The notes beneath the pieces were generated by a model, which was given only the letters and a program-made list of their open reading frames with translations, was not told the DNA's origin and searched no databases. Below, one piece after another: positions 1-64,000 of a stretch of 64,000 nucleotides of DNA. Position 1 is the stretch's first letter, and each line of letters begins with the position of its first letter. Source of the stretch: Rhizodiscina lignyota (lineage: Eukaryota); contig ML978129.1 in assembly GCA_010015805.1 (NCBI GenBank), positions 434,001 to 498,000 on the forward strand. The letters run 5' to 3'. Both the position numbers and the translations under genes were made by a program.

Positions 1-587
1 TATATTGCAGTGGCATACTTGGCCGAGCAGTAGCCGAATTTCGCCGCTTGTATTCGCCATCGATAGCTGCCTCGAACGAACGAATTGTGTCCAGCGGTCG
101 CTCCCATCGCGGCCGCGTAGGGTTGGAGAGGTCAGGTTCGGCTACTTAATGTTAACTGAAACAAGTCTTGTTGTTATGGAAGAGGAAGTGTCTCATACCG
201 ATAGGATTTCCGAACGTGTCTACATGCTGAACGGAGCGAAGGGAGCCAATTGTCGAAGCCTGAAGGGCGGCAGCGACTGTCTCATCGTCAGTGAAATGCC
301 AAAAATGTACGACTTGACGCAAGGCGGTGTGGCTGGAGCTGTGTGCATGTGGAGGTAGATTACGCACTTGGTTGCTCTTCGTTCATGGCAGCATTTGGAT
401 TTGCTTTGCCAGAGATTGAAAGATGGAGGCGTTGCTTCTCCTCGTGAGTCTCTTTGCCGTGCTTGATCTTGGTGGGCGAGCCTGCTGAAGAAACACTCTT
501 GTCGCTCCTCAAAGAGAACGCGCCTGACTTTGAGCGCGGACGCTGGGCCGGCCTCTCAGGCGTCTCGTCTGCGGCGGTGGCGGACAT
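1..587 (-). CDS. DUF2406-family conserved fungal protein (multi-exon, 3' end runs off the window)
   Basis: Spliced translation MSATAADETPERP...ANPNAAMNEEQP / ...ASTIGSLRSVQHVDTFGNPI / AEPDLSNPTRPRWERPLDTIRSFEAAIDGEY. The PDLSNPTRxRxERPLDTIRSFE block is the family hallmark; GT-AG introns are visible. Confidence 0.8.
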
Positions 588-2370
588 GATTCAGCGATGA
601 AATCACACGTTCCGGGTGTGCACGATGCAGGGTCTGCAAACGCTCGCCTGTGTTGCAGCTGGGAAATTGTGGGAAGTGCGCTGGGAATGCAGCCGGTTTG
701 TCGATAGCACGGGCAGCGTGCTGGAACGAGCGTCGGTGGCTGGCTTCCCGAGTGACAGGTGCGGAGCCGTGAGGTGAAGCGATTGAAATGATGGCGGAGG
801 CTGGGGAATGCAAGTAAAGCTCTCCGCGGGGAACGAGAGAGGTGGTGTTTTTGATAAGTTTGCGACTTAAGCAGGCGGCCGGCGCGGAAGAGAATAACGA
901 GCGATTACGCGTGAAACTGCGGCCCGGACAGTGGTCGAGGCTCACAACAGGATCTGCGTGAGGTGTGGTGGAGGGTGGGGTGAGGGAGCTATGAAGTTTG
1001 GTGGAAGAACTGGAGCTGGTGCAGCGCGGCAGCCATTGATCGCTGCAGGCGCCAAACACGATCTCACTAATGCAGAACGTGCCAAGCCGCTTGTGCGATT
1101 CGGGCGCCTTCCCTCGCTAGCGCTGCCTGCTACAGAGCACGCAGATTCCATATTTCGCCAGCCAGAACGTCGCAAATTCGCCGGCGCGCTCAGAGTGTTA
1201 AGTCCACGCATTCCTCACCTTCGCAGCGTCTCGCACAGCTTGACAGCTCCATCCACGGCGCTGCAGCTCATAGCATCATCCCGCAGGCCAGGACTTGATT
1301 CCCGTGCGCATCATCCAGGAAGAGGCCTGCAGCTCACGCACATGCTCGCTATCCGCCCTCCAGCCGGCCTCTTCTGGCACCGACGAGCTGCCTCAACCTG
1401 CCACGTCCTTCACCTGTTGCAGGGTCCATTGCTTGCTCTACAGCATTCGAAAGTGCTTCATTCGCCTCTGCCGCCTCCAATTCTTCATTCTCTGTCCTGC
1501 TGCAAATTTTCTCCCGCGTCTTTCCGCCGTTGAGCGACATTTTCACAGTATCAGCGGTGACAACGCTTGCGTAGGCTGCCCCAACATTCAATAGGGACTG
1601 GGCCAGGGTGCCTTTCTAGCGTGGCCTTTTGCCTCTTTGCTAGGAGAGAGCCTATCAGGGCTGCGGGAGCATGTCAGCGAGAACCAACTTTTTCACCACT
1701 GTGCAACTTCATCTTGAAGAGAGTCGGATGTCGCAGCCAAAAAGAATAGGCTGATCCTTCCACTCCCCGCAGTGTCTTGTTTCAAAAAGTGGGACGGTTA
1801 TTGATACACCACCCGAACCGACGCTTTTCTGCACGTCAATTGCATGCTAACCTGTTCGCGCATCTCAAACCAGTCGACGCACCGCTGGACGTCGGCTTTA
1901 AGCTGTTTATGACAGGGTTCCGGAAGCGCCGGAACATATCAATGCTGCAGCTGAAGGGCGCCTTAAAAGCCATTCCCTCTTTCTGGCGCAAATCAGACCC
2001 CAATGATGCTCTGAAACATTTTGGTGGGCTAGTGCTGAACTGCCACAGCCACATTTTAAGCTTGCTCATTTTTCTCGCATTTCTTCTTCTAACAGGGTCC
2101 ATTGCTTGGTTTTATCTGCTATCACATTCCCGAATACATGGGACTCTTGCGACCCTAACCTCGTCACCGGCTGCGGCCGTCAACGTCGAAATTACTGGAA
2201 ACTGATAATTGGATCCACTCACGAGCAAGGCAAAGCTAGGTTTGAGACACTGAAGATTTAAATATTAGAGCATTCATTTGCATCCGTTATTCATTATTAA
2301 GGATCATCATATCATACAGGGAAAGTGTGTCAATCATATCGCCAGAACGCCCGTACCTTCCTTCCACTTT

Positions 2371-3399
2371 TTATGCGCTGATCAATCCGAGCTCCTTCGC
2401 CGCTGCCCAAGTATCCTCGACCGTCTGCTGGAATGGGATGAAATCGATGCCCAACTTCTCCCTCGCCTGTGTGGTGTCCAAGCTGAAATGATCCGCAGTG
2501 TTGACCTTCTTGCCCGGCTCACCGAGTCCCTTCTCGCCCTTCGCTCTCAAGCCAGCCAGACCATCCTCAAAGTAGTTGACACCCTGGGACAGCAAGAACC
2601 TCTCACTGACACCGCTCGGCAAGCTCAGCGCGTTGACGTGCGCCTTCGCAACATCTCTCACATCCACACTCGCTGGCAGTCCCGGTACCGCGACGTTCGG
2701 CTTGAAGTTCGGATCGGTGCCCATGATGCTCGTGAATAGCCTCTTCAGACTCGTACCCAGTCCATCAATCCCCCTACTGGTGTCCACCTCATGAATTGGC
2801 GGCCCGTAAACCATCGGCGGGCAAAACGTCACCAGATCCCACTTCGGCTTCTCCTTAGCCCATAGCTCCCACGCCGCACGCTCTGCAAACGTCTTGCTCG
2901 CGTGGTACCCCCAGAAACCGTCTTTCCGCGCGAGTTGCTCCGTGACGGGGTCCCAGTCCTTCTCAGTGTAGATGTAGCCTGGCCGCGGGTTCTTCTCGAG
3001 GTCCACCACGCTCGCGAAGCTGCTCAGCACCGTCACGCGCTTCAGGTTTGGTGCTAGCAGTGCGCTGTTCAGCACGTTCTTTGTGCCGTCGACGGCAGGG
3101 AGCACCAGCTCCGCCCATGGGTCGTTGGCTGATGTGAAGTATGGCGAGGCGACGTGGCATACGTAGTCGACGTCCTTGACTGCCTCGTCGAGGGCGTGTG
3201 GTGCTTGCAAGTCGGGTACGATGGCGAAGGAGATGTCGCCGGCGGCGTCGGCTGCTGGGTACTTGTTCTTCAGGAAGCTGATGTGCTTCGCTGATCGAAG
3301 AGTGCCGCGGACGCGGTAGCCGGCAGAGAGGAGGGCGTGAAAGACGTTGGCTCCAACGAAGCCAGAAGGGCCTGTGACAAGGACGAGAGGTTTCGACAT
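2371..3399 (-). CDS. NAD(P)-dependent epimerase/dehydratase-family aldehyde/ketone reductase (Gre2-like extended SDR)
   Basis: 342 aa single ORF; Rossmann VLVTGPSGFVG, HVASP, catalytic YHASK (YxxxK), PPMVYGP, VDVRDVAKAH. Confidence 0.92.
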   Translation of the reverse strand: MSKPLVLVTGPSGFVGANVFHALLSAGYRVRGTLRSAKHISFLKNKYPAADAAGDISFAIVPDLQAPHALDEAVKDVDYVCHVASPYFTSANDPWAELVLPAVDGTKNVLNSALLAPNLKRVTVLSSFASVVDLEKNPRPGYIYTEKDWDPVTEQLARKDGFWGYHASKTFAERAAWELWAKEKPKWDLVTFCPPMVYGPPIHEVDTSRGIDGLGTSLKRLFTSIMGTDPNFKPNVAVPGLPASVDVRDVAKAHVNALSLPSGVSERFLLSQGVNYFEDGLAGLRAKGEKGLGEPGKKVNTADHFSLDTTQAREKLGIDFIPFQQTVEDTWAAAKELGLISA

Positions 3400-4403
3400 A
3401 TTGAGGTACTTTAGAAAGGCTTGAGATGGACGATAGAAGAGGAGGAGTTATTTTACACGTGGAAGAGGGTTCGCAGGTATTAGCAAGACCTCAATGAGGA
3501 AGGTTTACTAGAGTTCGATGTGTTGGTGGGGTTCAGATGTAGACTGCTCAGTGATACAAATTGCTTGAGGACTCGGGATTGCTTTTGAATCAATTGAATT
3601 CTGTGAAAGCTGATAGTGAAGCGGTGCTGGATAGCAACCTCTCTCGCACGACAGACTTGCCTTTAATATACCTATCGCACGGCAGCCTTTCGCAATTCGC
3701 AAGAACTGCCCTGCATAATCATAGTCGCTTGTGTGTAGCGATGGAGTTAAGCGGCCACTGAGTGGCATCATCATACAGTTTACAAGATGCTGACGCATCC
3801 AGCAGAGACGCAAGTGTCCTCCGAGAACCTGAAAATCCCGAGCGCAGTGGCCAGGTCTTCGACGCAGCTCTCCGCAAGCAGCACGTATTCACCGAGCAGG
3901 GCGAGCTGATACGCCAGAGATCTCGGAGCTAAGCTCCATCTGTTCTGGTTAATCTTTGAAACTGATTAGCAAAGCAAAGCGGGCTTTAGCTTCTATGAAG
4001 ACAGAATCTCCTTCTCGCGACCAGAAGTCGGGGATCGACGGGACGACTCGGGTCTGCTCGTGCCTGTTGAGAATCTCGTATAGAAGAGAAACAAGTCGAA
4101 AGAACTTTCACGCCTCTCCCGCTTTCAAGCATACCCTAGAGGTTAGCTCCCGATATCTGTTCTGGAAGAGTTTCGGAAACCTTCCGTAACTAAATCTCCC
4201 ATTGGCTGGCGATGTGGAATGCCGGCGTGGCACGGCGATTTCTCACCTTCCCGCAGAGATCTCGGTGGTTACGCGGAATTGGCATTGCGACTCCTCTGAT
4301 GAATATGTTTCTTGTATGATCTCATCCAGGAGGCCATACCTCCTTGCTGACACGGAGATAGGTTCTATGTACTCCTTGAGTCCGTTCCATTGTCCAAAAG
4401 AAG

Positions 4404-5086
4404 ATGCCAGTCAAGGCGACAGATGAATTCTTGATGCCGGAGAGTCTCAAATCTCTTTGGTATAGCAGCTCGCTATTGTTTAACTGTGCAGAGCGCCCCA
4501 TTTTTGCTACCGAAAGATGCTGTTACGGGCAAACAAAGCATCTCGTAGGTGATTCGGCCGAGCTGCAATACATATGTGCTTCTGCAACTCAGATTCAAGA
4601 TGTACACAAAGGAGTAACAGATGTTGATTTCGCTATTTTCTCCGCGGGCAGTATCTGTCACTTAACGGAAGAGGGGGAAGTTGATTGGTTCGTCCAGAAT
4701 CTACGTACAGTAATTCTATCAGGCGTGGGTTGTGCAGTCATCAGCATGCTGGAGCAATTCCTAACTGATGTCGAGCCTGCTCCTCAGCATGGAGGAAAGG
4801 AAGTTTGCTCGACTCCGTAGGGCATTCTGGCATTTCATATAAAAAGCATCCCACGGCCAGCACGTGGGATTGAAATTGGAAGGTTGGGACAGGTACTTTC
4901 CAATTGGAGACCAGGACAGAGGAAAAGAAAGCCTAGAAGTTGATTTATCTGGAGTGGAGGCTGAGATTATTAACTGTTCGAGATTGGGAAGAGATAATCC
5001 ATGGCCACAAGTTTCGCGTCTGCGAAGTGATTGAGGGGGAAATTCAACGATGGTGGGGGCTTGCTGCAGAGATGAAGTGCTCGTAG
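4404..5086 (+). pseudogene. Degraded class I SAM-dependent methyltransferase (start approximate)
   Basis: Colinear fragments in different frames: ILDAG (motif I-like), KMLLRA, YICASATQI...VDFAIFSAGSICHLTEEGEVDWFVQNLRTVILSGVGCAVISM (motif II/III-like), then GISYKKHPTASTWD*...*KLIYLEWRLRLLTVRDWEEIIHGHKFRVCEVIEGEIQRWW. Contains stops and frameshifts. Confidence 0.6.
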
Positions 5087-5318
5087 ACCTATTTCAGAAT
5101 CAACTTATCCTCTCGGGCTGAAAACAATTGAAATGCTATGGTCATCTGGGATTGTTACAATTTGACGATTCCGCCAGCATACGACGTAAAGTTGGTGGGG
5201 CGTGGAGTCTGCCATGGCTCGTTCCGTTCCGCCCCGCTACGACATGGCCATCCATTTCGATAAGTACCAAACAATGGACACCAACTAGATAACGGCCCAT
5301 CTTTCAAATTTAGTGACC

Positions 5319-6266
5319 ATGGCTGTTGCTGTTGCGGCTTCCACACCAGCCATCAAAGGCTCAGTACTTGCTCCAGGGATCGACGAGAAAGGATCCATAT
5401 TACTTACTGGCGCAGACGTACGGAGTGTATCGCGGACAAACGCTCTCACCTCTCCAACGGCGGGTCTCGCACCAACACATTTGCAAGCGAACCTTATCGT
5501 CCTTCCCTCCCGCTACGCTGATGACTTTCGACGTCTCTGTGCCCGAAATCCAGTGCCATGCCCTCTAATCGCCGAATCCACCTCCGTAGGTCGCTGGGAC
5601 TCTGTGAAGTCGCATATTACTGCCATTCAAGGTGATAAGGTTGTGAATGGCTGCGATATACGGCGTGACGTGCCGCGATACATCGTATATAAGGATTCAA
5701 AGGTGGACAAGGCGGGATGCTTGGACATAGTCGAAGAGTGGACAGACGACCATGTCGCCTTCCTAATCGGCTGCTCCTTTAGCTTCGAAACCGCGCTGAT
5801 GAACGCGAATCTTGTTCCTCGACATATTGTCATGAATCGAAACATTCCGATGTACAGGACGAAGATACCGTTGTGCCCTTCGGGCGTGTTTCAGAACGGC
5901 ACATATGTGGTGTCCATGAGACAGTACCGAGCTGCCGATGTAGAGAAAATAAGGGAGATCACAAAGGCGTATTCGGCGACGCACGGAGACCCAATCGGAT
6001 GGGGATGGGATTCGGTGAAGAGACTGGGTATCGAGAACATTGACGTACCCCAGTGGGGAGAACCGCCTCTCCAACTGAATGGCCAACCTCTGGGACATAT
6101 TGCTGGATCGGAAGATGAAGTCCCTATCTTCTGGGGATGCGGAGTTACTCCACAGGAAGCCGTAATGCGAGCTGGACTGGAGGGGATTGTGATGGCTCAC
6201 GCTCCGGGGCACATGCTAGTTCTCGATTGTAGAGATTCGGACTTGTTGCGAGGAGAGAACACGTAA
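5319..6266 (+). CDS. DUF1445 / D-glutamate cyclase-like protein
   Basis: Motifs PTAGLAP..LQANL, NPVPCPLI, DHVAFLIGCSFSFE, YVVSMR, HGDPI, VPIFWGCGVTPQ, HAPGHMLVLD; first ATG at 5319. Confidence 0.92.
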   Translation: MAVAVAASTPAIKGSVLAPGIDEKGSILLTGADVRSVSRTNALTSPTAGLAPTHLQANLIVLPSRYADDFRRLCARNPVPCPLIAESTSVGRWDSVKSHITAIQGDKVVNGCDIRRDVPRYIVYKDSKVDKAGCLDIVEEWTDDHVAFLIGCSFSFETALMNANLVPRHIVMNRNIPMYRTKIPLCPSGVFQNGTYVVSMRQYRAADVEKIREITKAYSATHGDPIGWGWDSVKRLGIENIDVPQWGEPPLQLNGQPLGHIAGSEDEVPIFWGCGVTPQEAVMRAGLEGIVMAHAPGHMLVLDCRDSDLLRGENT

Positions 6267-6287
6267 ATTCCAAGTCCGCTGTCAAGT

Positions 6288-6615
6288 CGCGCGTTTGCTC
6301 ACAAATTGTATTAAGTGTTAAGCCGCCGTGTTAACATCCGTGGAAGTCGCTTAATAAGGCAGGCCAATTGTTTAAGTGTTATACATACTTTATTAACATG
6401 TGTTTACTCCTAAATTGTATTACGTCCTAACCTTCATTTGAAGATCGCGGACTAGGAGAAGAGCAGTCTAGCTGTTTAAGTGTTTTATAAGCTTGGCTAA
6501 CGCGTGTTTACCTCCAAACTGTATTCCGACACAGACGGTGTTTGAATATCCACGAAGTCCGCTAGAGAAGAGCATTTTAATCGTTCAAGCTTTTACACAT
6601 GCTTCATTTACCTCA
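6288..6615. repeat. Degenerate ~105-110 bp tandem repeat, about 3 copies, AT/TpA-rich
   Basis: gtttgctcacaaattgtatt (~6293), gtttactcctaaattgtatt (~6402), gtttacctccaaactgtatt (~6506); tgtttaagtgttatacatactt (~6369), tgtttaagtgttttataagctt (~6473), cgttcaagcttttacacatgctt (~6582). Confidence 0.7.
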
Positions 6616-6742
6616 AGGCGATTATGAACTATTGATCTTGCAGAATGAGATAACGCTTCATTTGAATTTAACTATATTAGTTTTGATTGAACCCCCTCCC
6701 CCTTTCGATACCAAGCTCCCTCCACCTCAACAATCTGAACCA

Positions 6743-9700
6743 CTAACAGGAATCCGCAATGGATATCATGTTATCCATCACCAACCCAAAGTAGCAGGCC
6801 GCCAGGAACATGCAGTCGAATTCACGTGCGTGACTGCCGTCTGGGTAACGGCGCCACAAGGCTCGACCGTCTACAAGCTTCGGGAATCTGTTGTTTGGAC
6901 CACACGTGTTCCCGTCACCAACCGGAATGTCTCCGAAAGCGGAGCTGATGTCGTTGGGATTCTTGCTCGGGTCCTGAATGTAGTTCATCAGGATGTTTGT
7001 CGTGCTGTAGTTCATGGGGCTAAGGACTTGAAACGTGATTGGCGGGAATCCTGTCCCGTTGGGGAAACCGAGAACTGGGTCGATCATGTAGTCGTTGTTA
7101 ACGTCCCAGATGCGGTTGTCAGTCCCATCGTACAACGTCCAGTTGATATTTGCGTCGGTGCTGCGGACAACTTGCTGCAGGTGTACCTTGTAGTAGTGCT
7201 TATCTGCTGCGGACGATGCGGCTCCCCCGCTAGATGCAACAGTTGAAGCGGCAGACGTAGTGCTGTCGTCAAGGCCTGTAGTGATGCTTGTGATATTATC
7301 CGGAGCGGTCGTGGAAGCAGTGGACGTCGTTTTGTCAACCGGGCCGGTGGTGCTGCTGGTAATATTGCTTGCCAGGTCATTCAACGATTGACTTGTCGTC
7401 GTCGTCGTCTGACCGACGATGTTCTCCATGCTTGAGGTTGATGTCGTCCTGTCACCGAGGTTCGTGATGCTAGTTCCGTTGTGAGTAACCAATGAGGCAA
7501 TATCAGGTGCGACTGTCGAGTGAATGGACGTAATTTTGTCACCGAGATCGCTGACGCTGGTAGTGATATTGCCAGGAGCGATTGTAGGAGCGATTGTGGA
7601 AGCAATAGACGTAGTTTTGTGGATCATGTCAGCGGTGCCGGTTATATTGTGAGTTACCGATGATCTAATATCTAGTGCGGTCGAGAATGCAGTGGATGTC
7701 GTCTTGTCACCCAGCCCCGCAGCGCTGGCGGGGGTATTGTTCGCAGTGTCGTTCAACGACTGCCTGGTTGTCGGCTGCCTGGGGATAGTCTGGAAGCTTG
7801 TGGTATTTGTTCCTGAATTGAATGCAGTGGATGTTGTCTTGTCACCTAAGTCTATAGTACTGGCAGTGCCATTGCTTGCCGTGTCGTTCAATGACTGGCT
7901 GGTTGTTGGCTGACCATTAATGCCCTCGAAGCTTGCGGTGGTGCTGTTTCCGGGATGAACAGTCGGCGCACTCGCTTGTATTGTAGAGTTGTGCGACACA
8001 GCTTCACGCGTAGTCGTACTAAGTGTAGAATGGATACGTGACGGAGCTGGTGCCTTGCATAGAGTCTGATCCAGTTCTGTCAGCAAGGAATGTCCATACC
8101 CATATCAGCAACTGCTTACGAGATTATTTGCACTCAAAACACCCAAATCCCATTTTCCGTTGCTCATTACAACTGGATCATCAATACTGGCATTGTCGCG
8201 TCGAACGAAAAGCTTGTCAAGTTCTCGCTTGGCACGCCGGTCTGGAAGCGGGCAAATACTGCGCCAGTCAGCAAATTTAGCTTTACTCTGTAGTGATTTC
8301 GCCTACGCATTAGAACCTGCACCATTGAAGGCAACCTTGACACTGTCTGGCATCCACTGGAGCCCCTGAGCAATTGTATATTTGCCCTGGTACACTGAGA
8401 CTGTATCCGTTCTTTGCCATGCGAGACTGGCTACGAGGCCCTTCACCTTCAAAGCATGTTGTTGAGGCGTCATGGATGGATCCCACTCGTCTGGCTTGTT
8501 GGCAATCACAGTTAACCAAGTCGCAATCATCCCGGCCTACCGATGTCCGTTTAGCTGAATATCCTTCCAAACGAGTCAATTGGACTTACAACCGCAGGGG
8601 CTGCAAAGCTAGTCCCGTCTGTGATATGTGTCCGTTCGATGGGTGGCCCTAGCCAATTCGTTGCTACTGTCACGTCGACTGACTGCGCATATACAGTGAT
8701 CGAGCCTCTGTCCCCGGTTTTCTGGCGACACGACCTAGGATCAAGCTCCCCGTTGTATGCGACTCCGCCGACAGTAACTATCGTGTTGCTTTCAGTGCCC
8801 AGCCATGAGGGAGTCTTATCCCCAATATAGGCAGGCGGCCGGAAATGAGTCTCGGGCAGAGGGATCCCATCATTTCCGGTGGGTACGACGAGAAGTATAC
8901 CGAGCTGCTCCATTTTCTGAAATGCCTCTTCAAAAACTTCATCTAGCTCTTGTGTTTTCTGCGTACCCGGTTCCCGGATATAGTCTAGAGATTGTATATT
9001 AGAACGAACATTATGGACACAGGAGGTGTACACTTACCAATACTGTACACAACAACGCTTCGTTTGGTGTAGCGACCTGGATCTGACTGTACAACCTCAA
9101 CAATCTTGTCGAATGCATCCTTGATGCTCAGGTGGTTTGTCATGATCGCAAGGCCATGCTCGTTGTGGTCCTCTCCGCAGTCTTTAATGAGGTAAAGGTC
9201 CGCTCGATTTGCTACACCGACTGTAGCTCCGCCCACAACAGATGCGACAGGAGTCCCATGGCCAGGAGCACAGAGCCCCTTTTTCCACGGCTGCTTCGTC
9301 GTTTTGCCTTTAAAGGTCAATTTCTTTTGCGTGGTGCAGGGTATCACACTGCCGTGTAAGTCTTTCATGCTGGGTCTGTCGGTGCCTCCAGTAATGGAAT
9401 TGGGAACTTGGTAAGTGAAAATGGCACCTCCACCATCCTCGGGCCTAGGCCGTTCAGCGAGTTCCTAGAAAGTAGAATGGTAAGCTGACTGAAACAATAT
9501 TTTGAAGGTTTCTTACTGGATGATCGGTGGTATATCCCGAATCAATGATAAAGACAGTACTGCCTTGGCCACCATCAGCGTCATATACATAGCCGTCTGT
9601 GGGTTTGTCTGGAGCTTATGAGAGGATGCGTAGACTGTCTGCTACTGCTGCGTTGCCCTGGCCACGTCGGATTCGTAAGGCCTGGCCTTCAACTTCAAGT

Positions 9701-11307
9701 TCATCATCACGCTTTGATAACCAGCCACTATGTCGGATCAGATCCTCAGCGAGGTTATAAAGGGGACCACATGTAAGAAGAAATGGCTGCCCATGCTTCC
9801 TAGCAAGAACTGCTACGTCTTCCGTGAGGTTTCCAATCCACATTTGCGAGTCGTATGCAGGTATCTTATTACCCGTAGAGGGCAACCATTTTGCCGCAAA
9901 ATCATCGAACACTTCTTGAGCTGTGCCATATCTGGTCGAGATGCCGTATAGAGTGGGTGTTGGTGCTGCCGAGGACCTTGAAGCAGGTGCAGTCGAAGTA
10001 GTTCTCGAAGTTGTGTTCGCAGAGCTTGTGAATGTCGTATTGAGCGACATGCTTTGTGAATGTTGCACTGTGATATTGTCGCCCGCCTTAACCCAGTCGA
10101 AATTGTTCAGGTCATAGAGAGGTTCAGTCTTAATGATGCCAAATATGAGTCCAGCGACTGGAACTGCGCCCTTCGCGAAATTGCTCGTGAGGATCTTCAA
10201 TGCAGTTTCCCGGACCTTCCCGCCCTTTTGAAGCCCACTGGCAATTTCCTGAAGACTGGAGAACAGGTTTTGGAACTGCCGGGTTTGCGGATAAGCCTCG
10301 AAGATTCGTTGACCGCCTTCTTCTGCTAGAGATGTGCCCTCGGAGCTGAGCTCTTGCAGTTCATAGAATCCGCCCTCGATAATGCTGGACATGCCACTTG
10401 CCAGTGTTGAAGCTTCAGACGCCGCACTTTCAGCCAATTTGGCAAGGTCACCTCCGAAATTGGCTGCTTCGTTCGCCCCTGCAGCAACGGCATGCGCTGT
10501 TCCAGCAATGCCACCAATGGCAGCAAAGATGCATTTAAGGCCGCTACATTTCTTCTTTGGAGGAGGTTTGGGCTGGACCTGGACAATCTCCTCTCCAATC
10601 TTAACGCTTGTAGGAGCAGTGATTGAAGGGAGAACAGTGCGTGAAGCTCCAATCGCAATTGAATTTGGCCCAAGCGTGATTGAAGAACCAGCAGCCAAAG
10701 GGATCTTGTTGACTCCGGAGACGGGTAAGACATATGTTTGGCCACCAAGAACAGCCTCGATCGGAGTAAGGGCACTTGGCTCTCGCATCCAAGGCACTGC
10801 AATAGAGCTTGAGGTCGTAGGTGCAGAAGTGGTCGTCATATGCGACGATGAGGAGGCCGTTGCCGGAGTTTGAGGGGGTAATGAGGGCCAACTAGAAGAC
10901 GATGCTGTCATGCTCTGTGATGACGAGGTTGTCTTTGAGACGGCGGAGAGTGAAGAAGAGCCCAAAAGAGACGAAGCAGATGGTGTGGAGGTTGTTGTGA
11001 GAGCAGCAGAAATAGTACTGATGGCACTGGGGGAGGCGGTCGATAGCGAGGGAAGTGGAAGCAGGACAGGGCTCGTTGAGTTGTGAAACGCAAAGGACGA
11101 GGTCGTGTTCAATCCAGTGCTGCTTGCATTGGATGCTGCGGTGTTGTTTGCCGTCAGGTTTGCGGCATGCATGGGTACGTGCATATGTGTCCCGCAAAAG
11201 CCGGACGCGACATGGCAGGAGAGTCCGCTAGTGTTTGACGTGACGGTCGGATTATTGAAGGCTGCCACAGACGGCAGCCAGTACAGAAGTAACCAAATGA
11301 CGAACAT
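6743..11307 (-). pseudogene. Large secreted subtilisin-like (S8) protease with Ser/Thr-rich regions; one in-frame TAA at 9616-9618 (pseudogene or recoded gene)
   Basis: Signal peptide MFVIWLLLYWLPSVAA from ATG 11307. Triad intact: VFIIDSG, GHGTPVASVVGG, GTSFAAPAV; oxyanion PTGND. Five GT-AG introns join the ORFs down to 6743. The frame reads LRILS*APDKPTDGYVYDADGGQGSTVFIIDSG through the stop. Confidence 0.8.
7250..7930 (-). repeat. Intragenic degenerate Ser/Thr-rich peptide repeats in the subtilisin C-terminal stalk
   Basis: QSLND occurs three times; DLGDKTTST, GLGDKTTST, DLGDKITSI, NLGDRTTST, PVDKTTST and GLDDSTTSA recur. Confidence 0.85.
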
Positions 11308-13834
11308 TCTGTGCAGTCTGCAAAGGGTCAGACCAAGCCCCGTCAACCAAATCACAATGAACACTTCGCCACCCCCTGATGGATTTGACTCGGAAATTGT
11401 AAAGAGATTGGAACGGCTTACACGAAACAGGGCAGATCGAGGCCGAGAAGCGCGGCCAGAGCCTTGGAGGATGTGATTGCTACAGATGTATGTTAGCTTG
11501 GCCGACATTAAACAAACTCCTGGTGGTAGGCTCCTTGGTGTTGCAGCGTCCCATTAAGGAATTTCGAAGGATAGCAATTCAACATACCGAAGATGAGAAG
11601 AGCCTTGATGAAGTGAGGTGTCTTTCGAACAGTTAGTGCCTTATCCCAAACCATGGAAATAGTCGTCTTACTGGGAAATTGTTAAAGATGAGTTGTAAGA
11701 AAAGAATGGAACTTTGAGTTGCTTGATTTATGTATCCAAGAGATAATGACGACAGATTCAAGTCGTCATAACGGTATGACGGAACGACGAACGTCATATA
11801 CAGGTCCATGGGTCGAAAAATGACATTTTAAGTGCCTAGGATGAGGTATCACATAAGTCTCCATCTTCCGCAGATGCTCATCAATCCCTTTCGTCGTCAT
11901 AACTAGTTAGCGGAAGCGTTCGTCCCGATAACACTGCGATCAGACCTCCGCAGCTGAGTCCAGGAGGCGTCTCGAGTGAACGTCATGTTCGAATTATGAT
12001 CCGCGGGTGGCAAAATTTGGCGTCGTTATAGATGCATACGGAAATTGACCTTGACGGAGTCGTCTACGCTTCGTCACTTTTGTGGTTTGCGAAGTCGCCA
12101 TAGCGGTTGAACATTTGCTCGTTACACTCGCTCTGGATCAAAGTTCATTTGGTTCCGACTCTCCTGAAATGCTTGCTCGAGTCAATAATCCATACACAAG
12201 TTTCAAAAGTTTCACCAAAGTTGAGCAGCAACGCACCTATATCCTTAGACTTTTCAATCCGCGTGCCCCACGCTTAAAGTCGTCGTACAATTCTGGACGA
12301 CTAAAATTGTAAACATTGTATGCAAGGACGTTGATTCTAGTTGCGCCCAAGACAAGGGTTCCAGGCGCTCCACAACGTAATATCTAGATCAGAATGGCAC
12401 TTGGATCGAGATCCTTGAGAGAGTTCTGAGCATCCTATAGTAGCTGGACAGGGTATTAGCGAAGAGATCAGGCGACTTAACATGCTCAAGTATCGTGAGC
12501 AGACCGCACGACGCGAACACAATAAACGTTCTCGTTGGATATTGACAAATTTTGCAGACAAAGAGATCGTTTCTGTGCTAGTCCCTGCCCCGCTTGGACC
12601 TTCATCAGTCGTTTACTTAAGACCGGGCTCGGTTATGCGCATTTATACTCCGATTGAGCGATTCGAACAGTCAGGGTTCCATGTCAAGGGCAACTAAAGC
12701 CTGCACGATGCCCGTCCCACAAGCCAGCTACATTGAAAGGGTTCCAGTAGACACTCAGAAGATTGCTGAAAGTTCATGGCTCAAGGAAATACAGCCTCTA
12801 GCAGTCTCCAAACTCTTTGATTCGCGATGGCGAGAGCGGCGGCCTAGCCGAGCTGAACATCTGTTTCACAACTTTGCAAGTAAATCCTCATTGAGATAGA
12901 GCCCTAAGATGTTCTCGAACAGCAATGCAGTCACTCTGAGACGTTAAGATGTACAGTTTGAAGGTGGACAGTAGGTCCGGTGCGGCAATAGTGGATTGCA
13001 ATCGAAATAGGAAGAAAGACAATGGGAACGGAATCCTATAGTCTAAAGAATCAAATAGTATCTCCGTCACGTGTAGAAAAGATTGTGATATGAGGACTTT
13101 GGGCTTCCCAGCTGTGTCGTTTGCTGCAGAGTCAAGCATGTCGCGTAGGGAAGGAAAGGAGGCAGGGCGGCAGAGTCCGCTCGGCTGCCAAGACTATCTG
13201 AACAGCCACAGTGGGGTGGGTCCCGGCCCGCCCGGAAATCTCCAGCCACAATATAAAATCGCTCAGGGGCCACATGCAGGGCAGCTCTTCCGCGTCGGCC
13301 CTTAATCAGACAGCCTTGTATTCTTCCACCAATTGTCCTCAAACAACTAAAGTATTCATCGAATGCTACCATGCTTTTGATGTCCTGGCGAGACCCAAGA
13401 CCATTATCTTGGATGCTTTACGGGTCTTTCCAAAGAGAGCATTTGCTCCAAATAAGTGGTTCCTTGGGACCTGAAGAGCTAGTTCCATTCAAAGGGCCAG
13501 TTTGCTTTCGAATTAACAGGTTGCTCAGATTCATCACCGGATTCCGTTGTCTTTGGCCTGTCCAATGATTCTAATGCACTCAGTCACGATCACAGTTGTC
13601 ACGCAGCAGAATACTCATCAACACGCCAGTCGCCAAGTTTCACGGCCGTATGGAGGTCGGCGACGAATGAGGCCGCCAGAACTCGCATCTTCTCAATACA
13701 TGCGGGAATATTTATTCTCGTCTATGCGAACCGTGTCTGTGCTTCCATTGTTGCTCGCCTCCAGAGCGTGATTACTGTGCACACCCTTTGAACGGTTACG
13801 GGCAAAGCCTAGAAAACTTGGGGCTCGGTGCTGC

Positions 13835-14529
13835 GGCTAAGGTAGCTTCAATAAAGCCTGGGGAGAGGATTTCATTGATTCGGTATCATGGAGCTCTTAA
13901 GGTCTCGTGTTGATGTTGTTGAGCTTCTAAAATGACCAGGGCTTTTCATGATCTGGTCAGATAAAGTTACCTCGAGATGCAAGATGTCGTGTTGGAGTCC
14001 GGCTAAATCGAGCGAGATTATCCAGACGAAGCTGCGGCTACTCCGCTACCATCACATCTACAACTGCAGAGTTACGAGTCGGTATTATCAGAATTCCGAC
14101 CCCGTGGGGAAATTCTTTGGAAAGAACTTGAGTTGTTCGTCTACTCAAATTAAAGATTCATTGAAAGGATCGCGCTGCGACGAATTTTCCAAGCTGATAC
14201 CGACTAGGGAAGCTCTACCTACTCATCTGTAATTATCCGCGATATCAGATCGATCATGCACCCCAGGTTCCCCGCCAGGCACGAGACCGTATCCGGTAAA
14301 ATTCTAGAAGGTCAGCATGTTTTCCATGCAGCCGGCCTCACGGCGAGACGGATGCGCAAGGACTGGCATCACTGCATTAAACAGGGACGGGAAAACGGTT
14401 TGCGGGACCTGGGGTCACTTGCTTACACGGTCACACCCTTGTTGGCACGAAATGACGAAACTTCCGACCATCTGGACGGCTGGCCGCAGGATCAAGAAAT
14501 TTTTCGACGGTAGCTCCCTGGGGTATAAA
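13835..14529 (+). promoter_or_regulatory. Putative GH1 promoter with XlnR-like and CreA-like sites and a TATA box
   Basis: GGCTAA 13835-13840, GGCTAAA 14001-14007, SYGGRG-type sites (~14104, ~14410, ~14518), TATAAA 14524-14529. Short motifs, so chance matches are possible. Confidence 0.4.
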
Positions 14530-14673
14530 GAAGCTCCAGAGCTCGACGATGGAAGAAGCGGAGAGACCAAAGCTGCGTCGTTGTCCTCTTCAAGCTGTCG
14601 CGTGGTCAATTGCGTGGAGCTCCTCAATTGTTGTTGGAATTCACCATCAAGGTGAAGCTTGAAGCTTGTCAAC

Positions 14674-16515
14674 ATGGACTCTTCTTTGAAGCTTGTTCTT
14701 CTCGGCCTCGTGGGCGTCGCGTCTGCCCAGAGCGCGTCCCTCAATTTTCCTACTCCAGCTGGCAGCTACTCGACGAAGAGCTTCAATTCTTCTGCGGCTA
14801 GCACCTATCTGCCAAACAAGGACTACTCGAATGAGCAACTTGCGTTGCTCTGGGACCAAGTTGGCCCGATTGTGACAGCGGCAGTCACAACAACTGTGGA
14901 ACCCACACCAGAGTCATCTGCATCATTTCCCAAGCCTGGTCCCATTCATCCACTCGTGCCAGCATACATTCCGGAAATTGCTGACGCGAAACTCCCCGAT
15001 GACTTCCTCTGGGGTGTAGCATCTGCAGGCAAGTGCTCATTGCATCTTGAATAGTGGAAACCGTGCTGACGATGACCAGCTTTCCAAGTTGAAGGTGCTG
15101 TGAACGCCGAAGGCAAGGGCCCATCCGTTTGGGACCTGATTCCGCATCGATGGACGAACTCGATCATGGATAACTCGACCGGAGATGTGACGAGCAACAA
15201 CTACTACTATTACAAGGTTGACAATGCCCGCCTGCAGACGCTCGGCATTAAAGCGTACAGTTTCAGCATTGGCTGGGCAAGAATTTTTCCGTTCGGCTCT
15301 GGACCAGTCAACCCACAAGGCGTGGCGCACTACGACGACCTCATCTCTGACTTGGTTGCACGAGGCATCAAGCCAGTGGTCACCCTGTTCCATTGGGACA
15401 CTCCTCTCGCCCTCTTCAACTCGTACGGTGCCTGGACGAGCGAGAATATTGTGGCAGACTACGTTAACTATGCCAAGTACGTTATTGAGCGCTACGACAA
15501 GTACGTTGATGTTTGGTACACCTTCAATGAGCCGCAATACTGCAACTGGCGATTCTCTGGCTATCCGTTTGGCACGATTCTCCCATCTTACAACGGCATT
15601 GGCACTGGTGGTGTCAAGGCTCGATTCTTGTGCGGCCACTACACTCTCTTGGCGCACGCCGAGGTCTACAACTGGTACCACAAGGTATTCAAGGGCAAGA
15701 AGCCCATGAGCATGAAAACCAGCGCCAACTGGATCATTGCAAATAGCTCAAGCGCTGCAGACAAGGCGGCAGTCGAACGTGTCAACGACTACAACATGGG
15801 GTGGTTCGGACAATGCTGGAGGGAAGACGGTGACTACCCAGCGTCGCTCAAGAATACTCTTGGTGACATCCTCCCCAAGTTCACTCAAGTGCAGAAGGAT
15901 AAGCTCAAGGGCTCTTGCGACTTTTACGCTATTGATGGGTATACTACCTACTACGCCTCCGCTCCTCCGAACGGCATTGCTGCTTGCTCGAGCAACCGAT
16001 CTGACCCCAACTTCCCCGACTGTGCGCCAACTACATCCGTTTCCCCTGATGGCTTCCCCATCGGCCCTAACTCTGACGCTGGAGCGACATGGTTGTACAG
16101 CACTCCCACCGGCATCCGCAAGTTCCTTAACTTTATCACCAAGGACTACTTCCCCGCCGTCAAGTCCATCGTCGTCTCCGAATTTGGTTTCGCCGAGCCT
16201 GCTGAGGCCAGCTTCAATACCCTCGAGCAGATCCTCTGGGATCTCAGGCGCTCTGATTACATCCAGAGCTTCCTCGACAACATCCTCGCAGCTAGGGTCG
16301 TCGATGGCGTCAACGTCACTGGCGCATTTGCTTGGGCCATCTATGACAACTTTGAGTGGAACAGCGGCCTCGGAACTAAGTTCGGCCTGCAGTATGTTAA
16401 CTTGACTGACTACACGAGACACCCCAAGGCTTCAATGTTCCAGTTCCTCAACTTCTTTAAGCAGCATGGCAATGGTGGAAAGGAAGGAACCATAGCCAAT
16501 GCCACATTCAGCTAG
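14674..16515 (+). CDS. Secreted glycoside hydrolase family 1 (beta-glucosidase-like), 2 exons
   Basis: Signal peptide MDSSLKLVLLGLVGVASA; FLWGVASA/AFQVEGA across intron 15029-15079; TLFHWD, acid/base TFNEP, nucleophile VSEFG, DNFEW. Confidence 0.95.
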
Positions 16516-17717
16516 GGGCACTAAGAAAGTTGCGGATCGATTGATTCCATTCTCAATGAAGGCTTTTACACATGCGCTTTTTTAAAATGCTCAGGAAAAA
16601 GTGCGCAGATGGTATTAGACTGATATTCAAACTTCCAACCTCCCTTCGGGCTTACCGTGATTCCCCCTTACTTCTTGTGTATATAGCTCAAGACATCTTT
16701 CAAGAAAATATTCCACGAGATCCTTCTGTATCATCTATTTATTCTCCGTCCCGCTTGCCCAGTGATGACTTGCCTCTTTGCCTACTACCTGTGCCGTAAG
16801 TGGATCTTAGAGCGCCATTCAGATTCGTACATCCGAGGGAATATTCTCGAACAATGCTGCGAGGCTAACTTGTCATAAATCTACGCTCGATTAACAAGCT
16901 TCTTTAGGGCTCTCCTCGGGGATTTTCATCCATGAGTAGTGGACCCCGTTGCCGTCGAGACGAGGAGGCTAGTCCCGCTTCCCGCCATCCCCCAGCCACT
17001 GACACCGACAACACACTAAATGCTCGCCCAAGATGACGAAACACATTTCCAACCTTTCCCTCTCATCTTCCCTCGTCTCACCCTACCTTCAATTCTGTCG
17101 TTCGCTTCCCTTCGTTCTTCTCCAGCGCCTGGCCGCGTGACAGCACGCTGCATCTGCCACGTTCGAAGCGCAACAACAACCAGAACAACCGAACCAACCA
17201 GCCGCGTCGCACTCTGCCAGGAACCCCCACCATCATCCCCGAAGGCCGGACGACGCGCAGCGTTAGGGCGACGAGCTTCGTGGCATCGCTGGATTGTTCG
17301 CCTGCTCCTGAACGTCGCACTGCACCTCGACCTTTTTGTTGGCGCGAATTCGTATCTCTCTGCTACCGGTTCGCATAAAAAGAACGGCCCACCAGTCGGG
17401 CCTCAAATTGCGCGCGCGCAAGCGGCATCACGCGTCGGGCTGGAGTTCTCTCCGCGGAAGAGACGGGTACAAATACCTCGAGAAGTCATAGAAGGCGCGA
17501 GTACAAAACTTTGACGCTGCAGTCGTGTCAATTGGGCCTGTTTCCAAGACCTGCGGTGTCTCTCGGATCCCATCTCGTCCCTCCGACTCCGTACTGAACG
17601 ATATCCCTCATATTGCGCACACCGCATAAGCCTCCTATACCTTCCACCCTCCTAAAACGACGACATTCCCAGACAATTTGGTTCTCGGCTCGAACAAGCT
17701 GAGCAAGACTCTGAAGA

Positions 17718-18422
17718 ATGGCGCGCTCGTATATCAGCAGTGCTGTCGTCATCAGCAACAAATATACCTGGCCGGACTTGCAACTGAACATATGGAACAT
17801 CATTGTGCTAGCGGGCGCGGGGTTGATATTGGGCGTCTTCGCGGCGTTTATGCAAGACCAGAATAGAATGGGGCTGGGAACGCCATGGTAAGTCTCTGAT
17901 TTCGGTCGCTCTATCGCTGGAGAGCATATTATCGCATTTTCGAAGCATGCAAGAAGAAAGCGCTAACGCCAATGCGAATTTACAGGCTCTTCCCTTACGG
18001 CATCACAGTTGGCGCCCTCACAATTGTCTTCATCATCATCGAGATTATCCTCATCATCCAGCGACGCCTCCTTCCCGGATTCATGCTCCTCTTCTCCTTC
18101 ATGTTCCTCGTCCTCTACCTCGCCGGACTCATCGAGACGTCAATACAGCTCTTTGGCGCTGGAAACGTGAGTGACAACTGCAACACATTCGTGCAGCATC
18201 GGCAACAGCATGGCGTGTCGCTATCGACGTTAGCGTGGCTGGAGCAGGACAGTATATGTGAGTATTCACTGCCTCCATTGGAAAATACCAAAGTCCATCG
18301 CTGACAGATGTTTGACAGGTTCGTCTTGGTATGCAGCGTTCAGCTTCTGGCTTATCCTGTGTGTCTTCTTCGTCTGGATGATGATCATGGCTGCCCAGGT
18401 CAGCAGAAACTCTTTCGAGTGA
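17718..18422 (+). CDS. Conserved fungal four-transmembrane protein (MARVEL-like), 3 exons
   Basis: Spliced MARSYISS...YTWPDLQLNIWNIIVLAGAGLILGVFAAFMQDQNRMGLGTPW / LFPYGITVGALT...LAWLEQDSIC / SSWYAAFSFWLILCVFFVWMMIMAAQVSRNSFE*; canonical introns. Confidence 0.8.
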
Positions 18423-18672
18423 ATGCTTGTGTCATCTCTACTGTATGTGGCGTTGTTGGGTCGTTGTTCCTGTCTTGGGTTTAAAGGTCTGGCAGCATTG
18501 ATGCATGGATGCATGGCATGCGGAGCTTAGTGGGTAGAATGCGGCGTTATTTAGACCTGGGGCTACTTTTCGGCTCAGTGGCTACGGCTAGCGGACAGAT
18601 TTTGGTTGAGATCAAACTATATCAAATTTCAAGAAGCCGGCATTATCCAACCTAAACAGAGCATCAACTTTG

Positions 18673-21600
18673 TCACACTCCGAGCGAGCCTATGTTAACG
18701 TCGTCGACGGCTCTGTTGGGTCGGAGGATGCAACCGTCCGGCGACTGAAGATTGTGGTGTTCCCAACTGGGCAGTTCTAAGTCATTAACACAAACATCCA
18801 TCTCTTGACTGCGATGCCTTCGTAGCATAATGCTTCTCCACTTTATTCGGGAGATGTTGTTAGGTATCTCGTGCCTCAGCCTCCGCATACTCGCCACGGC
18901 TCCCTTCCACCATAAGTACTGATGTCTTAGAGCAACGGAAAGTGCGATCTGCATAATAACAATCATAACGATGAGGGCAATGAGAAAGGATTTGAAATTC
19001 ATTTCGAAAGGTATGATACGCTGTGACATACTGAAATAGAGAGTACAGATCACAAAAGGGGCAATAACCTGGCTGATATTAGCTGCTGATCACTATGCTC
19101 CTGTTCAGTTTGGACGCACTGAAGTTATTAACTCTGCGACGAGTCCATTTTTCTGGGCCACTCGACTACCTTCAAGAATTAAGCGAAGTTGGAGCTGCGA
19201 GTGTCAGTCGAGTGATTTTCACGTGGTCGCGTTTTACTCACAACTCGCAAGAGTTCATGACAATGGTTCGTCTGAGGTAACAATCTCTGTTGGACGGATT
19301 CTAAACATCCGAGTGTCTTTTTGATATCATGTAGGTGCACCCGAGCCCTATCCTGGCCAGTCGAGGTTTCTTGGGAGGAACCAAGTTCGAAGAAGTAGCC
19401 CATATCTTCGCTGCTTGATAGAAGCCCTTGCCAAGCAGCTCTTGTTTCTGAAATTGTACCCTGCAGCAAATTCAGAAGTCGACTTATTGGCACGATCCGG
19501 TCGAAGGTCTTCTTGACGTTTTCGGTGACTGCCGATCCGTGGTCCCCTTCAGATGTACCGTATGCCATACTCTTAAAATTAAGCATTAGTTTTACGATCG
19601 TAATAGTTTCAAAATGAATGAAAGAGAGTAATGAACGATGAAATTCAGGACATACATCCAAATCTCGTCCGACTCTACACTCTACTTCGACCAGGATTTT
19701 CTCCCACTCATTGAGCAACCGTGCCGCGCGGTCTTTGAGAATCCAAAGGAAGTATTCCCTGGGATCCCAGGCCAACTGCAGTGCATCAAAGTTGATCTCA
19801 CGATACTCGTAGTTCTTCCCCGAGCATCTAGTGTCTCGTTCCGAGGTAGGGGGCCTATAAAAGCTGCAACTTCGTGGGATGTTGGGTTGGATATCCTCCG
19901 GGACTGGATACGACCGCATGAATTCAAAAACTCCCTTGGAATTGCTTAAAACAAGATGAAGGTATCGCTTCCTCTCCCATGCTTCGGGAGGAGGAATGCA
20001 TTTCTTGCCAAAGGTACCGAGGGAATCCCAACGGCGCTGTAGATCATATATATCGTTAAGCTGTCCAGCGGTATCGACTTCAAGGATTGGGTGAGTTTCC
20101 ACGTACTCCAGCCACGCGCAAATGGTTTGATTTTCGTTGTTCAGATGATTGCCATTATGACGATAGCAGTACTCCTCCACAGACTGTTCATTTGTCTTTA
20201 AATACTGAGACATTTGGTGGCCAGTGTAGTGCTCGCGTTGAGAAGGCCTGTAACTACGCATGCGGACGGACCTCCTTACTCTGGGGGGTTTATTCGAATC
20301 GTCATCGCTACCACTATCATCGCTCTCATCGTAGTGGTCCGAATCATCACGATCTCGCTTTTCGCGCTCGTTGTCGTTGTCCGCTGAGCTATCATGGTCC
20401 CGCCAACGTCGCATATCAAGCTCGTCATCAACAAAATGGCTAGCGATGTGATCAATCCTTTCTCCCCACGACGAAAAGACTGACCGACAAAATCCACAGT
20501 AACGGGGATATTGACTCCTCGGGATCTTGAAGTGGCCATTATTGATCCATTCTGTTGGGCTCAGACTTGGATGAATCTTTTCGAAGTGCTGTATGATGTG
20601 CTGACGACGATAAGCTGTATACTCGCACATTCGCAGCTCCATCTGGTCAAGAGAGTCAAACGACTTTCGATGTCTGGACTTCAGGTGTTCAGGAGTTGGG
20701 TTCTCCACTTGATGACCAGAAGGGCAGTAGGCACAGAATACGCTGTTCTTGACGCGGACAGTAGCTGGGACGGTACATATCCAGCCCTCCTGCGGATATC
20801 GAGTTTGCTCATGTCTCTTCCAGTCTTTCTTTTCTTTAAATCTCTTGCCACATTTACGGGTACACTGAAACGGTCTGTCGCAGTCCCGTGCTAGAAGGCT
20901 CAGGTCCTTGGTGGGGCGGCAATGCTTTCCAAGTTCTTTACCGCCCCTGCAAACCGCCTCTTTGGCTCTGACAAAAGCAGATTTCACACCTTCAGATTCA
21001 AACCAATCCCCAGGAGGCCTGGCTTTACACCTATTCAAGTCCTTGATGTCGTTATCATCTCGTGGGGCGGGGCCAGTTCCAGCAACACTTGCTGCCCCAG
21101 ATAGAGAGTGATTGTCCACGGAACCGCTGGCGAAGGAGGTTTGAGATGTGTTGAAAGCATAATTTATCCGGCTGCCCGAGTCACTGGTTGGAATTCCAGA
21201 ACTGGAATAATTCGAAAGAGTGTACGTTGAACTGGCAGAGCCCTGTCGTAACATCCTATTTCCAAACCAACTCTCAACGGCGTCCTTAGGCTGTCCCGAT
21301 AAGACACTCAAGGAGGCAATATCAGACTCCTTCGGAACTTTTGGTGAATTCAACTGCAACCAAAGCATGCAGTATTGTACGCCGGCCGGGCCAAGATTGT
21401 GAGTGTTTGCTGGCGCTGGAGCAGGCGCTGGAGCAGGCTTGAAACGCTTTGAATTGTCGCTGTGCTGGATGCTCCAGTGATCGGAAAACCCTCGCTCCGC
21501 TGTATCTGGATCGGGACCGTGATCCCTTTCAAGTGATATCAAAGAACGAGCTACCGGCTGAAGTGCCTGAAATGATCGTGTAGCATTGTTGTTTGCACCT

Positions 21601-21791
21601 GTATCAACCGAAATAGAGTCTCTGTCGAAGTTCAGACTATCGACGTCCATGTCCGCTAAAGCGTTGAAGTTCTCCATGAACTCGTTTCCGGTCGCATTAT
21701 TCCATATTGGATCCGTATCATCCATAGTCCCAGTGCCATCTTCAGTGAGCCAATGCGGTCCGGAAGGCTGAGAGCCCGACCCAGAATCCAT
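18673..21791 (-). CDS. Homeobox-like + C2H2 zinc-finger protein fused to a CorA-like helical/2-TM C-terminal module
   Basis: Homeodomain-like WLQLNSPKVPKESDIASLSVLSGQPKDAVESWFGNR. Fingers FQCTRKCGKRFKEKKDWKRHE, CAYC..H..H, CEY..HIIQHFEKIH, CGFC..WGERIDHIASHF. Then WDPREYFLWILKDR..EWEKIL and spliced exons LQLRLILEGSRVAQKNGLVAELITS / VIAPFVICTLYFSMSQRIIPFEMNFKSFLIALIVMIVIMQIALSVA. Confidence 0.75.
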
Positions 21792-22782
21792 TCTGATCAG
21801 CTTCGAGGGAAGGGTTTGTTTCGAGGTCCGATAAGCACGTAATTTCACCAAACTGACACATGCATCGCACAAAGATTTTCAACTCACGAAGATATCTGCA
21901 TCATCTGCTTGAGTGTAACACTCGATTGATGCCCCTCATGGTGACCAACTGGGCGCCGACAGGGCGCAAGCTGGGCGTTCTACCAGCTCATGTTCACATT
22001 GGGTGGAGCGAGCGCCTTGCAGTTGGAATACAACGCATAGCTGCAAAATCAGGGCATGCTGTATGCTCACGGGACAGACACAAGAGGTGCCCGAACTCGA
22101 ATCAATGCTTGCGGGCGACAAGTGAGGCGCTTGGTGAGGAAGTGCGCCCAACGCCGGAACAGTCACCTCCGCGATGTACGAATCGTCGGGCAGCGACGAA
22201 ATTGAATATTGATGAGGATGTTACGTAGACATTTACAGGCCCACATGATAGTTTCAGGAGCTTTTCAACTTGTTAGGCTTGTTCAATTAAAGAGCAGTAG
22301 ATATATGGGCACAAAGTGACCTCACATAAAGTCCATTTCCGTTTTCAGGCGTGTGTTGCGCAACCGTGTAGCGTGAGCTCTAAGGAAGCAGCTTAAGCCG
22401 GCTCTACAATTGGTAATGCAACCACTCTTCCAGCAAGGTTATTTATTTGTTGCTCATAATTAATTTATTCAAAGCCGCTTACCAGCCGTGCGCGTTGGTC
22501 ACGAACATTCACGATATGCTCCACGATGTTCATCATTTTCACCTGACAGTGGGCTCGATTCGACGATGACAGCGCATGGTAACGGGTATAAAATTCAAGA
22601 CATTGATCCGCAGCAACAAACCAACCCCGCTTACGACAATTAAGCTCCCCAAGGAGTAAGCAAATCTATGTCTTGAGTCGGTAGTGAATTTCAGAATCGG
22701 CGCAGCAGATCATTGTGTATCAGCTTTTTCAGGATTATGCTCCGTGAAAATATGTCGTTGTCTATCATGTTTAAACAGGGGT

Positions 22783-24855
22783 CTATGACAATTCGATACA
22801 ACGCCTGTGGCATAATGCGCCAAATGCAGATGTAAATTGGACATAGCCTACTCGTGTGCACTTCAGATGCTTAGAAGTCGCTTCTTGTACACTCAGTGCT
22901 AGCCCAAGGCCAGCAGTGCCGTTCTTCTCCCACAAGCCCATGTCCGCCGTTTGCAGGAGCGCACAGCACAGCATCATGTCGTCTTTCGCTTCCAGCGCGA
23001 TATCGAAGACAATTAAGCCAAGTGCTTCCCCAGTGAGCGGGTCAACACAATTTCGCCTGCCATACGTATGAGCACCCTGTCTGGTATTGAACAGGAATGG
23101 TTGAACAGATGCTGTGCGAGTTATGGCAACGTATGCCGATATCTCGATACTCCCGCCTTTGACAGCGCCAGTGTCGAAGAATGATACCGATTGGACCTCA
23201 GCATGACGGAGCTCCGGATCCATAGCTGAGGGATCCAGCTGTGGTTTTCTCCAATGCCTTGCATTCGCCTCATAGAAGAGCACGGGTGCATCAATACTGG
23301 CCCAAGACCAAGTGGGCGCCACATACTCCTCGTACCTACGGCCAGGTCGTTGCCGGATCTGGTTCTCGTCGCGACACCAAAGCAAACTGGCCCAGGGATC
23401 GGATTTGAGAAAGCCGGCGAGGTATGCTGAGCCCGCCTTATCACATGCAATACCATGAAAAGCGAGAAGCCTGTCTTTGGGATAAGTTAGGCTCTTATTC
23501 GAGTATCGCTCAATCAAGCGATACCACAGCGTATACCATCGGTAGGGAGGATGTTTGCTGAGTTGTTCGAGCCCCTGTGCTCGAGTGGCAGGGTTACTGC
23601 CGTCGCCTACGCATTGCCATAACACGGATTTCTGCGTCACCTTCACTAACCTGCTCGAGAGTAAGTCTTCCTGGTAGCACCAGCCTCGGCTGTCAGTGGG
23701 CGGTGGTGGTGGCGCGTTGCGAGGTTGTCCATTCGGCAGTAGATAGATTGTAAATTTTGAAGACCCATCTTGCAAGAAGAGACTAGCTGCACTGTTTCGC
23801 AGTGGGTTTCGCCGATCTGACATGCCGCCATAGACCGAGCTGGATGCAGCCACGAGCGTCATAGTAGCACTTCCATAGATGGAGGCCATTCTGGAAGCCT
23901 CACGCTGCCAGTCTTCCTTTGAGTCCTGCAGAATGCACATGCTGTCGATCCAGATGTAGCGCTCTCCGAGCTTGCGGGTCCATATGATAGCATCATGCAG
24001 CGTCTGTGGAAGATTAGAAAGCGGTATTTCTGTGCTGAATTGCTGCATAGTCATCATAGTCAATTGCCATGGTGCGTCCTTGGGCGTCATTCCCCAGCAA
24101 TAACTCAGGACAAGATGGCCACCGTTGAAAAGACATTCCTGCCCGTCCACAAGCTTTGGCGGGTCCTTGGAATCTTCAGAGCCGACATAGACGAGCCGAG
24201 TTGGTGCTACTACCGGCCCATGATTCCCATGCACAATGTTGACCGTCGTGTCTTGCTGCGAAGCCGTGCCCGAAAGCGGAAAGATAACCCGATTGCAAGT
24301 TTTGTGGTTGGCCAAACAATTCGTCAATGACTGCTTGATATATGTAAATGTTCCGTCGTCTTCCGCATATAAGCTGACAAGGCCTTATAAAGTCAATTAG
24401 CACACTGAATTCTAACCTTAGTATCACATCTTACCCTTGAAAGCCCGCGCACCTTGAGGAACGTCCCTAACATCGCGCACATATTTAAAGTCGGCTATTG
24501 GCACGAATTGAAAGCTTAGCTGTTGGCCATCAGAGCGCTTCCATAAGGACTCATCCCAGGTGCCACGATTGGGCAGGGAAGCCAGATCAACCGTAAGGGC
24601 TACGGCTTGAGTACCATCACTATTGACGGTTGCACGTTCGAGATGGACTGGCTCGTCGTCTAGGCGGTGCTTGAATGGCTCCCGGACAGCTTCATATAAC
24701 AACGTGCAGGTATGACAGCCTCTTGAAGCAGAACCTGCGAATGCAGAGAAGGTCAGCCAGAGCTGGTGTGGCTTGTTAATTACTCCATTTTGAAAGAATG
24801 CAAGTGGAATTGCCTGACACGTCGTGCACGTCGGCCAAGGTGTCCTGAGAGTCAT
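22783..24855 (-). CDS. Heterokaryon incompatibility (HET, PF06985) domain protein, TOL-like subtype, 2 exons
   Basis: N-terminal CxxC...GCHTCTLL; PTRLV, LSYCWG, LPQTLHDAI, YIWIDSMCILQD, MASIYGSA, RGWCYQE, DRLLAFHGIA, APTWSWAS. An intron at ~24383-24434 restores the frame. Confidence 0.93.
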
Positions 24856-25348
24856 ATCCAAGCATAGTCAGCGTTGCATGGAGCTTCGTAGCGTGCCCGC
24901 TGCCTCAAAATGATTTGAGCTTAAGTGACTATGATCGAGCTTAAGTTGACCGTGGAGCGAGTTGAGGTAGGTAGTACAAGCTTGAGCCGAAGTTGAGCCG
25001 GATTCTCTCTGCAAACCCCTGACTAGCGTCAGGGGCGTCCCGCCGAATAAAGTCTCCGGCTCGATACATACTGTAAAGAAAGAACGTAGCGATGCCCAGA
25101 CCGATCGGGGACCAGCCACGCGTAATCCTGGAGCAGGGAAGAGAGACGTTTCAGCTCTATTCATCACTAAAATTTCTTCTCTTTTCTTTATTTGTATCAT
25201 ACACTGTCGTAAGACAGTGGCATCGTTTAGCAATAGTCTCCGTCTACCGTCCGGCGTATCCACTCTTCCAATGCACAGATAGCACGCACCGCGGACAGAC
25301 GCGAAGCAGAACCTGCACTGCGTAGAGTAATTACGTCTCGACACCAAG

Positions 25349-27292
25349 ATGGGCGGCAAGATCGAGTACACAGATCCCGGCCTCATCGGGATATTCCTTT
25401 ATCAACTTGGGTCATGCGCTCTCTTTGCACTTATCCCCATAGCATGGATTCTGGTTCCGATCTTCAATTTCAGCTCCGCTCTTTATCTCAGGCGGAACTT
25501 GAAAGAAGCCGCACAAACGACAGCATTCGTCATGAGCCTTAGTGTGATCGTTCCGTTGTATATTACCGGGAAGAACATCATTTTCCTTCTGAACAGGATC
25601 ATATCGCCGTTCCAAGCACTTTGGAGGCCTGTCCCATCCCAACGAAGAGGGACCGACCCCGACTCCGATATTCCACTGAGGCACGATGAACCATACCAAT
25701 ACGAATCCCTAGCGGGAGAAACTGCAATAAGACTTCTTCGTATCTTCCCTGGATCTCGCTTTGAAGATCAGCTAGTGGTAGAGCTAGTAACAGCCGATCT
25801 TAGTTATCCACCGAGTTACGATGCTCTGTCGTACACATGGGGCGACGACACCGGCAACATTGATCGATCCGAGAAGCTCCCATGCAAGAATGGTGGCATA
25901 ATTTGTATCACAAAGAACTGCGAGGCTGCAATCAGACGTCTGCGACTACCCAGGAAGAACCGACTGGTATGGATTGACGCCGTGTGTATTGATCAAATCA
26001 GCAATATTGAGCGCACACACCAAGTCTCGTTAATGTCAAAAATCTACAAATCAGCACAGAAGATCATTGTCTATACGGGCGAAGGGACGTCTGAGACAGC
26101 CGAACTGTTCGATTGGCTTAACAGCATTGACGAAAACGAGTTGGACATCTCGGCGCCGTGGACTCTGGAGGACTTGAACTCGACCGAACTACAGAATTTG
26201 GACGAACCTGCTCGGAGGCAAGTACAGCGCAGACGCGCCGAGTTTTGGTTCAACGACGTTATGTGGAGAATTCGAAGGGTTTGGCGAACATCGATGATCT
26301 CAACAGACCGCATCCATCTGTCTGACCCGCAAGTGCAACACCTTGTCAGAGAGTACTGCTCTCGACGGTGGTTCAGGCGAGTCTGGGTCTTACAAGAAGT
26401 TGCGCTGCCACCTATCAACCGGATTCAAGTCATGTGCGGCACCAACGTCACGACTGCCGAACGAGCGCTGCATGCCATTTCTCAACTGCAAGGCGACGAG
26501 CTTTCATACAACATACTTCATATATTTCTCTTATTTCGCAGACGGCTAAAGAATCCGAAAAGATCTCATCATCTGGATATTCTCATCGCCACACGCGGAC
26601 GTGAGGCCAGTGATGCCCGTGATAAGATATTCGCTGTCTTGAGCATCGCGCAACAGATGGATGAGTCGAGTTTTCCCAAGCTAAAGGCAGACTACGAGAA
26701 GTCAACGCAAGAAGTATATGCCGAATTCTCCTCCTTCTTCATTGAGCATCACGGCCCAGCGTATTTCCTCTCTCTGATCAAGTCGCCATCGCAGCTAGAA
26801 GATTTACCATCATGGTCGGCGCATTGGACCGTACCGTGGCCGAATTGCAAAGCTGTCAAGGAAGGGGGCTTTGCCGCAGGCTCAAGGCCTCCGGATATCG
26901 CAGACTCCAGCGCTGTTTTTGAGGTTGTGGATGATGTGGACGACGCAAAATGTCTACTGCTCGTTCGACCGAAGATCCTTCGAGGCTACTTTACCTGGAA
27001 CGGGCACATTGACGACTCGCGGGAGACTGACATTCGACAAGTGGAAGCTGTAGCCGATGACGAGGTCCTTGTTGAGATGCGCCCAGGGATTGCTGCGCTC
27101 TTGAAGAGGAAAAAGGATGATTATGTCTTTGTACGAATATGCCCTCATGCACTTTCGGAGGACGGTGTTCATGAATTAGTGGAAAGATGGAGTACCGTTC
27201 TGACAAACGGGGAAGGGGAAAAAAGTGCCCCAAGGAGAGTGGACAGCCTGCACGACTATCTTGACCCACCGCAGACCTTTAGAGTTCGGTGA
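25349..27292 (+). CDS. HET-domain protein, HET-6-like subtype, with two N-terminal hydrophobic segments
   Basis: IRLLRI, YDALSYTWG, ITKNCEAAIRRLR, LVWIDAVCIDQ, MSKIYKSA, WFRRVWVLQE, ASDARDKIFAVL, LPSW; the first ~85 aa are hydrophobic. Confidence 0.93.
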   Translation: MGGKIEYTDPGLIGIFLYQLGSCALFALIPIAWILVPIFNFSSALYLRRNLKEAAQTTAFVMSLSVIVPLYITGKNIIFLLNRIISPFQALWRPVPSQRRGTDPDSDIPLRHDEPYQYESLAGETAIRLLRIFPGSRFEDQLVVELVTADLSYPPSYDALSYTWGDDTGNIDRSEKLPCKNGGIICITKNCEAAIRRLRLPRKNRLVWIDAVCIDQISNIERTHQVSLMSKIYKSAQKIIVYTGEGTSETAELFDWLNSIDENELDISAPWTLEDLNSTELQNLDEPARRQVQRRRAEFWFNDVMWRIRRVWRTSMISTDRIHLSDPQVQHLVREYCSRRWFRRVWVLQEVALPPINRIQVMCGTNVTTAERALHAISQLQGDELSYNILHIFLLFRRRLKNPKRSHHLDILIATRGREASDARDKIFAVLSIAQQMDESSFPKLKADYEKSTQEVYAEFSSFFIEHHGPAYFLSLIKSPSQLEDLPSWSAHWTVPWPNCKAVKEGGFAAGSRPPDIADSSAVFEVVDDVDDAKCLLLVRPKILRGYFTWNGHIDDSRETDIRQVEAVADDEVLVEMRPGIAALLKRKKDDYVFVRICPHALSEDGVHELVERWSTVLTNGEGEKSAPRRVDSLHDYLDPPQTFRVR

Positions 27293-27364
27293 TGGCAAGA
27301 GGGGGCCATGATTATCGCAGAGTAATGGTACAGCGCCTGCAGTGTCCGTTCGCGTCGCTGTGGT

Positions 27365-29854
27365 TTAAGTGCCATTACTGGTGTCGCTTTCCCTTCCCGG
27401 CGACTGGTCCCCCAAAGCCAAGTCAGCATACTCTTTGATCAGGTTGCTCAAGCGTTGTTCCTCCCGGAAATCAGTGATGCTGAGGATGTTGCATGGATAC
27501 TGCGCTTGTACATGTTTTGCCCGCAATTTATCCCATCCCGTATTCTCCTTCCGAAGGTTAACAGACTTATACAGGAGCTCCAGATCCTCCGACTCCGTTG
27601 CGGCCTTCACTACATGAAATAGGGTGTAAGGAAAATAATAGTTCCTTCCTTGGTCGCTCAGGCCTTTTGCAGCCAGGATTAACGAGGCACGGGCGTCCTC
27701 GCGCTTCAGCATTGACAGCGGATCAGATGACGAAGCCAATTGTTTCAACTGAGACAGCGCCATAAACGCCATAACAGTTAAGGAGTGCGCCATATAGGTA
27801 TCGGAACTCTCAAATCCATGGCGAAGATAGTACAGCCTTATTAATGTCTCGAAGCAGATTTTCGAATGTTCCAGAACGGAATGAGGGCTTTGTAGTGGAC
27901 CGGCCGCGAACTTGTCGGAAAGAGAGACAAGCAGCTCACAGAGGTTGATCATGACGTTGTGGTACAAGAGGCTGTTCACAGATCAGTAACAGTCCAAGTC
28001 CTTTTCAAATCGCTCCTCTCAACAGAATGCGGACACTCCATCGCAACTCACGGCATTGAGCTCCGCTAGTCAAGACATAAAAGGAAAATAGATGCTGCGG
28101 GGATTCTTACTGGAGTTTGAGGTGCGATGGAAATACAATGTTCGTTGGCGTTAGAGACGCGGGCAAAGAAGCGAACCATCCTCTCAACTCCAGCGCAAAA
28201 TTGCCTATCAGCTGCGGAGAGCTTTGGGCGGCCTGGCCAGTGTCTTTATCGAACATGACGGTCGCTATGCTGTGGCAGATGGTAACAATCTCTTGCTTAG
28301 CCTTGAAGAAATGCCCGTAGTGCATGGGACAAGGCGTCTCATTCAATGGATATTGCACCCAGAACTCTCCGTACCATCCGGGGTCGAGGTCAGGGTCAGG
28401 CAAAGCCGCTTTCGGGGGGTCTTTGATCAATGGAGGCAGGCAAAAATGGTAGCATTGGACACTGTCAGCGCTTGTAAGTACTCTGAAGTGAGCTGTCTCA
28501 AAATGTACGGCGTTGAACCTACTTGAGCGAGTAGAAAAGGCACCAAGCTGTGAAGCCATACGAAATCCGCTTGCGTTTGCTTTTGAACTGCGTGGTCGGT
28601 CCAAAAAGTCCCAGTTTGTTCGCCATTGCCACTGCTTGAACGCCGTATGTCATCCCGAGCTTGTCCATCGAATACATGATGTACATGATGTTGATCATAC
28701 TAGCGGCTTGTATGGTCGTTAGACAAGTCTCTTCCATGCGCTCCATTTCCCAGAGCCTTTTGGCCTCGGCGAAGAACCTATACCCAAGATTGTGGGGGTT
28801 CCAGTACTCCAAACGATCGGAGAACGCGTGGTAGCAGTTCTGCGCCGAAAGAGTGCAAGTCAGAATCTTGCAGAGAAAATAGGGACCAGCCACGAAGGGC
28901 TCGTCGGAGAGGCACTTACACATGCGTGTGCCAACACAACGTTCACAAGTAGAGAGGAGCAGAATCGCTTCGATCCGGACAGCATGTCGTCCAAGAAATG
29001 ATCCTTGTGAAAAGAGGTAAGCCATTGGTGCTCGTAAAGAAAATAGAGGCGGAGCAGCGTTCTCATCAGGTCGTCGTCGGTGGAAACACTCGTCCAGTTG
29101 GATGGCTTCACCGAATCCAGCCTAGAATCTACAATCCTTGCGGCAAGAAACGGCTTCAGGTACTGGGGTCTGTATTGAGCATTAAAGAAAGGGTTCGATG
29201 TACCCCCTGGGTTTGACGTGGGAAATGTTGCTTCATATATCAATGTGTTGAGATAAGGGTTATTTGGAGTGGACATCGAAATCGGTACATGCGGCGAATA
29301 TGGAAATTCATAACGATATCTCGTCTCCGGCGTTACCTGGAGTTGGAGAAGCAGATCGCCGGCGCCGATGTGCCTTACTATGGATTCAATATTTTCCCCT
29401 TGCCTGATCTTCCGGAATATAGCGACAGCATCGGCATCCTTTCGAGTCTGCAGGGCGTGGAGCAGCCGCTGCAGGGGCTCATGCGACTCTCGAAGCCCTC
29501 GGACCTGACTCTCAAGCTCTCCGTACTTTCGCTTCAAGGCTGAACCTCTTGATTCAGATGGCGCCGTGCTGTATATGCATTCTCGTCCAGAGGAGGTACA
29601 GGCCGAGCATTTGGGACGCTTGGCATCGCACTGTTAGTTGTCACAATGATTAGCCAATTGCATACATGCCTTCCACATAGATAGAGTACTTTTGTCTTGC
29701 GTTCCCTGCAGGATTCGCAAGCGGCAATGACACCACTTCTCCTAGGTTTTGTTGTAGGGGCCGGTTCCGCGGGTGGCGAAGGCTGTTGGTCTTGAGACCT
29801 TTCCCAGCGAGGGCGAAGCGGTCGAAAACTGGTACTTGGCATTTCATCTCCCAT
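27365..29854 (-). CDS. Zn(II)2Cys6 transcription factor with fungal TF middle homology region, multi-exon
   Basis: ACESCRERKTK / CDAKRPKCSACTSSGRECIY across an intron; coiled coil; WTSVSTDDDLMRTLLRLYF, FCSSLLVN, FFAEAKRLW, TAWCLF, FETLIRLYYLRHGF. Confidence 0.92.
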
Positions 29855-30613
29855 CCTTCATCTATATGGCCGCTTGCATTGTATTGCTGGATTACAGTAT
29901 GTGACTGATGTCGAGACCTCCTTCCTTGAGTACGAAGTCGGATGAGGATAGAGGGAGCAGTTCTGACAGAACGGAAATATTCGATTTGCTTATGTCGAGA
30001 CGAAATACACAGCAGTGCAGTGCTCAGTCCATGAATGGGACCTGCCAGTCGTAGCAGTCTCTCAAGGATGGGTAGAGTACGGCTTGGCGTCCCCAGCCCG
30101 TGCAGAGTTTTCTTTGTGCGGATTTTCTTGTGTTACGTTCTCCTTATGTACTCGTACATACCTCCTGAAAGCCTGCATCAACTCATTCGCAAACACGTTA
30201 TAGGCACGAGGGCAATTTTGCAGCGGCTGCTAAATAAATCATGATTTGCCCTCAAGGGCTCTACTAGTGCGCTGCCTAACATAAAACATTGTTACCTAGA
30301 GCGCTCCGTTCTCCCGCTAGATAAATTAGGCTAGCCCCATCCCTGCATTGATCCATCCCGCAAGGTTTGCTCATACCACCCCAAGCTGTGTACTTGTACG
30401 TGAATGCAGGGAGACAGCTCCACCTACCTGTCATTGGCTGGACGGGCCCCCGACTCTTTGGCGAATCGTAGACGGCGAGACCGGCTTAATGACATCACCC
30501 TGCATACAAACCTGTACATACATACTCCCTTCCTGCTTCCTTTCCGAAGGTGGCATAATATTCAAAAGATGTCTGTGTTTTCCAGGACTCGCATCAGCCA
30601 AAAGTCTGAGCTC

Positions 30614-31295
30614 ATGGCGAACAATTATCGGCCTCTGCTCTGCCGCGCTGCAGGAACTCCAAGCCTGAACACTACAGAAGAGAGGTCAGGCAAAAAGCAG
30701 CGCATTCAAACCAAAAATGCGTGTGAGACATGCCGGAGAAGGAAGTGTGGTGTAAGAATCCATTCAATGACTGCCTATGTGGCTCAGAAGACTCTCATAT
30801 AGGTCGTTCCCTAGATTCCCCCTCACGAGCCATCTTTGATGCACTTCTGCTAACACCGCCCAGTGTGACGGCTCGAGGCCAAAGTGCTCTGGATGCAACA
30901 CAAGGGGCGCCGAGTGCGTTTACCTCACCCAAAACGAGAATGAGACGCGAATAATGGCGTTGAAACGAGAACGAGACGAGCTGCAAAGGACCCTTTCAAG
31001 CCAAATGGCCATCATCAACTACCTTCAAAATGCACCGGAGGCGGAAGCTTTGGAGGCGCTCAGATTATTGAGGACGACAATCGACTCTCCTGGCCTTACC
31101 AACTTCTCATTGAACAATAAGGCGGATGCATACAGTGCGCTGCCTCAGCTGGGAGACCCTCAGGGCATGTTTCCCGAGACACCATTGGAGTGCGAATTGA
31201 GCCTTCTTCATCCTATCGCCTATCCAGTTCTCCTCCCCACCCAGCTGCCTCCAGAATTCCTGGCACTTGTGAATGCAGACGACGCCGGCGGTTAG
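30614..31295 (+). CDS. Short Zn(II)2Cys6 protein (DNA-binding domain plus coiled coil only); alternative start at 30569, 3' end uncertain
   Basis: NACETCRRRKCG / CDGSRPKCSGCNTRGAECVY across a GT-AG intron; ALKRERDEL..EALEALRLLR..ELSLLHPIAYP; stop at 31295 with no recognisable middle homology region downstream. Confidence 0.8.
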
Positions 31296-31927
31296 GCCGG
31301 GCATACGATACGGCGTCAGTAGCATTCATATTGTTGTGAATACTTTCTAAGCTGTGCCGCTGTGCCGATGTTTCAAATGGCTAAATTGGCGATACAGTGT
31401 ATTCTCGAACATTCTACTAGCTCACGGCCGTACCACACTCAAACATTCACACAGTCGACCCGTCAGAGTCTCCGAATCTTACCCCTGGCATAAATACACT
31501 CTGCCATTACTCGCCGGATCTTTCATATATTACGCATATCCACAAGGTCAAGGTTGGTCACAGGATACGAGGTGTTGCAGACAAAATAGCTGCCAGGATA
31601 TATTCACTTTTATCAGGAGATGGATTACGTCGAAACGCGTGTTCTTAGCGGATCTATAGTCGAAGTCTGTCCCGCCAAACGGACAGCAGTACGTAGAATC
31701 GCAGGGCCAATGCAGCGGCCCATCGACAGTGCTCTGACGTTCGTGACTGCTCTTAAACGGATTAGTCTTGGATGTCAAAGGCCAGGCGAGGACAGGCTAG
31801 GCGACAATGTCCTTCAGGTATAATGAGGGCGCTCCGCAGGCGAGGTATCTTTGAAGATTTCGTTTCTCATTAATGCCTATTCGCAAGTGGAAGTTAAATT
31901 ACCGCATTGAAGTAGTCTCCGACGTCT

Positions 31928-32500
31928 TCAGAAAATATTCAAACTCCACATGAAGCTGTTATACTTCAATACAGCTAGACAGCTCAATAATATCCTCCTG
32001 TCCCACTCTTCCCCAATGTCTTCGTGGAATTCAAGCATCCCATCCATAGCTCGTGAGCCGTTGAGCTTATGGACGAATCGAGCGACTAGCTGATCCGTCT
32101 TGTCATCAACCAGCTTCAGATTTAAGACGTCGAGCTTTTCTATCTTATGTGGGACTTCTCGAGTCCCCTTCCAATCCAACTTCCTTTGTCCCTCTGGCGT
32201 ATTCGTCGAGAAGGAGAAGTGGTTCAGCTTCATGATCCGCGATTCGTTTTTCATGTCGATCCATGCTGTCTCGTCGCCAATCTTTTCGTCGACGGTATAT
32301 CTGGCATTGCCCAAAGCTCCGTTGATTTTAAGGCCGCCGACCACCGTCGCGTCGTCTTCTGAATCGCCGCGGTGAAGGGTGGATGTGAAGGACAGTCGAG
32401 GGGCCGTAAGCGTGTAGATTGTCTTTAGGGAGAGGGGATCAACAACTCGAACCACCCCGCCTTTCGCGATGAGCTGCAGTTCTCTTGGTCGCTTCGACAT
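31928..32500 (-). CDS. Hypothetical beta-rich protein (possibly LURP1/tubby-like fold)
   Basis: 190 aa ATG-started ORF; pattern FSF...WKGT...NLKLVD...LVARF...G.LEF...ILLSCLAVL, typical of a common fungal uncharacterised family. Confidence 0.7.
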   Translation of the reverse strand: MSKRPRELQLIAKGGVVRVVDPLSLKTIYTLTAPRLSFTSTLHRGDSEDDATVVGGLKINGALGNARYTVDEKIGDETAWIDMKNESRIMKLNHFSFSTNTPEGQRKLDWKGTREVPHKIEKLDVLNLKLVDDKTDQLVARFVHKLNGSRAMDGMLEFHEDIGEEWDRRILLSCLAVLKYNSFMWSLNIF

Positions 32501-33534
32501 CGTGCTTTAGTTGTGATGGTTGTGCTGTTAGTTGTCAAACTGTATCATCATTCGGACAGGCGCTCTCCACGACTATTTATCCTCACGAAGTGCGACGTTT
32601 TGTCGCATATGTTCAAGCTAGACCCTGATCTTCTTCGTGAGGCAGGGCCTAAGTGGAAGGATCCATCGTGTCCATTATTGGTTCCTTTCAGCGACATAGG
32701 GATGAAAGCAGGTGAAAAGCCACGCCGTTACAGGGGACGCGCTCCGCCTTGCAACGGACGGAAGATCGTCACTGTGCATGAGCGAAGCGAGAGACCAGAA
32801 GAGGCTAGCGTGGAGGGTTGCGAGTCAGTTGTGCCGAAGACGAAAGACGTTTGTTTAATTTTTTGAGGTTGAATGGCCCTGATGAACGCCTTAGATGACC
32901 CGAATGCTTTCCCAAAACAGTTTCGTCTTGCTCTATACCTGTATATCGTGTCTGCCTGACGATTAAATGATGGTACGCGCATGGGAGGCTAGTGATGTAG
33001 CGAGGCTGAGATACGAACGATTCATCACAAATACGAGGGATGACTCCCGAAATCACACAGAGTTACATTGGTTCATTCATATATAATCGCCTGAACGCTG
33101 GTAGCAATTATTCACTCATCTTTCTTATTGCAGCCGATGGAAGGTGGGGGCCAAGGCTAGGGTTAGGGTTTCGTTCTTGCTGGGACCTTATTAGGCGAAG
33201 ATTTCACCAAAAACTTTTCAGCTATGGCTTCACTTCTTCTTCTTTTATGTATTAGCCAGAGCTATCGTCCACTAGAGTTATATTTGTTGAGCATAGCGAC
33301 GTTATTACCATCTGCGACATGAGGGGTAAGCTCGAAGGTTGAGTCGGTAGGTTTGCGACGTAGTGACGTTGGGGTTATCACTTGCTCATGACGTCGAATT
33401 AACATCGATGTATTTCCCATAGGCATTCACAGAAACCCTTTTTTTCTTTCCAAACTTTCTTTAAACCCGACATTGCACCTCACATTAACTCTCCGTCATC
33501 GCCCCTCATCCAGGTTTTGTTTCGACATCTTCCC

Positions 33535-34858
33535 ATGAAAATGAGGGACTCCGTGTTCCAGCTGAAATGTCAGTGTAACAACTATCCATGGGGAAAGAAG
33601 GGATCGGCGTCCCTTGCTGCGCAGCTATGCTCAAAGACACTGAGCGCAGGATTCAAAATCGATGAGAGCAAGAACTATGCTGAAATGTTCGTATCCATCC
33701 TCCAAGGCTTTTTATCTTGGAGTGATATGCTGACGAGTTCCAAGGTGGTTGGGAACATACCCAGAACTTCCAGCCCGCATCCTCTCCACCGGCGAAGATC
33801 TCCAAGATGTGCTCAACCGCTATGAATGCCTCATCGGCAGCTCCGTTTACGAGAAATTTGGAAGCGAGCTGCCGTTCTTGCCCAAGGTCCTCTCAATTCA
33901 AAAAGCTTTACCTCTACAGTTGCATCCGAATCGTGCACTCGCGGAGGAGTTACACAAAAAAGATCCGAGCAATTTCACGGATCCTAATCACAAGCCAGAA
34001 ATTGCGATCGCACTTGGGCCGTTCGAAGCGTTCGTTGGCTTCAAGCCGCTCACGACAATTGCCCAGCTTATGGAACTGGAACCTCTCCAACAATTCCTGC
34101 CAGAAATCAAGAAGCCTCGATTCGACGACCCAATGCTGAAACACGTCGTCAATGCGATACTCAAAGCATCTGATACAACTATTTCAAACGTCGTTCGTGC
34201 GCTTGAAGGCAGCCGAGAAGACAAGTTCGGCCCAGATGGACACTACATTCCCAAGATGGCGAAGCGTTTACGAGGACAGTATGATCAAACGGACCCCGGA
34301 ATCGTCGTTGCGCTCGTCACGATGAATTACATGCAGCTCAATGCTGGTGACTGCATCTATATCCCTGCGGACGGAATCCATGCCTACTTGTCCGGAGACA
34401 TCATTGAGTGTATGGCCAGGAGTAACAATGTCCTCAACACTGGGTTCTGTCCAGCAGCGGATCGAAACAACGCGGATCTCTTTACTGATGCTTTGACATT
34501 CACGGTACACGACACTGAGGAGGCCATACTGAAATCGAAGGACTTCGAGCGCTGCACAAAGGGGAAGACGAAAGTGTATTCGCCGCCCCTGAGTGAGTTC
34601 GACGTGCTGAAGACAGAGCTGGAGAAGGGAGAGGAGGAGCTCATCTCTGCATTGAGAGGTCCCGCAATTGCGATCGTGACCAAAGGGACTGGCTTGATGA
34701 CAACAAAACGCGAGGACTATACTGACCCTGATGCCGACAAAACCCCAGAGAGGAGTTTCAGGTTGCAGGAGGGATTTGTCTTCTTCATCGGATTCAACAA
34801 CATTATCAGACTGGAAACACAGACGAGCTTAGAACTTTTCATTGCGTTTGCGGAATAG
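33535..34858 (+). CDS. Mannose-6-phosphate isomerase, class I, 2 exons
   Basis: NYPWGK, YAEM/WLGTYP across an intron, LPFLPKVLSIQKALPLQLHP, DPNHKPEIAIAL, HAYLSGDIIECMARSNNV. Confidence 0.95.
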
Positions 34859-35077
34859 ATGCAACACGAGGCCATCAACAGCGTTTTACAGAGAGGGTAG
34901 AGCAAAGCTCCGCATATACGCCGTTGAACAATACCATAGAAGGCGCTCCAGCGAAATCTAAGGCACTGTTGAATGTATTTGCATTGCTCACAAAGTATGT
35001 CTTTCGGACTGAGTCAAATTCTTCTTATGAGGCAGTGGGTATGCAGATCGACATTAGCCCTAATTTACCCGGCATGC

Positions 35078-36286
35078 CTAAGCGTCCTCAAGGCCAAGCG
35101 CCTCACGCCTCGACTTGCTGTTTGGATCGAAATAAGGCCTCTCCCCAAGACTAACAGCACGCTGTCCTGTCCGCGCTCCACGGCCAGCATAATCATACGT
35201 TGCAGTGTGAAGAACACTGCGGTTATCCCAAATTGCCAGATCGTTGGAATTCTGCCATCGATGGCGAACCTGCAAATCGTGGTTATCCGCAATCAGATTG
35301 AGAAATCTGTCCAATACCTCCTTGCTCTCTTGTTCTGTCAATCCATTTATGCGCTGCACATGGTGGCCTACACCGAAGAGGCTCTTCCAGCCTGTAACGG
35401 GGTTGGTGCGCACGATGGGATGCACAGCTGTCAGATCAGTGCCAACGTTCTCCGGGGCGCCGCGAGGCTTGCTGTACAACTCGAATCCGTTCTCTTTCGC
35501 GGAGATGCCGAATCCCGGCTGCGAATATGTGGCGGTAAGACCTTCAAAGAACTTTTGATAAGGGGGAGAGAGTCGGTCGTAGAGCTCGTAGCCAGATGCC
35601 CAGAGCGTGTCTGTCGCCCACTCACATCAGCACGAGCACGAATTGATACGCAGTGATGAAGATTGTGACGTCGGGTGATGGGTTCTTACCCCCGCCTGTC
35701 TCCGGTAGCTGTGTCAGCCTCAATAGAGCATAGTCGCTCGGGACGGGCTCGAAGGTAATATCGCTGTGCCAACCAGTCTTGGCGCTCTGCTTCTTGCCGG
35801 AGAAATCCAGGTATCGATTCTTGTAAAGCTCTTTCTGTTGCTCAGAGCTGATAACGCTAATCTCGTCGTCCTTACCGCCGAGCCTGCGACCGGAGTTGCT
35901 GACGGGGTGAATGTGCAGCTTCGAGGTTTCTGGTTTACCAGAGAGTTCTCCCAGGCGTTGGGCGAGCTCCTTTTGGAGATCGTTGTCGAGGTCGTCTTGC
36001 TTTCGGAAGAAGACCACACCCCGCTGAGAGACTGAGATCGGTAAGTTAGCGAGCCCACTTTAATCGAGCAGTGCATCATACTAGTGATGGCAAGGTCGCG
36101 AATTAGGTCGTCGGAATTTGGTGCACGAAGCCAGTCCTTTAGGTTTACGTCCACGAACTCTCTGCCGATAGTGGGCGTGACATCGAAGAACTGGGTGCTT
36201 TTGAGAGCACCACTGAGCTCCAGAGGCTTTCGGTGGGATTGGCTCGGTGCCGCTTTGGTTTCTACGCCCACTACAGTTGTCGACAT
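35078..36286 (-). CDS. TauD/TfdA-family alpha-ketoglutarate-dependent sulfonate dioxygenase (Jlp1-like), 3 exons
   Basis: DVTPTIGREF, RGVVFFRKQ, WHSDITFE (HxD), TGG/DTLWASGYE, HPIVRTNPVTGWKSLF, IWDNRSVLHTATYDY. Confidence 0.95.
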
Positions 36287-36460
36287 GATGAAGGAAATCG
36301 AACTGAAAGGTAAGATAGAAATCAAGGGACTCTGAAAAGCTCAATTGACTTGACATTGACAGTATGCGACATTTGCCTGAACTTATCTCAGCGACGGAAC
36401 AGCGGCATCGAGATAGCAGAGTAATAGAAATATGCAATATCTGCACGCGTACCATTCTGG

Positions 36461-37276
36461 ATGGCACCATTACAAGCCTTTCTTGCGCACAACACGCATG
36501 GCGCCAATGACCACCCCCTCTCGTCTACACTAAGAGAAGCGCGTTCCTTGTCGTCGTTCAGGATGGGGGTGGGTATTGGCCCCTGAAGGATGAAGCGAGT
36601 CGCCAGAGGTTCATCGAAAGCATACAGGCGAGGTGTACTGTGGACGATACTACTCGATGATTGCGCGATTGCGTGATAGAGGGACATTATCACTGAAGCT
36701 CAAGGTCAAGGTACAACAGCCCTTGGGCTGTGGAACAACCTTGATCCGTTCCGGTTTCAGCTGTCTCGAACCAAGTGCAAGTTCAACAGCTGCAGGAAAC
36801 CATCGTCAATTGGGTTTCACCCACCTTACCAGCATGGTCCCAGCCATGCTGGTAGCGGCTCGAAATGCAGAACAGAATGCTGGCTCGTCGCATGCTTTCT
36901 CGAAATTCCTGCGCACATGCTTCTGGCGGGCTTCTCCCAGAGTTCCTCCTGGTGTCGCCGATGAGAAAATTTGGAAGCTTGGACACTGTCGAAGTGCATC
37001 ATCTTACAAACCAGCATTTGATGATGCGCTAGTGAATATGTGAACGGAGGAACTCCAAAGAGCTGGTCTTTGACTGCTTCTTGGGTAAGAAAGGAAATCT
37101 GTTTCCAGTTGCCTTTCCGTGCGATCTCTCCGAATTTTGGGTATTTTCTCCCGCCTTCTTGGCCTGCTTCAATTTCGCATGTGTTAGGCAAACGGTCGAA
37201 GTTGCATGAGTCTACCTTGAAGAGCATGGAGTTTCTGTGACGCATGTTGTTTATTCAGTTCAAGCAATGGCGCAAT
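36461..37276. promoter_or_regulatory. CYS-3/MetR-type sulfur-regulon bZIP sites in the divergent TauD-MFS intergenic region
   Basis: ATGGCACCAT 36461-36470 matches ATGRYRYCAT exactly; ATGGCGCCAA at 36498 and ATGGCGCAAT 37267-37276 are one-mismatch variants. Confidence 0.65.
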
Positions 37277-38188
37277 TGTCGGCGCAGATCCTTCAACACC
37301 TTCGCAGAAAACCCCGGCCCCTCAGAAGCAATACAGACTACAAGCTAACGCACAGGCCAGGAAAATGTCGTGCTTCGCTCACAAACTGTCGTGACGACAA
37401 TCACCCACGCCCGAGAGGCTCCAAGCCCAGTCTTCCGAGCAGGAAGCGGAATGCATCGCTTCTCTCTATCACGAATCTCGTCCGGATATCGTTCCAGTTC
37501 CACGTTAATGGAAGACATGGGATACTCCCGAGTATTGATTTATTGTGGTACCTGTGCAGGCATCCGCGGAAAACGCGGTAGAGGTACTCCAAAGTATCGT
37601 TTTTGATTGAATAGAATCAATAGCTATGACAGTGAACGATGTTATTAGTCTCAGAGATGACACAGGCCTCTACTTTGAGTACTTCAGCGCAGTGAAATTG
37701 AGACTGACATCGAGACTCATCTATTGATTTGTTTGATCGGTGTGATCCGGAGTCGATAGGTACGTACGCCACCTTCTCGATCATCGCTTCGGTGACCTTG
37801 CAGTTCTGTCGCTTGCCATCTCTATTACCGGATCTCTGCTGTCGACTGATTCTGTCGCGCCTCCCTGTTCGAGATCAGGCTCACGCCTCTCTGTTCTGCA
37901 GGCGGGAGAATGTAATGCAGCAAGATAAGTGCCGTCTCTGGCAAATTGAAATGCTTACTGGCAGGCCGGATTCATGCAGGCGCTTCTTAGAAGACATGCT
38001 GCCATTTGGTACCCGGATGGCGTGTCTGCCCAGACTTCAATTACAGATTTTTTCCGGTATCTCAGGTACTGTACCCTTATATTAGGGGCTCACACGTTCC
38101 ACGACTCGGCATCAAGGCGTCTCAAATCCACCTCGCGGTTTGTCGAATATCATTTGTTCGGTCTGAATCAGACCTCTGGACTTGAGCC

Positions 38189-40206
38189 ATGGCGACCGTC
38201 ATTGTGAACACTTCATATCGCCGCGCAAACGACGCGGCAGGCTTTCAGCCCTCTCCAGCCTCATCTTCAGGTGACATCGGTGCTGATAGCAAAGAGAAAG
38301 GTGTTCGTACCGATGTCACAGCATCTGAGGAGATTCCACCACTGGGAGTTGCGGGAGAGGAGAAACGATTCTGGTTTCAGAGAGCCAAGTCATACGACCC
38401 CGATGCCATAGCAACGCAGGTTCGTAAGGCTTGAGGCTAATTATAATACTCATTGCTGATTGACATATCAAGCGGAGCGTATACGACGATCCAGAGACTG
38501 CGAAAGAATACATGCCTCGGTCAGATTGGTATGTCATCAACCCTCGCAGTCACCGACTTCAAAATTCTCGAAGGCATCACCCTTCTAAGACTGTCGCTCC
38601 TGACACTGCCATATAGGGAGAACTTGCACCGTTTCAATCCCCTTGCCCGATGGACATGGTCTGAAGAACACAGACTTATTCGGAAGATCGATCTACGCAT
38701 CTGTTTTTTCGCCTGCGTCATGTTCCTGTGTCTGGAACTGGACCGCTCTAACATCCAGCAAGCCAATACAGATAGCTTCTTAACAGATCTGGGCCTAACT
38801 ACGAATGACTACAACCTTGGAAACACCGTCTTCAAGGCCAGCTTTCTCTGCGCGGAACTGCCGTCGCAGCTTGTCAGCAAATGGATTGGACCGGATAGAT
38901 GGATTCCAGCGCAGATGATATTGTGGTCTTTTGTTGCTGGAGCGCAGTATTGGCTATCCGGACGAACGAGCTTCCTGACTTGCCGGGCCCTTCTAGGGAT
39001 ATTACAAGGCGGCTTTATCCCTGACGTAATCCTGTACCTCTCGTACTTCTACAAGCACCATGAGCTCTCCTTGCGACTGTCATTTTTCTGGACCGCATTG
39101 AGCCTATCTGATATCTTGGCTGGCTTTCTGGCTTTCGGTCTACTCCACATGAGAGGCGTCGAAGGACAATCGGGTTGGCGCTGGATGTTTCTTATCGAAG
39201 GACTTCTCACTCTCCTTGTCGGGATCTTTGCCTTTCTCCTGATGCCAGCGGGGCCTTGTCAAACTGCGAGTTGGGCTCGCGGAAGAAAGGGCTGGTTCTC
39301 TGCAAGGGAAGAAGAGATCATCGTCAATCGTGTTATCCGAGAAGATCCATCGAAAGGGACTATGCACAACCGCCAGCCTGTTACTCCGAAGTTGCTTTGG
39401 AAGAGCTTGAAGGACTTTGATCTCTGGCCCGTATACATCATCGGCTTGCTCTTCCAGACCCCAATGACACCGCCTCAGCAATACCTGACTCTGTCATTGC
39501 GGGGCCTTGGATTCGATACGTTCCAATCCAATCTGCTCGCTATCCCGTGGAATGTATTGCATATCATTTTCATGCTAATACTGTCATATTCTTCGGAAAT
39601 TTTCGGCGAACTCACGATCCACGCCGTCACAGGACAGATCTGGGCAATACCTTTCCTTGTCTGGCTTGTTGTCACGGATACTGCTCACACCAACAAATGG
39701 TTGGTCTGGGCTATGATCACACTACTCTTGAGCTACCCGAATGGTATGCCCTTCCGCCTGACATAGTCTTGTATTTTGCGGCTTACTGACGACCTCGTAG
39801 CTCATCCAATTCAAGTCGGCTGGACCTCTCGCAATGCCAATACCGTCCGCTCGCGAACCGTTTCTGCTGCGTGTTACAACATGTTCGTGCAGGCAAGCGG
39901 TATCATTTCTTCCAACATTTATCGCAAGGGCAAGTTTCTCTACCTAGTCACTGTTTGCTGCCCCTTCAAATATTAACTAACTGGCTCTTAGATGATGCAC
40001 CGAACTATCATCGCGGCAACACAGCGCTGCTAGGAATATGCGTGGGAAACGTGGGGATCTATTTCTTGACGAAAGTGTATTATATCTGGCGGAATCGATC
40101 CAAGGAACGGAAATGGAATGCGATGACCGTAGAACAGCAATTGGAGTACTTGGCAACGACTACGGATGAAGGAAACAAGAGGCTAGACTTCAGGTTCCAG
40201 CATTGA
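38189..40206 (+). CDS. MFS transporter, allantoate permease (Dal5) family, Soa1/YIL166C-like sulfonate/sulfate importer, multi-exon
   Basis: [72 protein letters not shown]-terminal [11 protein letters not shown]. Confidence 0.93.
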
Positions 40207-40986
40207 TGGGACATCCGTGCAGCTACATCTCAAGCTTCTCTGTCAAGCTACTATGTCGGCCAAGTTATAAATACTATACTAGAGATTCTGCATAGAGTAT
40301 AGATCCGGCGGAGAGGAGAAAGCATTGAGGTTATGAGATCCCACGAAGTCAGTGAAAGGCAAATGTGATGGCTTGACTCCAGCGGTCTGATCTGAACGTT
40401 TTATATTATTACGAGGCTAACTTTGTTTTCGCCGATCGACGCAGAGGGCGGCTAATCTCCGGCAAATTGACGATCCCTATCTTGGCATTTCTTACGGAGG
40501 ACGTGCGTCCGCCCAGTGAATGTAACGCGCCACAGCAGCCAACATTGGCTGTCCAAACACATTTCCAAGACTTTCTTTCATGCATTTCGTCTCACGAGTC
40601 AAGCAAGAGTATCTCCCCGCAATCCATTCCAAGCGGTAGAAGATGAGCCGAAGCACGAAGCCAGTCAATCCCGGTTGGTGGAATTCAGCCCATTGGCCTC
40701 TCCGCATTATCATCTGTATACCTACGCGCGCTTCACGACTTTCCGGGGCGCTGCAAACTGAGATTGATGCGCTTCCTCCTTCCTATCATTTGAGATAAGT
40801 ATCATCGCTGCCGGTGTACTCTCCGTCATGGAATTCCTTTTCCTTTTCCTCTGGCTTAAATATCTGGCCAACGTCTTCTGAGAATGTTTGCCCAGAACGT
40901 CTAATGGGCCTTGCTTCAAGATCTTTATCTGCATTCTTCTCGATAATTGACCATTTTGTATCTTCTCCAGCATCTCATCTGGAACA

Positions 40987-42834
40987 ATGTCGCAACCGGC
41001 AGGTGAGACGCACGCAGTTTTGAGCGTTCCCCAGATACTGGCGAACACGCCGTATCGACCATGGATTCTCAACAAGCGCCTGCGCAAGCTCTATTTCGCG
41101 CTTATCCCGGCTTGTATTTTTGTGTGTGCCACGAATGGTTTTGATGGCTCGATGATCAACGGCATCCAAGCTGGTAACGACACCCAAAACGGTCGGACTT
41201 GAGAGCATTGGCTGAGATACTATGTCATAGTTAAATCATGGCAAGACTCCTTCAACCACCCGAGTGGTGCTATTCTTGGCTTCATGGCAGCATGTTACCC
41301 GCTGGGTGCTGTTTTGTCTACACCGTTCGCTCCGCCTATTGCAGACAGATTCGGGAGACGGTGGTCCGTCTTTATCGGTGAGGAGTTCAACACTCAAGAT
41401 TGACGTCGCTTTACTCATCCACATATAGGGAGCGTAATTATGTGCATTGGTGTGGCGCTCCAGACAGCGTCAAATACAGGTCTGTCGCCCCTACCGTTTG
41501 CTTCTGCAATTGCAGGACAATTCTCACAAATCGTTTACAGTTGCTTTCTTCTGTGGTGCACGTGTAGTTGTCGGATTTGGCATTACAATGGCACTAGCAG
41601 CTGCGCCTGTACTCATCTCAGAGCTTGCACATCCTCAAGATCGAGTCATCTTCACAGCGATATATGGCACGGTAAGACCGTCGCTGCTCTTGCCAGGAGA
41701 TCTCCTCACTAACATTATTCGTAGAGCTTCTGTATGACACCTGGTAAATGCCCCGATATGCTAAGTGACTAACACACGTATTCACCAGATCTCGGTGCTG
41801 TACCGGCGGCTTGGGTTACATACGGTACTTTTCGCATCCCGAACTCCTGGGGCTGGCGCATTCCTTCCATCCTTCAAGCGGTGCCTGCTATAATCCAAGT
41901 CATCTTCATCTTCATGCTTCCCGAATCACCTCGGTGGCTTGTTTATAAGGATCGCCACGAAGAAGCGCTCAATATCTTCGTTAAGTATCACGGGATGGGT
42001 TCATCCGGCGATGAGCTTGCGCAAGCTGAGTACTTCGAAGTGGTCGAAACATTGCGCATTGAAAAGGAGGCACGTGCCGTTGGTCTCAAGCTCTTCTTCC
42101 AGACCCGTGGCAACATGCATCGCTTGGCAATCCTCATCACCTTCGGTTTCTTTGGCCAATGGTCCGGTAACGGGCTAGTTTCATATTACCTGGCCAAAAT
42201 CCTAACCTCTATCGGCATTACCGGACAAAGCGAACAGAACATGATCAATGGAGTCCTCACAACCGTAAATTATGTAACGGGCGTTTTCGCTGCGTTCATG
42301 ACTATGCACGTCGACCGGCGCAAGATGTTTATGGGCGGCGGGATAGGCATGATCCTGTTCTTCTCTTCGCTGACGATAGGGTTGGCGGTCTACAATGAAA
42401 AGCACTCGAGCGCAGCTGGGCGTGCCGCATTGGGATTCATCTTCATCTACTACGTGGCGTACAATATCTGCCTCAACGCAACGCTGTACCTCTATCCCTC
42501 GGAAGTCCTACCATTCCGCCTGCGCGCTATGGGTATGGGCGTCTTGGTTTTTTCAAACAAGCTCGCCCTATTCCTCAACCAGTTTGTGAACCCAATCGGC
42601 ATGGATAGCCTGGGGTGGAAATATTATCTTGTATACGTGGGCTGGCTGGTTGTTGAGGTTATAGTAATGTATTTCCTGTGGCCAGAGACTCGCGGTTACA
42701 GCTTGGAAAGGGTTGCTGAGGTCTTCGACGGGCCGGCGATCAAGGACGCATTAGATACAGCGGTCGCAAAGGATATGATGAACGAGAAGGTGCATTTGGA
42801 GAATGTAGAGGTAACAAACGTAAAGGACGTTTGA
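40987..42834 (+). CDS. MFS sugar porter (lactose permease / cellodextrin transporter-like), multi-exon
   Basis: ATNGFDGSMING, ADRFGRRW, LISELAHP, WGWRIPSILQ, PESPRWL, QWSGNGLVSYYL, YPSEVLP, PETRG. Confidence 0.95.
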
Positions 42835-43231
42835 TATGAATTTTCAAAGGGCAAGAGAACGCGACAGAAGTGGACTCCGATCATCCAATAACTTCGCCTC
42901 CGTAACGCCCAAATAGATGACTGATCAGAAACTCAGTTTTGAATACGGAAGAGTCAACAATGTTGAGTTGTACATCATGTCGTAAGGGTCTTGACTGCAC
43001 AATATCTCTATTGTGCGCCGATAAAGTATGCTACATTTGCCGAATCATACGGCCCCCGCTATGGGAGAGCCGCATCCTGAGCTAGTCTGGAAGTATACCG
43101 AAAGCAATCGTGATTTCCAAAGAACGCAAAGACGCCGTCGCTTGCAATGCCTCAAGACCGACGTATCGGTCCCGTTCCCATAGTAGAAACACGCTCATGC
43201 AAAACTGCGTCGAGTCGCGCAACCTCGCACT

Positions 43232-46200
43232 CTAACCACCTTTCACTTCAATCCCCTCGATCACCTGTGCCTCTCCTCCCATCATATCGACATCCTGCGC
43301 ACTCGCGCCAGGAATGATACGACACAACGAATCCACCAACTCGTCCTGAAGACCATCCTTAACATAGACGACGAAATACGGCGTGGCAGGGTGTACGCGC
43401 GTATAGTCTTCTTGCTCGAAGATCTTGGTCAGATCAGTCTCCTCAGTCACGCGCTCATCGTTATAAGTCATCCAAATGCCGCGCTTAAAGTCACGGATGT
43501 AGATCCAGTAGTGTCCGGCACCTGCCGAGCCACGATGTATGAAGAGCGCATGCAGGCGGTATGCCTGGTCCTCCATACCATCAAACTGGTCCTTGATGCT
43601 CATCTTCAGGCCAGATATGCGCGTCTCGAGCTCTTTCAGCTCTTTGGCCACTTCGTCACTCCGCCCTTGAAGGTGAATTGAGAGATCCGGATCCACAGCC
43701 AGCGGGTCGACGTCCATGAGGTCGTCCTGTACCCCATTCGCTTGCAGCGACGTGACAAACTCAGATGCCGCGTTGAGCACGTCTGGCAACTTCGTGTCTG
43801 ACGAGATCGTGTTCACGAGCTCATCTCTTCTCGCTTCCAACTCTCGTAACTCGTCTTTCCATTTCCATGTTGCTTGCCGTCTCTTGAGCATTGATGGGCC
43901 GCCTTCGACATAGCGATCCATGTACAGAGTCTCTTCAAGCTTCATCGGGTACTCAATCTTGAAAGGCCCCTTGAGTTCCCATCCAACACGGTTCACATTG
44001 ATTTGCAGGATGGGAGGAAGAGCTTCAATTGTTCCATAACGTGATATTCGTCGCCCGTTCAGTTCGACCTTTTCGGGATCAAATATTCGGTCAAGGGCAG
44101 AATATATATCGGTGGGGCCTTTGTCAACCTGCAAAATGAGTGACGTGAATGCTTCCACTTTGCTGTCAACACGCTTTCCCCCAGCCGTAACACGTGGATA
44201 CGTCATTTTGACCTTGCCCGTGAACAGCCTGCGTAGCAGTCAGCTTTAAAGTAGAAGAGTGGAAAACAGCACTGACTCTGTAATTTGATCTATCTGCTCT
44301 CCGTTTTCCTCAACATCGATTGGTTTGATTGCGCATCGGAGTTGGAAGAGTACATTTTCCATGGCCTCGGTGACATCCTGCTGCTTGGCGAGGAACTCAA
44401 CTTCCTGAAGCAAATCAGCTTGTTTGGAAGTATCAACTTTGGGCCTTGGCGGAACGGGCGGAGGGCGTGCTGGTGGAGAGGGATCGTCTGCAGGAAGCTC
44501 ATATACTTGAGAATTCCTAGCTATTTTTGGTTCATCCTCCTCCTCTGGGCTGAGCAATGGCTGGTCCTGATTATCGAGGGTTGCCGGCGAATCAGGCATT
44601 GCGACGTCGGGAGCTGTGCCTGGTTCGGCTTTCGTTGTCTGCGATGATTTGAACGCGTCAACACCGTTCATATCATCTTCATCACTCTCTGGGGTGCGAA
44701 TATCACCCACAAGAGTGGTATCACTAGCACTATCAGGTGCGTCGGTAGTTGGTTGCTTCGAAGAGGGATCTTCATCTTGATCTTCGTCCTTCGGTGGTGG
44801 TACCTCTTCACTCTCGTTAGCCGACGCTATCGGAGGAAGAGGTCCATGCACGGCAGCTCCATCTATCTCGCCAAGGCCTGCAGGTCTACTTCCTCCAATT
44901 GTAGATCTGCGCCTTGCTGTTGCACTTTGTGGATTCGTACTTTTCAATGTGCCCGACGCCAGTTTTAGAGATGGCTTCACCACAGCGCTGCTGGTTGTGA
45001 TCATCTCTTCGAAGAACGACGCAAGCTCAAAAGCAACTATAATCATCAGCGAGAGTCGAAATGAAATCGGGGTTATACATACAATCAATGTAGTGTTGGA
45101 CCTCTTTCGCAGGGACAATACGGCCTCCAACTCTCCTAGATTTAATTGCCCGCGGACTTGTTTCCATTTTGTGCTCTTCAAGTGACAGGAGCAAATCTCG
45201 CAGGGGCTTGATGGCAAAGAGGTATTGCAACAAACTGTTGAAATAGCACGTGGCGCCAAGGTTATGGATGCCGACAGGCCACTGTTCAGCTGGCCGTGTT
45301 ATCTGCGGATCCCTGAGGGTGTCGCCTTGGTCTGGGAACGCCTCGTAATGTGATGTTAGCACGGCTGCCGCCCTGTTGAAATCATCCTCACGGTCTGGCG
45401 CTTCTTGAATGCGGGATTGAAGTAGCACTGGGAGCATTTCCAGTGACAAACTCGTTCTATCATCGATTTGCAAAGTACTGTATGCTTCCCCAACGTCCAT
45501 TGTGGGCTGGTCTGCATGACCATTTGCTAATAGACCCTTCAAGTACGTGCTGTTTCTTGCATTAGCAATTATCCCCAGGGCTTTTCGAGCCATGTCGATG
45601 GACGCTGGGTCGTCGGCGGTTTTAGTAACGAACAAGCTCGAGACAAAATCATCTGGAAGGGAAGCATTTGCGTCGAGGTAGGATAGGGCTTGGTCATACG
45701 TCTCAAGCTCGTTTGAAGCAATTTCCATCAACGTTCGGCTGCCACGCGCAGTGGCTATCACTCGTAGCTGTTCTCGGCATTCGGCATGCTGCGATAATGG
45801 AACTGAGCCGAGTCGCGAGCTATATAGCCCTGCTATGTGGTCGTCGCCGTGTGTAAACCTTAGATTAACGTCCAGGCCGAAGTATCGGTAGGCAGCTGCA
45901 ATTTCCTTTTTCGTGTTGTATCCATCTGATCTGAGTAAAGCAATCTTCACTCCAAGCTCTTCGCTGTTCTTCCGGTTACTCTCGACCTCTACAAGACAGT
46001 CAAAGTAGTATCCTCGATTTTCGGGATCGCAGCGCATCTGTCTTTCGAAGGCAAAGATGATGAGTTGGTCAGAGAAATCTTGAAGCGCCCCCAAGCCGGC
46101 GTAAAAGGGATCTCCAGCTCCTGTAAGATCGACTCTACGGCGAGATGACTGAATCTTATCATAGTCTGAGTACCCTAAGCACCGTTCGATGTCTTTTAAA

Positions 46201-47287
46201 AGTGGCCGGCGAGCATTGGGAATGTTTTTCAAGGTGCTTCTGTCTCCCTCGGGTTGTGCAGAAAGATGTACGAACAACTCATTGCGTACGTCGGCCAAAT
46301 AGGCAATGAATGCCTCCGGGTCTCTGTGCTCGGAGGGGTTCGGCAAATAGCAGAACCCACCGTCATCATCATCCTCATCGCCAACTCGAAAGCCCAGACT
46401 TTCCAGCAAATACCGGCAGTCCTCGCCGAATGTAACCATGAACCGTCTATTCTTCACAGGAATCTTCCGTCGCCCGCTTCCTGTGTCCATGCCGTCTCGA
46501 AGGTATGTGCTGAGCGCATCAAACGCGTCGACCGGACGAGCAACTTTGAAGTCATCTCTCTCCGGATCCGAGACAATGGCTGCTTGCAGTCTAGCTTCCA
46601 ACGCGTTCCGATCGCTGAGCAAGTACACATATTCGTCGGCAAATAGTGGTGCTCGTAGGGTGACCGACAATTTTGCCAGGCACGAATCAGCAGAACACTT
46701 GAAGAGGAAGCTTCTGTCCTTGCTATTCTGATTGTCTAATGAAATGCTGCCAACACCATTGAGTCGAGGGATAGGCTGCTCCGCGATGAACTGGAAGTGA
46801 TGCAGAGGAAATTCTTTGTTAGGACACGGGAAGAAGCTGGAGTCCGAAATAGATGCACCAGAGTCCGCGCGACTTCGAAAGCTGCCTCTGTAGTCTATTT
46901 TCAAATCGAGGTGATGTCGACATCGGTAGCATATCGCATGAATCTCGTACTGTGTTGTGGCATCTGGACGGCTGTCTAGCGGTGGGACGATGTCGGTAGG
47001 CAGCAGCTTTTCGAAGAACACATGATGACAGCTATCTTCTGGTAAAACGGGAGTAGCATGATTGTCCAGGTCTTCTCGAGGCGGAGGAGTGGTGAGAACG
47101 TTGCGGCCAAGAAGCAGTTCGTTTCGAGGATCGTAGTTGAGCAGGTCTTCAAGCAACCGCGGGGCCGTCTTCCCTACGCATCGTTAATATAGCTTCATTT
47201 CAAACCCAAATATCAAGAAATACCTGGCCGATACGACAGCTCCCGCCCAGGACGCCCGCTGCCGGGGTCCCCGCCCAGCTCGGGCAT
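43232..47287 (-). CDS. UBP2: Ubiquitin carboxyl-terminal hydrolase, Ubp2 type, multi-exon
   Basis: Exon 1 MPELGG...RPG / KTAPRLLEDL; Cys box GIHNLGATCYFNSLLQY, QQDVTE, His box HRGSAGAGHYWIY, YNDERV; long N-terminal repeat region typical of fungal Ubp2. Confidence 0.9.
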
Positions 47288-48608
47288 CCACGACTTGGTA
47301 GCCAGTATGCCTGTATCTCCTTATGTAGTTTGAGAAGGTTTTGCTTCTGGAATAAAGGTGTTATGGTGGGGCCGTCGGCGGGTTCAAGCTCGTTGTGAGG
47401 ATGATGTGGAAGCTTTGATCGGGGAAGAAAGAGGCGCTTCTTGGAGCTTCTGCGTGTTGCGTGGAAGTGGGCGGCTGCAACTGGGGCGAAATCAAGCGGC
47501 TGACCGCCACGCAAGTTCCACAAACACCCCGCAGAGAGCAAGCTTGTTTGCGATCGCGCTGGAACAGAGGTGTGAGGTAAAAGAAGTGTTTACGCGTGGT
47601 TTGCGCGTTGGTAGTGGAAGCAGGCAGATGTTCTTTCTGTGCAGCTTCCCCGGACGTACGTCAAGCCTTGGCGCAAAACCCCTGCAACATTAATTGTGGC
47701 GCACAATCACATCACACGCCACGCGCCTTGGGCATCTCTTCAACTTCCTCACAAAACCATAATGCATCAATGAACAAATGCAGAGTGCCTTCTCGATGGC
47801 AGTATGCTGCTTCTATTCCTCCATGTCGCGTTGGCAAGCTCAAAACTTTGTTCGCATCATAGTACCTATGCCCTGGTGACCTTTCTGATGGGTTTCATCT
47901 GTCAATATATTTATATTCTACGTTTTATATTTTTCGCATTGGGTTTGACACTTTTGGGCTACGAATACCATACATAAGAGCGTCTTGGGCACCAGAATAT
48001 CGTCGGACTCCAATACGCCGAACGCCGTTTCTTGTCTCTACCACGCTTCTGGGAGGCGGCGTAGCAAAAACGCCCACCTATAAAAACCCTCCCTTCTATC
48101 CAACATTTCCGAGGCAGATGGCCACATTGGTGTTGTGATAGGAAAAGAGGAAGAGACTGGAGAGCTGGCTGGGCTTGTTTCGACTCAAGATACAGAGGTC
48201 GGCTAATGTCACTCTCGAGTAATTGCCGCGAGTGTTTTGGCATTCCGGGCATTAAGAGCACAGAAGAGCAAGACGGTCCCAATAGCAACCTCAAGCTATA
48301 GTCGACCGCCGGGAAAGGATGGCTTCGGTCAAAGCAAACGTATACATGACAAGCAGTACAACGTCGAGGTAGGTACTTTTCTTATTTTCCACACAATTGC
48401 TGGATCTTTATGGACACAGAGGTTCAGATAGGCATGGATGGTCCCGATGGCAGCCTCAAGCCCAAGTCGGCTGCCCGTTGAAGGAGGCTCCCAGGAGATT
48501 GAATGCATGGCTGGCAAGCAATACAACAACATGGGAGCACTCTTTCTCTCCCGCAACAGTGGTTGGCAATCAAATACTCCATTAAGGTGTATCACTGCTC
48601 TGCAACTA

Positions 48609-50256
48609 TCATAGTCGACTTCTTGCGCTCAATCGCGACAATGCAGCTTCTCGGCCGGCAATGCGCCCAAACACGGCGCCCTTTGTCAACCCAGCTCCAC
48701 CAGGGTAGTTGTGATAGAAGAGGCCGCCCGCAACTTCTCCGACTGCCCACAGTCCCGGCATATGTTTGCCTTCGTTGTTCAGCGCTCGAGCGCTGGTGTC
48801 CGTCTGAATACCGCCGTAGGTGAACGTAATACCGCAGGTCACCGCATATGCGACGAATGGCCCCTTATCGATCCTAAGAGCCCAGTTCGACTTTGGTATT
48901 AAGATAGAGTTGTTCGTGTGAAGACCGTCAAGTGCATGAGGGTCGAACTTGTCAGACTGAGGACATGCATTGTTGTATTCCTCGACGGTCCGCTTGAGAG
49001 CTTGGGTGCTGACTCCGATTTTGGTTGCTAGCTGGTCGATGGAGTCCGCCCAGATTGGTGTGGCCGTCTCGTATCGCTTTGGCAGGAGGTGGATTGCCTG
49101 CTGGTCAAATATTTGGTATGCTTTGGCCTCTGGTTGGTCGGCTATCTTCTTGCCGGTTTTGGCATATGTCTGCATTCAAGAATTTAGCGCCAGCAAAGCA
49201 ACCAGACCATTCTCATTCGTCAGTAATGAACCTACCTTCTCCCAGTACTCTTCACCCTCGTCAAAGAAGCGCTGCCCGTTGACGTTTACTGTGATTCCGT
49301 ACTGGTACGCGTACCGGGGCTTGTAACGTCATGTTAGCTAGACTTCACAAAGCGATTAATCATTTGACAGAGTCGCCTACGATGTGTGGTGATATCTTGA
49401 TATCACCCATTAGAGGGCCATGAAAATCTTGAGGTGAGGCGTGTGCTGCTCCCCAGTGCCCAACAGTCCTTGCGCCAGCATCAATCGCTCGACAGAGCAT
49501 GGTGCCTGTGTTATACTTCGTTCCGCGCACAAGCACAAGATCCCATCCTTCACCGAGGTACTGTCGTCGCATGGCTGGATTTGAAGAGAAGCCCCCGGAC
49601 GCGAGGATGACATGCCCATATATATCGACATAGCTGCCTCTCTGTCTGGTTCTCACACCCAAAACCATATCTCCTGAGGTGATCAAGTCATGGCCGGGAC
49701 AATCATATTTGATCGTGATTGGATTCGGTCCATAAGCGGTCCGCTCCACCGCCGCATATAAATTCTCTATTAGCCCCACACCACTGTTTCTGACCATGAT
49801 AGCAGCTCCGGGCTCAACGTTGATGACCTTGCCTTTTTGGCCTTCGACATTATAATACTTTCGAGTTGTCGTCTCCCATTTGACGCCTTTCTTGTACATC
49901 CACTCGATAATCGGCCAGCTCTGATCCAGCAGAACTTCAGACGTGGCGGGGTCATTCCGACCGTGACTGACATTCGAGAGGTCCCGATTATAGTCTTCCT
50001 TCGTATAAGGCTCGATAGCACACAGATGAACATCTTTCGCCGCTTCCTCGCACAGAAACGGCTTGATACTTCCCAAGCCATTATGGGTAGTGCGAAATAT
50101 GGTGCCAGCAAAACGACTGTTTCCGCCTCTGTCTTCTTTAGACGCAGCTTCAATCACGAGAACTCTTGCTCCATGCTCTTGAGCAGAGAGTGCGGCACAA
50201 AGGGCCGCATTGCCTCCCCCTACAACAATAACATCGAACTGATTCTCGCTACTCAT
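48609..50256 (-). CDS. FAD-dependent oxidoreductase, tricarballylate dehydrogenase TcuA/CobZ-like (FAD_binding_2), 3 exons
   Basis: DVIVVGGGNAALCAALSA, RGGNSRF, LASGGF..N..MRRQYLG.GWDL..VRGTKYNTG, GQRFFDEG, KSNWA, GITFTYGG, GGLFYHNYPGGAGLTKGAVFGR. Confidence 0.9.
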
Positions 50257-50926
50257 TATGTGCAATCTCTTCCTGTTCGGGCCTTCTGAAAATGTAAAGA
50301 AAGTTGACGATTAAGAAACATCGGAGAACAAAGAAAAGCGAGCTATGGTTCTTTCAATTACGAGAGGAGGCAAGAGAATGAGGCTTCATGGAAGCACCAA
50401 TAAGCGGTGACGGGAGGGGACTTCCCGCCTTTCGGTTGCACCGGTCGTCCTTCATGATATACGCCGGTGGTTCCGATATGTACTTACGTTCTAACGATTT
50501 GAGAACGTATGGGAAATTGGGAAAAGCATATCCTTCTGATCCTCTATGGAACTCTTATTCGACGGCAGAATAAAAATTAGGTAACTCAACATGGGAGCAA
50601 ATGGAAGCCGAAAAGCCGGAAATTCAGGTTCAGTATGGACAAATTTAGGCGCCGTACTGTAGCGATCGTATTGAGAAATAATATTTCGATGAACGGTATC
50701 AAAAATTGCGCTCTCTGCTCGAAATATGTAGCCAGCGACGTTGAGGCTGAAGGCCGATATATATTTGTAGGGCACTCAAGGTCAAAGGGCATGAAAATCT
50801 CACGCTTAATGCCTGCAAAACCCAATCTACCCATGTCCTTCCAGGAGCCTCATCACGCACCCCAAGCTCAAGCTCCAACGTCACCCTTCCTCTCTCCGCC
50901 CATTCTCCTTCCACACCACCTTCACA

Positions 50927-51759
50927 ATGGACCAAGGCGACCAATTCCACGCCAATCGGCCACACAACCGTCTAGCCCCTCCGGATGGAGCCGAACAGGA
51001 GCCGTACAAGCCCATCGACGCCGTGTCGGAGACGGTCAAGACGACGGCGATAATGGGCGGCGCGGGCGCGATCCTGTCGGGAGTGCAGAACTCGCTGGCA
51101 AGGCAGAACCTTGGACTCATGGGCATTTTTACGCGGACGGGGGGCACGATTGTGACGTTCGGTATGCGGGCTACTACCTTTTTGCCTATCCGCTTGTGGG
51201 ATGATGAGACGGAAGCGGCTTGATGCACGAACATGATGGACTGAGAGCTGACTGTTGTGTGATTGAACAGCTGCAATAGGGGCCAGCTATGCATTCTGCT
51301 CGAGTGCTTCGGCGAATCTGCGTGAGAAGAAGGACAGCTACAACCAAGCGATCGGCGGCTTCTTTGGCGGCGCAATGCTCGGACTACGAGGTGTGTAGCC
51401 CCTCTTCTCTTCCCCTCGGAAAGCCCCTTCCCCTCGCTGAACCAACTCTAATGAAAACAGCACGATCACTTCCTTCCATGGTTGGCTACGGCGCCGGCCT
51501 AGCGGTTCTCATGTTCACCTACGACTATGGCGGCGGTCAGCTGAACGGATACTTCAAGGACCCCCAAGTTGACGAGTACGAACGACACGAGCAGCTGCGG
51601 CGGAATCGGAGGAGGCCGATTCAGGAGACGCTTGCAGAGATGGGCGAGGGACGGGGCGTTTATGGGCCGGGGTATGAAGAGAGGAGAGCAGAACGGATAA
51701 AGGAGCGATATGGGATTGATGTGCCAATCGGAAAGCAGCCAGCGGGAGGAAGCTCATAG
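50927..51759 (+). CDS. NADH:ubiquinone oxidoreductase 21.3 kDa subunit (NDUFA11-like, Tim17/22/23 family), 3 exons
   Basis: YKPIDAV..GVQNSLARQNLG.MGIFTRTG / ASANLREKKDSYN.AIGGF / RRRPIQET.AEMGEGRGVYGPGYEERRAERIKERYG. Confidence 0.92.
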
Positions 51760-52040
51760 GATAGAGAGTTGGTGGGGATGTGACAAGTATCTTACAAAAG
51801 AGAGTGCTGTCAAACGACTGGATAGAGGCCATCATCGCTGCAGTTTGGGAAGAAAAGCCCATCGGATGTATATAGTAGGAACAGGAAGGGCTAAATGCCA
51901 CGTGCTTCAGGTATCACCATGGCCGTTTTTCAGTCAAATCTCCGCCACAAGATCAACGCCAGTACCGTCTTGCCTGTGGTACAGTTCCATTGCAAATTCG
52001 AATCCCCAATACCGCCTCCATGTCGAGCTTCATCATTAGC

Positions 52041-53672
52041 TTAAGTTCGGTTTTCCTCCCCTCGACGCACACCGACAGCCATTAAAATATCATTAATGCC
52101 CAGCTGGGGCCCACCAGGTAGCTTTTCCCTCCATATCTCGTCCGCCACTCGCTCACTTTCCGGAACCACACTCCAATGGGGCGACGGCTCTTGTTTCAGC
52201 CACTTGAAGTCGTCCACCTGATCCCACATATTCTGCTTCGTGAATGCTTCACCGTTCGCCTGTTTACTTTTTCGTCAGCTCGCCGTTCTCACGTCGATCC
52301 CTAGATGTATTCACAATTACAAAAGAGAAGAAAGAAACGGAAAGAAAATCGAGTCTACGTAAGAGGAATCAGAGCAAGGAAAGCGAGGGGAGACGTACGA
52401 ACACCTTCGAAAGCGGCGCAAACCTCACTTCCTCACAGTCCTCGATAATCGGCCTGCTCCCACACTCGAGGTAGACATCCACCTTTTGGCACGCATGCAT
52501 CCGAAACTGCCCGCACGCAACTACCACAACGCAATTACTCAGCTCCGTGACGTGTGCCGGCCCATCAACCCTCCCACAAACAAGCAGGCTGTCCTTGATA
52601 CTCTTCAATGTGAGGCCAGCGAACGACTTCCCCTTCTCAATATTCTTTTGCCCTGCGGTCAGATGGTCGGAAGACGCCGTAGGCGACGAAGTAGGCGACG
52701 AGGCCGTCGGAATGCTCATGTCGACGATACAACGCCGTAGCTGCGAGAGCGTTCCAGTAGTCATGGCATGCGAGGCTGACGCAGGTAGTATGATGTGTGC
52801 GTCTCGCTTGTTCGAAATCGACACGCTGGTGTCCTGCGAGAAAGACGGCCTGTGGACCCGCTTCACCTCTCCTGGACCCGTGCTCCCATCAAGCGCATCC
52901 ACCGCCCTCTCTCTCGTCGCGTCGTCAGGCTTCAACAGCCTGTCACCAATTTCCGCGATGCTATCCTGCACCTGCTTGTCCAGCGTTCCCTTAGCTGGTT
53001 CGTTCGGCGGCGACGAGATCTCGATGGGCGTGTTCGACACGCTCGTTTCCGGAGGCGACATGTCGGAAGCGCTGGCGTAGCCCAAGTTCGTTTTGCGCTC
53101 TTTCTCCGTGATCTCAGCTGCGTCCGAAAGGGAGATCGCCGAAGCGTTCTTCCTTGTCGTCTTGAACGAGAACTTTGGGCGCGGGGCGAATGATTGTCTG
53201 ACGTGTTGTAGCTTTTCTGAGAGAGCCTTGACTGCCTGTCTTGCGGCATAAGTATGGTGACTATGGAGAGGTAATAATGGAATGAAAGCCACAATAGGGA
53301 GCGAAGATGCAAAAAGAAATGGCTCAGGGAATACATAGTTCAAATTGAATTCAGCAGAAGCAAACTCGAGAAACCTACCTCCGCATACGTCCTCTGATCA
53401 TAAGCTGGTACATAACTGCTCGCATCTTTGACCTCTTGTGATAATCTTGCGATGCCAGCTAGACAGTGCTCGACGGCGTCGTTCCTCTCCCCACCCGCAA
53501 GGGCGGTATTAGCTAGGCGCTCCATCTGCTCTTGCAGCGCTATGTTAACGCATTAGCAAGGTGTACTCCACGTTTGCAGGTTAAGTAGAATACCAGTAAC
53601 TTCGGCCTGGAAGTAGCGGAAGAAGCGAAGCTTCATTGCCGTAGGGTCAGGGGGTGTGGTCGGCGATGCCAT
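52041..53672 (-). CDS. Tubulin-specific chaperone C (TBCC), multi-exon
   Basis: RFFRYFQAEVT, VKDASSYVPAYDQRTY, PRPKFSFK, CGRVDGPAHVT, ACGQFRMHAC, SRPIIEDC..VRFAP, NMWDQVDDFKWLK..PSPHWS. Confidence 0.93.
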
Positions 53673-54573
53673 GGTTGAGAGTTGAAGTTGGAGTTTAAGC
53701 GGGGGTTATAGAAGAGAGAAACTTTCGACTATGGCAAAAGCAGTGCAAATTAAAATTTGTAGTGGGATTGCAAATTGGGTTTGTAGAGGCTCATATGACT
53801 TTGCTCGTGTCTTTACTTGCGGCCCGAGGGTGAAGTTGATTGGATGCAGCCTGATAGATGTACGAGCGTCTAGAAAATCAAACCACGGACGCTAGTGCTT
53901 TGGATGTAAGAAAATTAGAGAGAGAAAATGGAAATTCTTGAGGACTGAGCCAGAACAGTGTAGGGATTAAGAGAGGTAAGCTGGGCGAAGCAGTGTGACC
54001 TTGATCGTGGCGTTTGTTGGCGATCACTTTCTGCGGGGTGATGCTTGAGGTCATACGGCAGAACGTTCTTTAAACATCGCTGAAAATCACGAGCAGCCCA
54101 GATGTATTCTCCAAAGGCTTTCTTTCAAGTGAGAGGATTTCTTCTGAAGCTATTGGATGCTATCAAAGTACAATGCACTTTTTGTACAGTCGCCTTGCAC
54201 GCTATGAGGCAGGAAGAATTGCACATGCCCAGAGCCAGGTCCCCTTAAACGACTCAACACCTAAACGCCACGAACAATGCTAAAAAGAAAGGGCGTACTG
54301 TACAAAACAAAAGAAGGAAATCCATGCAAGGCATTCGGTCTGCCCATTAGTGAAACAGAAATCATCAGTCCGCAATGCTGACGCCAGTCCGAGCCATTTG
54401 ATCCCGATTCGCTCGGCCGAGGAGAGTATAAGGCGACAAATGCGATGGGACACAGAGAGCGTCGTTAGCCTTGGACCTCTCCCCGTAGCCCACACACTGC
54501 CAGCAAACCCATCTCATGACGATAGATGAAACGATTGGGTTGTTCTCATCGCAAACCTTCGCCAGCGTCTCCA

Positions 54574-56559
54574 CTACGCGGAGCCCGCAAATTGGACAAC
54601 TCCTGGGCCCGGTTTCGCTGCCAGCGACGTCGCCAGACGCTCTCGCTCGAGTTTCTCCTGCTCCATCATTGCGCGGTCAGCCTTGGTAACACGTGGTTTC
54701 CGCACTGTCGTGCCACCTCTCGAGCCGCGTCCTGTTCCTGCGCCGCCACGACTACCTCTTCCGGACGTCTCGCCTCGTGTCGCGCCGCCGCGACCGCGAC
54801 CGCGACCTCGGCGAACTGTGCCATCGGCCCTGGAAGGATAATTAGCATTGTCTCTGTACGTCGTGGATGCGATAGAATGGAAAACGTACCGCTCAACAAC
54901 CTGCTTCTCGCCCTCCGTGACGAGCGGTCCACTGTACACAAAGAAGCCATCCTTAGCCATGAGCGCTTGCTGCTCCCACGCCATTTCCGTATCATCGATG
55001 AACTCGTCCGTGCGATCGTAATCTTCGACCTTGCGCTTCCGCTGTCTAGGCAGTCCCGCAGCAGTCAGCGAGACGTCATCCTTCTCCTCACCCATGTCGC
55101 TATCTTTCTCCGGATCGCTCAGGTCAACTGACATGTCGTCCGCTGAGCCCACACCTGCGTTCTTCTCCAGTGCAGCAGCAGCAGCAGCCATCTGGCGACG
55201 TTTCTCGTTGCGTGCAGCGATGCGTGGATGGAGCGCAGCAAAGCCGTACGTCTTCTCGACCTCGCGTGCGAAATTGATCGTGACGTTGTTCTTTCCCTTG
55301 AGGTCAAATGTAAGCCAGATGTTGGTGCCTGGTTTTTCGCCATTTCCATTTGTGGCGGTGCTAATGCCACCGAATGGCGTGCCGGAAAGCAGGCCACTAC
55401 CCGTTGGAAGCGGTGGCGGGGCTTGGGTTTGCCTAGAGGCCTTGTTTGGCGGTGTCGGCGCGTTTGACGATGGGCCAGCACTCCCCGTTTCCATCTTCTT
55501 CGGAACAATCGGTTGTTGCCTGTGAGCTGCATCTTTGTCGGAATCAATTTCCATGGGTTGCGCCACAGATCCCACGGGTGGTCTCTGAGTTGGTAGAGGT
55601 TGAGGGGGCGGAGGATACTGGTTTGGCCTGTGCATTGGCATAGGCGAAACCGGATTAGACGTGACACCAGTTGCAGGTGCAGGCGCGAGTCGAGACTGGT
55701 GCTGCATTGGCCCTGCCTGGCCCGGTTGAGGCGCTTGAGGAGGATCGATGAGACTGGTGATAGATGGAGACGCACTCGCTCGATTCATCATGCGCGGCTG
55801 CGGCGATACTGGTGGCATAGCACTCGAGTTTGTACTTTGCGAAGCGCGGATGGGGTCGAATAATTGGCCAGATGACGCTGGTCGAGGAGTTGGGGGAGCG
55901 ACGTTGGACGGTAGCACGTGATGTTGATGTTGGTGCGGGTGCTGGTGCTGGTGCTGTGGATGCGGTTGGAGATTGTGAGTGACATGAGGAGGTGGATGAG
56001 CATATGAGGTCGAAGGCGAGTGTGTCTGCGAATGCGTGGGAGTTTGCTGCGCGTGTTGTTGCGGCGGCGGCGAGATTTGCGTTTGCACATTGACATTGAC
56101 ATTCGCATTGGGATGTGCGGGGGCGTGGGCCGGGCCGACGAGGTCAGTGATTTTCTGCTGGTGTGAGGCTGCTGGTGCGACCTTCACCTCGTCGTGCTCC
56201 GTCTTTAACCGTTTGCGCGGCTTCGGCGGGGCGTTGGGGTCCTTGGGCTTGCGCGGCGCGCGAGTCTTCTTTTCTTCAGGCGGCGCATTTGGGTCTTTGG
56301 GCTTGCGCTGTCGAGTCTTCTTGGCGGGCGGCGCGTTGGAGGCGTTGGCGGTGTTGGTGGAGGTTGTGGCCGAGTTATTTTTAGCGAGCGTTGACGATGC
56401 TGCAGGAACAACATCAACACCAGAGGAATTGTGGGATTGCGGATGCGCTGGGCTGCCGCGCGAGAGGGCGTGTGGAGGCGGCGTCGAGAGGGCCGACGAG
56501 GAATCCGACGCCGCCGCCTCTTCCCCTCCAGCTTGGCCTGCTGCCGATGCCGCGTCCAT
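54574..56559 (-). CDS. HPC2: HIR complex subunit Hpc2 (HUN/HRD domain)
   Basis: INFAREVEKTYGFAALHPR; HUN domain EDYDRTDEFIDDTE...DGFFVYSGPL; probable 60-nt intron at 54830-54889. Confidence 0.88.
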   Translation of the reverse strand: MDAASAAGQAGGEEAAASDSSSALSTPPPHALSRGSPAHPQSHNSSGVDVVPAASSTLAKNNSATTSTNTANASNAPPAKKTRQRKPKDPNAPPEEKKTRAPRKPKDPNAPPKPRKRLKTEHDEVKVAPAASHQQKITDLVGPAHAPAHPNANVNVNVQTQISPPPQQHAQQTPTHSQTHSPSTSYAHPPPHVTHNLQPHPQHQHQHPHQHQHHVLPSNVAPPTPRPASSGQLFDPIRASQSTNSSAMPPVSPQPRMMNRASASPSITSLIDPPQAPQPGQAGPMQHQSRLAPAPATGVTSNPVSPMPMHRPNQYPPPPQPLPTQRPPVGSVAQPMEIDSDKDAAHRQQPIVPKKMETGSAGPSSNAPTPPNKASRQTQAPPPLPTGSGLLSGTPFGGISTATNGNGEKPGTNIWLTFDLKGKNNVTINFAREVEKTYGFAALHPRIAARNEKRRQMAAAAAALEKNAGVGSADDMSVDLSDPEKDSDMGEEKDDVSLTAAGLPRQRKRKVEDYDRTDEFIDDTEMAWEQQALMAKDGFFVYSGPLVTEGEKQVVERYVFHSIASTTYRDNANYPSRADGTVRRGRGRGRGGATRGETSGRGSRGGAGTGRGSRGGTTVRKPRVTKADRAMMEQEKLERERLATSLAAKPGPGVVQFAGSA

Positions 56560-57736
56560 GCCTGCGACTGCAACACCACAAATATCGCCGATATCAGGAT
56601 GTCCGCTGCAACTACGCGCGCTGAAACTCCATCAAGGCCCTGCAGCTGCGCGAGATGAAACCGGCGACGAAATGGCGCTCAGGCGTCCTTATTCGAGCGC
56701 TGCTGTGGCGGCGACTGCTGCGTGGCCGCTTCTGGAAAAGGCCTCCTTGCTGGCAACTCTCCCACGACCACAAGGTGCAACGAACACGATGCACTCGAGG
56801 AATTGGCGACGGTCGAGCCAGATGCGACCTGCAGGATGTCTGAATGGAGCTGTCGAGCTCGGCACTTCGATGGCGTTGGCTGGCGATGAAACCTGCTCGA
56901 AAAGAGGTGTTTTCCGACGGCAGCAAAAAGTCGAGCAAGCGCTGTGGAGTGAAGAAGAGAAGGAGGAGAAGAGCAGGGCAAAAGGTTATGTATGAGGGGA
57001 GCTGCGTTGAGCGTTATAATGCGAAGCGGATTGCGACACAAGCGACGACAGGCAGAGGGGGACACTTTGGGCCAGTCGCTCAGGCGGACAAAGCTTTTGC
57101 TCGGCCAAGCAAGATGACCCTTCTTGCCTGCTGCTCGAGCCGGTTAGCTAGCTATCTAATTAGTCCTGATTTCGTCTTGCTGCTGCCGCCGCGGAGCCCT
57201 ACACGCCCACCGATTACAGGGCATGACAGCAGATGCCTCTCCTCGCAGGGATGCTTCCGAACACATGGTCGTGTACCGTCCATTTTCACGTAGCAGGTGA
57301 GTGGCCCAGCAAAACAGATCCCACAGATCGGCTTACTCGCATGTATTACGCTGAATGTGTTCTCGACGCAGCCAAAACGGGGTAGCAGACACGCAGCTTC
57401 GAGACACGCCGCTCTCACACTGCCGCATCAAGATGCATGTTTTGCTGAAGGCATTGCGGAGTCCAGTTACTGTTGCAACATGTTTCTTGTGGGATGTATA
57501 TACGCCTACGACCCACGGTCGAGTAGATGAGGTGTGGAAGTGGTTGGGGGTGCGCTGGAGCATTTCGGAGTGCCGGGGTCGAGAATTTGCATCTGATACG
57601 TCCATCGATCCGGCACGGCGGTACGCTACTCCCCATGCAGCCTAGCGCCGCGCCACCCCGCGCAAGACGCGTGCAGCCATTTTTGAGGCTCATGTGCTAC
57701 GCCGCACTCTCGAAATCTAAGCCTCACCTCACCACC

Positions 57737-59059
57737 ATGGAAAATCTCCGCGGAGAGCGCTTCGAGCTCGATTTGGGAGGTAATGATGCACCTGCTCAGA
57801 TTCCCGACGCGCTCGCTTCATTCTCTCTAGTAGGCGACGTACTCGAACGTGCTCCCTCGCAACCAGTGCCACCATCTGCGCCGATAGCTAAGAGCTCTAC
57901 AAGCGGATTCCCAGCACATCGCAAGAGAACAAGACCCTCGACTTTCAAACAGCGCAGAGGCCAAGTGTCTGAAGACAGTTCAGTCGCTTCTTCTGCTTCA
58001 AAGGCTGTAGGAGGTATCCAGAATGGACAGAGTGACGTTCATGTTCCTCGAAGTTTTGAGGAAGCAGACAGGATGCGGATAGACGAAGAGAACCGCCAGA
58101 AGATTGCCAGCATGTCTCCAGAAGAGATTGAGAAGGAGCGGCAGGAACTCTTCTCTGGGCTGAATCCTGGTCTAATTGAAAAGCTGTTGAAGCGCTCCAC
58201 CATCGACAGTGAACCGCCACAGCAATTTAATGCCGCTGACGTGCAGGAAAAGAAGCCTTCCAAGCCCTCCAAAGGATCGAAACGCGTGGCCTTTGCCGAA
58301 CCTGCCCATGAGCAAGCCGCAGAGGACACACAGAAGATTGATGAGAAGACTAACACCGCCCACGTTAACGACGATGAAGAAGTGACGACACAGACCTCCA
58401 GTTTGGATACTACTGTCATAGACAACAACGACACCCAACAGACCTCGGACTCGATACACTTTCCGAGGCCTCCGGAGCCACCAGACCTCGACCCATCTGA
58501 CCCCTCCTTCCTTGAAGCGCTCCACTCGAAATACTTCCCCAACCTCGCACACGACCCATCCAAGCTCTCCTGGATGAAAGACGCCTCTCTCGATGATACC
58601 AACTCACCTTACCACCCCTCGCAAGCTTCTCTCCCCGCATCTGCATTACGCTTCAACTTCTCCGGCGCATTACTCCCGCCCAACCTCTCGCGCCAGATAT
58701 CCACCTCAGCAGGCCTGCATCATCATGGCGATGCGCCTGAAGCTGCCGGCTACACCATCCCGGAACTAGCACACCTCGCGCGGTCGACTTATGCTCCGCA
58801 GCGGTGCATGGCGTACCAGACTCTGGGGCGCATACTGTACAGGCTTGGCACGGGAGGTTTTGGGAACGAGCATGACGAGAACGAGGAGATTTCGAACTTG
58901 CCGAAGGGCTTGTGGGACTGTATTGAAGAGACAAAGGTGCTGGATGTTATGTCGAATGAGGCTAATAGGGAGAAGGGACATTTGACTGCGCGCACGTATG
59001 CGCAGGAGGCTGTGTGGAACTGGCAGCGAGGCGGGGGAAGAAAGAGAAAGGCGCAGTGA
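57737..59059 (+). CDS. RBA50: RNA polymerase II-associated protein Rba50 (RPAP1)
   Basis: RPAP1_N IDEENRQKIASMSPEEIEKERQELF..L.P.LIEKLLKR; RPAP1_C LRFNFSG..GLHHHGDAPEAAGYTIPELAHLARST..QRC.AYQTLGRIL. Confidence 0.93.
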   Translation: MENLRGERFELDLGGNDAPAQIPDALASFSLVGDVLERAPSQPVPPSAPIAKSSTSGFPAHRKRTRPSTFKQRRGQVSEDSSVASSASKAVGGIQNGQSDVHVPRSFEEADRMRIDEENRQKIASMSPEEIEKERQELFSGLNPGLIEKLLKRSTIDSEPPQQFNAADVQEKKPSKPSKGSKRVAFAEPAHEQAAEDTQKIDEKTNTAHVNDDEEVTTQTSSLDTTVIDNNDTQQTSDSIHFPRPPEPPDLDPSDPSFLEALHSKYFPNLAHDPSKLSWMKDASLDDTNSPYHPSQASLPASALRFNFSGALLPPNLSRQISTSAGLHHHGDAPEAAGYTIPELAHLARSTYAPQRCMAYQTLGRILYRLGTGGFGNEHDENEEISNLPKGLWDCIEETKVLDVMSNEANREKGHLTARTYAQEAVWNWQRGGGRKRKAQ

Positions 59060-60754
59060 TGATGAGATGAGACAGTATTCATGTATCATATCTGCAAGCG
59101 GAAGGAGGGGAAAGGGTTGAGGTTTCTCGGTGCGTCGGGATATTGATAGAGAGATCAAATCTTTGAAGGCCAAAGGCCACGAAGAGCTTGCTGCTGCGCT
59201 CTTTCAAAGCAGCGCTACTAACACTCTTCATTAAACCCAACAGCGATCTCTGTTGAACTGGAGAACATACCCTTTATCAAACCAAAGATATTGTTATTGA
59301 ACTAAAGTACAGAACACTGTCAAACCATCTCTACAGACACTCTTGGTCAAAACACAACACTCCCATCAAACTATAGAACACTATCCGCCCTACTGAAGAA
59401 CACTCATTTACCCAAAGGACACTCTCGTCACACTTAGTGAAGATTGCAGGGGAAACCCTAGCACTCCATCCTGCAGACAGAGTGTATGTCGAATAATGTA
59501 GGATACATAATACCTATCGTATATGCCAGTTCGTACACTCGCACTCGAGGAGCTTTCGGCCAATCACGAATAGATGCTCGATAATCTTTACCGCAGTTGT
59601 GATTCGCAGACCTGCTAAAATGTATTTGAAATTTCAAAGCCCGTGGACTTTCGATCAAGGAGCTCCCCGATCAATCTCAAATAGATGCTCGACGGCACTT
59701 GTTTATGCCCTGACAAAGAGGTCTGCATTATCCCAATCAACACGCTCATTGAAAGCCGCTGTATGCAATATGCATGCTCAAAATGGCCCAACCGGGTATG
59801 ATCATGCTCTATAACTTTTCCGGCCCCAATATTCCCTGTCTATAATGTACAAGCCCAGGTGGTGATGTGCTGCTGTAGTCCTTCCAACTGATGGCAGATA
59901 TGTTGCAGGTGTATATTACAGATGACCGTCTCATAATGAAGAAAAGTGGAATTTCGTTGGAAGATCATTGCAGGCGTATCGAGCCCTTGAAGCTGTTTAA
60001 GAATCTTTCAAACCACGATCGCGTCGGCGCGGCGTCGAGCTCGGCAACCAAATTGACATAGTGCTCCGGATTCGATGTCGGGCGCATGAAACTTTCAGAG
60101 ACAGGATACTAAGGTGAAATGTCAGTCATTGAACTGTTGGTGGCGTTTTGAACGAGAATGAAAGTGGATAGTCTACCTTTGTCTTGTACCTGTTACCCAT
60201 CAGAGAATACAGAGCATTTATGTTGCGCAGCTCATGCTGGCTCCGTGCAGAGCTCATCTCTCCTCCATTCTTCGACAGATGGAATTGCAATGCACTCTGT
60301 ATCGAGACGGTCGGTCGGAGGGGATCCTTAGGCCATTGTGCAATGATGCGCGCGTAGTGCCGGGCGACGTTCTACAACAGCGAAATTAGATAGGCGCCTG
60401 GACAGTGGGGGAAATTACCAACATTTGTTGCTACACTCATACTTCTTTGTTAACGAGGCAGCGGAAGCACATGGAAGCTTAGGGAGCAGATTGACGATGT
60501 CATGCGTTGCGTTCGCGCTGCTGTGCTCGGCTGGGCCCATGCCGTCCACAGTGGCTTGGACGAGCGAGTAGGAGTGGCGGCTGACGAAACCATCGAAACA
60601 CTCCTCCGCAATCAACCATACATCTCTACCTACACCTCCTTCTCCTTCCCCTTCACCCCTTCCCACTCGCAGCCGTACAGACATACTCTACTTCTCCTCT
60701 TCGTACACGAGCAATTCACCTAATCACCGTTTGTGAGCGAGAGAGCGCGCTGCC

Positions 60755-62031
60755 ATGAGCTCTCAGCGCTACCAGCGAGTGCGTCGCCCCATATCTCCCC
60801 GACCATCAGGCCGCAGCAACAATAGCGATGCTAACAAAACCCCCTCGCAGGTATCCGGACACGATGAAGACGACTCTCCAATAAGCCCTCACCCAGTAGC
60901 CCGCTCATCTTCCATTCCCACCTCGCCGCCGCCATCCTTCCGCTCCCGTGCCTCGTCGCCATCCTCCAGGCACCTGCTCTCTGAGCAGGACCCCCTCGTC
61001 AACGACGCCGACCGCACACTGCACGACACGTTCGACTCACCGTCCGATGATGAAGGCTCAGATGATGGCAGAAACAGCGGAGACGACAGGCAGCGGCTGA
61101 TGCGCGCGAATAGCAGCCAGCAGGAGGCAAGCAATGGAGATGAGACGACGACGATGACGACGACAACCACAACCACAACAACGACTTCGAGCCGTCAGGG
61201 GATGCAGAGGAGGGTGACGGAGCTACCAACTTTCGTGGCGCAGACAGCATCACAATGGGGCTCGAGAGTGTTTGGAGGTGGGAGTACGGCGAATGATGGC
61301 GTGTTTGCGAATTTGAGCGCGAAACCTACGAGAGGAGAGGATGTTGAGGAGAAGCCACCCGTACGTCTACTCTCTTCTATTTGGTCATTATTATACCGGT
61401 ACACAAACAATATATGCTAACATAGTCCTTGCAGACATACGAACAAGCAGCGGCTGACGCCACTCCTCCCTATTGGGAAACGACCATTCTTGCACCTGGC
61501 ATGGTGTCCGATGAAGTCTTCGTCGATGGCCTACCAGTTGGCAGCGTCTTTTCATTCATATGGAACGGCATGATCAGCATGTCATTCCAGATCGTCGGTT
61601 TCCTTCTCACCTATCTTCTGCACACCACGCACGCTGCTAAAAATGGCTCCCGTGCTGGCCTTGGCATCACATTGGTCCAATACGGCTTCTCTCTCAAAGG
61701 GAGCTCGATTGTACGCGATTCCAACCCTGCTGGAACACCCGATAATGTAGGGCCGCCGCCTGATCCGAACTCACACAATTTCGATCCGAATTTGGTGCAA
61801 GGTGGCGACTCTGGACCAGCTACGGGAGGCGGTGATGCAAGCGCTGGTGGCCTCACGACGAGTGATTGGTTTGCATACATATTAATGATTGTCGGCTGGT
61901 TTATTCTCATCAGGGCGATAAGCGACTTTTTGCGCGCGAGGAAGCACGAGCAGCTGGTACTGCAGAGCCCGGATCGCGGCTTGGGCGTGCCGGTTGTGGC
62001 AGAAGGAGAACAGCCAGAGACGAGTGTATGA
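60755..62031 (+). CDS. BSD2: Metal homeostasis protein Bsd2 (Rsp5 adaptor, DUF2370), 3 exons
   Basis: NDGVFANLSAKP, PP/TYEQAAADATPPYWETTI (PPxY across an intron), DGLPVGSVFSFIWN, GFLLTYLLHTTHAAKNGSRAGLG. Confidence 0.93.
61144..61187 (+). repeat. Imperfect ACN trinucleotide run encoding poly-Thr in BSD2
   Basis: acgacgacgatgacgacgacaaccacaaccacaacaacgact translates as TTTMTTTTTTTTTT. Confidence 0.85.
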
Positions 62032-62521
62032 GTGTGTACGTTGAGGCATTGTTATCGGTATGGAATTGGATTGGGCACCCTGGGAACTGTGAATAGGTCG
62101 AATCGCGATGGGACGATATGCGGCGTTTTGCTTTATACCGCTCGATTATGACAAAGAGGAGAGTCTCAGTTGTATGCTCTCGCTGGTTCTATTTGGCCCT
62201 CTAGAGAATTTCAAGACTCTTCCTTCCTGCATAAGGTTACGCTTTGTCTTCATGGTGCTTGCCAAGTTGATCAAGCCAAGGGTGGTGCTTTCCCATTCTC
62301 CTTGTGTCTCGTTTATATCTCGTTTTCCGCTTCATCAATATCTCGCTCTCTTGTCCTTCAATAGCGATCATACAGTCAAGCCTACCTCGCTCTCTTGCCC
62401 TTCATTCATACAGTAAAGCATACTTTCAGCAAATGTCCAGCTTCCTTAACTTCTGGACTTCCCATGCTGCAGTTGTATTCTTCTGTCGTTACCCTGGTCT
62501 TTCTGCACAATCGTTCGTACA

Positions 62522-64000: not shown

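Follow-up and report, generated by a model that had tools for sequence, protein, structure and literature searches.

Gene structure at the locus

A real gene lies on the minus strand at 18673..21791 of the window, the 64,000-nucleotide stretch of Rhizodiscina lignyota DNA that was analysed, and the public protein NA57DRAFT_58385 corresponds to its product. The start codon is the ATG at 21789..21791, which is shared with the public model and is the first ATG (21791) in a minus-strand stop-to-stop frame of 899 codons (21878..19179). From this ATG the frame is open to the donor site at 19241, in agreement with a reading of the sequence alone (the sequence-only reading) that had claimed coding from the DNA-binding head through to the helical region. 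The description of this frame as uninterrupted holds in that no stop codon occurs, but a probable in-frame intron of 84 nt (19572..19655; GTATGT..CTAAT..AAG) lies inside it and is removed by the public model. The GC content of this segment is 0.29, compared with 0.49 for the exon. The window also encodes a GH1 protein, for which a contig scan found no relative.

The two gene models share the donor of a 47-nt intron and then diverge. In the sequence-only reading this intron had been placed at about 19194-19240; it is present with canonical signals (GTGAGT..CTGAC..CAG), but its coordinates are 19195..19241, one base away. It is followed by an exon of 25 codons (19120..19194) that ends in ..LILEGSRVAQKNGLVAELITS and comprises the end of a stalk helix and the start of the first transmembrane (TM) segment, a 51-nt phase 0 intron (19069..19119; GTGCGT..CTAAT..CAG), and exon 3 of that reading, with 131 codons (19068..18676) and a stop codon at 18675..18673. 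The exons 19194..19120 and 19068..18676 join in frame with the upstream open reading frame through both short introns, confirming that two further canonically spliced exons can be read here. Retention of the 47-nt intron would, as had been proposed, stop translation at the TAA at 19181..19179. The public model skips the 25-codon exon and splices 19242 to a different 3' acceptor at 19030, which opens a last exon (18863..19030) of 55 residues in another frame. This exon has no TM segment and competes with exon 3. A search for sequencing runs containing the stretch turned up one, of near-identical DNA with the complete stretch on a single contig and no splice joints, which may be the source of the window itself.

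Codon statistics favour the 3' frame of the sequence-only reading over the public one. With 0.107 bits per codon, exon 3 ranks at the 31st percentile among 55 windows taken in the true frame, and only 1 of 110 off-frame windows scores higher. The codon score in this frame is still positive (+6.3 bits) past the stop codon of the public model, while the DNA downstream of 18673 scores between -0.38 and -0.50 per codon in all frames. These values bear on the rival view that the public model is the sole product, namely a soluble homeobox/C2H2 protein of 878 residues, with the TM frame being an untranslated, chance-open or decayed exon. The deposited annotation makes the join from 19242 to 19030 and the acceptor at 19030 has a good pyrimidine tract, but the last exon that results has a near-zero codon score (0.004 bits per codon, 2nd percentile of in-frame windows), whereas the overlapping frame is coding-like, is open for 138 codons and gives way to negative scores past its own stop. 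We regard this view as unlikely, though by no means far-fetched, and, judging from codon usage, the public model probably reads its last exon in an incorrect frame.

The putative DNA-binding head belongs to a large fungal family

Residues about 134-500 are part of a large fungal (Pezizomycotina) family with a degenerate TALE homeodomain and a four-finger C2H2-type module. This membership is supported by phmmer matches, alignment, a fold model and structure searches, which together bear out the homeobox/C2H2 head of the sequence-only reading as homologous to TALE-homeobox plus C2H2 proteins. The phmmer search gave 1113 matches, 39 of them with E ≤ 1e-30, and all fall on residues about 130-520. 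When 150 cluster representatives of these relatives were compared for domain content, a Pfam homeobox match was found in 27, with scores up to 64 bits; examples of relatives combining a TALE homeobox with C2H2 fingers include P0090, P0106 and P0117. An architecture of this type, in which fungal homeobox proteins bear C2H2 fingers as well, is drawn in Kim et al. 2009 (PMC2779367, figure legend). As in such proteins, a TALE-type homeodomain is followed in the query by the same conserved finger module, and the alignment covers residues about 130-500.

The homeodomain occupies 21231..21392 on the minus strand (residues about 134-187), and the frame contains, as described, the homeodomain-like stretch that ends in ..AVESWFGNR. 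The head was modelled by AF2 with 106 sequences (mean pLDDT 78.5), and pLDDT is about 95 across the homeodomain. The predicted structure has the three-helix homeodomain fold according to AF2, Foldseek and VIA-align. The top Foldseek matches are all homeodomains, with E values of 0.16-0.94 and none at E ≤ 0.001, and VIA-align places the Meis2 homeodomain first (Z 7.7, root mean square deviation 1.8 Å, 54 of 55 residues). In 13 of the 14 relatives checked, the Homeobox_KN stretch is aligned with query residues 144-182. Unlike these relatives, the query homeodomain is too degenerate for Pfam, with no match to Homeobox_KN (PF05920) even at E ≤ 10. In helix 3, WFGNRMLR, the residues that we take to be W48, F49, N51 and R55 in homeodomain numbering are kept, and the presumed position 53 is occupied by a methionine instead of an arginine.

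The C2H2-type module, the conserved core of the family, lies at 20385..21017 (minus strand, residues about 259-469). About four C2H2 fingers had been read from the sequence; four finger-like units are indeed found, but only fingers 2 and 4 are canonical, with the pattern C-x2-C-x12-H-x3/4-H, while fingers 1 and 3 are degenerate and each lacks one ligand. The nearly invariant cysteine and histidine (zinc-ligand) columns of the family are all kept in the query, and pLDDT for the finger block is 90-98. The best Pfam zf-C2H2 (PF00096) match has an E value of 0.015 and 16.2 bits, below the cut-off of 25.2 bits. The results of the structure searches were taken up by the homeodomain and do not represent the fold of the finger module separately. 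DNA binding by the head is uncertain, owing to the absence of R53 from helix 3 and to the two degenerate fingers.

The linker and the orphan helical region

The finger module is followed by an acidic and then basic low-complexity linker (20214..20384, residues about 470-526) and by a helix-rich region in two parts, the first (19656..20213) including WDPREYFLWILKDR..EWEKIL and the second (19242..19571) ending in ..HELLRV at the donor site, all on the minus strand. Both the acidic linker and the helical WDPREYFL.. stretch of the sequence-only reading are thus present. It was also asked there whether homologues span both halves of the protein. The head has its many relatives, but for the C-terminal half no homologue was detected among proteins of 467-1488 or 168-536 residues, and no match was found to the C-terminal parts of 14 relatives, to which this half is unrelated. 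No paralogue of it occurs within the window, and of 234 pattern matches in metagenome contigs none was confirmed. An AF2 single-sequence model of the soluble C-terminal part was not reliable enough to be used in a fold search (pLDDT 44). One 40-residue helix of the orphan region matches a single relative, P0029, a C2H2-kinase-HET protein; the idea that this helix is a general feature of HET-bearing relatives was rejected, as it was found in 1 of 22.

The difference in evolutionary reach between the halves, with 1113 relatives for the head and none for the tail, would fit two adjacent genes forming a chimera or having been wrongly joined, with the C-terminal half as a separate gene starting near MSQYLKTNEQ. 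An in-frame methionine is located at this position after the linker, as the sequence-only reading had pointed out in raising a second start. However, the frame stays open across the linker and keeps a coding-like score there, 0.161 bits per codon, with 0 stops where the other two frames contain 3 and 11, which disfavours the chimera. The public model too has both halves in one coding sequence, and a stand-alone homologue of the tail was not found among the proteins of 168-536 residues. Two separate genes are accordingly very improbable.

Kinase and HET domains among the relatives

The output domains of the family vary. Among the 150 relatives, 43 have a Pkinase domain, 22 of these also have HET, and homeobox and Pkinase occur together in 2. 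The relatives with Pkinase and HET (for example P0056, P0062 and P0101) have a finger module homologous to that of the query, with E values down to about 1e-39, but their C-terminal output is a kinase plus HET and not a helical region with a TM hairpin. No description of the head-kinase-HET architecture was found in a full-text literature search, and papers that mention both CorA-like proteins and the HET domain appeared to be unrelated. These head-kinase and head-kinase-HET fusions merit study in their own right.

The domain counts raise the alternative that the head is not chiefly a transcription factor but the common recognition or regulatory module of a modular family with kinase, kinase plus HET and ankyrin outputs, the output here being a CorA-derived hairpin that would act at or on a membrane in nonself or cell-death-type signalling. 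The query gene adjoins two HET-domain genes, and the recurrence of the orphan-region helix in P0029 points the same way. However, HET genes are numerous in such fungi and the neighbourhood may therefore be due to chance, the closest relatives (P0006-P0012) have neither kinase nor HET, and the common helix is confined to that one HET member. We judge this alternative to be distinctly unlikely.

The predicted C-terminal hairpin and its likeness to CorA

In the spliced product of the sequence-only reading, the remainder of TM1 together with a degenerate CorA signature is encoded at 19024..19068, TM2 (FLIALIVMIVIMQIALSVAL) at 18928..18987, and a basic C-terminal tail of 84 residues, with many R, K and H directly after TM2, plus the stop codon (18675..18673) at 18673..18927, all on the minus strand. 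The two proposed TM helices are found in this product by Kyte-Doolittle analysis but are absent from the public model. Conditional on that splicing, the 19-residue means peak at 2.04 and, in TM2, at 2.91, with the peaks 37 residues apart. A comparable hydrophobic pair occurs in only 1 of the 161 window open reading frames of at least 100 amino acids, a genuine membrane gene of the MARVEL-like type.

Against a C-terminal profile made from 35 CorA genes of bacteria, the hairpin obtained a HMMER score of 8.7 bits, which none of 2000 segment-preserving shuffles reached. The hhalign comparison with CorA gave a P value of 2.1e-4 and a probability of 46%, reached by none of 120 such shuffles. Ranked against 312 real-sequence controls the hairpin comes first, with 10.0 bits compared with 2.2 for the best unrelated sequence. 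Splicing adds 2.8 bits to the score of the exon-3 open reading frame alone, and the alignment reaches back through exon 2. With a smaller CorA profile of 5 sequences the score was reached by 13 of 2000 shuffles, and a 320-column CorA profile gave no support (HMMER, -1.8 bits, a score that 599 of 2000 shuffles attained). The match to CorA is possibly flattered, because the shuffle null destroys the generic order of TM helices.

The hairpin aligns without gaps to TM1-loop-TM2 of CorA, with the conserved TM1 proline, the methionine of GMN and the proline of the loop motif matched. Compared with the CorA / Mrs2 / Alr1 / ZntB superfamily (PF01544) and PF26616, the query has in common a helix-rich region followed by two C-terminal TM helices, a TM1 proline with aromatic-x-Met eight residues on, a short loop containing proline, a basic tail after TM2 and a profile match in register. 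In contrast to that superfamily, the GMN at the end of TM1 is replaced by SMS (P..x8..YFSMS where CorA has P..x8..YGMN), as the sequence-only reading had noted in calling the signature degenerate. The query also differs in being fused to a DNA-binding head, in having no Pfam match and in showing no detectable similarity in the soluble domain. No Pfam CorA (PF01544) match was obtained at E ≤ 10 for exon 1, the exon-3 open reading frame or sub-pieces, and the soluble region alone scored 14.3 in hhalign against CorA compared with 14.7 ± 2.5 for shuffles. The proposed CorA-like module thus fits the CorA profile in the expected register at the hairpin, and the term holds for the hairpin only, since the soluble region scores no better than shuffles and Pfam is silent. 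A search of the ESM Atlas with the soluble part returned PF26616 and PF01544 clusters as the best named neighbours (score 0.85), which we treat as a lead only. The fungal CorA-like PF26616 gave no match in the Pfam search, in a library copy in which the presence of this model is unconfirmed. For exon 3, a PDB sequence search returned no match at E ≤ 10 and the ESM Atlas search of the open reading frame returned only unnamed bacterial membrane-fragment clusters, which are uninformative. No paper linking CorA-like with Pezizomycotina was found in the literature search. On these profile comparisons, the predicted hairpin plausibly either descends from the pore end of a CorA-type channel or has converged on it.

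This result also weighs on the two gene models. A TM hairpin end of this kind is found in no relative, and a Pfam CorA or CorA-like match occurs in 0 of 150, which agrees with the sequence-only reading that the fusion is unusual and also speaks for the public model as sole product. Against the latter, translation of the competing frame gives a hairpin in CorA register whose score with the 35-gene profile no shuffle or control equals. The gap-free alignment with its three matched residues could also be read as a sign that the protein still functions as a divalent-cation channel of the CorA type, its DNA-binding-like N-terminus then having a regulatory role. However, Mg2+ transport by CorA depends on the G and N of GMN, both of which are replaced here, and neither Pfam nor the soluble domain gives a CorA signal, making such a channel extremely improbable.

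A candidate membrane-anchored fusion protein

In our judgement the chances are about evenly balanced that one gene with four exons and about 978 codons encodes a lineage-specific fusion of DNA-binding head, linker, orphan region and CorA-like hairpin. The fusion is a single-species orphan, and its anchor depends on predicted splicing and is absent from all 150 relatives. One chain would plausibly combine a DNA-binding domain with a TM anchor under the splicing of the sequence-only reading, but not under the public model. As deduced from the sequence features, the protein is plausibly membrane-anchored and transcription factor-like. It would have a DNA-binding-type head made up of the degenerate TALE homeodomain and the four-finger C2H2-type module, an acidic/basic disordered linker, the orphan helix-rich region and, at the C-terminus, a TM1-loop-TM2 hairpin that has lost the GMN selectivity motif. 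From the basic tail that follows TM2, both termini are predicted to lie on the cytosolic or nucleoplasmic side. In that arrangement the hairpin would serve as a membrane anchor, possibly oligomerising, rather than as a Mg2+ pore, and would hold the DNA-binding head at the membrane. Activity might be controlled by a TM-less isoform, arising from retention of the 47-nt intron or from the acceptor of the public model at 19030, or by proteolysis within the linker. Any such release from the membrane is pure conjecture on our part.

Membrane-tethered transcription factors include SREBP/Sre1, which has a two-TM hairpin, Mga2/Spt23, the plant NTL NAC proteins and ATF6. The predicted fusion resembles these in combining a DNA-binding domain and a TM anchor in one polypeptide with a long disordered linker, and in the predicted cytosolic location of the DNA-binding part. 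It differs from them in the class of the DNA-binding domain and in the origin of the anchor. A fungal membrane-tethered homeobox factor was not found in the literature search.

It is also conceivable, though quite improbable, that the head is a shared recognition module with interchangeable outputs and that the gene toggles between membrane and soluble forms through alternative 3' splicing. The membrane-held form would use the acceptors at 19194 and 19068, and the soluble form the acceptor at 19030 or intron retention. Such a toggle would link a transcription factor-like sensor to membrane or cell-death-type signalling, an undescribed architecture for fungi.

For gene annotation, the locus presents a case of a public model with a last exon that is probably misframed. 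If the spliced form of the membrane-anchored fusion is made, it would be an instance in which the pore end of CorA, having lost GMN, was put to new use as an anchor, and a fungal homeobox/C2H2 protein carried on a channel-derived hairpin would be a new build of membrane-tethered transcription factor.

Gene structure and 3' splicing

The coding region lies on the minus strand at 18673..21791, exactly the extent given in the sequence-only reading, which described a homeobox/C2H2 protein ending in a CorA-like module with two transmembrane (TM) helices. It is well supported as a single coding sequence. An 899-codon stop-to-stop frame runs from 21878 to 19179 (minus strand), with its first ATG at 21791, and GC content is ~0.50 across the whole window. 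A word-indexed search returned a single nearly identical public protein, NA57DRAFT_58385 (878 residues, Rhizodiscina lignyota, Dothideomycetes), whose deposited name is only 'C2H2-type domain-containing' and to which residues 1–712 are 100% identical by phmmer. The frame had been called uninterrupted, and all 899 codons are indeed open; however, the public model cuts out an in-frame 84-nt segment (19655..19572, minus strand) that carries GTATGT, CTAAT, and AAG signals and has a GC content of 0.29, compared with 0.49 in the exon. We take this segment, judging from its sequence, to be a real intron, so that 28 residues of the frame are probably absent from the protein. Being in frame and without stops, it is translated across by a naive ORF reading.

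Downstream, two further minus-strand introns lie at 19241..19195 (47 nt, donor GTGAGT at 19241, branch site CTGAC, acceptor CAG) and 19119..19069 (51 nt, GTGCGT, branch site CTAAT, acceptor CAG). Between them is a 25-codon exon (19194..19120, phase 0) ending ..LILEGSRVAQKNGLVAELITS, and after them a 131-codon exon 3 (19068..18676, phase 0) beginning VIAPFVICTLYFSMS.., with the stop codon at 18675..18673. The two extra exons proposed earlier thus have canonical signals and phase 0 joins, although the intron coordinates had been one base off. The stop at 19179 expected upon retention of the first intron is present, as TAA at 19181..19179. The public model has the donor at 19241 in common and joins it to an acceptor 211 nt further on; the last exon of that model, from 19030 (minus strand), encodes, in a different frame, 55 residues with no hydrophobic segment.

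The sole public sequencing run containing this stretch consists of nearly identical DNA, shows no splice joints, and may itself be the source of the window. Codon statistics were taken from 19 other long ORFs in the window and applied to leave-one-out windows of 131 codons. Reference windows scored 0.165 ± 0.086 bits per codon in frame (n = 55) and −0.323 ± 0.189 off frame (n = 110). Exon 3 scored 0.107 bits per codon, the 31st percentile of the in-frame windows and a value exceeded by only 1 of the 110 off-frame windows; the public last exon, on overlapping DNA, scored 0.004 (~2nd percentile of in-frame windows). Past the public stop the frame of exon 3 is still positive (+6.3 bits), and past 18673 all three frames fall to the non-coding level (−0.38 to −0.50 bits per codon). 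Two segments of the product spliced to exon 3 are strongly hydrophobic (Kyte-Doolittle means of 2.04 and 2.91), in agreement with the two TM helices predicted for it and missing from the public end. Of the 161 window ORFs that are 100 residues or longer, just 1 has a comparable pair, the adjoining MARVEL-like membrane gene. On this basis the structure ending in exon 3 is moderately likely to represent a real isoform, and both 3' forms may exist.

The N-terminal half is homologous to homeodomain and C2H2 proteins

The N-terminal half (the head) was searched with phmmer against 1.84 billion cluster representatives, giving 1113 matches at E ≤ 0.001; 338 of them passed E ≤ 1e-10 and 39 passed E ≤ 1e-30. 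Among the 150 matches listed, self-match aside, the best stretches fall within query residues ~90–560, mostly 130–520. The Pfam support of the query itself is weak, with zf-C2H2 at E 0.015 only and no homeobox match in the Pfam scan. Relatives were scanned with Pfam as a set of 150, comprising 149 listed phmmer matches and one relative from the word-indexed search (P0005), with a cut-off of E ≤ 0.01 for 22 and of E ≤ 1e-5 for the remaining 128. Homeobox_KN or Homeodomain matches were found in 27 of these 150, and, with 106 sequences aligned, their Homeobox_KN stretch maps to query residues 144–182 in 13 of the 14 checked. Helix 3 reads WFGNRMLR in the query and WF-N-RRR in relatives. All of the nearly invariant Cys/His columns of the family are kept in the aligned query; on visual inspection, two of the fingers (2 and 4) have the canonical pattern, and each of the other two (1 and 3) is one ligand short.

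The AF2 model from this alignment has a mean pLDDT of 78.5, rising to ~95 on a three-helix domain and 90–98 on the finger module (residues ~259–469), which forms one compact unit. Foldseek gave no match to the head model at or below E 0.001, and its best rows are homeodomains throughout (E 0.16–0.94, target-normalised TM-scores ≤0.79). The independent VIA-align search placed the TALE protein Meis2 first (54 of 55 residues, rmsd 1.8 Å) at Z 7.7, a score that alone lies in the range called common by the tool. The finger module appears in no PDB row listed because homeodomain matches filled the lists. Taken together, the family matches, the alignment, and the models confirm the homology of the head to a homeodomain with about four fingers despite the weak Pfam score, and DNA binding by it is plausible.

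CorA-likeness is supported for the hairpin only

Homologues spanning both halves were not found among the phmmer matches listed, whose best stretches, self-match aside, lie mostly within the head. The linker, acidic then basic, is coding-like and has no stop. For the C-terminal half after it, no relative was found among proteins of 467–1488 residues, among proteins of 168–536 residues, or in metagenome contigs, nor was there a second copy elsewhere in the window or a match when 14 relatives were compared over their C-terminal parts. The sole exception is a 40-residue helix (W-PREYFL.I.K.R....L.EWE), in which query residues 671–710 correspond to residues 821–860 of P0029, a C2H2-kinase-HET relative (E 9e-7 in a 150-sequence database). 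In P0029 it resembles an insertion where the HET domain begins, and it is lacking in the other 21 of the 22 HET-bearing relatives.

CorA profiles were built from 5 and from 35 bacterial CorA genes, and scores were compared with shuffles that left the TM, loop, and tail segments at their original positions. With HMMER, the 5-sequence C-terminal profile aligned without gaps over TM1-GMN-loop-TM2 at 8.7 bits (reached by 13 of 2000 shuffles), the 5-sequence full-length profile gave 3.8 bits (23 of 2000), and the 35-sequence C-terminal profile gave 8.7 bits (0 of 2000, maximum 8.6). With hhalign, the 35-sequence profile gave a probability of 46% (P 2.1e-4, score 36.3, 231 collinear columns), which none of 120 shuffles reached (16.9 ± 3.9), and the 5-sequence profile 5.6% (P 0.0068). 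Against 151 real proteins and 161 window ORFs as controls, the spliced C terminus ranked first at 10.0 bits, with the exon 3 ORF alone at 7.2 and the next at 2.2.

On the other side, a 320-column HMMER CorA profile gave no support (−1.8 bits, a score attained by 599 of the 2000 shuffles), the soluble part alone scored 14.3 against CorA in hhalign, equal to both its reversed sequence and its shuffles (14.7 ± 2.5, n = 150), the query has SMS at the aligned GMN position, and no piece matched Pfam CorA even at E ≤ 10. An AF2 single-sequence model of the soluble part (pLDDT 44, helices only) was too poor for use; its best named ESM Atlas neighbors, the PF26616 'CorA-like' and PF01544 clusters (each 0.85), are a lead only. 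The earlier claim of a CorA-like module thus holds for the hairpin, which is CorA-like in sequence register, and is not supported for the module as a whole; membership of the CorA family fails on two defining features.

Family context and neighboring genes

A protein kinase domain lies C-terminal to the head in 43 of the 150 relatives scanned (within P0018–P0147), 22 of which also carry a HET domain. Homeobox and kinase occur together in 2 of the 150, and ankyrin repeats, DUF7896, and a lectin-like stretch were each seen in a single relative; CorA or CorA-like Pfam matches occur in none. In one relative, P0142 (1339 amino acids), the homeobox/C2H2 head is accompanied by PALP and peptidase M20 domains, probably through a merged gene model. 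The varied C-terminal domains mark the head as a promiscuous module and suggest that the present gene is another lineage-specific tail swap.

Two HET-domain genes lie on the upstream side, the nearer on the same strand (24384..22786, minus; E 2.8e-29) and the other opposite (25331..27289, plus; E 2.3e-27), a neighborhood that may be due to chance. A small multi-TM gene at 17900–18304 (plus strand), which matches MARVEL weakly (E 2.3e-4, short of the cut-off) and is probably part of a spliced gene at ~17715–18526, converges on the 3' end, the stops being ~150 nt apart. An ordinary glycoside hydrolase family 1 gene is found at 15076–16512 (plus strand; E 2.1e-100).

A proposed membrane-anchored regulator

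Known membrane-tethered factors include SREBP/Sre1, Mga2/Spt23, and the plant NTL proteins. Here, the chain has a homeobox/C2H2-type head, and the coding-like exon at its 3' end supplies a hairpin of two TM helices in CorA register; a very basic tail follows TM2. Both termini would be cytosolic or nucleoplasmic, and the hairpin, without GMN, would serve as an anchor, perhaps oligomerizing, rather than a Mg2+ pore, keeping the head at the membrane. Control could come from a TM-less isoform, produced by retention of the first intron (stop at 19179) or by the public acceptor at 19030, or from cleavage in the disordered linker. Location at the inner nuclear membrane, which would need no release, is an equally open reading. 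The initial observation was largely right, and its interpretation is partly supported.

Fungal homeobox proteins bearing C2H2 fingers are known (PMC2779367). Full-text searches found no fungal homeobox case of a membrane-tethered factor and did not find 'CorA-like' joined with 'Pezizomycotina'; papers that pair 'CorA-like' with 'HET domain' appear unrelated. Nor did they find an account of the homeobox/C2H2 head-kinase-HET architecture, making this transcription factor-like head on a kinase/death-domain body one for which these searches gave no published description. Within that family, and as seen in one species under predicted splicing, the gene appears to be a lineage-specific fusion.
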